Part shown: positions 1 through 33,947 of the stretch, one piece after another | Layout of the letters: every line of letters begins with the position of its first letter | How positions within the stretch are numbered: the first letter of the stretch is position 1 | DNA from: Candidatus Woesearchaeota archaeon | Lineage (GTDB): Archaea > Nanobdellota > Nanobdellia > Woesearchaeales > GW2011-AR4 | Reading direction: 5' to 3' | Assembly: GCA_016185865.1 (NCBI GenBank) | Contig: JACPMU010000044.1 | Coordinates: 1-33,947, forward strand | DNA: 33,947 bases | Notes under the pieces: model-generated | What the model saw: only the letters and a program-made list of their open reading frames with translations | Database searches by the model: none | What the model was told of the DNA's origin: nothing | Program-made: the position numbers and the translations under genes

Positions 1-878
1 AATGTGTCATTTGCAATTATCCTGAAGCTTACATTCCTGCCTTCGAAGCTATTATGCCCTTTGGGTATTGGGAATGAAAAGTTTGTCCAGCCTCCGTTAC
101 CTTGCCCTCCGGTTCCGTTTACAGCTGTTATATTCAAAGTTTGCCAAGCGCCAGCGCCATCACTAGCTGATTGATTAAAAAACTGCAACAAGCCATATCT
201 TGCAGCAGTAAGGTTATCGGTCCAGTTTGCTGTACCAAATAATCTTCCGGTGTTTGCATTTCCTTGGGCTCTTGAAATTCCGTCGGTTGCTCCCAATTCG
301 TACCCATCGCCTCCTGCATCACCTGATAGATTGATACGGCTTGTGTTGGTAAAGTTGTAATAAACAAATACTGGAGGCAACTGGTCAACTCTAATTGTTA
401 TTGAGCCAAATGTTGCATTAACTGGATTGCTGTTGTTGCTTGCGTCTCTTGCAGTGACATTAACCACATATGTGCCATTTGAAAATGCAAATGTGACATT
501 ACATGATACAGAGGTTGTATTTTCAGGGCTCACTGAATCAGAACTTGTGCATGTTAAGCTTGTTGAGGCACTATTTGTATAATTAATCAGTGTCTTTAGA
601 AGCGCTGATTCATAGATACTAACGTTAATCGAGGCATTAAGGCTCAAATTAAGCCCTGTTGAATTTATGTCATCCAAGGTGAAGCTTATGCTATTCGACG
701 CTGTTGTAGTATTAAAATTATTGGATAAAGGCGAATTGTATGTCACATTTATCAGTGAGCGGTCAGCTCCTCCTAATCCTCCTGAGAAATGGTCAACAAA
801 TAGATATGTATAGCCTGCCTTCAAGGCTGCTGTGTTTATTGTTCCTGATGCCGTTACAGTACATCTTCTTTGTATATC
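1..878 (-). CDS. Partial ORF running off the left edge: N-X-S/T-rich extracellular protein segment. Probably the C-terminal continuation of 793..2133 in a different frame.
   Basis: Hand translation of the minus strand. The frame with codon starts at 878, 875, ... is stop-free from 878 to the window edge (about 292 codons). It has no ATG and reads DIQRRCTVTASGTINTAALKAGYTYLFVDHFSGGLGGADRSLINVTYN.... About 24 N-X-S/T sequons by hand count. It is absent from the supplied track because it has no stop inside the window. Confidence 0.6.
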
Positions 879-2133
879 CTATGCCGCCCAACTGCAATAT
901 TCCGTACAGGTAAGACACCTCGCTTGGTATAAAGCTTGCAATATCCGCCCATGCCATCTGCGCGCTAAATCCTGTTCCTAATTGCTGCCTGACTTCTCTA
1001 GTTGGCGTGTTATTAACTTTTGAGTTGCTTGCATTTTCAAATTGGCTTGCATCAATGCTGCCGGCAACAATATGCACTATAATATCATTGGAAATATTGA
1101 TAATGAAAGTGAAATTCTTATGAGTCAGTCCATCAACTGTTACCCCATTTATAGGATTCATAAATGTGTCTTGCGGTATCTCTGAGCCGTTGCCAAGGGT
1201 TATGTTTAAGCCACCAAATGCTACCCCAAGAGTATCCCCATCAGCACTTTTTTGCTGCATTGTGGTAAATATAAGCTCCATCTGGGTTATATTCATGCCC
1301 ATTATAATGAAATCGCTGCGATTAGTGCAGGTTTTTCTTCCTATAGAGTCATTTGCGCAGAAGAATACGCTATGGGGGCCTGGGCTTGTGAAGCTGCTGT
1401 TAAAGTTCATTATACCGGACAAATTGAAGTAATATTGTCTTTGGCCTGGGTTATATATCGTCCCTGCTGTCATTGAACGGTTTACGCTTTCATTTTTTCC
1501 ACTAGCAGGAGCCTGGGGAGTTATAGAGGCATTATCGTTCAGTATCATCCATACAGTGACTGTTGTATTATCAGAGACATTAACGTATAAAGTGGCTGTT
1601 TCATAAGAGGTTATGTTGTAGGATGTAGCATCAGCCAATACTCCTCCTTTTGGGCTGTCCAAAGTCAACGCTGGTGCAATAGTATCAATAATTAATGTCC
1701 TGTTTGTTGTAAAGTTAAGTGCGCCAGCTGGAGCTGAAGTGTTTTGGCATCCAACAGCCCAAGTAAAATTGCCGTCTGAATCAAAAGTCAAGTTTAGGAC
1801 ACTTGATGTTGACGATGAATTATAGACAGCGCCTTGCGTATTATTTGTCCCGTTTTTTATAGCTTCTGCCCATACTCCTGTTATGTTTGTCCAAATACTG
1901 CAATTACCTTGAGTATTCTCACCCCCACCAATCCAAATAACTGTAAATGTAAAGTTAATTGTTCTTGTGCCATTAACCACTCCAGTCAAAGGAGCTTGTT
2001 GGGTTATTGTTACTGCATTTACAAAAAGCAGGCTTAAAACAAAAATCAAAACTATGGAGAACAGCAGTGCTAAGTTTACCTTGCCTTCTTGAGAATTAAA
2101 ATGAATAGCATCCTCTTTTTTACTCATCATCAC
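793..2133 (-). CDS. Secreted or membrane-anchored surface protein, extremely rich in N-glycosylation sequons (N-terminal part).
   Basis: 446-aa ORF. N-terminal hydrophobic segment (LALLFSIVLIFVLSLLFVNAV). About 29 N-X-S/T sequons by hand count. SD-like GAGGAGTG lies just upstream of ATGATGATG (2131..2133 region). No enzyme motifs. Confidence 0.8.
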   Translation of the reverse strand: MMMSKKEDAIHFNSQEGKVNLALLFSIVLIFVLSLLFVNAVTITQQAPLTGVVNGTRTINFTFTVIWIGGGENTQGNCSIWTNITGVWAEAIKNGTNNTQGAVYNSSSTSSVLNLTFDSDGNFTWAVGCQNTSAPAGALNFTTNRTLIIDTIAPALTLDSPKGGVLADATSYNITSYETATLYVNVSDNTTVTVWMILNDNASITPQAPASGKNESVNRSMTAGTIYNPGQRQYYFNLSGIMNFNSSFTSPGPHSVFFCANDSIGRKTCTNRSDFIIMGMNITQMELIFTTMQQKSADGDTLGVAFGGLNITLGNGSEIPQDTFMNPINGVTVDGLTHKNFTFIINISNDIIVHIVAGSIDASQFENASNSKVNNTPTREVRQQLGTGFSAQMAWADIASFIPSEVSYLYGILQLGGIGYTKKMYCNGIRNNKHSSLEGRLYISIC

Positions 2134-2372
2134 TCCTCTTTATGTGGCAAAATAATAAAGGTTATGAGTTTGGCAGCATATATTTAAACCTTTTGATTTA
2201 GGATATATGCTTTATATATAAAAGTTTTGGCTTATTTCAAAATTTAAAACACCAAGCCCCCTTTGAATTTCCAAAAATCAGATAATATTTAAACTTTTCG
2301 TTATATTGTATATACTGCAATGCATATGTTTAACAAAATATTTTTATAAGCATGCTTTTATCAAATTTTAAG

Positions 2373-2717
2373 ATGCTGGTCAGGAATGCAACAAAAAAAA
2401 GGGTAATCGCCGATAATGCCAGGCTCTGCAATGATATTTTTTCAAAATTTATAGGTTTGATGTTGTCAAAAAAGCACAGCAAAACGCTGATTTTCAAGTT
2501 CAATGAGGAAAAAACAATTTCACTGCACATGTTTTTCGTTTTTTATCCCATAGATGTCTTGTTTCTCGGCAAAAACAAGATTGTTGTGGATAAAAAAGAA
2601 AATTTCAAGCCATTCAGATTCTATAAATCAAAAAGAAAAGCAATGTACGCAATTGAACTTCCTAATGGAACAATTAAAAAAACAAAGACAAGTAAAGGCG
2701 ATAATATCAAGTTTTGA
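2373..2717 (+). CDS. DUF192-family small protein.
   Basis: Pattern A.....R..GLM....... then F.F......HM....P(I/L)D(V/I)(L/I)F, then AxxxxELP.G, as expected for DUF192. The track ORF starts at 2352. ATG 2373 sits about 27 nt downstream of a TTTTTATAA box (2341..2349), so I prefer it. Confidence 0.65.
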   Translation: MLVRNATKKRVIADNARLCNDIFSKFIGLMLSKKHSKTLIFKFNEEKTISLHMFFVFYPIDVLFLGKNKIVVDKKENFKPFRFYKSKRKAMYAIELPNGTIKKTKTSKGDNIKF

Positions 2718-3042
2718 TTTTTATTTTTTTGATAAGAATGGATATTAAACATGCCAACAGGTATATAAAAATCAAATCTAAAAGGAATGTGAGTGGATTA
2801 AGCAAAAAATTATCAATTTTGGCAAAATATTTGTCGAGAAACAATGTTTGGATGTGCGCAGCACCATCAGTATTTCCGGTTATAAAATAAGACAAAGGGA
2901 ATCCGTAGGCATTATAGCAAACAGCGAAAAATAAGCTCACTGCGCAAACATCTTCTTTTGCAAAATAAAGGAAAAAAACTGCAAGAAACAGGAATATAGC
3001 TATTTTCAAAGAAGTGGGCTTTAACAGATTTTTCAAATTCAT
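2707..3042 (-). CDS. Small hypothetical membrane protein.
   Basis: The track ORF (2707..3096) starts at TTG. The first ATG (3042) lies about 27 nt downstream of a TTTAAA box on the minus strand (around 3063..3075). Three hydrophobic segments. No recognisable family. Confidence 0.45.
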   Translation of the reverse strand: MNLKNLLKPTSLKIAIFLFLAVFFLYFAKEDVCAVSLFFAVCYNAYGFPLSYFITGNTDGAAHIQTLFLDKYFAKIDNFLLNPLTFLLDLIFIYLLACLISILIKKIKIKT

Positions 3043-3098
3043 AAAAACAGAAATGTAAAAGACATATTTAAAATTATTGAATTTTAAAAACAACAATC

Positions 3099-3106
3099 TT
3101 TAAATA
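3099..3106 (+). promoter_or_regulatory. TATA box (TTTAAATA) for the tRNA gene.
   Basis: Archaeal consensus-like TTTAAATA centred about 27 nt upstream of the first tRNA nucleotide (3131). Confidence 0.5.
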
Positions 3107-3130
3107 ACGAGAAAAAATTCTAATTCTGAT

Positions 3131-3274
3131 GGGGGTGTAGTATAATGGATTACAAAAATCCGTACATCCTGGCTAGTATAGACGGCTCCAGTCGTTTGGA
3201 GCTTTGAGGAATATCCCAATGAAAGAAAAAACGGGCTATACCGTCAGATCGGCGTTCAAATCGCCGCACCCCCA
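3131..3274 (+). tRNA. tRNA, most likely tRNA-Trp(CCA), 144 nt, with two putative introns.
   Basis: Acceptor GGGGGTG (3131..3137) pairs with CACCCCC (3267..3273), then A73. D arm GTAT-AATGGA-TTAC. T arm CGGCG-TTCAAAT-CGCCG (3250..3266). Anticodon stem GACGG (3181..3185) pairs with CCGTC (3241..3245), with loop CTCCAG|...|A. The extra segments are 3155..3180 (26 nt, between positions 26 and 27) and 3192..3239 (48 nt, canonical 37/38 site). An oligo-T tract follows the 3' end. Confidence 0.75.
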
Positions 3275-3275
3275 T

Positions 3276-4247
3276 TTATTTTTTCCTTTTCGGCCTGTCT
3301 ATGCTTTTCAGCAATCCAAACATCGGCTTGTAGAACTCAATCAAGAAAATTATAAATAAAGAGATTAAAATCCCGCTTATGAGATAAAATTTGTAAAAAA
3401 CAAAAAATGATTTTACTTCATTCCAAAATTTATTTTCCTTCAAAACTATATCAATGTTTTTTAAATAAACGGCATCTTCAGCTAAAACACCGGCTTTATA
3501 GCAGTCGTATTTAGGCACAACCTCTATGCTTAGCCTTTTTTCTTCCTTTATTGACGGCAGATTTTTTATTGCGGCATTTACAATGACATTAAAAATGCCT
3601 TTTGCATTTGCAGGCACATCTGCATTCAGGCTGAAGTTTTGATGGTTATTTGCAGCAACAGACATAATATTTTTGTCCAAGCTTATCCAGTTTGGGCCCT
3701 TTATTCTTAATTCAACGCTAATCTCCTGCTCACCGGAATTTGTTATTTCTCCGCTATACTGCTTTTTTATGCCGCCGCAAGCCTTGTCTCTTTCTTTTTC
3801 AAGCTCCAAACTCAAAGAATAGCATCTGTTTACATTAATATTGAGGAGCAGATTTTGCCTGATGCCTTCAGAAGAGAATGCGCTTGCATCAATATAGTAA
3901 CTGCCTTTTGCATTTGCATAAGGACTTAATTCAAGAAAAACAATCCCGCTTTGATTTTTTGGCAATGAAAATTCCTTAAGATTAAAACTCAGCCAGCCAA
4001 CGCCAGATGCGCTTAAGGAATATTTATCGTCACTGCTTGCATTATTCACAACCATGATTGGTATTGTTTTTTTCTCATTTTCACAGATGTCATAAGTCCC
4101 ATTGTAGGATTCAAATTCTATTTTTTGCTCTCCATCTTTTATTTCATAAAACCTGCCGGAGAACAGCGCAAAATCCTTGGCATAAGCAAAGCTGATAAGG
4201 CATAAAAATATGGCAAAAACCGCTAAAATTTTTTTTGTTTTGTCCAT
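3276..4247 (-). CDS. Surface protein with N-terminal signal and C-terminal TM anchor; beta-sandwich (CARDB/NEW3-like) repeats.
   Basis: 323 aa. Signal-like ILAVFAIFLCLISFAYA. C-terminal hydrophobic helix followed by a basic tail (RPKRKK). Its internal pattern resembles the C-terminal half of the neighbouring 563-aa protein. Confidence 0.7.
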   Translation of the reverse strand: MDKTKKILAVFAIFLCLISFAYAKDFALFSGRFYEIKDGEQKIEFESYNGTYDICENEKKTIPIMVVNNASSDDKYSLSASGVGWLSFNLKEFSLPKNQSGIVFLELSPYANAKGSYYIDASAFSSEGIRQNLLLNINVNRCYSLSLELEKERDKACGGIKKQYSGEITNSGEQEISVELRIKGPNWISLDKNIMSVAANNHQNFSLNADVPANAKGIFNVIVNAAIKNLPSIKEEKRLSIEVVPKYDCYKAGVLAEDAVYLKNIDIVLKENKFWNEVKSFFVFYKFYLISGILISLFIIFLIEFYKPMFGLLKSIDRPKRKK

Positions 4248-4299
4248 GTGAATAGTTCCCCTAGGATGAACTAAACTAGATAAAAAAGAACAAGTAGAA

Positions 4300-5991
4300 T
4301 CAGTAATAATAAGGTTCGCTTTCTACAGTTGCGATTTCCTTGTCACTTGCTTCTTCGCTGCCATTGCTCTCCATGTATTTCTTGACTCCGAAAAACAAGC
4401 CTATTGCAGCAAGGAAAATGACAGTTAATATCAATACCACTTCCAAAGCGTCCTTTAGCTTTGCAGCCAGAAGCCCTTTTGCAGCAACAACGTTCCCCTT
4501 TAGGGGAATCTGCTTCAAAACCCCGTCATTGGTTTTTATTGTGACTAAAAATATCTGCTCGCCAGCTGCATCCGCATTTGTCGAGGCAAAAATATTCATT
4601 GTCTTTGACTCTTTTGGCTTCAATATAAATGTATTTGACTCGCTTAATCTTAAATCAGCCCAGCTAGCGCCGTCCATCAATAGCGTGTACGCATTTGCAT
4701 CAGGCCCTTCATTTGTAAGTGTGATTGGATAGATAACTTCGCTGCCGTCGTTATAGATATCCTGCTTTATTACCGGAATGTTGATGACAAGCTTGTCATT
4801 GACTATCTGCAGGCTCTGCTCATCTTTGCCAAGAACAAAAACAGGCATTTCCTTGACTTCGCTGTCGCCTCCAAACTGCGAAACAATTTCCGACCTCAAA
4901 GTATATGTTCCTGTCGGCGTGCTGTCCAAAATTTTCAGCACGAAGTCCTCGCTTACTTCTGAAAGCCCGCTGTTTTTTATTCTGTCAGCAAATTTTGTTG
5001 ATGATATTCCAAGCTCCGGAATGCTTACTTTCGCATTTATGCCCTCAAGAGGAACAACTCCGCTGTTTTTGAAGCTTAGCCTTGCAATGAGATTTTTGCC
5101 TGCTTCTCCATTCTCTGGCATTAATTCAACGCTGCTTATTACAAACGGGAACTTCTTCTGGCTTATCTTTAATCCATATAATTTTTCCTCTGAATCGCCT
5201 TCAGCATCAGTGACCTTCACCTTGAGCCTGAAGCTGTTCTGCTCAAATTTGCTGATTAAAGGCAGCTCAAGATCCTTTACTGCATTTTCCCCGTCTGCAA
5301 TGTCAAATGTCAAGGTTGCGTCTGCAACAACATCGCCGTTTTCAAAAGCAAGCACAGCATCAACATGCGCATCTTCAATATCCGAAAGCGATGTAAGCCT
5401 GACTTTCAAATCAAGCTCCCTTTCACCCTTGTCAATGATTACAAAATTATTTTCATTCTCTGCAAGCGCATTGCCTTCCAGCTGCACGCTGTCTATTGAA
5501 ACATCAAGCTGCTCTGCGCCTCTTGCGCCAGCGCCTCCGCCTCCTGCGCCTGTAAACTTTATTCCATAGGATTTCTGCTCTATTCCACCCTCAACATCAA
5601 CAATCCTTATTTCAAGCCTGAAGTCTTTTTGCCTTTTAAGAAAATCAATTAGCTTGAGGTTCAAAGCCACCAGAGTGCTCTGGTTTGTCCTCAATGTAAA
5701 AGTGCCTGTTGAGTCAGCCACTGTGTTGCCTGTGGTTAAGTCAGTCAAAATGGCTTCAACATGCATATTGCTTATGTCCTCTGTAGCAGTCAGGCTTGCC
5801 TGGATGTCAATCTCGTCCTCATCCTCAATAAAGTTTGTCCTGCCTTCAGCAAGGGACTTGCCGTTTGCCTTTACCCTGTCTATAGAAACATCTGATGCAT
5901 CTCCAAAAACATCTGCGGCAATGGCAACAGAGCTGAATAAACCTATTAATACAAGCAAAAAGGCTCCCAAAACAATGATTTTCTTGTTCAT
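4300..5991 (-). CDS. Surface (S-layer-like) protein with a tandemly duplicated domain, CARDB-like domain and C-terminal TM anchor.
   Basis: 563 aa. Signal peptide ...SSVAIAADV. Two 113-aa homologous domains (aa 34-146 and 163-275) joined by a Gly-rich linker GAGGGGAGARG. C-terminal TM helix and acidic tail. SD-like GGGGGT upstream. Confidence 0.8.
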   Translation of the reverse strand: MNKKIIVLGAFLLVLIGLFSSVAIAADVFGDASDVSIDRVKANGKSLAEGRTNFIEDEDEIDIQASLTATEDISNMHVEAILTDLTTGNTVADSTGTFTLRTNQSTLVALNLKLIDFLKRQKDFRLEIRIVDVEGGIEQKSYGIKFTGAGGGGAGARGAEQLDVSIDSVQLEGNALAENENNFVIIDKGERELDLKVRLTSLSDIEDAHVDAVLAFENGDVVADATLTFDIADGENAVKDLELPLISKFEQNSFRLKVKVTDAEGDSEEKLYGLKISQKKFPFVISSVELMPENGEAGKNLIARLSFKNSGVVPLEGINAKVSIPELGISSTKFADRIKNSGLSEVSEDFVLKILDSTPTGTYTLRSEIVSQFGGDSEVKEMPVFVLGKDEQSLQIVNDKLVINIPVIKQDIYNDGSEVIYPITLTNEGPDANAYTLLMDGASWADLRLSESNTFILKPKESKTMNIFASTNADAAGEQIFLVTIKTNDGVLKQIPLKGNVVAAKGLLAAKLKDALEVVLILTVIFLAAIGLFFGVKKYMESNGSEEASDKEIATVESEPYYY

Positions 5992-6102
5992 TAATAACCC
6001 CCAAATTACCTAAGCAGATGGGAGTACATACCCCTTTTTAAAGTTTTCGTTATTGAGGAGTAGGTACAAAATCAGCTATATTTAAGCGTAGCTGGCATTA
6101 GC

Positions 6103-6111
6103 TATTTAAAC
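6103..6111 (+). promoter_or_regulatory. TATA box for 6133..7224.
   Basis: TATTTAAAC centred about 26 nt upstream of ATG 6133, implying a leaderless or near-leaderless mRNA. Confidence 0.45.
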
Positions 6112-6132
6112 CATAAATAATCCCCAAAATCC

Positions 6133-7224
6133 ATGATAACCATAGTCGGGGCTGGCCCTGCAGGCTCTTATCTCGCGTATTTATTGGCAAAGCAGGGCAA
6201 AGAAGTTATAATTCTTGAAGAGCACAGCCAGGTTGGGGCGCCTGTCCAATGCACTGGCATTGTCACCCATTCAATTGAGAAGTTCTTCAGGCTAAAGAAT
6301 GAAGTCATAGCAAAGAGGCTTGACAAGGTTGTTGTTGTCAGCAAGAATAACAGGATAACGGTCAATGTTGATGAGATTGTGATGTGGCGCGATAAATTTG
6401 ACAGGTTTGTGGCTGAAATGGCACAGGAGGCAGGGGCTGAAATATCATTAAACCACAAGTTTATCGGATTTGAGGGAAAAAACATAATAATCATTAAAGA
6501 TAAAAAAAACAACAAGACAAAAAAAATAAAAACAGATGCTGTTGTTGGAGCTGACGGCCCTTACTCTGCTGTTGCAAACGCAGCCAGCATGAATTCGCAT
6601 CCAAAAAACTACATAGGAATGCAGGCAAAGGTAAGGCTTGCAATTGACACAACAGCGTTTGAAACTCATTTTGGAAGTGATTTTCCGGATTTTTTCGGCT
6701 GGTGTGTTCCAGAATCTGATGATATAGTAAGGCTTGGCATCGGCTGCTTTGAAAATGCCCAGGAGCATTTCTACAGGTTCTTAAAAAGCAGAACCGGAAA
6801 AAAGGATGTTTTATGCTGGGAATCTGGATTGATACCGTTATACAGCCCGAAAAAAATCATACAAAAAGGCAATGTCTATCTGATCGGGGATGCTGCTTCC
6901 CAAGTCAAGGCAACAACAGGAGGGGGGATAATTCCCTCTCTTAAGGCAGCGCATACATTGTGCGACTGCATCAACAACAATAAAGACTACAACAGAGAAT
7001 TCAAAAAGCAGTCTGGAAAGGAGCTTCTTTTGCATCTTAGAATAAGAAACATTTTAAACAAGTTCTCTGACAATGATTATGACAAGCTGCTTAATCTGAT
7101 GAGCCAGGAAAAGGTAAGGAAAATACTGAAAAAATATGACAGAGACACTCCAATACCCCTGGTTGCCAATCTGTTATTTAAAGAGCCAAGATTCCTGTTG
7201 TTTTCAAAAATGATTTTTGCCTGA
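6133..7224 (+). CDS. Geranylgeranyl reductase family FAD-dependent oxidoreductase.
   Basis: N-terminal dinucleotide fold IVGAGPAGSYLAYLLAKQGKEVIILEE. Downstream GADGPYSAV and the motif GDAASQVKATTGGGI, typical of GGR-family enzymes. 363 aa. Confidence 0.8.
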   Translation: MITIVGAGPAGSYLAYLLAKQGKEVIILEEHSQVGAPVQCTGIVTHSIEKFFRLKNEVIAKRLDKVVVVSKNNRITVNVDEIVMWRDKFDRFVAEMAQEAGAEISLNHKFIGFEGKNIIIIKDKKNNKTKKIKTDAVVGADGPYSAVANAASMNSHPKNYIGMQAKVRLAIDTTAFETHFGSDFPDFFGWCVPESDDIVRLGIGCFENAQEHFYRFLKSRTGKKDVLCWESGLIPLYSPKKIIQKGNVYLIGDAASQVKATTGGGIIPSLKAAHTLCDCINNNKDYNREFKKQSGKELLLHLRIRNILNKFSDNDYDKLLNLMSQEKVRKILKKYDRDTPIPLVANLLFKEPRFLLFSKMIFA

Positions 7225-7286
7225 TTTTTGTGTAACAAAAGCTTTTTAAAACACGCTCTTTACCTTGTTAGAGGTGGTCACAACTT

Positions 7287-10200
7287 ATGGATTCAAAAGA
7301 AGACGAAGAGATATCTATTGACTTTGGCAAGATTAAAAAATTCTTCAAGAGCGATAAGAAAGAAGAAGACAAGAGTGTAGATGAAACTTCTGCAAAAACA
7401 GAGAAGGAAGATGATGAAATATCTATCGACTTTGGAAAAATAAAAAATTTCTTCAAGAGCGATAAGAAAGAGGAGAAAACGGAAGAAGAAGCTGAAAAAA
7501 AGGAAGATGACGAGATATCTATAGACTTTGGCAAGATTAAAAAATTTTTAAAATCCGGTGAAAAGGAAGCTGGAAATGCAGATGGTGATATAACAATAGA
7601 ATGGGGCAAAATTGGTGATTTCTTCAAAAAATACGGCGTTGTTTTCATTGCATTGATTCCTATAATCCTTTCAATCTACGTCAGAATGCAGGCCGGATTA
7701 CTGCCCATAACTGATGACTGGGCTGCAAACAGCGTGATAAATGGAATTAAATCTCAAATAAGGTCTTCGATTGACCAGCAATATCCCAATCTGCCTGATG
7801 CAAACAAAAATGCCCTTGTTGATACCGAGTTGCAGAAGATTTTAACCCAAAACAAAGCGCAAATTGATCAGCAGATAAAAGCCACCTCGCAGTACTTTAA
7901 ATCATTTTATCAAGACGAAAACGGAAAGAACTACATGCCGGACATTGATCCTTATTACTGGCTCAGGTATGCAGAAAATATTGTTGAGCATGGGCATCCT
8001 GGCGATGTATTAAAGGACGGAAGACCCTTTGATAACTACCAATTGGCTCCTATGGGCAGGTTTGTAGTGCCTGATATGTTTCATTCGTATTCATGGGCTT
8101 ATTTTCACAAATTTTTGCGTTTTATTATGCCTGACTTAACATTAATACATTCTGGGTTTTATCTCACTATTTTTATTTCAGCATTATGTGTTTTGCTAGT
8201 ATTCCTGATTGCAAGAAAAATTGCCGGCAATATCGGAGGATTTTTTGCGGGATTAATAATGGCTGTAAATGGCGCATTCTTATCAAGGTCATTGCACCCG
8301 GACAATGATATATGGGTCATCTTCTTTCCTTTGCTGATTACTTGGTTATTTTTAGTCATCATAGATATTAATAACATCATAAAAATAATATTTTTTACTG
8401 TACTTGCTGGATTTTTTACCGGATTATATACTCGCGCTTGGGCTGGCTGGTGGCATATATTTAACTTTTTATTAGTAACCATGCTGATTGAATTAATGTA
8501 TTTAGCATCAATTAATTTTACCATCAAAAAGGATTTAAGATTTATCTTTTCCAATTTAACTATCAGAAATCTTATCATTATCTTTGTGGTTTATTTCCTA
8601 TCAACAGCTATTTTCATAACTATATTTTCAGCTTGGCATATATTTATAGGCGGCTTCCTTGGACCATTAAGCTTTCCCTCAATTAAATCGCCCGTAGAGT
8701 CGTCATTATGGCCAAATGTGCTTACAACCGTTGCTGAATTAAATGAAGGTTCAATCAACAATATTATAAACTCTGTAGGAGGCCCATTTCTTTTTTTCAT
8801 AAGCCTGCTGGGTCTGATTCTGGCAATATCCAGAAGAGAAGGGCTAAAGAAATTTGATTTTTTTTATATAACTGGCACGTTCATTTTTTATGGTGCGTAC
8901 TTTTTATTTAGAAGGGTCGGATTTGACATATCTGTTTTTGGTTTGTTGATTTGGATAATGCTCCCGATTTTTATAAGAATTGGCATTTCAGTCTACAAAA
9001 AAGATTCGTCCTACGATTTCAAGCTTTCTATACTATTGTCTTTGTGGACTGCATCAACTATTTTTGCCGGAATTAAAGGCATTCGATTCACCTTATTGCT
9101 GGCCCCTGCATTTAGCGTAGCGTTTGGAGTTGCCCTTGGAAAAATCTATGTTTATTTATCAAGTGTGTTGAACAAAGAGCTCAAAATTCATAAAATTATA
9201 AGCAGTGTCATTTTGATTGCGTTACTGCTTTTGATGTACGCTAATCCTATCAGGGGCGCTGTCAGCAGTGCCGGAGCTGACATACCTATCATCAATGACG
9301 CATGGTATAGCGCCTTAGCTGCGATAAAACAAAACTCCAGCGAGAATGCAATCATTACTTCCTGGTGGGATTTTGGTCATCACTTCAAGGCTTTAGCCAA
9401 TAGACGAGTGACCTTTGATGGAACTACTCAAACTTCTGCAGCTGCCCACTGGGTTGGAAGATTGTTAATGACCAGTAACGAATCAGAGGCCATAGCTATT
9501 TTAAGGATGCTAGACTGTGGAAGTAACAACGCTTTTAGCGCTTTAGACGATGTAAATAAGGATACTCATTTATCATTGAGAATATTAAACCAAATTATGT
9601 TACTGGATAATAGAGATGCAGAAAAAAAGTTAAAAGCTCTCAAGTTTAATGAAGAGCAAATTGAAAAAATTCTTTCTTTCACGCACTGCGAGCCGCCGGA
9701 AGCTTATTTCATAGCCTCAGAAGATATGATCGGAAAGAGCGGCGTGTGGAGCCATTTTGGCAGCTGGAATTTTGAAAGGGCTGACATATGGCAAATTGCC
9801 AGAAAAATGACTAAAGATGACGCAATAGATTATATGGCAAAAAAATTCAACTATACAAAAGAAAGGGCTGAAAACACTTATTTTGAGGTACAGGCAATAT
9901 CGAGCGACAGCGAGGCCAATTCATGGGTTGCTCCATGGCCGGGTTATGGAGGCACTACCAGCTGCAGCAAAAATGCCCAAGAGGTTTATGTTTGCGGCAA
10001 CGGCCTTCAGGTAAATCTAAGCAACTACGATGTCTTTGGAATCGGCCAGCAAGGCATTGTAAGGCCCAAAGCAGCTGCATTCACAACCGAAGACGGTATT
10101 TTTAAGAAAGAATTTAATGGATCTTCTCTTGACTTTGGCGTAACTATCATCCCTAAAAATGAGAACGAGCTTGATGTAATTGTATCGAGCAAAGAATTAA

Positions 10201-10436
10201 CAGGAGGCATGTTTACGAGAATGTTTTACATGCAGGGGCATGGGCTCAGGTATTTCAAGCTGTTTAATAATCAGCGCGGATTAACAGGAACAAATATCTA
10301 TGTTTACAAAGTGGACTGGCAAGGCAAAAATCCGGCTATTGTTGATGATTATGTGAATATCCTGAAAGGCCCGGCCAAGGAAGAAGATGCGGCTGAAATC
10401 ATAAACCAGACACAAAACGATACAAATAGTTCCTAA
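7287..10436 (+). CDS. aglB: Archaeal oligosaccharyltransferase AglB (STT3 family) with a repeat-bearing N-terminal extension.
   Basis: 1049 aa with many TM helices. First-loop motif DIDPYYWLRY. Catalytic WWDFG at nt 9363..9377. Large C-terminal soluble domain. SD GAGGTGGT at 7271..7278. Confidence 0.9.
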   Translation: MDSKEDEEISIDFGKIKKFFKSDKKEEDKSVDETSAKTEKEDDEISIDFGKIKNFFKSDKKEEKTEEEAEKKEDDEISIDFGKIKKFLKSGEKEAGNADGDITIEWGKIGDFFKKYGVVFIALIPIILSIYVRMQAGLLPITDDWAANSVINGIKSQIRSSIDQQYPNLPDANKNALVDTELQKILTQNKAQIDQQIKATSQYFKSFYQDENGKNYMPDIDPYYWLRYAENIVEHGHPGDVLKDGRPFDNYQLAPMGRFVVPDMFHSYSWAYFHKFLRFIMPDLTLIHSGFYLTIFISALCVLLVFLIARKIAGNIGGFFAGLIMAVNGAFLSRSLHPDNDIWVIFFPLLITWLFLVIIDINNIIKIIFFTVLAGFFTGLYTRAWAGWWHIFNFLLVTMLIELMYLASINFTIKKDLRFIFSNLTIRNLIIIFVVYFLSTAIFITIFSAWHIFIGGFLGPLSFPSIKSPVESSLWPNVLTTVAELNEGSINNIINSVGGPFLFFISLLGLILAISRREGLKKFDFFYITGTFIFYGAYFLFRRVGFDISVFGLLIWIMLPIFIRIGISVYKKDSSYDFKLSILLSLWTASTIFAGIKGIRFTLLLAPAFSVAFGVALGKIYVYLSSVLNKELKIHKIISSVILIALLLLMYANPIRGAVSSAGADIPIINDAWYSALAAIKQNSSENAIITSWWDFGHHFKALANRRVTFDGTTQTSAAAHWVGRLLMTSNESEAIAILRMLDCGSNNAFSALDDVNKDTHLSLRILNQIMLLDNRDAEKKLKALKFNEEQIEKILSFTHCEPPEAYFIASEDMIGKSGVWSHFGSWNFERADIWQIARKMTKDDAIDYMAKKFNYTKERAENTYFEVQAISSDSEANSWVAPWPGYGGTTSCSKNAQEVYVCGNGLQVNLSNYDVFGIGQQGIVRPKAAAFTTEDGIFKKEFNGSSLDFGVTIIPKNENELDVIVSSKELTGGMFTRMFYMQGHGLRYFKLFNNQRGLTGTNIYVYKVDWQGKNPAIVDDYVNILKGPAKEEDAAEIINQTQNDTNSS
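7299..7632 (+). repeat. In-frame tandem repeat inside the aglB 5' end: three good copies plus one degenerate copy.
   Basis: Core GA(G/A)ATATCTAT(T/C/A)GACTTTGG(C/A)AA(G/A)AT(T/A)AAAAA.TT starts at 7308, 7416 and 7512 (periods 108 and 96 nt). It encodes (D/E)EISIDFGKIK(K/N)F(F/L)KS.... A degenerate fourth copy (ITIEWGKIGDFFKKY) lies at about 7587..7632, just before TM1. Confidence 0.9.
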
Positions 10437-11105
10437 ATGAAAATAAGCGATGTATGGGCTGTGATACCTGCCCGCAACGAGCAGAAGAATATTGCAGATG
10501 TAATAAAGAAGACGAAGAGATATGTAGGCAATGTTGTAATTGTTGATGACGGCAGCACCGACAGCACAAGAGAGTTTGCTGAAAAATCAGGCGCTATTGT
10601 GCTTGGGCATATAGTAAACCTTGGCAAGGGAGCAGCCCTGAAAACCGGATGTGATTATGCTTTCAAGAACGGCGCTAAATATGTAATTGTCCTGGATGCC
10701 GACTCCCAGCATAAGCCGGAAGACATACCGCGGTTTATCGGGAAACTGCAGAAATATGATATAGTTTTCAGCTATAGAAAAGCAAGCGGCAAAATGCCGA
10801 TAGTGCTTCGCTTCGGAAATTGGTTTATATCCAATGTTGTAAAGGTTTTGTATGGCATCGGGCTGAATGACACCCAATGCGGGTTCCGCGCTTTTTCAAA
10901 AGAAGCCTACAAGAAAATCAGGTGGAATGCATCGGATTATTCGATGGAATCTGAAATGATTTCAAGGGCAGGAAAGCAAAGCTTAAAATATGTGCAGATT
11001 CCCATCCAAACAATATACTCTGACAAGTACAAAGGCACTACGATATTAGATGGCATGAGAATAGTCACAAATATGTTTTGGTGGAAATTATTTAATAATA
11101 AGTAA
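10437..11105 (+). CDS. GT2-family glycosyltransferase (polyprenyl-phosphate sugar synthase-like).
   Basis: VIPARNEQKNI...VVIVDDGSTDST...LGKGAALKTG...VLDADSQH motifs. The ATG directly abuts the aglB TAA. Confidence 0.85.
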   Translation: MKISDVWAVIPARNEQKNIADVIKKTKRYVGNVVIVDDGSTDSTREFAEKSGAIVLGHIVNLGKGAALKTGCDYAFKNGAKYVIVLDADSQHKPEDIPRFIGKLQKYDIVFSYRKASGKMPIVLRFGNWFISNVVKVLYGIGLNDTQCGFRAFSKEAYKKIRWNASDYSMESEMISRAGKQSLKYVQIPIQTIYSDKYKGTTILDGMRIVTNMFWWKLFNNK

Positions 11106-11106
11106 A

Positions 11107-11439
11107 ATGGTACTGGGAATTCAGATAGCTGGAATTTTATTCGGATTGTTCATGATTTATTACTCCTTTCTGAACTACAAGAGGAAGGAATTCAGCTCAA
11201 AAGAAATATTCTTCTGGTCAGTAGTATGGATATTGTTTATTGCAATATCATTATTCCCGAATATCCTGGATCCGATAGTCAAAATAGGGGGGTTTTTAAG
11301 GGCTCTTGACTTGCTTATCATAAGCGGCTTTCTTTTCCTGATTGCAGCCATTTTCTATACGTATACTGTCACAAGAAAAGTGCAGAAAAAGCTTGAAACA
11401 GTAGTTCGGGACGTTGCAATGAGAAAGTACAGGAAATGA
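11107..11439 (+). CDS. Small 3-4 TM membrane protein, DUF2304-like GT2 partner.
   Basis: 110 aa. Starts 2 nt after the GT2 stop. The layout (hydrophobic N-terminus, ...LDLLIISGFLFLIAAIFYTY..., then a charged C-terminal helix) matches my memory of DUF2304 proteins that accompany GT2 genes. Confidence 0.55.
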   Translation: MVLGIQIAGILFGLFMIYYSFLNYKRKEFSSKEIFFWSVVWILFIAISLFPNILDPIVKIGGFLRALDLLIISGFLFLIAAIFYTYTVTRKVQKKLETVVRDVAMRKYRK

Positions 11440-11466
11440 CGCTTTTCTGACAGTATTTAAACAATA

Positions 11467-11474
11467 TTTAAATA
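11467..11474 (+). promoter_or_regulatory. TATA box for the GT9 gene.
   Basis: TTTAAATA centred about 27 nt upstream of ATG 11497. Confidence 0.45.
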
Positions 11475-11496
11475 ATGTATATTGTTACTTCTGGCT

Positions 11497-12636
11497 ATGG
11501 TAGTTATAATTAAATTTATTGACAAATACGTAGGGAATTTTGTGTGTAATTTTCTTGGCTTGTTCAAGGGAAAGAGGAATGGCGACAAGCCGAAAATTGA
11601 TAAAATACTGATTGTGCAGCTTTGGGGCATAGGGGAGACAATTTTAACGCTGCCTGCCATTGAAGCCCTCAAAGCTAAATTCCCCCATGCAGAGATGGAT
11701 GTCTTGGCCACGCCAAGAAACAAGGATGTTTATTTTAACAATAAAAGCATGGATTCTATTATCCCAATAAAATTAAACCCGTTTTCCATTGCATTGTTTA
11801 TTCTGAAGAATATTAAAAAATATGATTTGGCCATAGACATGGAGGAGTATCTTAATATTTCAGCGGTAATTTCATTTTGTGTGGGCAAAAAAATTGTTGG
11901 GTATTCTCATGGCGCAAGGGCAAAATTGTATGACGTAAAAATAAGATATAATGACAGGCAGCATGCTGTACAGACATTTCTCGATTTAGTGAGGTCTCTG
12001 GGGATTGACTACAATTTTGAGAAATTGCCAAAACTGAATTTCTCCAGGAATGACAAGAATTTTGTTGATAAGTTTTTGAAGAATAATGGAATCAAACGCA
12101 ATGATTTTGCTGTCTGCGTTGCTCCAGGAGCTGCAGAGTCCGCAAAAGCAAGAATGTGGCCTTATAAAAGATATGCTGAATTGTGCGAGGAGCTGATTGC
12201 CAAAAACAATGCCAAGGTAATTTTTGTCGGCAATTCTGATGAAATTCAGCTGATTGAAAGCATACAAAAAAGTATTGAAAAAAAGGACAAAACAATAAAC
12301 ACGGCTGGAAAAATAACTCTTAACCAGCTGTTTTATTTGATAAGCAGGTGCAGGCTTTTCATCGGCAATGACGCAGGACCTATGCACATAGCAGCAGCCC
12401 AGAGCATTAAAACATTGGGATTATTTGGCCCCAATCTGCCGGTAAGGTTTGGGCCTTATGGAAAAGGCAATATTGGACTGTACAAAGGGTATAACTGCGA
12501 ATTCAGCCCGTGCATTAATGTCCATAAAGGCCAGGTTCCGGATTGTTTGTACCCAAAAAACAGCAATGATTACCAGAAATGCATGAAAAACATAAGCGTT
12601 GACGATGTGCTGAAGGAAATTGAGAAGATAACCTAG
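11497..12636 (+). CDS. GT9-family glycosyltransferase (ADP-heptose-dependent heptosyltransferase-like).
   Basis: KILIVQLWGIGETILTLPAIEALKAKFPHAEMDVLA near the N-terminus and FIGNDAGPMHIAAAQSIKTLGLFGP near the C-terminus are classic GT9 signatures. The track start 11482 is TTG; ATG 11497 fits the TATA spacing. Confidence 0.8.
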   Translation: MVVIIKFIDKYVGNFVCNFLGLFKGKRNGDKPKIDKILIVQLWGIGETILTLPAIEALKAKFPHAEMDVLATPRNKDVYFNNKSMDSIIPIKLNPFSIALFILKNIKKYDLAIDMEEYLNISAVISFCVGKKIVGYSHGARAKLYDVKIRYNDRQHAVQTFLDLVRSLGIDYNFEKLPKLNFSRNDKNFVDKFLKNNGIKRNDFAVCVAPGAAESAKARMWPYKRYAELCEELIAKNNAKVIFVGNSDEIQLIESIQKSIEKKDKTINTAGKITLNQLFYLISRCRLFIGNDAGPMHIAAAQSIKTLGLFGPNLPVRFGPYGKGNIGLYKGYNCEFSPCINVHKGQVPDCLYPKNSNDYQKCMKNISVDDVLKEIEKIT

Positions 12637-13385
12637 GCGTTTACATGCAAATATTCCCCATAGGTGAAGAATCCAACCAATTGCTTCATCCTTGCCAGTT
12701 TTGGAAACAAATTTTTTTCCAATGACGCGGCTTCATCAAGCATCTCAAAAACTTCTGGGCTGAAAATGTAAATCCCTGCATTGACTATGTTTGTTGAATA
12801 ATGTTTTGGCTTTTCCTGGAAATCCACAATCAAATCACCATCTAGGATTGCTGTGCCGTAGCTGCTTGTTTTCTCTCTTGTCATCAGCCCCATTGTAGCA
12901 AGCTTTTCAGATTCCATGTGTTTTTTTATCATTTTTAACAGGTCAAAATTATTGTAAGTGTCGCCTGACATCACAACAAAGCTGTTATCCATTTTATCCT
13001 TTACAGCTTTTAATGCGTCTGCGTTTCCCTTTGCCTGCTTTTCAATAATTTCAACATTTATCTTGGCATCAGACATTTCATTGAGAAGCATATTTATATT
13101 TTTAGTATGCTGGGTTATGATATGTATTTTTTTGATGCCATGTTTTGAGAAAAAATCGATTTGGTGTCTGATTAACGATGCTCCTTTGATATATTTTAAT
13201 GCAAATGCCTGGTGCTCGCCCTTAAGCAGCAGTACAGCAGCATTGACTGATTGCTCCTGAAGCCCTTTTTTCAAAAAGTACTCTATTGCTTGCGACCTGC
13301 TTCTCATCACAGAGCCATCTACTTTAGAATCAACTAGCTTTAACAACGAGTTGTCAAGCGATATTGCTATTTTCGCTTTTATCAT
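12633..13385 (-). CDS. Ribbon-helix-helix (CopG-like) domain fused to a sugar-phosphate nucleotidyltransferase-like domain with a degenerate G-loop.
   Basis: N-terminus MIKAKIAISLDNSLLKLVD....RSRSQAIEYFLKKGL is an RHH pattern. The remainder has the NTP-transferase layout (KGNADALKAV, VMSGDTYNNFDL, FQEKPK, NAGIYIF). The LAGGxGTRL loop is replaced by LLLKGEHQAF. Clear paralog of 32074..32871. Confidence 0.75.
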   Translation of the reverse strand: MIKAKIAISLDNSLLKLVDSKVDGSVMRSRSQAIEYFLKKGLQEQSVNAAVLLLKGEHQAFALKYIKGASLIRHQIDFFSKHGIKKIHIITQHTKNINMLLNEMSDAKINVEIIEKQAKGNADALKAVKDKMDNSFVVMSGDTYNNFDLLKMIKKHMESEKLATMGLMTREKTSSYGTAILDGDLIVDFQEKPKHYSTNIVNAGIYIFSPEVFEMLDEAASLEKNLFPKLARMKQLVGFFTYGEYLHVNA

Positions 13386-13466
13386 AGGTATGATAAAGTA
13401 GTAGAAAGTATGACTTTATATTGTTTTATATGATACAGAATATAATTTGGCTCCAGAACCGAAAGA

Positions 13467-13474
13467 TTTAAATA
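13467..13474 (+). promoter_or_regulatory. TATA box of the gmhA operon.
   Basis: TTTAAATA lies 46 nt upstream of ATG 13520. SD-like GGTG at 13511..13514. The predicted transcription start falls inside the palindrome at 13487..13509. Confidence 0.45.
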
Positions 13475-13486
13475 CAAAAACAAGTT

Positions 13487-13509
13487 AAAGTATGAAATAT
13501 TCATACTTT
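13487..13509. promoter_or_regulatory. Operator-like palindrome AAAGTATGAA-ATA-TTCATACTTT.
   Basis: Perfect 10-bp inverted arms with a 3-bp spacer, located between the TATA box and the gmhA start. The same (G/A)TATGA core recurs at 13388, 13408 and 13428, with exact 20-bp spacing. Confidence 0.5.
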
Positions 13510-13519
13510 TGGTGCAACC

Positions 13520-14086
13520 ATGCAAAATGAAATAAAATCGATGATTAATGAAAGCATTGAAACAAAAAGATTAGTGCAGGCTTTATCCCAAAAAATTGAG
13601 GAAGCTGCCAATTTAGTGGTTAAAGTATTAAAAAGCGGCAAGAAAATAATTCTGGCAGGCAACGGAGGCTCATCAACACAGGCATCCCATATTGCAGCAG
13701 AGTTCGCAGGAAGGTACAAGCTTGAAAGAAAGGCTCTTCCGGCACTAGCATTGACAACTGACATGGCTGCAATAACCGCGATAGGCAATGACTACGGGTT
13801 TGAGAATGTGTTTGAAAGGCAGCTGGAAGCATTGGCCAATGAAGGCGATGTGTTTATTGCATTGTCAACAAGCGGCAATTCAGAAAATCTGATTAAAGCG
13901 GCAGAAGCTGCAAAAAAGCTTGATGTTCACGTTATAGGACTTCTTGGAAAAGACGGCGGCAAATTAAGGAATGCCTCAGATCTTGAGATAATAGTTCCTT
14001 CTACCAACACCCCCAGAATACAGGAGGCCCATCTCATGATTTTGCACATAATATGCGAATTGGCTGAAAAGGAGCTGTTTGGTTAA
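13520..14086 (+). CDS. gmhA: Sedoheptulose-7-phosphate isomerase (phosphoheptose isomerase, SIS domain).
   Basis: 188 aa with GNGGSSTQASHIAAEF, NDYGFENVFERQ and ALSTSGNSEN motifs. Pathway context. Confidence 0.9.
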   Translation: MQNEIKSMINESIETKRLVQALSQKIEEAANLVVKVLKSGKKIILAGNGGSSTQASHIAAEFAGRYKLERKALPALALTTDMAAITAIGNDYGFENVFERQLEALANEGDVFIALSTSGNSENLIKAAEAAKKLDVHVIGLLGKDGGKLRNASDLEIIVPSTNTPRIQEAHLMILHIICELAEKELFG

Positions 14087-14087
14087 A

Positions 14088-14981
14088 ATGCTGGACTTCA
14101 ATAAAATAAAAACTATCTCCATAAAACAGAGAAAAAATAAAGTTAAATTGAATGATTTAATCAGGCCTGAAAATTCCAAAGTTTTGATAAATACAAAAGA
14201 ATTTGATGAGCTGTCAAGTCATATAATTAATGCCTACAAAAGCAAGAAACAAATTATCCTGATGATGGGCGCCCATGTGATAAAGGTTGGAATGAGCCTT
14301 TTGATAATCGACCTTATGAAAAAAGGCATTATAAAGTATATTGCAATGAACGGCGCAGGCCCTATACATGATTTTGAGATTGCATTAATCGGAGAAACTT
14401 CTGAATATGTTGAAGATACAATTGAAGACGGGACATTTGGAATGATAGAAGAGACCGGCAGGATTTTGAATGAGGCAATCAAAGAAGGCGCTGAAAAGAA
14501 CTATGGATTGGGGTATTCTGTCGGAAAGAAAATAAGCGATTTAAACCTTCCAAACAAGGAATGCAGCATTTTATACAATGCTTACAAGCTAGGCACTCCA
14601 GCTACCGTGCATGTCGCAATCGGAACAGACATTATACACCAGCACCCGAGCTGCGACGGCGCTGCTGTTGGCAAAACAACATATCAAGATTTTAAAATTT
14701 TTGCAGAAAGCGTAAGCAAGCTTGAAGACGGAGTTGTATTAAACATAGGCTGCGCTGTAATACTGCCGGAAGTTTTTCTAAAAGCATTAACAATTGCAAG
14801 AAATCTTGGATTTAAGGTCGAGAAAATAACAGCAGCAAACCTTGACATGATCGATCATTACAGACCAAGGGAGAATGTTGTCCAGAGGCCGACTTCATTG
14901 GGAGGGAAAGGCTTTATAATCATTGAAAAGCACGAAAAGACAATTCCTACGCTGCACAGGGCACTAACGGAGGGGATTTGA
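14088..14981 (+). CDS. Deoxyhypusine-synthase-family-like protein (DHS-like NAD-binding fold); function uncertain.
   Basis: MMGAHVIKVGMSLLIIDLMKKGIIKYIAMNGAGPIHDFEIAL resembles the archaeal DHS pattern GA.v..Gm..i..L...g.vd.iv.tGAn..HD.ieal. Later AIGTD and SLGGKG segments. The track start 14079 is TTG; ATG 14088 lies 2 nt after the gmhA stop. Confidence 0.45.
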   Translation: MLDFNKIKTISIKQRKNKVKLNDLIRPENSKVLINTKEFDELSSHIINAYKSKKQIILMMGAHVIKVGMSLLIIDLMKKGIIKYIAMNGAGPIHDFEIALIGETSEYVEDTIEDGTFGMIEETGRILNEAIKEGAEKNYGLGYSVGKKISDLNLPNKECSILYNAYKLGTPATVHVAIGTDIIHQHPSCDGAAVGKTTYQDFKIFAESVSKLEDGVVLNIGCAVILPEVFLKALTIARNLGFKVEKITAANLDMIDHYRPRENVVQRPTSLGGKGFIIIEKHEKTIPTLHRALTEGI

Positions 14982-14982
14982 A

Positions 14983-15954
14983 ATGAAGCAAAGGCTGTTG
15001 AAAATCTTGGAGAATTTTAAAAATAAAAGAATTCTTGTAATAGGGGACATAATGCTTGACAAATACATTTGGGGGGATGTCTCAAGAATAAGCCCTGAAG
15101 CTCCTGTTCAGGTGGTTAATGTGTTGAAAGAAACTTATGAAGCTGGAGGGGCGGCTAACGTGGCAAGCAATGTGTCTGCGCTTACAGGAAAGGCATTCAT
15201 GGTCGGCATTGTAGGGAATGACGAGGCTAAAAATATGCTTCTAGAAGAGCTGAATAAGAGGGACATAGATGTTGAAGGCATATTCATAGATAAAGACAAG
15301 CCAACAACCCAAAAAGTTAGAGTAATAGGCAAAAGCCAGCAATTGCTCAGAGTCGATTACGAAAAAAAAGGGCATGCCCATAAGGATACAGAAAATAAAA
15401 TGATTGCGTTCTTTAATAGGATAATCAACAAAGTGGATGTTGTGGCTGTTTCAGACTATGCAAAGGGTGTAATAACACAAACAATTTGCAACAAACTGAT
15501 TCAAATAGCAAAAGACAACAATAAGATGATAATTGTTGATCCGAAGCCGAAGCATAAGGATTTGTATGTGAATGCCACCCTGGTAACTCCAAATAATGCA
15601 GAGGCAAGCGAAATGACAAATATCGAGGATGGGGACGAGGCTGTCTTGGGCGCGGGTGCCAAGCTTTTGGAATGCCTTAATTCAAATGTCTTAATTACAC
15701 GAGGGGAAAAAGGCATGTCTTTGTTTGAGAAAGACGGAAGCATAACTGATATTCCGGCAAAAGCCAAGGAAGTTTACAGCATTATCGGAGCAGGCGACAC
15801 TGTTGTCGCCACTATAGCGCTTGCATTGGCTTCAGGAGCAGATTTGAAGGAAGCGGCTATGCTGGCAAACATCGCAGCCGGGATAAAGGTCGGCAAAATA
15901 GGAACGGCTTCTGTAAGCATTGAAGAAATAAAAAGAGAACTTGAGAATTTATGA
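14983..15954 (+). CDS. hldA: D-glycero-beta-D-manno-heptose-7-phosphate kinase (HldE domain I type, PfkB family).
   Basis: ILVIGDIMLDKYIWGDVSRISPEAPVQVV, GGAANVASNV and C-terminal GAGDTV motifs. 323 aa. Confidence 0.85.
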   Translation: MKQRLLKILENFKNKRILVIGDIMLDKYIWGDVSRISPEAPVQVVNVLKETYEAGGAANVASNVSALTGKAFMVGIVGNDEAKNMLLEELNKRDIDVEGIFIDKDKPTTQKVRVIGKSQQLLRVDYEKKGHAHKDTENKMIAFFNRIINKVDVVAVSDYAKGVITQTICNKLIQIAKDNNKMIIVDPKPKHKDLYVNATLVTPNNAEASEMTNIEDGDEAVLGAGAKLLECLNSNVLITRGEKGMSLFEKDGSITDIPAKAKEVYSIIGAGDTVVATIALALASGADLKEAAMLANIAAGIKVGKIGTASVSIEEIKRELENL

Positions 15955-16478
15955 TAAAGGCAGTTTTTTTGGACCGCGATGGTACAATTGTTGAGGATAC
16001 AGGTTATGTCCATAAAGTGGAGGATTTCAAACTGCTACCAAACTCAATTAAAGGCTTAAGGAAATTAGGAAAATTTATGATTTTTATTGTGACTAACCAA
16101 TCAGGTATAGGAAGAGGGGTGTATAAGCTGGAAGATTTTAAAAAATTCAATAACAAGATGATTGGTGAATTAGGCAAGCACAAAATAAAAATAAAAAAAA
16201 TATATTATTGTCCTCATACACCAGAAGACGATTGTGACTGCCGCAAACCAAAGATAAAGTTTTTGGAGGAGGCGAAGAAAGAATTCAAAATTAACTTGAA
16301 AAGCTCTTTTGTGATTGGAGACCAAAAAGCGGATATTGAATTAGGCAAAAATGGAAATTGTAAGTCAATACTTGTCTTAACTGGTAACGGGAACAAGACA
16401 AAAAAAGATATAAACGCTGATTTTGTTGCTGAAGACTTACTGGATGTTGCAAAATGGATTTTGAAGAATGATAAATAA
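15951..16478 (+). CDS. gmhB: D,D-heptose 1,7-bisphosphate phosphatase (HAD superfamily).
   Basis: AVFLDRDGTI, VTNQSGIGRG, CPHTPEDDCDCRKPK and GDQKADIELG motifs. ATGA overlap with hldA. Confidence 0.85.
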   Translation: MIKAVFLDRDGTIVEDTGYVHKVEDFKLLPNSIKGLRKLGKFMIFIVTNQSGIGRGVYKLEDFKKFNNKMIGELGKHKIKIKKIYYCPHTPEDDCDCRKPKIKFLEEAKKEFKINLKSSFVIGDQKADIELGKNGNCKSILVLTGNGNKTKKDINADFVAEDLLDVAKWILKNDK

Positions 16479-16956
16479 AAAAATAATCACATTGCAAAAA
16501 CTCATTCCAATAGTCCAAAAACTGAAAAAACAAAATAAAAAAATAGTCACAACTAACGGAGTTTTCGACATTCTTCATTTTGGGCATGTAAGATACCTTG
16601 AAAAGGCGAAAAAGCTTGGCGATGTCCTAATTGTGGGTGTTAACACAGACTCTTCTGTAAAGCAGAACAAAGGCGACAAAAGGCCCATCAATGATGAAAA
16701 GTCAAGAATTGCGGTACTGGCAGGCCTGGAAAGCGTTGATTATGCTTTTCTTTTTGGTGAAAAGGATCCAAGGAGCTGGATTTCAAGTATAAAGCCAGAT
16801 GTTCATGTAAAAGCTGGTGATTATAAATTAGGGCAGATTATTGAGAAAAATGTTGTTGAAAAAAATAACGGAAAAATTATTATTGTTAAAGCAGAAAAGG
16901 GATACTCCACAACAGGGCTTATAAACAGTATTCTAGATGCTTATAGAAATCAATAG
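16468..16956 (+). CDS. hldC: D-beta-D-heptose-1-phosphate adenylyltransferase (HldE domain II type, cytidylyltransferase fold).
   Basis: VTTNGVFDILHFGHVRYLEKAKKLGDVLIVGVNTDSSV. 162 aa. Overlaps the gmhB end. Confidence 0.8.
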   Translation: MINKKIITLQKLIPIVQKLKKQNKKIVTTNGVFDILHFGHVRYLEKAKKLGDVLIVGVNTDSSVKQNKGDKRPINDEKSRIAVLAGLESVDYAFLFGEKDPRSWISSIKPDVHVKAGDYKLGQIIEKNVVEKNNGKIIIVKAEKGYSTTGLINSILDAYRNQ

Positions 16957-16987
16957 TTTTTTAAATATTTTACAGTTTTTCTCCACT

Positions 16988-17686
16988 ATGGCAAAACTTT
17001 CGGTTATAATACCTGTTTACAATGAAGAAAAAACTATAAAAAAAGTTATAGACAGGGTAAAAGGTGTGCAATTAAAGAACATAGCAAAGGAGCTTGTCAT
17101 AGTTGATGATTTCTCAACAGACAACACAAGAAACATTTTAAAAAATTTGAAAAATAAATCATTAAAAATATTCTATCATAAAAAAAATATGGGGAAAGGC
17201 GCAGCTATAAGGACAGGCATGAAAAACTCCACTGGAGATTTGATAATAATCCAGGATAGTGATTTAGAATATGATCCTAGTGAATATCCAAAATTATTAA
17301 AGCCTATTGTGGAAAAAAGGGCAAAAGTTGTATATGGCTCAAGATTGGAATCCATAAGAAAAAATGCAAAAAATATGTACAAGCTGCACTATATGGGCAA
17401 TTTGTTCCTTACATTGATGACGAATCTATTGTACGGGGCAAGTATAACTGACATGGAAACTGGCTACAAGGTATTCAGAAAAGAGGTAATTGAAGGCATG
17501 AATTTAAAATCGAATAGATTTGATTTTGAGCCCGAAATCACAGCAAAAATACTCAAGAAAGGCTTTAAAATCCACGAAATTCCTATAGATTTTACCGGGA
17601 GAAAGTTTGAGGAAGGCAAAAAAATTACTTGGATTGACGGCATTAAGGCTTTATACTACCTCATCAAATACAGGGTAGTAGATTAA
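16988..17686 (+). CDS. GT2-family glycosyltransferase.
   Basis: LSVIIPVYNEEKTI...VIVDDFSTDNT...GKGAAIRTG...IIQDSDLEYDP. The track start 16937 adds 17 non-homologous residues, so ATG 16988 is preferred. Confidence 0.85.
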   Translation: MAKLSVIIPVYNEEKTIKKVIDRVKGVQLKNIAKELVIVDDFSTDNTRNILKNLKNKSLKIFYHKKNMGKGAAIRTGMKNSTGDLIIIQDSDLEYDPSEYPKLLKPIVEKRAKVVYGSRLESIRKNAKNMYKLHYMGNLFLTLMTNLLYGASITDMETGYKVFRKEVIEGMNLKSNRFDFEPEITAKILKKGFKIHEIPIDFTGRKFEEGKKITWIDGIKALYYLIKYRVVD

Positions 17687-17687
17687 A

Positions 17688-18419
17688 ATGAGTAAACCAA
17701 ATATTACTATGTTTTTTCCTGCTTATAACGAGGAGAAAAATATCCTAAAACTGCTTAAATCCGCTATAAAAATTCTTAATGATGTTGCTGATAATTATGA
17801 GGTTTTAGTTATAGTTTATGAAGGTTCAACTGATAAAACAATAGACATTGTTAAAAAATTTGCAAATAAAAATAATAAAGTAAAGCTTATAATGCAGCCA
17901 AAAGATAAAAAGGGAATTGGTTATGCAAAAATGATGGGATTTAAAAATGCAAAATATCCTTATATTTTTTATGCAGACTCTGACAATCAGTTTAATTTAA
18001 GGGAATTCAAGAAGTTTTTGCCCTATATAAGCAAATATGACATTATTGCTGGTTATAGGATTAATAGATACGATCCAAAAATCAGAATTATGATCTCAAA
18101 AATCTATAATTGGGCAATGAGCCTCTTGTTTAAGACAAAGGAGCGCGACCTGGACTGTGCCTTCAGGCTGGTAAATAAAAAAGTTATAAATAATATCAAA
18201 CTAGTATGCCATACAGGAGTTGCAACTACAGAGCTCTTGGTCAGAGCAAGGAAAAAGGGATTTAGTATAAAAGAGATTGGCATCAGCCACTACCCAAGAG
18301 AATTTGGAAGATCCTTATTTGAAAGCAATTTGTTAAACTTGCCTAAGCCAAAGGTGGTTATCAGTATATTAAAAGAGATAATCTTGCTTTACAAAGATAT
18401 AAACTCAAAGAATAAATAA
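17688..18419 (+). CDS. GT2-family glycosyltransferase.
   Basis: ITMFFPAYNEEKNI ... EGSTDKT ... FYADSDNQF. Starts 2 nt after the preceding stop. Confidence 0.8.
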   Translation: MSKPNITMFFPAYNEEKNILKLLKSAIKILNDVADNYEVLVIVYEGSTDKTIDIVKKFANKNNKVKLIMQPKDKKGIGYAKMMGFKNAKYPYIFYADSDNQFNLREFKKFLPYISKYDIIAGYRINRYDPKIRIMISKIYNWAMSLLFKTKERDLDCAFRLVNKKVINNIKLVCHTGVATTELLVRARKKGFSIKEIGISHYPREFGRSLFESNLLNLPKPKVVISILKEIILLYKDINSKNK

Positions 18420-18431
18420 TTTTTAAATATT

Positions 18432-19160
18432 ATGGAACTTTCAGTAATCATACCAACTTACAATGAGAAGAAGAATGTTGGAATACTAATTCCAAGAATA
18501 GAGCAATTGTTCTATAAAAGGTACAGGAACGATTTTGAGATTATAGTTGTGGATGACAAGTCTCCGGATGGAACAGCAGAATCAATTATAAAACTGAACA
18601 ATGCATATGGCAACATAAGGTTGATAACCAAAAAGAAAAAAGAGGGCATAGGGAGCGCTCTTAAGGAAGGCTACAGCAATGCAAGAGGCAGCTTGATTTT
18701 GTCAACAGATGCTGATTTATCATTTGATGTCAGGGATATGCTTAGGCTGCTCACAGCAATAAAAAAAGGCCGTGACTTGGTTGTTGGGAGCAGGCACAGG
18801 GCAGGAGGTTTTTACGAGAAGCCAAATATAAAAACCAAAATCAAGGGATTTATAAGCAAATACGGGAATATGATGACAAGAATTTTAACAAATATAGACA
18901 TAAATGATTTTTCTGCGAATTTCAGGATTATAAGGAGAAACGTATGGAAAAAATTGAAAGTTGCAGACAATGCCAATTCCATTCTGTTGGAAATGATACT
19001 TAAGGCAAAATACAAAGGCTATAAAGTTGCAGAAGTGCCTGTAATGTTCATTGACAGGAAATACGGAAAATCGAAGCTGAGTTTGATCAAGGAAATGCCA
19101 AAATTCCTCATGAGGCTGGTTTATTACATCATCAAGTATCGAATTCTAAAATTGGGGTAA
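18432..19160 (+). CDS. GT2-family glycosyltransferase, dolichyl/polyprenyl-phosphate mannose synthase-like.
   Basis: LSVIIPTYNEKKNV...IIVVDDKSPDGTAE...EGIGSALKEGY...STDADLSFD, with a C-terminal hydrophobic tail. Dpm1-like layout. Confidence 0.8.
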   Translation: MELSVIIPTYNEKKNVGILIPRIEQLFYKRYRNDFEIIVVDDKSPDGTAESIIKLNNAYGNIRLITKKKKEGIGSALKEGYSNARGSLILSTDADLSFDVRDMLRLLTAIKKGRDLVVGSRHRAGGFYEKPNIKTKIKGFISKYGNMMTRILTNIDINDFSANFRIIRRNVWKKLKVADNANSILLEMILKAKYKGYKVAEVPVMFIDRKYGKSKLSLIKEMPKFLMRLVYYIIKYRILKLG

Positions 19161-19179
19161 GCAGCAGCGTTATTATATG

Positions 19180-20085
19180 TCAAGAATGCGGAATATTATG
19201 CTTAATCCATGTTCTCAAATCGTATTTAGGTTTCCAGCCAAATTTTTTTAATTTTTGTATATTGGCCAGTTCATCCCATCTTTCAATTTTTCTGTCTCTG
19301 ACAAGGCTCCTGTTTTTTACAATTGTGAATTTTTTGTGCAGGTTTTCCGCTATCATTCCAATAATTTCTTTTATGCTGGTAGAGGCTCCAGTTCCTATGT
19401 TAAATATGTTATTTTTTTTAAAGCTCATTGCCATGGTAATTGCACCGGTAAAATCCTTTACATTTAGGAAATCTCTTTTTACATTGTTGCCTATATTAAC
19501 GACATCGCTCTTCATTGCCCTGCTCAAAAGCAGAGGCAACAAACCTTTATTTTGGTGCTTTCCATAAAGATAGGATGCTCTGAAAATTACATAGTTTATT
19601 TCGCAATTGCTTGAATAAGCCCTTATTGTATCCTCGCACATCAGTTTGCTCAGGGAATAAAAATCAACAGGTGATTTATTTTTAACATCAGTTTCTTTGA
19701 TATTGATATTGTTGCCGTAAACAGCTTGTGTAGAGGGAAAAACTATCCTCTTGACTTTATTTTTGCGCATGGATTCCAAAACATTTACAGTGCCGTTGTA
19801 ATTAACATCTATAGTTTTTTTGGGGTGCTCCAAAGAAAATGGCACATCAGTTATTGCCGCCAAATGCACGACCACGTCAATTTTTTTTATTAAAATGCCG
19901 CATTTTCTCGGCTCCAGCACATCCAATTGCCTCACTTCAATATCTTTTAAATTATTTTTATTCAGGAACTTTGCAAGTTTTTTAGTGTCGGATGCAGTGG
20001 CAATTATTTTATTTTTAGAAAAATGCATGTCTTCAATAAGATTTTTGCCTACAAGGCCGTTTGCACCTGTTATTAATATTCTCAT
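19180..20085 (-). CDS. NAD(P)-dependent sugar epimerase/reductase (extended SDR); candidate GDP-4-keto-3,6-dideoxymannose epimerase/reductase (ColC-like).
   Basis: MRILITGANGLVGKNL Rossmann motif and YSLSK (YxxxK). 301 aa. 4-nt overlap with the upstream ColD-like gene. Confidence 0.7.
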   Translation of the reverse strand: MRILITGANGLVGKNLIEDMHFSKNKIIATASDTKKLAKFLNKNNLKDIEVRQLDVLEPRKCGILIKKIDVVVHLAAITDVPFSLEHPKKTIDVNYNGTVNVLESMRKNKVKRIVFPSTQAVYGNNINIKETDVKNKSPVDFYSLSKLMCEDTIRAYSSNCEINYVIFRASYLYGKHQNKGLLPLLLSRAMKSDVVNIGNNVKRDFLNVKDFTGAITMAMSFKKNNIFNIGTGASTSIKEIIGMIAENLHKKFTIVKNRSLVRDRKIERWDELANIQKLKKFGWKPKYDLRTWIKHNIPHS

Positions 20086-21260
20086 TTAAAAAAATCATTG
20101 AATGTTTTGATTATGTAGTCAAGATCGCCATGGCTGATATCCTGATGGCATCCTATATAAAAGCCATTGTTGTTTATCCAGTCGGCAACAGGGTAATCAC
20201 TGACTTTTATTCTGAAAAGTTTTTGATATACTGGCTGGTTTATCAATGGCAGCATTTCCCTTGTTTCAATGCTCTTGCTCTCAAGATAGTTTACTATCCT
20301 CTGTTTCTTTTCTTTCCTTAACACTATTGGAAACATCATAAATGAGTGTTCGCAGCCTTTTCTGACTTCAGGAAGCTGAATCCTGCCGTCAAATTTTCCC
20401 AGGCCGTCTATGAGGCACTTTGCATTATCTCTTCTTTTCTTTATCATAGTTTGCCATGTTTCAAGCTGCGCCATCCCTAGCGCTGCCTCCATTTCTGTTG
20501 CTCTGAAGCTGTGTCCAAGATGGATGAAATTGAATCTTCTGGCAATTACTTCTCTCAGCTCTTTTTTGCTTTTTCCCTTGGAATCGTCAATGCTTATGTA
20601 TATAGAGTCTCTTCCGTGGTTCATTAATGAGCGTAGCATCACCGCATAGTCAGCGTTGTTTGTTGTATTGATGCCGCCAACTCCAGTAGTAATAAGATGC
20701 GCAATATAAGTTGAGAAGCAGCCTATGTCCCCAAGGCTTCCAACCATTTTGCTTTTGTATCTGGCAAACATAGTTTCGCATGAATCTTCAACAATCCTCA
20801 AATCATATTTTGCAGCTATTTTTTTGATTTTGTCCATCTCGCATGGAAGCCCAAACAAATGGACCGGGATAATTGCCTTTGTCCTGTCCGTAATTTTATC
20901 CTCAATTAATTCCGGGTCAATCCCATAGAAGTTCTTTTCAACATCCACAAACACCGGCTTCAGGCTGTTGTGCACAACAACATTCGACGTGGCTACAAAT
21001 GTCACAGCAGGAACTATGACCTCGTCATTATTGTTCCAGTTGTGGATTTCTTTCAGAGCTGCAACAGCTATGTGAAGGGCGCTTGTTCCGCTGTTGCTCA
21101 TTATACCGAATCTGCATTGGTGCAAAGAAGAGAATTTTTTTTCAAATTTTTTAGTGAACTGGCCATAAGACAATCTTTTTCTGTCTAAAGTCTTATTAAC
21201 ATAGAGCTTTGCATTTTTGCTTATGCTGAGTGTGCCTACTCCGATAAATTTCTTGGCCAT
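20082..21260 (-). CDS. colD: DegT/DnrJ/EryC1-fold PLP/PMP enzyme with His in place of the Schiff-base Lys: GDP-4-keto-6-deoxy-D-mannose 3-dehydratase (ColD)-like.
   Basis: SNSGTSALHIAV, VEDSCETMFA, then GDIGCFSTYIAHLITTGVGG, where normal aminotransferases have FSF..xK.ltxGEGG. The His codon is at 20697..20699. C-terminal GFYIGCHQ. Immediately downstream of gmd. The track start 21305 is TTG; the first ATG is 21260. Confidence 0.65.
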   Translation of the reverse strand: MAKKFIGVGTLSISKNAKLYVNKTLDRKRLSYGQFTKKFEKKFSSLHQCRFGIMSNSGTSALHIAVAALKEIHNWNNNDEVIVPAVTFVATSNVVVHNSLKPVFVDVEKNFYGIDPELIEDKITDRTKAIIPVHLFGLPCEMDKIKKIAAKYDLRIVEDSCETMFARYKSKMVGSLGDIGCFSTYIAHLITTGVGGINTTNNADYAVMLRSLMNHGRDSIYISIDDSKGKSKKELREVIARRFNFIHLGHSFRATEMEAALGMAQLETWQTMIKKRRDNAKCLIDGLGKFDGRIQLPEVRKGCEHSFMMFPIVLRKEKKQRIVNYLESKSIETREMLPLINQPVYQKLFRIKVSDYPVADWINNNGFYIGCHQDISHGDLDYIIKTFNDFFK

Positions 21261-21345
21261 CAAGAATGGGCTGGTAAATATTAAATTTATAAAGCTTTCG
21301 AGCAATAGTAGACATCTAAAGCCAGCATATTTTGTGAGGTATGCC

Positions 21346-22401
21346 CTATCTTTTTATGCCATAAATTTTTGAGAATCTTTTAATGTCGTGATCAACCATA
21401 AGTTTAACAAGTTCCCCGAAAGATGTTTTTGGAGCCCATTTCAGCTTTTTTTTTGCATATGACGGATCGCCTGAAAGCTTTTCAACTTCTGCCGGCCTGA
21501 AATATCTGAGGCTGACCTTTACAAGCGCTTTTCCTGTTTTTTTATCTATGCCCTTTTCATTCACTCCCCTGCCCTTCCACAAAATTTTTATACCAATACA
21601 GTCAAAAGCTTTCTCGGCAAATTCCCTGACGCTATGGCTTTCCCCGGTGGCTATCACAAAGTCTTCTGGATATTTCATCTGCAGCATGAGCCACATTGCC
21701 TCAACATATTCTTTTGCATACCCCCAGTCTCTCTTCGCATTCAGGTTGCCTAATTCAAGAACATCGTCTATTCCTAATTTTATTTTTGCAACTTGCTGGC
21801 TTATCTTTTTTGAGACAAAATTTTCGCCTCTTCTTTCAGACTCGTGGTTGAATAGTATGCCATTGCATGCAAACATGTTGTACGCTTCTCTGAAGTTTAT
21901 AGTTATCCAGTGGGAATAAAGCTTGGCTATGCCGTAAGGGCTTCTTGGATGAAATGGCGTCTTTTCTGTCTGAGGCGTTTCCTGCGCCAATCCAAACAGT
22001 TCGCTTGTTGATGCATTGTAGAACTTTACTTTATGAGCCATTCCTAAAATTTTTATTGCTTCAAGAATCCTTAACGTGCCTAATGCATCGGCATTCGCGG
22101 TATATTCCGGCATTTCAAATGATATCTGAACATGGCTTTGCGCAGCCAGGTGGTAAATCTCATCAGGCTGCGCTAATTTTAAAATTCTTAAGATGGAGCT
22201 GGAGTCGGTCATGTCGCCGTAATGCAGGCTCATATCACCGTTCCTTCTGTGAAAATCGTAAATAGAGCCAATCCTTTCCCTGTTAAAAGAGCTTGACCTT
22301 CTGCAGACGCCATGCACTATATAACCTTTCTTCAGAAGGAATTCTGCAAGGTACGAGCCATCTTGGCCTGTTATGCCTGTTATTAAAGCAATTTTTTTCA
22401 T
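21346..22401 (-). CDS. gmd: GDP-mannose 4,6-dehydratase.
   Basis: [46 protein letters not shown] and NHESERRG motifs. The track start 22422 is TTG. ATG 22401 fits the TATA spacing. Confidence 0.9.
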
Positions 22402-22421
22402 TGGTAATTTGGAAACTATCA

Positions 22422-22434
22422 ATATTTATATAAT
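22422..22434 (-). promoter_or_regulatory. TATA box of the gmd operon.
   Basis: ATATTTATATAAT centred about 27 nt upstream of ATG 22401. Confidence 0.45.
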
Positions 22435-22466
22435 TTTTGCAAAATAATGTCCTTCGGAAATTTTAT

Positions 22467-24053
22467 TTATTTTTTCCTGGTGAAAATATACCCATTTTCT
22501 GTTTTGTCCCAAGTTCCCTGAACATCATAAACAAGCCATGAATAGCCAATGTTGCCAACAGGCTCAAAATTCTGCTTTAGCCACTGGTAGCATACCCATT
22601 TTTGGAATTGAAGGCTGTTTGCGGGAACCAAAATTTTTCCTAAAGCTGGCTGGCATCCTGGGTCAACAGCAACAGGCTCGTTCACTTTGCTGATATAGTA
22701 TTTCACCAAATCCAAATCCTGCTCCCAATCCAAATTGGAATCAATGGTGTATTTATACCCATTTTTGGGTCCGCCGATGAATTCATTGAAATAAGCCAGG
22801 TGGTGAGGGATTACCAGCAATGACCCTGCCAAATACCATACCGCCAATAAGGAAATTATGCCTATAAAAATCTTATTTTTTAAAGGGTAAATTGAAAGGA
22901 CATGCCTATAGCCAACTGCTGTTTTGCTGAAAAAAGACAGCATGAACAGGATTATGAGCATATAAATCAGCAAATAACTCTCTGAAATGCTAATTCTTCT
23001 AAAATACAAGAATCCTAAAATGAGAAAAATAAATATAGGAATAGGTGTCTTAATTAGGATGTGGAAAATATAATAAGAGCTTGGTTTTTCCCCTATTTTT
23101 CCAAGGAAAAAAAAGCCCCTGACTTCGTCCTTTGCCTGCCATTGCGCCTGGTCGTGGCCCAAAACATACTGCTTGGGCAATAGTATAGGTACCCAGTTTA
23201 CAAGTTTGTTTTTGTATAAAGCATTAAAAGAGGAGCTCATAAATTCTTCTTTGTCGTATTTGCTTAATGGGGCAAAAGTGCCGTTGAAAAAATACATTAA
23301 ATTTATGACAAGCCATCCAATTAAAAATATTATCAGCAAAGAAAAAACAATGTCAAATGACTTCTTTAGGCTGGGTTTTTTGATTTTAAAGAAAAAATCA
23401 GCTTTAAAGTCCTTAAAAAAATAAACAAGGATGGAATACAATACAAATGTTGGTATAAGAAAAACAGAGAGCAGCTTGGTGATCTGTGCCAAGCCAAAAC
23501 ATAAACCGGCTATTAACAGGCCCTTTTTTGTTGGTTTGTTGACATACTTCCAAAAAGTGTACATTGAAAGAAAGATAAAGAGTGCGCCTCCGATGTCAGC
23601 TGTTACCAGGCTTCCAAAAGCCAGAATGTTGGGCGAAAATGCTGCCAGAAACAGGGCAAAAAGGCCTGCTCTTATCCCGTACAGGTCTCTTGCCCAAAGA
23701 AAAACAAGATAGGCCAATATAGCCATAAAAATTAATGGCACAAGCCTTGAAGCGAGCAAAATTCCTCTTGGAAACGGAGTTATTTTCCCCGTGATATAAT
23801 CCAATTGGGTGCCCCTGTCAAAATTATTGAATTTGCTTTTATCCGTGACAAAAAGCAAAGGCAGCGCTGCCAAAGTAGAAGTCAAAGGCGGATTAATTAT
23901 GCCTATCTCCCACTTGCTTGTTGTAAGGTATTTGTAGCCCGCATTTAAATGAAAATTTATTTCGTCAATTGTTCTTGACTTGACGCTTGCAATGAAAAAG
24001 CCTTGAGTGAACATCAAAAAAAGCAGTATCGCAACAATATATCTTGATTTCAT
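22467..24053 (-). CDS. GT-C-fold polytopic membrane glycosyltransferase (ArnT/PMT-like, GT39/GT83-type).
   Basis: 528 aa with more than 10 hydrophobic helices. N-terminal loop IDEINFHLNAGY with acidic residues. ArnT-like topology and a C-terminal soluble tail. Confidence 0.65.
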   Translation of the reverse strand: MKSRYIVAILLFLMFTQGFFIASVKSRTIDEINFHLNAGYKYLTTSKWEIGIINPPLTSTLAALPLLFVTDKSKFNNFDRGTQLDYITGKITPFPRGILLASRLVPLIFMAILAYLVFLWARDLYGIRAGLFALFLAAFSPNILAFGSLVTADIGGALFIFLSMYTFWKYVNKPTKKGLLIAGLCFGLAQITKLLSVFLIPTFVLYSILVYFFKDFKADFFFKIKKPSLKKSFDIVFSLLIIFLIGWLVINLMYFFNGTFAPLSKYDKEEFMSSSFNALYKNKLVNWVPILLPKQYVLGHDQAQWQAKDEVRGFFFLGKIGEKPSSYYIFHILIKTPIPIFIFLILGFLYFRRISISESYLLIYMLIILFMLSFFSKTAVGYRHVLSIYPLKNKIFIGIISLLAVWYLAGSLLVIPHHLAYFNEFIGGPKNGYKYTIDSNLDWEQDLDLVKYYISKVNEPVAVDPGCQPALGKILVPANSLQFQKWVCYQWLKQNFEPVGNIGYSWLVYDVQGTWDKTENGYIFTRKK

Positions 24054-24077
24054 TTTTGCTATTGCATATCATTAATG

Positions 24078-24126
24078 TTTTAAATACTTTCTATTTCTAT
24101 TCGTCAAATAGAGATAGTTTTAAATA
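24078..24126. promoter_or_regulatory. Divergent promoter pair: two TTTTAAATA boxes.
   Basis: TTTTAAATA at 24078..24086 lies about 29 nt from minus-strand start 24053. TTTTAAATA at 24118..24126 lies about 30 nt from plus-strand ATG 24154. Confidence 0.45.
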
Positions 24127-24153
24127 CACAAATTGCAAACCTTCGTTCAAAAA

Positions 24154-25623
24154 ATGACCCAGCAAAAACCATTTTCAGTGACAGATGCTTATGGATCTAT
24201 GTTTGGAAGCAAAGTTGAAGAAACAGAAAACTTTTTGCCAAACATACTCCCGCTAAATCTGAATAAGCCCCTTATACAGTCAGTTATGGACAGGGCAAAA
24301 AGGGAAAATAAATGGGTGCTTGCATTTGTCATTGGAACAAAGCCGTGCTTCTATAAGTTTTATGGCTCTATTGTTGCTGCTAATAAGGCTAACATTCCAA
24401 ATTTCATAATAAACTCGAACCAGCATTACGATGATGTCTTGACAAGAGGATTAACAGAGTTCAATCTGCAGAATCAGGTGGCATCCAATCTTGCCATAAG
24501 GGGCGACTTGGCGCAGAAATCTGCGGAGTTATTGATGAAAGTAAGCTGGCTTGCGCGCTATCTGAAAAAAAAATGGCCGACTGTCACAGTTGTGCCTGTT
24601 GTGCTGGGCGACACAATAATGACTGCTATTGTGCCTGTTGCATGGATGTTTTCAAGGATTGAGAAAGCTGTGCAAGTAGAGGCTGGCTTGCGCTCAATGG
24701 CGCCTGAGGTTATGAAGCGCTACAAGGATGTCGATATTGAAACTTTCATTGACCAGCAATTTTACGGCAAATGGCTGCTGCTCAGAAATGAGCCATTCCC
24801 AGAGCAATGGGACACATACACTTCAGCCGCAGGAAGCGAGTATTTGTTTGCGCCAGTTAACCTAAACAAGGAGCACTTGATAAGAGAGGGCTATCCTGAA
24901 AAGAACATATGGGTTGTCGGGGGCGTAGTTGTTGACGCTCTTGAACTGAAGAGAAAAGAGAAGCCTGAAAAAAGTGTTTTTGATATCTATCCGCAGCTTG
25001 AAAAAGGAAGATGGCTGAGAGTAGATATACACAGGAGAGAAAATTTAACGCCAAGAAGGTTTAAGGCTATCATAGGCATCATTAGTGACTTGGTAAAAAA
25101 GGGATATAATGTCAATTTCATAGAGATGAGTGCTACAAGAAACGCCCTTGATTATTATAAAATGAGAAGCATAATAAGCAAACTGGGAAAATACAAAAAT
25201 TTCCTGCACACAAATGTTTGGCCGGAGTATGCGCATGTTGTTGAATTTTTTGATTCAAAAAATTGCTTAGCAGCCTTGACAGACTCTGGTGGCGTGCAGG
25301 AAGAGCTGAATTTAATCGGAAAAGCCTGCTTGACATGCAGGCTAAGCACCGACAGGCCAGAGACTGTATTCAATGCAAAAAGTAATATATTGGTGCCTCC
25401 GATAAGCAGCGAGTACATGATGAAGATAATAACCCACATAACCAAAAAAGAATCCATCCTCAAGGGTATGGAAAACGCCAAGGAATTATACGGCAGGAAT
25501 GCCGGCCATAGGATAATTTCCATTATTTCTAAGCTAATTGGCAAGGACGAGCGCCCGTTCAAATGGGCTCATGAAGCCCTTGGCTTATGGAGAGAAAAAT
25601 CTAAAGGCATTGAATATTTATGA
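24154..25623 (+). CDS. wecB: UDP-N-acetylglucosamine 2-epimerase-like (Epimerase_2 family), unusually long.
   Basis: VLAFVIGTKPCFYKF near the N-terminus and TDSGGVQEELNLIGKACLTCRLSTDRPETV (the DSGG..EE ... RPE signature). The track start 24133 is TTG; the first ATG is 24154. Confidence 0.65.
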   Translation: MTQQKPFSVTDAYGSMFGSKVEETENFLPNILPLNLNKPLIQSVMDRAKRENKWVLAFVIGTKPCFYKFYGSIVAANKANIPNFIINSNQHYDDVLTRGLTEFNLQNQVASNLAIRGDLAQKSAELLMKVSWLARYLKKKWPTVTVVPVVLGDTIMTAIVPVAWMFSRIEKAVQVEAGLRSMAPEVMKRYKDVDIETFIDQQFYGKWLLLRNEPFPEQWDTYTSAAGSEYLFAPVNLNKEHLIREGYPEKNIWVVGGVVVDALELKRKEKPEKSVFDIYPQLEKGRWLRVDIHRRENLTPRRFKAIIGIISDLVKKGYNVNFIEMSATRNALDYYKMRSIISKLGKYKNFLHTNVWPEYAHVVEFFDSKNCLAALTDSGGVQEELNLIGKACLTCRLSTDRPETVFNAKSNILVPPISSEYMMKIITHITKKESILKGMENAKELYGRNAGHRIISIISKLIGKDERPFKWAHEALGLWREKSKGIEYL

Positions 25624-25624
25624 A

Positions 25625-27871
25625 ATGGAAAAATTTAATACTCATATTGTCTTTATCGCCTCTATTTTTATATTGAGCTTGTTTTTCCTAAACAGCATTC
25701 TGCATGAAGGTGCTATACTGGACAATATCCACTACATTAATGACTTGACATTTCTTTCATATAATACAAAGGAATCGCTTAAAAATAATGAACTGCCTTT
25801 ATGGACTCCTTATTTTTATGCCGGGCACTCTATGCTGGCTATTCCAGAAAGTTATATGTTTGACTTGAATTTTTTATTCATTTATTTGTTCAGGAATATA
25901 TACCTGGCAATGAACCTTGCGCTTATCCTCTATTTTTTCTTGGCTGGCATAGGCATTTATATTTTGGTGTATAATCTTGCTGCCAATAAAAAAGCTGCTT
26001 TTATTTCTGCCATTATCTATATGTTCAACGGGTTTATGCATTCGTTTATCATACATGGGCACATAAACGTACTTGAAGGTTATGCTCTGCTTCCTTTTGT
26101 ATTCCTGTTTGTTTATAAGGCATTAAAAAGCAAGATGTGGATCTTTTATAGTATTCTGGCTGGAATTTGCTTCGCCCTTCAAATTCTGTCAGGCAGCATG
26201 ATATTCTTTTTTTACACTGCATTGCTGGTATTTTTTTATATGGCTTTCAGCTTAATCGGCAAAAGCTTCGCTAGCAGGCTTATAAAGGCAGGCTTTATAG
26301 GAATTGTTATAGTTGTTGTTGCATTGGGTGTTGCTGCCATAAAACTCCTGCCTGTCCTTGAATTTACAAAGCTGTCAAACAGGGCTGTTAATGTTTCCTT
26401 TGAAGAATTCTTAGGGCATCCTGTAAATCTTAAAGAGATAGCCAGAATCCTTGTCACAGATATCGGTTACGCTGACACTTCAGCTGCGGTGGGCATAATT
26501 GGAATGATTTTGCTAATTTGCTCGTTCCTGAACTATAAGAAAAAGATTATAGCTTTTTCCCTGATTCTTGTCGTTTTTTCCCTGTTATTCGCATCAGGCA
26601 CTTTTGTTGCGGATATAATGTATAAGATTCCAGGCTTTGACAAGCAAAGGCATATTGAAAGGGCACTGATGTTGTTTGCTTTTGCAGCTTCTATTTTGAT
26701 TGCCTATGGCTTTATTATCCTGTCTGAAAAACTAAGGAAATACACCGCTTATTTAAAATACGAGAATTTATTTTTTGCAGGAATAGTTTTTCTTATATTG
26801 CTGGAGCTGCTTTTTTTGCAGGATATTCCAAAGGGCATAAAGGTTACAGAGCCTGACGAGATAAAACTTCTTGATTACATAAGCAAGGATAATTCAATGC
26901 TAAGAACCATAAATCTTGCGCAAAAAGACATAATAGGATCTGCTGGATACAATTACTATGCACAAAAGGGAATTTCTGAGGTCAAAGGGGGAGGCGGCAT
27001 ATGGGTCAATGACTACGTAGCTTTTGTTGGCATCGCACAGCAGTCATTAAATTCAAAGATGTTGAGCGTGCTGAATGTCAAATACATTGTTTCTGACAAG
27101 ATGCTGGAAGCAGATAACCTATCACTTGTTGGAAAATTCAACGAGTGCAGAGAGTGTCCTGTGGGAAATGCTTTTGGCCCTTACCTTTTCAAAAATGAGC
27201 GCTTCTTGCCGCGATACCATGTTGTTCCAAATGCCATACTGGTTGTGGGGAGCAATTTACAGGTAAAGCAGCTTATCTACAATCTTATGTTTCTTAACTG
27301 GGAGCCAAAAAATGCTGTTATGATAGAGGGAACAAACATAAATGACTACAGCGTGGATTTTCTTGAAAAATTTAAAATTATATTCTTATTAAGGGATTCT
27401 GTAGATCAGAATGGCATTGGCAAATTGCGAGAGTATGTGAATAAAGGAGGCACAATTGTCCCTGATATTTTAAATGGAAAAAACAGTATTTCTGATGAGG
27501 AAATAACAGCAATGTTCAGTAAAATCGCTGGCAGCTATAAAGAGATAAATATCAGTGAGTATTCAAACAATAAAGTAGCTCTTAATTTAGACGGAGAAAC
27601 GGGATGGCTTGTTTTAGCCGAGAGGTTTGCATATTTTCCAGGATGGAGCGCGAAGATCAACGGGAGGGATGTTAAGGTATTAAATTCGGATAATGTGATA
27701 AGTTCTCTGTATTTAGACGGCGAAAAAGGAACTTTGACATTTGAATATAAGCCTGATTCCTACAGAAGAGGAAAATTGGCATCTTCTTTAGCTGTTGTTG
27801 CGATAGCTATCTATTTAGGCCGCTTGATTTATAAGAAGAAAATTAAGTCTGGTGATCAGCTTGAAGATTGA
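25625..27871 (+). CDS. YfhO-family polytopic membrane protein (GT-C-type glycosyltransferase).
   Basis: N-terminal ELPLWTPYFYAGHSMLAIPES motif, about 12 TM helices, a large C-terminal extracytoplasmic domain and a final TM anchor. ATG 25625 lies 2 nt after the preceding stop; the track start 25538 overlaps the upstream gene. Confidence 0.7.
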   Translation: MEKFNTHIVFIASIFILSLFFLNSILHEGAILDNIHYINDLTFLSYNTKESLKNNELPLWTPYFYAGHSMLAIPESYMFDLNFLFIYLFRNIYLAMNLALILYFFLAGIGIYILVYNLAANKKAAFISAIIYMFNGFMHSFIIHGHINVLEGYALLPFVFLFVYKALKSKMWIFYSILAGICFALQILSGSMIFFFYTALLVFFYMAFSLIGKSFASRLIKAGFIGIVIVVVALGVAAIKLLPVLEFTKLSNRAVNVSFEEFLGHPVNLKEIARILVTDIGYADTSAAVGIIGMILLICSFLNYKKKIIAFSLILVVFSLLFASGTFVADIMYKIPGFDKQRHIERALMLFAFAASILIAYGFIILSEKLRKYTAYLKYENLFFAGIVFLILLELLFLQDIPKGIKVTEPDEIKLLDYISKDNSMLRTINLAQKDIIGSAGYNYYAQKGISEVKGGGGIWVNDYVAFVGIAQQSLNSKMLSVLNVKYIVSDKMLEADNLSLVGKFNECRECPVGNAFGPYLFKNERFLPRYHVVPNAILVVGSNLQVKQLIYNLMFLNWEPKNAVMIEGTNINDYSVDFLEKFKIIFLLRDSVDQNGIGKLREYVNKGGTIVPDILNGKNSISDEEITAMFSKIAGSYKEINISEYSNNKVALNLDGETGWLVLAERFAYFPGWSAKINGRDVKVLNSDNVISSLYLDGEKGTLTFEYKPDSYRRGKLASSLAVVAIAIYLGRLIYKKKIKSGDQLED

Positions 27872-29498
27872 TTTGGAAAAAATTTTTCTGGCAATCTTTT
27901 TGTGTACTTTGTTGTTTATAGGACCCGGCATATTGTTCGATCATAAAATTAAGCATCAATTTCCATATGCCTATCTTGCGTCGGATGCCTTCCAGCACCA
28001 GGTAAGGGCAGAAGCTATTAAAGACGCAGGCAATTTCAGGTATGAGGCATTTTATATCTCAAAGGGCTATGACGATGCTATTGGCAGATACCCTCCTGTT
28101 TTGTACCATATTGCAGTAATTTACTCCTATTTGGGGAATTTTGAAGTTTATGATTCCATATACTTCATCACCTTCCTATTCAGTTGCTTTGGGATATTGG
28201 TTTTTTATTTAGTGATAAGAGCCTTCAACAAAAATATTGCAATATTGTCATTGCCTTTGTCATTGCTCATATTTTCAAAAACCCCTATGATTGGATTTGT
28301 CTGGGGTCATTGGCCTTTTTTGCTTGGTCAGTTCTTTTTAGTCGCATTATTCTGGGGATTTGCCAAAATTAGTTTGGAAAAATCCTTTCTTTTTATTGGG
28401 ATTTTTCTGGGCGCAGTTATCCTGTCCCATACTGCAAATTTAGTTTTTGCCTTATTTTTTGCATTTTTATTTTTGGTTATGCAGTTATTGAATAAAAATT
28501 TAAGTTGGGTACTGATAAGAAAAATAATATACATTTGCATTATAGCTTTTGTTCTAACAGTGTATTATTTGATAATTTTTAAAAATACATGGGTCATTAC
28601 ACAGCCTTATCAATTTGCACTGATGCCAGTTTGGAGCGATCCTGGGTTATATATACTGGATTTTAAGATTATTGCAGCCTTTATCTTTATAGGCGCAATT
28701 TTTTCCATGCTGTCGTTTAAAGCGGGTGCTAATACGGCAACTCTGGCGTCATTTTCGATGTTGTTGCTTGGGTTTGGCAATTATATTGGATTTGGCTGGA
28801 GAGCCTTTCAAATAAGGTTTCTATGGCCCATTTACCTTTCATTTTTCTTTGGTTTTGCGGCTTACAAAATATTAAGATTTTTTATTAAGAATTGGGGTAC
28901 AATTCACTCTGTGATTTTTGGTTTATTTTTCATTTTTCTGTTTGTCGGCGTCGTCAAAATGCCTTTTATCCTGCAGTATGAGAAGTTTTCAAATTCAGGC
29001 TTAATGGACGATTACCACTGGTCTGCCTTAAAATGGCTGAGCGGGAATGCAGAGCATGATTCAAAAATTTATTTTTTATATGGTGATATTTACAGCCAGG
29101 ATGCTTTGCTCAGAAACTCAAAAAGACTGCATTATCAGGTTGATCCTGATGATTTTGCAAAGGCGCTTCAGAACAAAAAACTCAAGAGGTATTACGTAAG
29201 CGAGCAGCCCGGCGATGGCGGCGGCGGGATTGCTGTAAGAAAGGGCTTGTTTAGGTTTGAATATCCCATTCAATCAAGGCCACCAGAAGATTTTTTTGGG
29301 CATCAGGATATTTGTAATTTTGACTATGTTGTTTTGGACAAAGTGTCGAGACAGCCTGTCCTAGCGCAGTATAATTTGATTATAGCGGCAGAATTATTGA
29401 AAAAAGAGTATATTAAACAGGTTTTTGAGAATGATGCAGTAATGATATTAAAAAATAAGAACATTGGAGATGATTGCATTGAAGAAAGAAGTTTTTAG
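27852..29498 (+). CDS. Polytopic membrane protein, GT-C-like, family not recognised (paralog of 30176..31792).
   Basis: 548 aa. First-loop DAFQH, then WGHWP and ILSHT motifs within a multi-TM domain, followed by a soluble C-terminal domain (DDYHWSALKWL...). GTG start at 27852; TTG 27873 is an alternative. Confidence 0.6.
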   Translation: MISLKIDLEKIFLAIFLCTLLFIGPGILFDHKIKHQFPYAYLASDAFQHQVRAEAIKDAGNFRYEAFYISKGYDDAIGRYPPVLYHIAVIYSYLGNFEVYDSIYFITFLFSCFGILVFYLVIRAFNKNIAILSLPLSLLIFSKTPMIGFVWGHWPFLLGQFFLVALFWGFAKISLEKSFLFIGIFLGAVILSHTANLVFALFFAFLFLVMQLLNKNLSWVLIRKIIYICIIAFVLTVYYLIIFKNTWVITQPYQFALMPVWSDPGLYILDFKIIAAFIFIGAIFSMLSFKAGANTATLASFSMLLLGFGNYIGFGWRAFQIRFLWPIYLSFFFGFAAYKILRFFIKNWGTIHSVIFGLFFIFLFVGVVKMPFILQYEKFSNSGLMDDYHWSALKWLSGNAEHDSKIYFLYGDIYSQDALLRNSKRLHYQVDPDDFAKALQNKKLKRYYVSEQPGDGGGGIAVRKGLFRFEYPIQSRPPEDFFGHQDICNFDYVVLDKVSRQPVLAQYNLIIAAELLKKEYIKQVFENDAVMILKNKNIGDDCIEERSF

Positions 29499-29841
29499 CT
29501 TGCTAAGAAGAGAGTTTCAGCGTATAGGGTTGTTATTTTTATTAGTTTTGGCTATTTTTAAAATTGCGTTTTTCAAGGAAAATTCACTTGTTTTGCTTAG
29601 AAGTGTTTTATCGATATTTTGGATATTTGTCCTGCCCGGATACTTTATAATGTTCTATTGGAAGGAAAAACTTGAGTTTATGGAAAGATTTGTAATAGGA
29701 ATTGCCTTGTCAGCCGGCATAACCGGGATATTCAGCTATTATCTTGGATTGATAGGCTTGAACATCAAGTACCATGCAGTTTTGTTGCCCTCTGTAATCA
29801 TTATAGCAGGATTTATCATATTAATCAAAAAGGCAGATTAA
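29464..29841 (+). CDS. Small 3-4 TM membrane protein (LPGY motif), partner of the upstream GT-C-like gene.
   Basis: 125 aa, hydrophobic. Homologous by eye to 29838..30179 (LR..., (V/S)LP(G/F)Y(F)IM, E...(F/L)(V/I)..., Y.LGL(I/L)). Confidence 0.55.
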   Translation: MEMIALKKEVFSLLRREFQRIGLLFLLVLAIFKIAFFKENSLVLLRSVLSIFWIFVLPGYFIMFYWKEKLEFMERFVIGIALSAGITGIFSYYLGLIGLNIKYHAVLLPSVIIIAGFIILIKKAD

Positions 29842-30179
29842 TTAATTTTTAATTTGTACTTTTTTAATGCGAATGCCATAAGCATAAGAGCCAAAAATGT
29901 GAGTATAATTGCTATCCTGAAAGATATCAAAAGCCCAAGAATGTAGACTAAAGAAGGAAATATTGTAAGTCCCAGCAAAATAGCAAAAATAAGTTTTTCA
30001 CTTTCGGAAATTTCAAATTTGCTAAGCATGATATAAAATGGAAGCGATATAAAAATAAGCCCAAAAATGATACGAAGCCCAGTTATGCCAAACAGCACAA
30101 ACGAGAAAACTATTATTGTTGAGAATACCAGTGACAAAAATACAACAAACATTTTGAACTCATCGCTCTTTGCTTTCAA
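29838..30179 (-). CDS. Small 3-4 TM membrane protein, paralog of 29464..29841.
   Basis: 113 aa. ATGA overlap with the upstream 30176..30949 ORF. Convergent with its paralog, sharing the overlapping-stop tetranucleotide TTAA at 29838..29841. Confidence 0.55.
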   Translation of the reverse strand: MKAKSDEFKMFVVFLSLVFSTIIVFSFVLFGITGLRIIFGLIFISLPFYIMLSKFEISESEKLIFAILLGLTIFPSLVYILGLLISFRIAIILTFLALMLMAFALKKYKLKIN

Positions 30180-30949
30180 GGTTTATACACCCTTATGTTA
30201 TCTTTGCCATAAGCCAATGAATGGTTGGCTAAAGCATTTTTTTCAAACAGCTGCATTTTATTAAAAGTTTCTTTGTCATTTAAGGGGCCCAGCATTGTGT
30301 AGTCCAGCATGATATACCAGTCCCTTGATTTCAAGATTTTGTCCTTGTCTTCACGCAGAAAGTAAAATCTGGTTACATGCTGCGACACTGCAGCAAACCA
30401 TCTGATCTTTTTTGACGTTACAGACAGCACATTGTCAGGAGTGTAAGGTATACCTAAAACTGTAATGTTAGCAGAGGCAGGAACATTTTCAAGAATCCAC
30501 TGCGCTGCTTGATATTCCTGCTCATTTAATGTGCCAAAAAAATCATTATAGGTATTTTTATTCAGTATTTTTGAAGCACTTGCCATATTTACTGATAATG
30601 CAAAATAAACAAAAATGGTAGCGACTCCATATTTCAAAAATTTATTATAGTTTGATGAAAGCTTTAGAAAAGAGCCTAGATAGACAGCTCCTATCGCCGT
30701 TAAGGGCGCAAATATGTGGGCGGTAGCTGACAATGATCTGTGCAAAAATGAAGCTTTTCCTATGAAGTCCCTATGAAGAACAAGGTACAAGCCTATAAGC
30801 CATGCCATTAAAAGCAAGTCCTTTTCTTCCCTTCGCAGCGCTATAAATAATGTGCCGAGCAGCAAAAATGGCAATGTCCACAAGCCATGCATCTCCTTGA
30901 AAGAGAAGTAGCTTGGAGGCACGCTCCCGGCAAAATCTTTTGGGTCCAT
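30176..30949 (-). CDS. C-terminal half of a GT-C-like membrane protein (paralog of the C-terminal half of 27852..29498).
   Basis: 257 aa: TM helices, then a soluble domain with EQEYQAAQWILENVPASANI, matching DDYHWSALKWLSGNAEHDSKI in the paralog. In frame with 30995..31792 and separated from it only by TAG plus 15 sense codons. Confidence 0.6.
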   Translation of the reverse strand: MDPKDFAGSVPPSYFSFKEMHGLWTLPFLLLGTLFIALRREEKDLLLMAWLIGLYLVLHRDFIGKASFLHRSLSATAHIFAPLTAIGAVYLGSFLKLSSNYNKFLKYGVATIFVYFALSVNMASASKILNKNTYNDFFGTLNEQEYQAAQWILENVPASANITVLGIPYTPDNVLSVTSKKIRWFAAVSQHVTRFYFLREDKDKILKSRDWYIMLDYTMLGPLNDKETFNKMQLFEKNALANHSLAYGKDNIRVYKP

Positions 30950-30994
30950 GGACCACTTAAGCAGCCTGGATAGGTCTATATTTTTTCGGGCCTG

Positions 30995-31792
30995 CTAATT
31001 GTCCTCAGTTTTTTTAATGCCAATCTCTGGAAAAATATTCAGCGTTTGATACGGAAATGCCATGAACATGGCTAAGAAGATTATTGCTGCTGTTAAAGTG
31101 TGCTTCCAATTAAAAACAAATTTTTTTTGTTTTAAAGACAAAAGAATGTAAAGTACTATCAGCCCGAAAACAGCATGGAAAAAAGAAAGCGGATGTATAA
31201 GAAAGGAGATACCCGAAAGCATGGCAGTCAGATAAAGATATAGCGGTTTATTATCATTATTTGAAAATTCTATAAAATACTTATAAAAACAATATAAAAT
31301 CAGAGGCACAAATGAGTATCCAAATCTCTCAGGCCATTGCCCCCAAAGGTACGGCATAAAATCCCTTGGTGAAAATATTATCAACAATGAAGAAAGAATG
31401 GCTGGCAAAAACCCGAATAATGAGTTTACAACAAAATACAGGGTTATTATAACAAATGTTGCCATTATTGTATTTAAAAGGAATATCGGCAAAAATCTGT
31501 CTCCCCCTAATATCTGCATAACTCCCAAAGAAGCGTGGAATGGAGGGGCATACCACAAAGTATGGGGTTTGAACTTATTATCGTAACCATACCTTAAGTC
31601 TATGTAAGGCGGCAAATATACGATTGATTTGTCATTAAACGCCATGTAGTCTCCAACTTCAAAATGCGACATCGCATCGTATTCTCCATAAGGTATTTTT
31701 CTTTCATGATAAGGCTGCGACCAGAAATAAATTGCAAATAGGTACACCAAAACGAAGATAAATGTTTGGATATAGTTTTTGCTTAATTTCAT
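30995..31792 (-). CDS. N-terminal half of a GT-C-like membrane protein (paralog of the N-terminal half of 27852..29498).
   Basis: 265 aa. The DAMSH, WGQWP and LIHPL motifs align with DAFQH, WGHWP and ILSHT of the plus-strand paralog. Ends at TAG 30995..30997. Confidence 0.6.
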   Translation of the reverse strand: MKLSKNYIQTFIFVLVYLFAIYFWSQPYHERKIPYGEYDAMSHFEVGDYMAFNDKSIVYLPPYIDLRYGYDNKFKPHTLWYAPPFHASLGVMQILGGDRFLPIFLLNTIMATFVIITLYFVVNSLFGFLPAILSSLLIIFSPRDFMPYLWGQWPERFGYSFVPLILYCFYKYFIEFSNNDNKPLYLYLTAMLSGISFLIHPLSFFHAVFGLIVLYILLSLKQKKFVFNWKHTLTAAIIFLAMFMAFPYQTLNIFPEIGIKKTEDN

Positions 31793-31898
31793 ATTGATAT
31801 GTCAAATAAACTGATTTATAAACATTTGTTATGGGCAGATAATCTAAACAGATATCAGACTGCATATTTTATCTATATCTAACTTATCTACCGCAACC

Positions 31899-31907
31899 TT
31901 TTTAAAT
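31899..31907 (+). promoter_or_regulatory. TATA box of the 5S rRNA gene.
   Basis: TTTTTAAAT centred about 27 nt upstream of the predicted 5S 5' end. Confidence 0.45.
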
Positions 31908-31927
31908 CATTTAATCCTACTTATTGC

Positions 31928-32072
31928 CTTGGACGGTCATAGGGGCTTGGTTCACCCGTTCCCATCCCGAAAGGATGTGCACCAAGCACTTTCCGGGTTC
32001 ACGGAAGTTAAGCAAGCCTCCGTTTCCAGCAGTACTGCACTTATGTGTGGGAACCTGGAAAAGCTGTCCACC
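31928..32072 (+). rRNA. 5S ribosomal RNA with a 28-nt insertion in loop C.
   Basis: GGACGGTCATAG...CACCCGTTCCCATCCCGAA[28 nt]CACGGAAGTTAAGC...AGTACTGCAC...GGGAAC...GCTGTCC. Helix I GGACGG/CTGTCC, helix II GGGGCTTG/CAAGCCTC and helix IV TTCCAG/CTGGAA all pair. Ends are approximate to +/-3 nt. Confidence 0.85.
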
Positions 32073-32073
32073 T

Positions 32074-32871
32074 TTATATTCTCTCCAAATCTTTTTTAGA
32101 ATGAATATGCACTTCTTTTTCAGAGCTTAAATGGCCGTTAAGCAGCCCTTTCTCAGCAAGCTCAGGAAAAACACTGAACTCAAGGCTGGCTCCTGAATAT
32201 TCGAAAATCTGCGGCTCTGCCACAAAGATAGGCGAAAACACAAGGTATATGTCCGATTTTTTAGGCTTTTGGGTGAAGGTAAGCACCTTGTTGCCCTCAA
32301 CTCTTACAGTCCCCTTTTCACTTGGCTTTGAAGATGTAGTAAGCATGATTGTTGCAATTGCATTCTGCTTTATGTGGTCATTCCACAGCTCTTCAATGTT
32401 TATCCTGTTAAAAATTATATCGCCATAAACAACAAGGAAATTGGAATTAATTTTTCCTTTAAGCAGCCTCAAAGAATCCGCAGTGCCACTGGATTGCTTT
32501 TCCTCTATGTAGCTTATTTTTACGCCATATTCTGTGCCGTCCTTCAGCATCTCAAACAATCTTGTCAATAAGCTGTGCCTTGCAACAATAAACACAGTCT
32601 TGAAATTGTTCTCCCTCAGCTTTTTCAAAGCCAATTCTATAACAGAATTGTTTTTTATCCTTGCAGTCGGTCTGTAGTCATCTTTTGAAATTCTCAAATG
32701 TCTGTCATTGCCGCCAAGAAGAATAACAGCTGCTTTGTTCTCCCCCAAAGCGTTCTTGGCAAGGTGCTCTATAGCTTGGCTTCTGTTGCGGATATAGACA
32801 TTGTCAACGATGGAGTCTATGTCCTGCAAAGTTTTCTCATTTATTGTTATTGAAATCTTGGTTTTAGGCAT
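32074..32871 (-). CDS. Ribbon-helix-helix (CopG-like) domain fused to a sugar-phosphate nucleotidyltransferase-like domain (second paralog).
   Basis: MPKTKISITINEKTLQDIDS....RNRSQAIEHLAKNAL, then ILLGGNDRHLRI (degenerate GGxGTRL), GTADSLRLL, VVYGDIIFN and FTQKPK. The track start 32997 is GTG and adds 42 residues with no counterpart in the paralog. The first ATG is 32871. Confidence 0.75.
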   Translation of the reverse strand: MPKTKISITINEKTLQDIDSIVDNVYIRNRSQAIEHLAKNALGENKAAVILLGGNDRHLRISKDDYRPTARIKNNSVIELALKKLRENNFKTVFIVARHSLLTRLFEMLKDGTEYGVKISYIEEKQSSGTADSLRLLKGKINSNFLVVYGDIIFNRINIEELWNDHIKQNAIATIMLTTSSKPSEKGTVRVEGNKVLTFTQKPKKSDIYLVFSPIFVAEPQIFEYSGASLEFSVFPELAEKGLLNGHLSSEKEVHIHSKKDLERI

Positions 32872-32918
32872 TTTATTGTTTTGTTGTATTGAATGTATTG
32901 GCGAGGCATTGCGATATG

Positions 32919-32971
32919 TCGATAAATCGCAAAGCGATTTTCGATCATCATCGAAAATCTTTGATTTTCGA
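32919..32971. promoter_or_regulatory. Cluster of inverted and direct repeats built on GATTTTCGA / TCGAAAATC.
   Basis: GATTTTCGAT (32936..32945), CATC, then ATCGAAAATC (32950..32959) form a perfect 10-bp inverted repeat. A third direct copy GATTTTCGA is at 32963..32971. AAATCGC-AAA-GCGATTT at 32924..32940 overlaps the first arm. The cluster lies in the divergent region between the RHH-fusion gene and ugd. Confidence 0.45.
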
Positions 32972-33083
32972 GATGGCAGAAAAGCAATGCCGAGCACTAA
33001 CTATTGTCTCGAAGGGACGGATTGAATTTTTATAATCAATTCACATCATTTTTGGTAGTATAAAGTAGGATAATGGTAAGATA

Positions 33084-33090
33084 TTTAAAT
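33084..33090 (+). promoter_or_regulatory. TATA box of ugd.
   Basis: TTTAAAT lies about 23-26 nt upstream of ATGATG at 33110, implying a leaderless mRNA. Confidence 0.45.
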
Positions 33091-33109
33091 ATGTTTCTCT
33101 TCTAAAGCC

Positions 33110-33947
33110 ATGATGAAAATTGCAATTGTTGGCGCAGGCTATGTTGGCCTTGTTACAGGAGCGTGCTTTGCAGAGCTTGGCAATGATGTTGTGTGCGTCG
33201 ACATAGACGAAGACAAGATAAGAAAGCTGAATCAAAACATCATTCCAATATTTGAGCCCGGCTTGGAAGAGTTATTGATGAAAAACATGAAGAAAGGAAA
33301 AATAAGCTTCACAAGAGAGCTTAAAAAAGCAATAAAAGAGTCTGAAATAATATTCATCTGCGTTGGAACTCCCCCAAAGGAAAACGGAGAAGCGGATTTG
33401 AGCTACGTTGAAAACGTTGCAAGGACCATTGCTGATGCAATGGACTCCTACAAGATAATTGTGGAAAAAAGCACTGTGCCTGTTGAGACAGGGGAAAAGG
33501 TTGCAAAGTCAATAAAGAGCTACAATGCGCACAAGGCTGATTTTGATGTTGTCAGCAATCCTGAATTTTTAAGGGAAGGGAGCGCTGTGAATGACTTCAT
33601 GCACCCTGACAGGATAGTGATAGGGTGCGAGAGCGAAAAAGCAAAGAAAATAATGAGTGAATTGTACTCGCCATTAAAAGCCCCAATTATATTCACAGAC
33701 ATAAAAAGCGCTGAAATCATAAAGCACGCATCAAACTCGTTCTTGGCAACAAAAATATCATTCATAAATGCAATAGCAAGCATCTGTGAATTGTCAGGGG
33801 CTGATGTTGAAAAGGTTGCAGAGGGAATGGGGCTTGACAAAAGAATCGGAAGAAGCTTCCTTGATGCTGGCATAGGATATGGAGGATTTTGCTTTCCAAA
33901 GGATGCAGAGGCATTCATAAGAATATCAGAAAAGTTTGGATATGACT
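33110..33947 (+). CDS. ugd: UDP-glucose 6-dehydrogenase, 5' part (runs off the right edge).
   Basis: Hand translation: MMKIAIVGAGYVGLVTGACFAELGNDVVCVDIDEDKIRKLNQNIIPIFEPGLEELL...FICVGTPP...NPEFLREGSAV...GIGYGGFCFPKD. Absent from the track because it has no stop in the window. Confidence 0.9.
   Translation, partial: MMKIAIVGAGYVGLVTGACFAELGNDVVCVDIDEDKIRKLNQNIIPIFEPGLEELLMKNMKKGKISFTRELKKAIKESEIIFICVGTPPKENGEADLSYVENVARTIADAMDSYKIIVEKSTVPVETGEKVAKSIKSYNAHKADFDVVSNPEFLREGSAVNDFMHPDRIVIGCESEKAKKIMSELYSPLKAPIIFTDIKSAEIIKHASNSFLATKISFINAIASICELSGADVEKVAEGMGLDKRIGRSFLDAGIGYGGFCFPKDAEAFIRISEKFGYD

Follow-up and report, generated by a model that had tools for sequence, protein, structure and literature searches.

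The window analysed here, 33,947 nucleotides in length, is an entire contig from the draft genome of a tiny groundwater archaeon of the Woesearchaeota. One end of it carries two overlapping minus-strand reading frames, followed by small conserved genes, a pair of surface-protein genes, an oxidoreductase gene and a gene for the oligosaccharyltransferase AglB (Table 1). ORF A (793..2133) has 446 aa if read from the GTG at 2133, with ATG codons at 2130 and 2127 in the same start region, and opens with a charged head and a 20-residue hydrophobic stretch (LALLFSIVLIFVLSLLFVNA). From 878, directly downstream of a TAG at 879-881, frame B stays open to position 3; since the window is the entire contig, the frame ends there at the contig end and not at a gene end. 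It comprises 292 codons, none of them Met. Both frames are open across 796..878, an overlap of 83 nt. A sequence-only reading of this DNA had described this arrangement, and its counts of 29 and 24 N-X-S/T sequons for ORF A and frame B, respectively, proved to be correct.

By residue shuffling, 8.6 ± 2.5 sequons are expected for ORF A and 8.2 ± 2.4 for frame B. The excess, about 3-fold for the glycoprotein gene, corresponds to z = 8.0 and 6.7, respectively, and none of 5000 shuffles reaches the observed count. Among the 569 ORFs with 200 aa or more that the organism's own genome contains, with a median of 0.44 sequons per 100 aa, ORF A, frame B and the continuation of the gene on a second contig, C4, occupy the first three ranks by sequon density. 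The neighbouring surface proteins, which show weak FixG_C Ig-like matches, are indeed sequon-poor, as had been noted earlier: 3276..4247 has 4 sequons and 4300..5991 has 2.

Table 1. Features of the glycoprotein-aglB locus (coordinates refer to the window unless marked C4)
Feature	Coordinates	Strand	Description
Contig end	1..2		Gene resumes, after ~20 codons, at the end of C4 in the same assembly
Piece B	3..848	-	282 codons, +1 frame, SGTINTAALKAGYTYLFVDHFSGG...FRIIANDT; truncated by the contig end
Out-of-frame tail of ORF A	793..849	-	IRNNKHSSLEGRLYISIC, then TGA at 793-795; without counterpart among the homologs
Upstream extension of frame B	849..878	-	DIQRRCTVTA; chance-open, homologous to nothing
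Piece A	850..2133	-	First 428 codons; signal/anchor helix and sequon-dense ectodomain modules; ends ...GYTKKMYCNG
Conserved small gene	2352..2717	+	121 aa; divergent from the glycoprotein gene; 58-69% identity, same place in 8 congener loci
Small conserved membrane protein	2707..3096	-	Syntenic in 8 congener loci
Two surface proteins	3276..5991	-	Signal peptide, Ig-like region, C-terminal TM helix; syntenic in congeners
FAD-dependent geranylgeranyl-reductase-like oxidoreductase	6133..7224	+	Pfam FAD_binding_3, E 4e-17
AglB/STT3 oligosaccharyltransferase	7272..10433	+	1054 aa, intact; Pfam STT3, E 4.9e-34
Gene continuation	C4:5478 down to 2541	-	Found by tblastn of full-length homologs against the genome; ORFs and alignments

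One gene lacking about 110 nucleotides

Judged from comparison with homologous sequences, ORF A and frame B are pieces of one large, sequon-dense gene for a predicted surface protein of Woesearchaeota (DPANN). Alignment of homologs, proposed earlier as a check, shows the two to be contiguous in a single ORF: in eight congeners, single ORFs of 1,680-1,844 aa match A and B consecutively. Piece A (residues 1-428/432) is 62-65% identical to the N-termini of congener ORFs of 1,680-1,766 aa, and piece B is 53-62% identical to residues ~466-775 of the same ORFs. At least eight Woesearchaeota genomes of the same genus show the one-ORF arrangement, as do about 30 full-length proteins in the database. 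The latter represent the long form of the family (~1,690-1,840 aa) among 49 database homologs of 960-1,842 aa, and several long-form proteins bear the NCBI name "PGF-pre-PGF domain-containing protein".

On C4, synteny with the congeners extends past the continuation to the genes that follow it. The frame is shifted a second time there, by a 5-nt deletion near C4:3370; beyond this lesion lie the PGF-pre-PGF domain, an acidic double-disulfide repeat pair and the C-terminal TM anchor. The domain thus lies outside the window, on the C4 piece, where the TIGR04213 (PGF_pre_PGF) match scores 94.6 bits (E 5.5e-27; curated cut-off 28 bits); the corresponding scores in the homologs are 92.6-97.9 bits. 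All four pieces, A and B in the window and C and D on C4, are collinear with the long-form family, in order, at 47-70% identity. The long-form family has an uninterrupted frame, whereas the present copy is broken at window position 849, at C4 ~3370 and by the contig break. Positions 3..2133 of the minus strand represent the first ~710 codons of one gene of ~1,700 aa, and its product would be a genus-conserved, membrane-anchored and extremely sequon-dense envelope glycoprotein. A signal/anchor helix leads into a long ectodomain with one N-X-S/T per ~15 residues, and an Ala/Gly/Thr linker, a sequon-free PGF-pre-PGF domain and a TM helix with a basic tail complete the protein.

Nucleotide alignment with eight congeners, together with protein alignments, shows that about 110 nt (3n+2) of the long-form homologs are absent at 849/850 on the minus strand. 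Frame-A homology stops at MYCNG and frame-B matches begin at residue 10-11 in every congener; the earlier view of an out-of-frame end to ORF A and a native frame B turned out to be right, the native part of A extending to MYCNG and that of B starting at SGTIN. The gap is flanked by GGC (Gly428, 850-852) and A (849) on one side and by TCA (Ser11, 846-848) on the other, base 849 being a lone leftover base at the deletion junction. The missing part encodes ~37 aa, roughly TTVNDPQCHSISQCNSSVFGIYNDTLAIPTNNACWLE, with three invariant Cys, and the family-invariant residues gone at the junction are P, C, C, N, N and C. In 29 of 29 distinct long-form homologs, the interval from YCNG to FTYIFVDHFS comprises 49-61 aa with exactly three Cys; in the window it is 12 aa long with zero Cys. 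The same 29 of 29 homologs contain a four-Cys segment, YCNG-x7-C-x5-C-x~20-C, between ectodomain modules 2 and 3, and only its first Cys is kept in the window. The incomplete four-Cys segment is the lesion itself, not counter-evidence to common descent. The loss of ~110 nt at this point shifts the frame, and in the draft the gene cannot be read as one protein.

Recoding, separate genes or damage

The doubly open overlap of 83 nt is the sole support for a functional fusion made by programmed +1 ribosomal frameshifting, or by slippage in transcription, within 796..878, and we consider such an event very improbable. The sequence-only reading had supposed that one indel, or a frameshift on the ribosome, would join the frames into a protein of more than 700 aa. 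The native protein, of ~1,700 aa in full, is not recovered in this way: with the 110-nt segment absent, a 1-nt shift yields a protein that lacks a family-invariant element. The slippery site that had been envisaged in the overlap was not found there, as it contains no homopolymer of at least 4, no X XXY YYZ heptamer and no rare codon; AGG is common in the genome (3055 AGG vs. 2368 AGA in long ORFs). A single-base indel is excluded by the gap in the alignment and by the absent homopolymer. Homology changes frame at one exact point (849) with the conserved residues gone, none of the ~40 homologs examined needs a frameshift, all complete orthologs being single ORFs, and the frame break 2.5 kb further on would demand a second programmed event. 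Two true separate genes, the second starting from TTG 824..822, are even harder to credit. Frame B does contain this TTG and the public annotation evidently calls products of 444 aa and 274 aa, but piece B lacks a separate signal peptide and its homology begins at 848, upstream of the TTG. A second gene with its own start and signal peptide, which the earlier reading had named as the result that would speak against a single gene, was seen in no homolog. For annotation, this means that the two public products are fragments of one ~1,700-codon gene that spans a second contig, and are neither two proteins nor a case of recoding.

As to the cause of the damage, a real and recent pseudogene, with the coat glycoprotein lost by a 110-nt out-of-frame deletion and then by a 5-nt deletion, has a substantial chance of being correct, somewhat short of even. 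Two independent 3n+2 out-of-frame deletions in one gene are a classic mark of a real pseudogene, and a clean 110-nt loss is a rare error for short-read assemblers. The junction has no flanking repeats of at least 20 nt able to mislead a de Bruijn assembler, which rules out a repeat-mediated assembler jump. Since the remaining ~20 orthologous genes of the contig are intact, errors are not widespread and do not look like random noise. On the same contig, a membrane protein gene (30179..31801) has an in-frame TAG at 30995-30997 that is absent from all matching congeners (matches in 26 of 30, unbroken, ~22 of these being full-length ORFs of 527-604 aa), a hint that genes are truly decaying in this genome; under the pseudogene reading, linked functions may also be shed. 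Against this stands the state of the pieces downstream of the lesions, which show no further decay. The ~1,260 codons downstream of the lesion have zero stops in their native frames, and relaxed constraint downstream of the first lesion is not seen, which fits only a very recent event. Of 152 positions that are invariant across 23 homologs, the four pieces together retain 151, among them 43 of 43 Asn and 15 of 15 Cys; this suggests that the lesions either arose very recently or are artefacts of a MAG that is scaffolded (N-runs of 2-83), in 104 contigs and 69% complete. The gene is present in 19 of 24 congeners searched and missing only from incomplete genomes, which argues for its importance. 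It is also a hot spot of assembly failure: contigs end inside it in the present genome and in three other MAGs, and N-gaps lie inside it in two more. Identity to one congener, G013, is 47-49% for the glycoprotein N-terminus vs. 78-90% for the flanking genes, which suggests a fast-evolving and probably strain-polymorphic gene.

Taken together, it appears a little more probable than improbable that the lesions do not represent the population's working gene, that they stem from a scaffolding or assembly error or from a minority variant, and that the organism makes an intact protein. Such a variant would come from a low-quality, strain-heterogeneous region. The whole of this preferred explanation, namely one AglB-linked glycoprotein gene with lesions that are likely non-representative and no recoding, stands at about an even chance. 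The broader proposal that a natural Woesearchaeota population has very recently knocked out both the AglB-linked coat glycoprotein, by two deletions, and a polytopic membrane protein of the same island, by the TAG, is more doubtful and can be offered only tentatively. If the lesions are real, they would constitute a natural experiment indicating that the coat protein is dispensable or switched off in some episymbiont lineages. Being damaged, the copy in the window contributes little by itself. No second copy of the same population emerged from the searches carried out: by exact look-up both products are singletons, full-length and junction-centred protein searches gave best matches of only 59% and 69% identity, respectively, and in a JGI metagenome scan the best match was only 57% identical.

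In the two assemblies with N-gaps, apparent breaks sit at the N-run scaffold gaps and are thus uninformative about frame breaks in the family. One congener, G015, may also have a frame break in the glycoprotein gene. Genome-wide, the present assembly has 55 same-frame ORF pairs split by one stop, a figure that is non-discriminating in such a compact genome.

Linkage to AglB and related surface glycoproteins

The AglB gene and the glycoprotein gene lie within 5-15 kb of each other on the same contig in at least eight congeners, in the conserved order AglB-GGR-surface-surface-TM-small-glycoprotein. The oxidoreductase between the surface genes and aglB is syntenic in the congeners at 76-90% identity, and the window AglB aligns over its full length to that of G013 with 80% identity. 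This conserved linkage can be regarded as established, as can the existence of a single gene and the nature and position of its lesions. The glycoprotein had been proposed as the dedicated major substrate of AglB. The genus-conserved linkage makes a major client plausible but does not extend to "dedicated", as several further large ORFs of the genome are rich in sequons too. Of the proteins considered, the glycoprotein would be the most plausible bulk client of this AglB, the two genes being 5 kb apart.

Sequon density is uniform among the homologs (6.2-7.3 per 100 aa). The present copy has 108 sequons; in an alignment with 23 homologs, 87 of them fall at columns where 50% or more of the homologs have a sequon, and 60 where 90% or more do. 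The family product is accordingly predicted, on sequence grounds, to be glycosylated and probably serves in the envelope. Genus-wide conservation, tight aglB linkage and about one sequon per 15 residues, mostly at conserved positions, make the family a good candidate for the S-layer or other envelope protein in this genus of Woesearchaeota. A PDB sequence search returned nothing better than E 0.038, and a Pfam search gave zero S-layer families and only sub-threshold Ig-like matches (PKD_4, Big_13, DUF4625). AlphaFold2 models had a mean pLDDT of 36.8 for the N-terminal piece of the present copy (9 sequences) and 41.2 for the junction region of a homolog (12 sequences), values that make them unusable for a fold search.

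We regard the gene as encoding an already known kind of DPANN surface glycoprotein, and this copy of it as broken or mis-assembled. The closest counterparts are the Woesearchaeota proteins annotated as PGF-pre-PGF domain-containing, e.g., those of 1,726 aa (JAGVYA010000021.1, RIFCSPLOWO2_01_FULL_35_20) and 1,677 aa (JACPMT010000064.1). They share with the present gene the N-terminal signal/anchor, the invariant Cys and Asn positions, the sequon density, the PGF-pre-PGF domain, the TM anchor and a neighbourhood that includes AglB. In contrast to them, the present copy lacks the 37-aa three-Cys segment, is frame-shifted twice, is distributed over two contigs and has the acidic double-disulfide repeat pair as an extra element in its C-terminal piece.

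The PGF-pre-PGF domain family was defined around Haloferax-type archaeal surface proteins. The Haloferax volcanii S-layer glycoprotein and the PGF-CTERM archaeosortase substrates are alike in having a Thr/Pro/Ala-rich linker before a C-terminal hydrophobic anchor. Unlike theirs, the C-terminus of the Woesearchaeota family is a plain TM helix with a KKK tail and no PGF motif, and the window AglB scores 54.5 bits against the archaeosortase-associated STT3 subfamily, for which the cut-off is 450.

SlaA of Sulfolobus acidocaldarius is likewise a large archaeal envelope glycoprotein; it is the main client of an AglB that is essential, and is considered densely glycosylated (PMC2948927, PMC10903991). 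With 31 sequons in a mature protein of ~1,400 aa (PMC2948927), SlaA has ~2 per 100 aa. On this benchmark the Woesearchaeota family, with 6-8 per 100 aa, is ~3 times denser. SlaA has no sequence similarity to the family (no PDB match) and is anchored via SlaB, whereas the Woesearchaeota proteins would be held by their own TM helix. Multi-sequon Ig-fold surface or putative S-layer proteins are also described in cultivated DPANN archaea, namely Nanobdella aerobiophila MJ1_0160 and MJ1_0299/0309/0707, Nanoarchaeum NEQ300 and Micrarchaeum Micr_00292 (bioRxiv 10.1101/2023.10.27.564410). By description they resemble the present family as large secreted proteins rich in beta structure, with numerous sites for N-glycosylation, a C-terminal TM helix and a host that has aglB; they have 13-52 predicted sites as compared to 108-133 in the Woesearchaeota family.

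One sequon-rich gene in four pieces

ORF A and frame B, the two frames at window 1..2133, come from a draft genome (GCA_016185865.1) of 866 kb in 104 contigs, with 39% G+C and an estimated completeness of 69%; the window makes up one entire contig, C102. The wealth of N-X-S/T sequons noticed in the sequence-only reading is confirmed, and it is far beyond chance: residue shuffling predicts 8.6 +/- 2.5 sites for A (z = 8.0) and 8.2 +/- 2.4 for B (z = 6.7), and the remaining long ORFs of the window carry 0-1.1 sequons per 100 aa. The low counts noticed in the two neighbouring surface proteins hold as well.

Features of the glycoprotein locus and of the TAG-split gene
Feature	Position	Strand	Description
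ORF A	793..2133	minus	446 aa from GTG; 29 sequons
Frame B	878 to contig edge	minus	open for 292 codons, no Met codon; 24 sequons
Overlap	796..878	minus	frames of ORF A and B both open
Neighbouring surface proteins	3276..5991	minus	4 and 2 sequons
aglB	7272..10433	plus	oligosaccharyltransferase gene
Polytopic (GT-C-like) membrane protein gene	30179..31801	minus	one in-frame TAG at 30995-30997
Acidic double-disulfide repeats (outside window)	contig C4, 2640-2830	minus	two copies, C-x-D-x2-D-N-D-x-D-G-L-V-D-S-A-D-x-D-C

A and B had also been taken for parts of one protein, and the related genomes bear this out. When each was used as a separate query against 40 of them, both matched within one open frame in G003, G004, G011, G016, G017, G020, G021 and G022, where A lies directly upstream of B in a single ORF of 1,680-1,844 aa. 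A database search yielded 49 homologs of 960-1,842 aa, about 30 being the full-length long form (roughly 1,690-1,840 aa); those that bear a name are called "PGF-pre-PGF domain-containing protein". The alternative, a second gene with its own start and signal peptide, is seen in none of the homologs, neither feature being present at the A/B junction. By these matches, A and B are a single gene.

Full-length homologs also match a second contig of the genome, C4, from its very end (5478) downward. About 20 codons are absent between the window and C4 (...FRIIANDT before the gap, TVPA... after it), and the downstream genes on C4 are those found downstream of the gene in congeners. C4 holds a second frame break, a 5-nt deletion at ...NGTFNF/(TT)SAAAA..., where an Ala/Gly linker begins; its last piece carries a PGF-pre-PGF domain (94.6 bits) and the two acidic repeats, followed by a TM helix with a basic tail. 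Conceptual read-through of the whole gene yields a protein of about 1,690 residues, in which there are 108 sequons.

The lesion at 849/850 and its origin

The sequence-only reading proposed that a single indel or a ribosomal frameshift would fuse the two frames; the alignments show a larger lesion instead. According to protein and nucleotide alignments with homologs, frame A homology stops exactly at ...KKMYCNG (Gly428 is GGC at 850-852) and frame B homology starts at SGTIN... (TCA at 846-848), leaving the single base 849 between them. Every long-form homolog has 37-49 extra residues here. The stretch from YCNG to FTYIFVDHFS measures 49-61 aa and always includes three cysteines (29 distinct sequences), vs. 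12 aa and zero cysteines in the window. With G017 as the reference, the gap amounts to 110 nt (3n+2). By this comparison, the lesion is a deletion that removes a family-invariant element, probably disulfide-bonded, and shifts the frame; since that element is lost, neither a one-base correction nor a +1 ribosomal shift would restore the native protein. Programmed frameshifting was rejected also because the overlap contains neither a run of four or more identical bases nor a slippery heptamer, and AGG codons are not rare in this genome. Any explanation with recoding or two genes is highly improbable.

Neither the protein collection nor the JGI contigs yielded a near-identical sequence of the same population. 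There is an even chance that the lesions are an artefact or a minority variant. The assembly is fragmented and scaffolded, with N-runs of 2-83 nt, and the glycoprotein gene is a recurrent trouble spot of metagenome-assembled genomes: contigs end inside it in G000 (the genome studied here), G008, G013 and G014, and N-gaps lie inside it in G009 and L033. Identity to G013, the closest relative, is 47-49% at the glycoprotein N-terminus (window 1..2133) vs. 78-90% in the flanking genes (3276..12633), and it is in regions of this kind that assemblies are broken by strain variation. The low identity itself suggests that the exposed end of the protein evolves fast or recombines.

A recent pseudogene fixed in the population is the less favoured reading, yet a serious contender. 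Two independent out-of-frame deletions affect one gene, no repeat was found that could mislead the assembler, the contig's remaining ~20 orthologous genes are free of lesions, and another gene of the contig, the membrane protein gene, is interrupted by an in-frame TAG. However, of 152 residues invariant in 23 full-length homologs, 151 are kept across all four pieces (43/43 Asn, 15/15 Cys), the only invariant positions lost being those within the 110-nt deletion or between the two contigs, and the native frames of the pieces contain no stop codons. Hence either any inactivation happened very recently or the organism itself does not carry the lesions. Whether they are real is where the remaining interest of the window copy lies.

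Architecture and relation to AglB

The protein begins with a charged head and a 20-residue hydrophobic helix with a V-x-A-like end site (signal peptide or N-terminal anchor). The ectodomain of roughly 1,400 residues contains conserved pairs of Cys, and a sequon occurs about every 15 residues; it is followed by a low-complexity linker, the sequon-free PGF-pre-PGF domain, a Pro/Ala/Glu-rich stalk and finally the TM helix with its KKK tail. Of the 108 sequons, 87 occupy alignment columns where at least 50% of the 23 homologs also have a sequon, and for 60 this share is at least 90%. Density across homologs is uniform (6.2-7.3 per 100 aa), and by these data the sites themselves are under selection. 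The acidic repeats (NF033662, 60.5 bits) form an insert that follows the PGF-pre-PGF domain and precedes the TM anchor; the eight aligned congeners lack it.

A short form of the family, of about 1,300-1,500 aa (L043, L046, L048 and L049, from G009, G010, G006 and G001) lacks long-form residues ~165-495; the missing block ends exactly at the four-cysteine segment, to which the YCNG Cys and the three Cys lost at 849/850 belong and which thus marks a module boundary. Some orthologs (L017 at G017:C57 12480-12687; P0008, P0009, P0017, P0031, P0034) have the tandem motif ...AFAIIDMIRDFYAGTSKLTAFDIIDQIRSFYGG in place of the C-terminal stalk and TM anchor and are devoid of a TM helix, which suggests alternative, non-covalent anchoring. 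Pfam and PDB searches linked the protein to none of the known S-layer proteins, and AF2 models were not usable.

The gene had been proposed as the dedicated major substrate of AglB. Its linkage to aglB stands: the two share a contig, 5-15 kb apart, in at least eight congeners. Conserved, too, is the arrangement of the genes from aglB through the FAD oxidoreductase, the two sequon-poor surface proteins, a small TM protein and a small protein to the giant glycoprotein. "Dedicated" does not stand; further large ORFs rich in sequons occur in the genome, e.g., on contig C83 (2,229 aa with 75 sites; 2,310 aa with 72). From its sites and its gene neighbourhood, we infer a putative heavily N-glycosylated envelope protein and putative major AglB client, and a reasonable candidate for the S-layer or coat protein of the genus. 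G020 has two tandem aglB copies (G020:C36:7628-13993), 56-57% identical to the window AglB, one with an internal TGA.

The family is already annotated in NCBI, though uncharacterised. The copy in the window thus belongs to a known kind of protein and is either damaged or mis-assembled. Large, Ig-rich, multi-sequon, TM-anchored surface proteins have been described in cultivated DPANN archaea (bioRxiv 10.1101/2023.10.27.564410). The sequon density is ~3x that of SlaA from S. acidocaldarius, a protein with 31 sites (PMC2948927).

The TAG-split membrane protein gene

A search of 30 genomes of the same genus matched this gene in 26, where it is unbroken (~22 full-length ORFs of 527-604 aa), the closer full-length orthologs having 60-80% identity. 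The TAG divides it into 268 + 272 codons and aligns to a variable loop, where G014 has Ala.

Follow-up and report, generated by a model that had tools for sequence, protein, structure and literature searches.

The repeats in the divergent spacer between the gene of a ribbon-helix-helix (RHH) protein and gmhA of a Woesearchaeota archaeon are very probably real, conserved operators of a candidate RHH regulator, a variant of the known RHH-repressor type. On comparative grounds, we consider it probable that they are the operators of the adjacent RHH protein itself, which would repress the heptose operon beginning with gmhA as well as its own gene. This reading, already proposed from the sequence of this single locus, is supported by the invariant arms of the repeats, the co-occurrence of site and protein among genomes, the tracking of the site with heptose promoters, the presence of a NikR half-site, and the paralog-specific operators. 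Binding of the protein to the sites, the direction of control, and the ligand are points that we infer.

The genome under study (GCA_016185865.1; Woesearchaeota, DPANN) comprises 866 kb on 104 contigs, with 39% GC, and is 69% complete; the window referred to below is the whole 33,947-nt stretch of it that was analysed. The features of the spacer and of the genes on either side are as follows.

12633–13385, minus strand: regulator gene, 250 aa; its start codon reads CAT on the plus strand (13383–13385)
13386–13519: divergent spacer between the RHH gene and gmhA, 134 bp
13388–13393, plus strand: GTATGA (direct reading); predicted auto-operator subsite 1, GTA..A invariant in 17 loci, 2 bp from the regulator start codon
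13398–13403, plus strand: GTAGTA, degenerate; predicted auto-operator subsite 2, GTA..A invariant, 10 bp from subsites 1 and 3
13408–13413, plus strand: GTATGA (direct reading); predicted auto-operator subsite 3, GTATTA in most relatives, within the block AAAGTAT(T/G)AC
13414–13433, minus strand: TATA-like elements of the regulator promoter, AATATAAAG and ATATAAAA, in conserved TTTATAT / TTATAT blocks
13428–13433, plus strand: ATATGA (direct reading)
13460–13474, plus strand: BRE (CGAAAGA) and TATA box, kept in all aligned loci
13467–13474, plus strand: TATA box TTTAAATA of gmhA, directly preceded by CGAAAG
13487–13509: palindrome AAAGTATGAA-ATA-TTCATACTTT, perfect over 10 + 3 + 10 bp
13490–13506: predicted target operator, GTATGAA-ATA-TTCATAC, a 17-bp inverted repeat with subsite centres 11 bp apart
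13510–13513, plus strand: Shine-Dalgarno (SD) sequence GGTG, recurrent in relatives
13520–13522, plus strand: ATG of gmhA
13520–19160, plus strand: putative regulated operon, its genes overlapping or at most 13 nt apart

Every sequence that the sequence-only reading of this DNA had named was found in its place upon direct reading. Conservation in related genomes, which that reading had proposed as a check, was borne out by comparison with ∼35 of them. An ortholog 62–88% identical to the regulator is encoded at 23 Woesearchaeota loci, of which 17 spacers were aligned. In nearly all 23, the regulator gene is divergent from a sugar isomerase gene, the product being either a GmhA-type SIS protein or, in approximately eight loci, a small cupin; the isomerase gene is followed in relatives by the same genes for a GSU2086-like protein, a kinase, and a phosphatase. 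The 17 spacers share four islands of conservation. The first, GGTATGA-N3-AGTAGTA-N3-AGTAT(T/G)AC, adjoins the start codon of the regulator gene; the second consists of the TATA-like blocks (13414–13433); the third is an archaeal BRE/TATA of the form AAAGCGAAAG-(A/T)TTTA(A/T)A(T/A)A; and the fourth is GTATGAA-NNN-TTCATAC, the arms of which are invariant while the 3-bp spacer is free (AAT, AGT, AAA, ATT, ACT, and others). Across the 17 loci, little or no variation is seen at any of the 12 GTATGA/TCATAC positions of the palindrome or in the GTA..A of the direct subsites; the flanks vary.

On the regulator side, three copies of (G/A)TATGA had been described at steps of exactly 20 bp. The copies are present, but the array that is conserved has a 10-bp period, with subsites starting at 13388, 13398, and 13408; the middle subsite, GTAGTA, had been missed, and the reading of 20 bp as two helical turns is an accident of this genome. 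The copy at 13428 had to be abandoned as a half-site: in relatives, this position is taken by TTATATT(C/G)T, which belongs to the RHH gene as a TATA-like block, and TCATAT is not conserved. The idea of autoregulation, which had been derived from sites lying over the regulator's own promoter, gained comparative support, as three direct subsites are found between the TATA-like element and the start codon, where they occupy the ∼30 bp from the proximal TATA-like element to the ATG. At the most distant locus (L023), a TTTAAATA box is directly followed by TTCATAC-N4-TTCATAC and then by the ATG, a layout which implies a leaderless mRNA there; the regulator transcript is probably leaderless or nearly so.

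On the target side, the palindrome described as perfect is indeed so in this genome (10 + 3 + 10 bp), but conservation is restricted to the inner 7 + 3 + 7 bp (13490–13506), the outer AAA/TTT being unpaired in most relatives. Its placement between the TATA box and the SD/ATG of gmhA is as described, and in the aligned relatives, too, the site stands just downstream of the conserved BRE/TATA. From the start of the TATA box to the start of the palindrome, the distance is 23 bp in nine loci (including the one studied here), 19 bp in two, and 12 bp in six. The usual archaeal distance from the centre of the TATA box to the transcription start is ∼26–27 bp. Relative to the gmhA start predicted from TATA, the palindrome is thus located at approximately −7 to +10 in the 23-bp class and at −18 to −2 in the 12-bp class; because it begins 23 bp after the start of TATA, the operator covers the predicted gmhA start in this genome. 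As the main promoter classes differ by 11 bp, that is, one helical turn, the protein would in both cases approach the preinitiation complex from one and the same side. The distances between the two operators (64–65, 76–82, and 106 bp) revealed no clear helical-phase pattern. Downstream, the genes of the putative operon are ordered gmhA, a GSU2086/deoxyhypusine-synthase-like gene, heptose-7-P kinase, gmhB, heptose-1-P adenylyltransferase, and three GT2 glycosyltransferases.

In the mechanism that we propose, the spacer would comprise two divergent BRE/TATA promoters, and downstream of each there would be an operator in which GTAnnA subsites of the NikR type succeed one another at intervals of one helical turn. 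The regulator would bind to both operators, with an RHH dimer on each subsite and adjacent dimers aligned along one face of the helix. Being situated between TATA and start site, it would block recruitment of RNA polymerase, with the result that the ADP-heptose/glycosyltransferase operon and the regulator's own gene would both be repressed. The spacing of subsites by about one turn, as in RHH operators, is found in the inverted pair (11 bp) and in the direct trio (10 bp), and both spacings are conserved. It is the position of the two operators relative to TATA, by itself, that suggests repression, archaeal repressors being able to prevent the recruitment of RNA polymerase from either place. 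The protein could also be an activator, or a dual activator/repressor, and not a simple repressor of the heptose operon. Consistent with this, the direct repeats of two paralogous families (families 2 and 3, see below) are situated either upstream of the divergent gene's BRE/TATA or directly next to it, which is the usual position for an archaeal activator. However, the palindrome is found downstream of TATA here and in all 17 aligned relatives, within −18 to +10 of the predicted start, which is the classic position for blocking the recruitment of RNA polymerase. We therefore regard activation as unlikely, though deserving of some attention.

Among 151 genomes, sampled evenly from the order to which this genome belongs, 37 contained an ortholog (cut-off E ≤ 1e-40) and 114 did not. 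The perfect 14-position palindrome was present, once each, in 19 of the 151 genomes, the reversed control pattern in three. All 19 belonged to the 37 ortholog-bearing genomes (with E below 1e-60 in every case), compared with 0 of the 114 lacking an ortholog, although these counts overstate independence because the genomes, MAGs of one order, are related. For the looser core GTATGA-N5-TCATAC, the counts were 28 of 37 in the presence and 12 of 114 in the absence of an ortholog, the latter being approximately the control rate. About a quarter of the ortholog-bearing genomes lack the exact core and have versions with one mismatch, or rearranged ones, instead: in genome G099, the regulator promoter has the inverted pair and gmhA a direct one, and in G038 and G110, inverted pairs are present on both promoters.

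In 14 of the 19 genomes, the palindrome lies no more than ∼160 bp from the regulator gene, and in two, where another gene has been inserted, ∼1 kb away. Three others are unlinked. In G102, where 35 kb separate it from the regulator gene, the palindrome comes just after the BRE/TATA of hldE; in G027, with the regulator gene on another contig, it comes just after the BRE/TATA at the gmhA promoter; in G081, the short contig does not allow the neighbouring gene to be named. That the palindrome stays at hldE and gmhA promoters when the regulator gene is unlinked indicates that the site follows the heptose genes and not merely the gene of the regulator.

The regulator has an N-terminal RHH domain (residues ∼3–45; ribbon K-I-A-I-S-L), matched by the NCBIfam NikR model at residues 5–49 (E = 8e-4), and a Pfam NTP_transferase domain (PF00483) over residues 66–217 (E = 1.5e-25). 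In the AF2 model (pLDDT 94.4), the N-terminus forms a strand region followed by helices 12–20 and 30–44 (pLDDT 87–96), and C-terminal to the RHH is a GMPPB/VTC1-like fold (Foldseek TM 0.7 against VTC1/GMPPB). The NTP_transferase fold takes up the C-terminal 200 residues. The best structural matches of this body are GDP-mannose pyrophosphorylases, including the regulatory pseudoenzyme GMPPA; the sole PDB match to the RHH head is E. coli NikR (1q5v/2hzv). Measured against an active PF00483 enzyme, the fold and the sugar/nucleoside pocket motifs (GD, EKP, NAGIY) are present, and the G-loop is absent: when 44 members of the family were aligned, the regulator and its orthologs were seen to have LLKGEH and a deletion of nine residues in place of the catalytic GGxGTRL, the loop to which the NTP phosphates bind in active enzymes. 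In addition, the Asp of the C-terminal WxDxG is a His in the regulator. Judged by these motifs, the body of the regulator is a pseudoenzyme which has lost its catalytic G-loop. The most likely role of the C-terminal domain is to sense a nucleotide-sugar or a sugar-phosphate belonging to the pathway; the end product NDP-heptose, for example, could be the co-repressor, a guess at the ligand that is made from the fold.

The half-site of the predicted operator, GTATGA/TCATAC, is identical to the hexamer of NikR. The operator of E. coli NikR is GTATGA-N16-TCATAC (PMC7055735), and the enterobacterial consensus is GTATGAT-N13/14-ATCATAC (PMC545781). The two proteins are also alike in that an N-terminal RHH head precedes a ligand-sensing domain, NikR repressing from the promoter. 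They differ in the spacing of the half-sites, which is N16 (two turns) for NikR and N5 (one turn) here; in the sensor, an ACT-like nickel-binding tetramerisation domain in NikR and a nucleotidyltransferase fold in the regulator; in the ribbon, R-T-T versus K-A-S; and in the target, nickel uptake as opposed to sugar-nucleotide synthesis, the genome having a separate NikR-like gene. When the ribbons are aligned, Arg3/Thr5/Thr7 of NikR correspond to Lys5/Ala7/Ser9 of the regulator; the NikR residues reportedly contact bases, according to the paper on structure 2hzv. The NikR HMM covers the regulator only with profile positions 2–46 of 129, scoring 19.6–20 bits versus a cut-off of 175. As judged from these comparisons, the regulator is a user of the NikR half-site without being a NikR.

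The genome encodes two paralogs of the regulator (families 2 and 3). For each paralog family, 30 orthologous loci were collected, and repeat arrangements were counted upstream of the gene of each family.

Family 1, window 12633–13385: ribbon K-I-A-I-S; G-loop deleted; inverted GTATGA-N5-TCATAC, upstream of its own genes in 22 of 33 loci, of those of the other families in 0 of 30 and 0 of 30
Family 2, window 32098–32871: ribbon K-I-S-I-T; G-loop partly degenerate; two or three direct GTA(A/G)GA, own genes 26 of 30, other families 0
Family 3, C89:5565–6422: ribbon R-V-T-I-T, as in NikR; G-loop intact (VGGRGTRL); direct GTATGA(T), own genes 16 of 30, family 1 4 of 33, family 2 0

Each family thus has its own version of a GTAnnA grammar phased at 10–11 bp, as would be expected if the proteins bind to the sites, and these predicted paralog-specific operators are the strongest computational support available for binding. 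As the GTATGA core is common to families 1 and 3, cross-talk between them is possible; the sequence made up of subsite 1 and its flank (GTATGATAAAGTA) does not differ from the family-3 operator.

This overlap bears on another explanation, according to which the repeats are operators, yet of a different RHH protein, either the family-3 paralog or the NikR-like protein (C64:2663–3022). Family 3 and E. coli NikR, a GTATGA binder, have the same ribbon (RVTITLD); the promoter of the family-3 gene itself carries GTATGATAAAGTATGATAAA; and a full-length NikR-like gene is present in the genome. However, the inverted N5 arrangement is confined to the upstream regions of family-1 genes in the comparison with family 3, and in the 151 genomes of the order, the perfect palindrome turned up only together with a family-1 ortholog, despite the fact that family 3 occurs in 89 of them. 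The NikR-like protein, for its part, has a different ribbon (VRTGISF), and its gene adjoins that of a NiCoT nickel/cobalt transporter with different repeats. Furthermore, a genome-wide search for GTATGA-N10–18-TCATAC, the two-turn type of operator, returned no site, and the canonical NikR-like protein was set aside as an unlikely binder. Overall, it is quite improbable that a protein other than the adjacent regulator is the one for which these operators exist.

As RNA, the palindrome could form a hairpin in the 5′ leader of gmhA and control translation or stability. The 10-bp stem has a predicted −10.6 kcal/mol (z = −2.15), and in this genome it lies within the predicted leader, a few nucleotides before the SD. 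Nevertheless, the seven core pairs never vary, covariation is not above that of shuffles, most relatives do not form the outer three pairs, and two loci (L003 and L019) have uncompensated single changes. In six loci, the palindrome is located at −18 to −2 of the predicted start, from which it follows that it is not transcribed there. The same subsites occur, moreover, as direct repeats, which are unable to pair, at the regulator promoter and in the paralog families. A function as RNA hairpin is therefore very improbable.

The sequence-only reading had named background frequency of the motif as the observation that would speak against it. In part, this is what was found: the exact 9-mer AAAGTATGA occurs 14 times in the genome versus ∼16 expected from base composition. 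Its four intergenic copies, however, are all located beside RHH-nucleotidyltransferase genes, three in this spacer and one at C89:6483 (masked by a spurious 135-aa ORF in the crude ORF mask), the remaining ten lying inside ORFs; the window contains three versus 0.51 expected, a count of at least three being reached in 0 of 100 shuffles. Counting both strands, the 134-bp spacer contains five (G/A)TATGA hexamers versus 0.12 expected (Poisson P ∼ 2e-7), which makes it the densest such cluster anywhere in the 866-kb genome; and the palindrome is unique in the genome, the next best match having two mismatches and lying at the start of a coding sequence. Chance resemblance in AT-rich intergenic DNA, for which the unremarkable genome-wide count of the 9-mer might be taken to speak, can practically be dismissed because of the phylogenetic footprint, the arms being invariant over dozens of genomes with regulators down to ∼43–50% identity, and because of this enrichment in the spacer.

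A wider role of the motif as a mark of other glycosylation promoters, also suggested beforehand, did not materialize in the genome-wide check: outside this spacer, the motif was met in intergenic DNA at one place only, the paralog promoter on C89. With this exception, the 69%-complete genome yielded no other credible intergenic site in searches for the exact 9-mer, for the palindrome with up to three mismatches, and for tandem GTATGA with up to two. The site at C28:3927 and the cluster at C35:17098, considered as further members of the regulon, were rejected, both being coding.

With its repeated subsites, RHH repressor, and autoregulation, the proposed system resembles NikR, MetJ, and Arc. 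In Arc, Mnt, CopG, and the omega repressor, one RHH dimer occupies each short subsite, binding is cooperative on successive turns, and autoregulation is typical. These proteins stem from phages or plasmids and have no effector domain; the regulator described here, in contrast, is chromosomal, has a ligand domain, and would act on an archaeal BRE/TATA promoter. For the omega repressor, the heptads may be oriented either way, direct or inverted, and a similar flexibility is seen here: the target has an inverted pair of subsites, the regulator promoter has direct ones, and some relatives have the two arrangements exchanged. In PutA, an RHH domain is fused to proline-catabolic enzymes and represses the divergent putA-putP spacer through multiple short sites. 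Like the regulator, PutA combines an RHH with a metabolic enzyme fold and is linked to a divergent spacer that includes its own promoter; it is, however, catalytically active, and redox state and association with the membrane control its switching, whereas the regulator appears to be a pseudoenzyme. PutA is closest to the family-3 paralog with its intact G-loop. GMPPA (PDB 7d72; Foldseek E ∼ 1e-17) shares the fold of the regulator and the use of a dead nucleotidyltransferase as feedback sensor of a product, GDP-mannose, but is an allosteric inhibitor of an enzyme, without DNA-binding domain. A literature search for RHH-nucleotidyltransferase regulators found no publication.

To our knowledge, gene regulation in DPANN archaea is almost wholly undescribed; these organisms cannot be grown alone. 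The comparative data provide a testable pair for them, namely, a 17-bp site and an auto-operator on one side and a small soluble protein on the other, together with a short list of candidate ligands from the ADP-heptose pathway. Going further, and only tentatively, the proteins may represent an undescribed family of archaeal one-component regulators in which a NikR-type RHH is joined to a live or dead sugar-nucleotidyltransferase; the three lineages of paralogs in a genome, with a separate GTAnnA operator code for every lineage, might then form a nucleotide-sugar-sensing network setting the supply of surface-glycan precursors, and family 1 would be the first known transcription factor to sense ADP-/NDP-heptose. 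The half-site shared with NikR would mean that the same RHH recognition code has been put to use again, with the spacing changed and another sensor attached. As ADP-heptose is an agonist of innate immunity, a protein binding it specifically could serve as a biosensor. The ribbons K-A-S, K-S-T, and R-T-T, set against GTATGAA, GTA(A/G)GA, and GTATGAT, respectively, constitute a natural specificity series.

In approximately eight relatives, the place of gmhA as leading gene behind the palindrome (the predicted operator of the family-1 RHH-nucleotidyltransferase regulator) is taken by a gene for a cupin of 118–138 amino acids (Cupin_2/D-lyxose-isomerase-like). Downstream of it follow GSU2086-like, kinase and gmhB genes, as in loci of the gmhA type. 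Possibly the heptose isomerase has been replaced in these loci by the non-homologous cupin. The GSU2086-family gene, which has weak similarity to deoxyhypusine synthase, is kept between isomerase and heptose kinase in the window and in the relatives examined (L003 and L015).

L004, L007, L015, L017–L020 (example, L015 2450–2860): cupin-type loci
Window 14079–14981: GSU2086-family gene (NCBIfam, E = 7e-124)

The spacer carrying the palindrome is altered in one relative, and in two others, genes are inserted.

L001 2400–3003: altered spacer; regulator 88% identical

This spacer has neither a TATA box nor a subsite array for the regulator gene itself. The divergent promoter's BRE/TATA, in reverse orientation, is only ∼10 bp away from the ATG of the regulator. 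An ORF of 185 amino acids, for which no Pfam match was found, starts 1 nt from the palindrome, upstream of the SIS gene. Inserted genes separate the palindrome from the regulator gene in genomes G105 (L040 1715–2566) and G130 (L041 937–3118); in G105, the inserted gene encodes an EamA-family transporter and has the same orientation as the regulator gene, and in G130, the palindrome precedes a 404-amino-acid ORF, again with no match in Pfam.

For the family-2 paralog, a separate operator is predicted in the window.

Window 33055–33092: predicted family-2 operator, within spacer 32872–33109
Window 33055, 33065 and 33076: its subsites GTAGTA, GTAGGA and GTAAGA (10–11-bp spacing)

These subsites are immediately adjoined by TATTTAAATA, and a UDP-glucose-dehydrogenase-like gene lies downstream (ATG at 33110). 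Among 30 orthologous family-2 loci, 26 share this array, in the form TCTTAC-N4/5-TCCTAC(-N4-TCCGAT), flanked by two TATA boxes. The spacer in the window is unusually long (238 bp) and also holds GATTTTCGAT/ATCGAAAATC repeats at ∼32930–32975.

Two further loci of the source genome (G000) encode proteins related to NikR in ribbon or full length.

G000:C89:5565–6422 (L036 2063–2923): family-3 paralog gene; spacer L036 2924–3029
G000:C64:2663–3022: full-length NikR-like gene; spacer to ∼C64:3130

The RHH ribbon of the family-3 paralog, RVTITLD, is exactly that of E. coli NikR, and the nucleotidyltransferase part fused to this RHH head has an intact GGRGTRL loop. In its spacer, GTATGATAAAGTATGATAAA has a BRE/TATA box on either side, the two pointing in divergent directions. 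The genes on the divergent side resemble those for class II fructose/sedoheptulose bisphosphatase, class I aldolase and GAPDH; these putative enzymes look like a source of sugar phosphates, possibly including sedoheptulose-7-phosphate, the substrate of GmhA. The NikR-like protein encoded on contig C64 (ribbon VRTGISF) scored 82.8 bits, below the NikR cut-off, and its gene is divergent from one for a NiCoT-type nickel/cobalt transporter. The spacer contains GTAACAC-N13-GTAATAT, which is similar to the NikR box that PMC545781 gives for delta-proteobacteria.

Follow-up and report, generated by a model that had tools for sequence, protein, structure and literature searches.

Introduction

The bulge-helix-bulge (BHB) motif is defined as a central helix of 4 bp with two 3-nt bulges on opposite strands (PMC7714728). 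Short hairpin introns of this type, below 50 nt in length, have been described in the 16S rRNA genes of Thermoproteales (Jay and Inskeep 2015, PMC4496867), and BHB introns are also known from archaeal 23S rRNA genes, those of Woesearchaeota included (Nawrocki et al. 2018, PMC6125680). A relaxed form of the motif, HBh', is found in tRNA introns of Thermoproteales, Nanoarchaeum, and ARMAN, located in the D-loop, the T-loop, and other positions (PMC5829648, PMC3239211). The activity of EndA, the tRNA-splicing endonuclease, extends to BHBs outside tRNA, namely the processing stems of the archaeal 16S and 23S rRNAs and the intron of the cbf5 mRNA (PMC7714728).

Extra segments that are retained in the 5S rRNA are known from Halococcus morrhuae, with 108 nt at position 104.1-105, and from Thermoanaerobacterium and other Clostridia, where they are inserted either in loop C (34-37) or at 52-53 (Stepanov and Fox 2021, PMC7812874; PMC7530397). 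In the survey of oversized prokaryotic 5S rRNAs by Stepanov and Fox, 104.1-105 is the sole archaeal site and there is no DPANN case; the retained segments leave the conserved motifs uninterrupted and have no complementarity to the core (PMC7812874). In the open literature, full-text phrase search included, we found no report of an intron in a 5S rRNA gene, either of the BHB type or of any other.

Here, we analyze a stretch of 33,947 nt from Candidatus Woesearchaeota archaeon (contig JACPMU010000044.1 of assembly GCA_016185865.1), called the window throughout, in which the 5S rRNA gene carries 28 extra nucleotides at positions 31972..31999. The features of the sequence and of its relatives indicate that these nucleotides are very probably an archaeal BHB intron that is removed by EndA and the ligase RtcB, and not a retained expansion.

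The 5S rRNA gene of the window

The window belongs to a Woesearchaeota genome of 866 kb, 69% complete and partly assembled, to which we refer as G000. The Rfam 5S_rRNA model (RF00001) matches at 31929..32072 on the forward strand with 55.8 bits, above the gathering score of 38, and the match covers the full model (positions 1-120). A whole-genome Rfam search gives this insert-bearing gene as the sole 5S match in G000. The model alignment sets 29 nt of loop C against a single model position, i.e., about 28 extra nucleotides, and does not absorb them as variation of helix III, which bears out the loop C insertion that a sequence-only reading of this DNA had described. Read directly, the letters around the insert are ...CCCAUCCCGAA|AGGAUGUGCACCAAGCACUUUCCGGGUU|CACGGAAGUUAAGC.... 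Removal of 31972..31999 from the 144-nt gene leaves a canonical 5S rRNA of 116 nt with the junction CCCAUCCCGAACACGG. These letters are also those of relatives without an insert (G049 and G002 among others), and loop C and helix III agree with them, so the boundaries proposed from the letters alone are exact, and the normal loop C and the length of about 116 nt expected from them are obtained.

The precursor form of the gene (31929..32072, forward strand, 144 nt) can be divided into three parts, all on the same strand. Exon 1 (31929..31971, 43 nt), placed by the Rfam alignment and by comparison with relatives, contains the 5' strands of helices I, II, and III and loop C up to ...CCCGAA. The predicted intron, AGGAUGUGCACCAAGCACUUUCCGGGUU (31972..31999, 28 nt), is delimited by the Rfam alignment and by tests of the boundary and the helix. 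Exon 2 (32000..32072, 73 nt), placed by the Rfam alignment, contains the last nucleotide of loop C, the 3' strand of helix III, loop B, helices IV and V, and the 3' strand of helix I.

Direct reading of the flanks reveals a TATA-box-like element, TTTTTAAAT (31899..31907, forward strand), with its center about 26 nt upstream of the 5' end of the 5S gene, and in G066 and G009 the 5S gene is preceded at an equal distance by a comparable CTTTTTAAA. Directly 3' of the gene there is a T-rich tract, TTTATATT (32073..32080, forward strand), which is likely an archaeal terminator; T-rich tracts are also found 3' of the 5S genes of the relatives. With TTTTTAAAT as a putative promoter upstream and the T-rich tract at the 3' end, the 5S gene appears to be independently transcribed. 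An open reading frame of 68 aa that overlaps with the 5S gene, at 31924..32130 (forward strand), is almost certainly spurious.

A search of the whole of G000 with blastn-short found no second copy of the 28-nt insert. A repeated or mobile element was rejected on this single-copy state, and self-splicing introns of group I or group II were rejected on size, at 28 nt. The same 28 nt are present in three independent assemblies (G013, L106, and L113), and in the first of them, Ca. Woesearchaeota RIFCSPLOWO2_01_FULL_38_40, they match the insert of the window letter for letter. As the same insert recurs in these assemblies and related inserts are found at the same site, it is not an assembly artefact.

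BHB geometry of the junctions

In the minimum free energy (MFE) fold, the 144-nt RNA retains the usual three-way junction of 5S rRNA, and the structure of the insert is located inside loop C. It consists of the 4 bp of CCCG/CGGG, an AAA bulge, an inner hairpin, and UUC, after which helix III resumes. The exon strand of the central helix, CCCG (31966..31969), belongs to the conserved loop C motif, and its pairing with the intron strand CGGG (31994..31997) is seen both in this fold and in the covariation described below. The 5' bulge, AA|A (31970..31972), is formed by three unpaired nucleotides, with a predicted 5' splice site at 31971/31972 for which the cut was calibrated on the tRNA introns of the same genome. 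The 3' bulge, UU|C (31998..32000), taken from the dot-bracket form of the MFE fold, would hold the 3' splice site at 31999/32000. Between both bulges, the inner hairpin h' (31973..31993; GGA.GUGC, a loop of ACCAA, and GCAC.UUC) is adjacent to the central helix; all of these elements are on the forward strand. The two pairings that the sequence-only reading had put forward, the self-fold GUGC-ACCAA-GCAC and the pairing of the 3' GGG of the insert with the CCC of loop C, are thus present together in one fold of the whole RNA, and the search for a BHB motif at the junctions, which it had recommended, found one in a relaxed form.

The 4-bp helix and the two 3-nt bulges on opposite strands are all present, with the 3' bulge facing six unpaired nucleotides, UCCCAU (31960..31965), so that, instead of a pure bulge, there is a 6x3 internal loop with UUC on its 3-nt side. 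The same UCCCAU sets the outer helix, which is helix III of the 5S rRNA, off from the central helix on the 5' strand, and in most relatives the outer run amounts to 0-1 bp. A motif with this arrangement fits the relaxed HBh' class and not the strict hBHBh' one. Symmetric cuts between the second and third nucleotides of the bulges give the canonical 5S rRNA in silico. The geometry is likewise consistent with the A-I pair rule of Eukarya, where nucleotide 32 is paired with intron position -3.

From this arrangement, we can propose how the intron would be removed. In the 144-nt primary transcript, the CCCG of loop C would pair with the 3' CGGG of the intron to form the central helix of 4 bp, flanked by the AAA bulge, the inner hairpin, and the UUC bulge. 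EndA would cut each bulge between its second and third nucleotides, and RtcB would then join ...CCCGAA to CACGG..., giving the 116-nt 5S rRNA and a released intron of 28 nt, probably circular. We infer all these steps from what is observed, namely, the geometry, its recurrence, the covariation, the likeness to tRNA introns, and the presence of the enzymes.

Insert sites, helix recurrence, and covariation

Inserts in 5S genes are located at three sites within 12 nt of loop C and helix III, after CCCAU (site B), after CCCGAA (site A, the one used in the window), and after CNCGGA (site C). We take these to correspond approximately to 40/41, 46/47, and 52/53, respectively, in E. coli numbering. 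In the Woesearchaeota relatives the inserts measure 22-44 nt, most of them 26-31 nt.

With the boundary set so as to restore the canonical 5S rRNA (cut after the second nucleotide of the bulge), all four pairs of the helix are formed in 41 of 42 inserts, from 38 distinct genes, and the exception has three of the four pairs. Arbitrary pairs of positions in the same sequences reach this by chance at a rate of 2.6%. A scan of metagenomes, with a pattern that left the intron strand unconstrained, provided 16 more site-A introns, 13 of which have 4/4 pairs and three have 3/4, the mismatch always being in the outermost pair.

The sequence-only reading had asked for a comparison with related genomes, and this gave inserts at the site of the window in 18 distinct sequences. 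Among them the site A helix is 95.8% paired, and one of its pairs is C-G in 13 and U-A in 5, a two-sided change that affects only one helix pair and is possibly a single evolutionary event. Per-sequence folds show that each site-A relative has a hairpin inside the insert, with stems of different sequence. In several rows of the site A alignment, MAFFT placed the 3' arm one column off, and the counts there cover helix III and the central helix alone.

At site C, all 19 sequences have the helix fully paired (100%); compensatory changes affect two of its four pairs and all five pairs of the inner helix, and slid controls are 22-60% paired. The covariation score of this site is 0.567 versus 0.243 for shuffled data, and none of 500 shuffles reaches 0.567, figures that are not probabilities and whose significance is overstated because the sequences are related. 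The splicing helix of site C is rarely part of the MFE fold (3/21). Many site-C introns share a conserved hairpin loop, approximately UUUGGA(R)CU, on stems that differ (G017, G022, L067, L069, L071, L073, L076, and L077; alignment A2, columns 33-45).

The exon columns of site C covary at 100% also with the 5' strand of the mature helix III, which is a mutually exclusive partner, and this dual covariation points to separate folds for the precursor and the mature RNA. Such pairing with two partners is what would be expected for splicing and fits poorly with an insert that is retained. It is also compatible with a further role of the intron as an obligatory assembly checkpoint, in which its 3' strand would mask loop C (competing with helix III at site C) until EndA acts, gating the folding of the 5S rRNA and the assembly of the 5S RNP. 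Selection for spliceability would explain the dual covariation equally well, and we regard a role of this kind, or a function of the 28-nt circle, as unlikely.

If the 28 nt stayed in place as an extra hairpin of loop C, comparable to the segments of Halococcus and some Clostridia, neither the BHB geometry nor the symmetric cuts that restore the 5S rRNA at three sites nor the covariation between exon and intron would be predicted. Retained insertions in 5S rRNA do exist, the bacterial loop C at 34-37 and the bulge at 52-53 are sterically open (PMC7812874), and the insert of the window is a stable hairpin that leaves the remaining 5S fold intact. However, the known retained segments are not complementary to the core (PMC7812874), whereas here CGGG pairs with CCCG and the conserved motif is interrupted as CCCGAA|C, so that a retained insert would leave CCCGAAC split and its CCCG sequestered in a helix. 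At site C, the intron strand would even compete for exon bases that also belong to the universal helix III, and this would be harmful in a mature RNA. Retention seems to us quite improbable. Of the two possibilities left open by the sequence-only reading, the BHB junctions, the covarying exon-intron helix, and the existence of three sites favor the mini-intron, which it had named second, and speak against a retained loop C expansion.

tRNA introns of the same genome

Four tRNA introns of G000 share the rule of the 5S insert, by which four exon nucleotides followed by NN|N have their counterpart in four intron nucleotides followed by NN|N. Canonical 37/38 introns of tRNA-Val account for two of them, and the others are a D-loop intron of 21 nt and a T-loop intron of 27 nt. 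The two tRNA-Val genes and the T-loop tRNA come out at 72-73 nt once the rule is applied, and the D-loop intron obeys it as well.

The T-loop intron has the same architecture as the 5S insert. It belongs to a tRNA-Gly(GCC) gene (G000:C32:6088-6186, minus strand; locus L050 1393-1491), where a BHB intron of 27 nt, CCCG AG|A AUUUUAGCAAAUGCUAAAAU CGGG AG|U, is located between the T-stem and the T-loop (53/54), and its removal leaves a clean cloverleaf of 72 nt. A tRNA-Phe gene (G000:C43:2804-2924, plus strand; locus L054 1501-1621) has two insertions, the 21-nt BHB intron in the D-loop and another of about 25 nt in the anticodon region, the junctions of which are approximate. In addition, a tRNA-like gene of 86 nt (G000:C83:6531-6616, minus strand; locus L055) has about 13 extra nucleotides in the region of the T-loop (GGGTTCGAAAATGGTTCGGAAATCCC), which could be a very short intron.

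The Rfam tRNA model identifies only 9 tRNA genes in the 866 kb of G000 (69% complete), at least 6 of them with introns. The number given by aragorn is only 7, and introns outside the anticodon loop are beyond its detection; many tRNAs of G000 may be missed owing to non-canonical introns. The 16S and 23S rRNA genes of G000 were sought for further mini-introns, and neither is contained in the assembly.

Splicing enzymes

Both enzymes required by the proposed mechanism are encoded in G000. Its EndA gene (G000:C55:4656-5255) is intact and codes for 200 aa with the N- and C-terminal domains (PF02778 and PF01974), and the best relative with a solved structure is the catalytic subunit of Nanoarchaeum equitans (3IEY_A, E=7e-36). 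When G000 and four or five of its relatives were searched by Pfam and at the protein level, each genome yielded one EndA gene and no beta subunit. Weak second matches to EndA fall in unrelated open frames and were rejected; that of G000, the only one translated, is charged and coiled-coil-like, a false positive. A single predicted EndA of ~200 aa is the gene complement of the alpha4 type. Enzymes of this type have classically been held to be strict for the canonical BHB. A link between loop-bearing alpha4-type EndAs of DPANN and disrupted tRNA genes has been reported from a genome set with a member of Woesearchaeota in it (Kaneta et al. 2018, PMC5829648).

In G036, the EndA gene (G036:C1:149941-150540) is found ~850 bp from the intron-bearing 5S gene (G036:C1:151388-151530). 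This linkage is probably coincidental, as the two genes are 29 kb apart in G021.

RtcB matches were found in four of the five relatives searched, three of them full-length and the fourth starting at model position 49; G021 is the one with no match, and in G000 only a fragment is present, at the edge of a contig (G000:C98:10-324). This incomplete record in G000 and G021 would be consistent with excision, by EndA or another nuclease, that is not followed by ligation, with a 5S rRNA that works as two pieces of 43 and 73 nt held together by helices I-III, like the fragmented 23S rRNA of some bacteria, and the BHB evidence supports cleavage equally in both cases. We consider this very unlikely, because the same cells must ligate tRNA exons that are cut at identical motifs, and the matches in four of the five relatives also speak against it. 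EndA leaves 2',3'-cyclic phosphate and 5'-OH ends, RNA with such ends is the natural substrate of RtcB, and joining of the two 5S exons would be in line with this.

Distribution among relatives

In the genus of the window, 27 of 43 genomes have an Rfam 5S match; the gene is 115-117 nt long in 7 of them, and in the other 20 it is longer or has an insert. Genome G009 is Rfam-negative yet has a 5S gene at L102 1339-1552 (G009:C13), with inserts of 74 nt at site B and 26 nt at site C. Counting this genome, inserts are present in 21 of the 28 5S genes of the genus, and the 7 without an insert have the same exon junctions. G009 is the fifth case of a double insert, the others being G001, G016, and G063, from the genus of the window, and G038, from another family. 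In an even sample of the whole order (151 genomes, ~136 families), a 5S match was obtained in 136 genomes and it was long in only 9. The insert is concentrated in the genus and family of the window and scattered elsewhere.

Genomes G052, G171, and G115 have site-C-like inserts for which the strict rule leaves 2 extra nucleotides in loop B; they remained unclassified and outside the counts. Their loci (L041, L100, and L101, respectively), which belong to other families, have a complementary helix of 4 nt with two extra nucleotides before the canonical exon 2, and this implies either a 3' bulge of 5 nt or two additional nucleotides in the mature loop B.

A site-agnostic pattern scan over one genome per prokaryote species identified 34 loci, 33 of them in MAGs with archaeal labels (Ca. 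Woesearchaeota, Nanoarchaeota, Nanoarchaeia, or "uncultured Methanosarcinales," several of them TPA bins), and many of these loci match genomes of the genus or the order of the window. The exception, L096 (MHMT01000023.1, "Ca. Portnoybacteria"), has a 5S gene identical to that of the Nanoarchaeia MAG L076. A 5S gene of the Woesearchaeota type is also found in the "uncultured Methanosarcinales" TPA MAGs L063, L065-L067, L070, L075, L085, L087, L090, and L091. Judging from these sequences, L096 seems to be a mis-binned contig, and the taxonomy of the MAGs appears to be mislabelled. Last, a metagenome contig (WNFM01311616.1; locus L108, 2275-2350) has a 27-nt tandem duplication of helix III and loop C (CCCGAAC ACGGAAGCACCCGTTCCCAT CCCGAAC) without a hairpin insert, which could be real or an assembly artefact.

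An insert-bearing gene is the only 5S gene in the near-complete relatives G021 (99%), G036 (93%, 8 contigs), G064, G004, and G016, which rules out a pseudogene beside a canonical copy; the sequence-only reading had pointed to such a second copy, and none was found in these genomes or in G000. A non-functional locus, be it a 5S pseudogene into which a small mobile or palindromic element has inserted or an artefact of assembly, is conceivable insofar as G000 is only 69% complete and might have a second 5S copy, but we can practically discard it in view of these near-complete relatives, of exons that are conserved and score as 5S, of the conserved TATA-like element and T-rich tract, and of an insert that is identical in independent assemblies and single-copy in G000.

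Implications

If the splicing of this intron is true, EndA and RtcB would be obligatory maturation factors of the 5S rRNA in a large part of Woesearchaeota, and the substrate range of an EndA that is apparently coded by a single gene would be widened. The 5S gene would also provide a compact natural case of one exon segment selected for both its precursor and its mature pairings. Standard 5S models miss genes with several introns, like that of G009, and since this multi-intron gene is Rfam-negative, the reports of "missing 5S" in DPANN may partly be artefacts caused by introns.

Comparison with known systems

The segments retained in 5S rRNAs resemble the case described here in that the gene is oversized and the insert folds on itself, and the Woesearchaeota site at ~52/53 coincides with one of the sterically open sites. 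The difference is that the insert of the window splits CCCGAAC and pairs with it in a BHB geometry. With the BHBs of the rRNA processing stems and of cbf5, the insert shares the 4-bp helix flanked by 3-nt bulges, but those motifs flank whole rRNAs or are found in an mRNA, and none of them is inside a 5S rRNA.

The BHB introns of 16S and 23S rRNA genes and the insert of the window are both small non-coding hairpins in a conserved rRNA region, with a BHB at the junctions and a patchy occurrence among close relatives, and in both the removal is presumed to be carried out by EndA and RtcB. Unlike the 16S introns, the host gene is that of the 5S rRNA, the organisms belong to DPANN and not to Crenarchaeota, the motif is relaxed and has no adjacent outer helix, and the three sites are within 12 nt. 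The non-canonical tRNA introns share the 4-bp helix, the 3-nt bulges, the inner hairpin, and, in the T- and D-loop introns of G000 itself, a length of ~21-27 nt, with the same enzyme presumed to act on them; in contrast, the substrate here is a 5S rRNA, and the body of the tRNA, which may aid the docking of the enzyme, is absent. Taken by its sequence features, the insert of the window is probably a known type of intron in a new host, the 5S rRNA gene.
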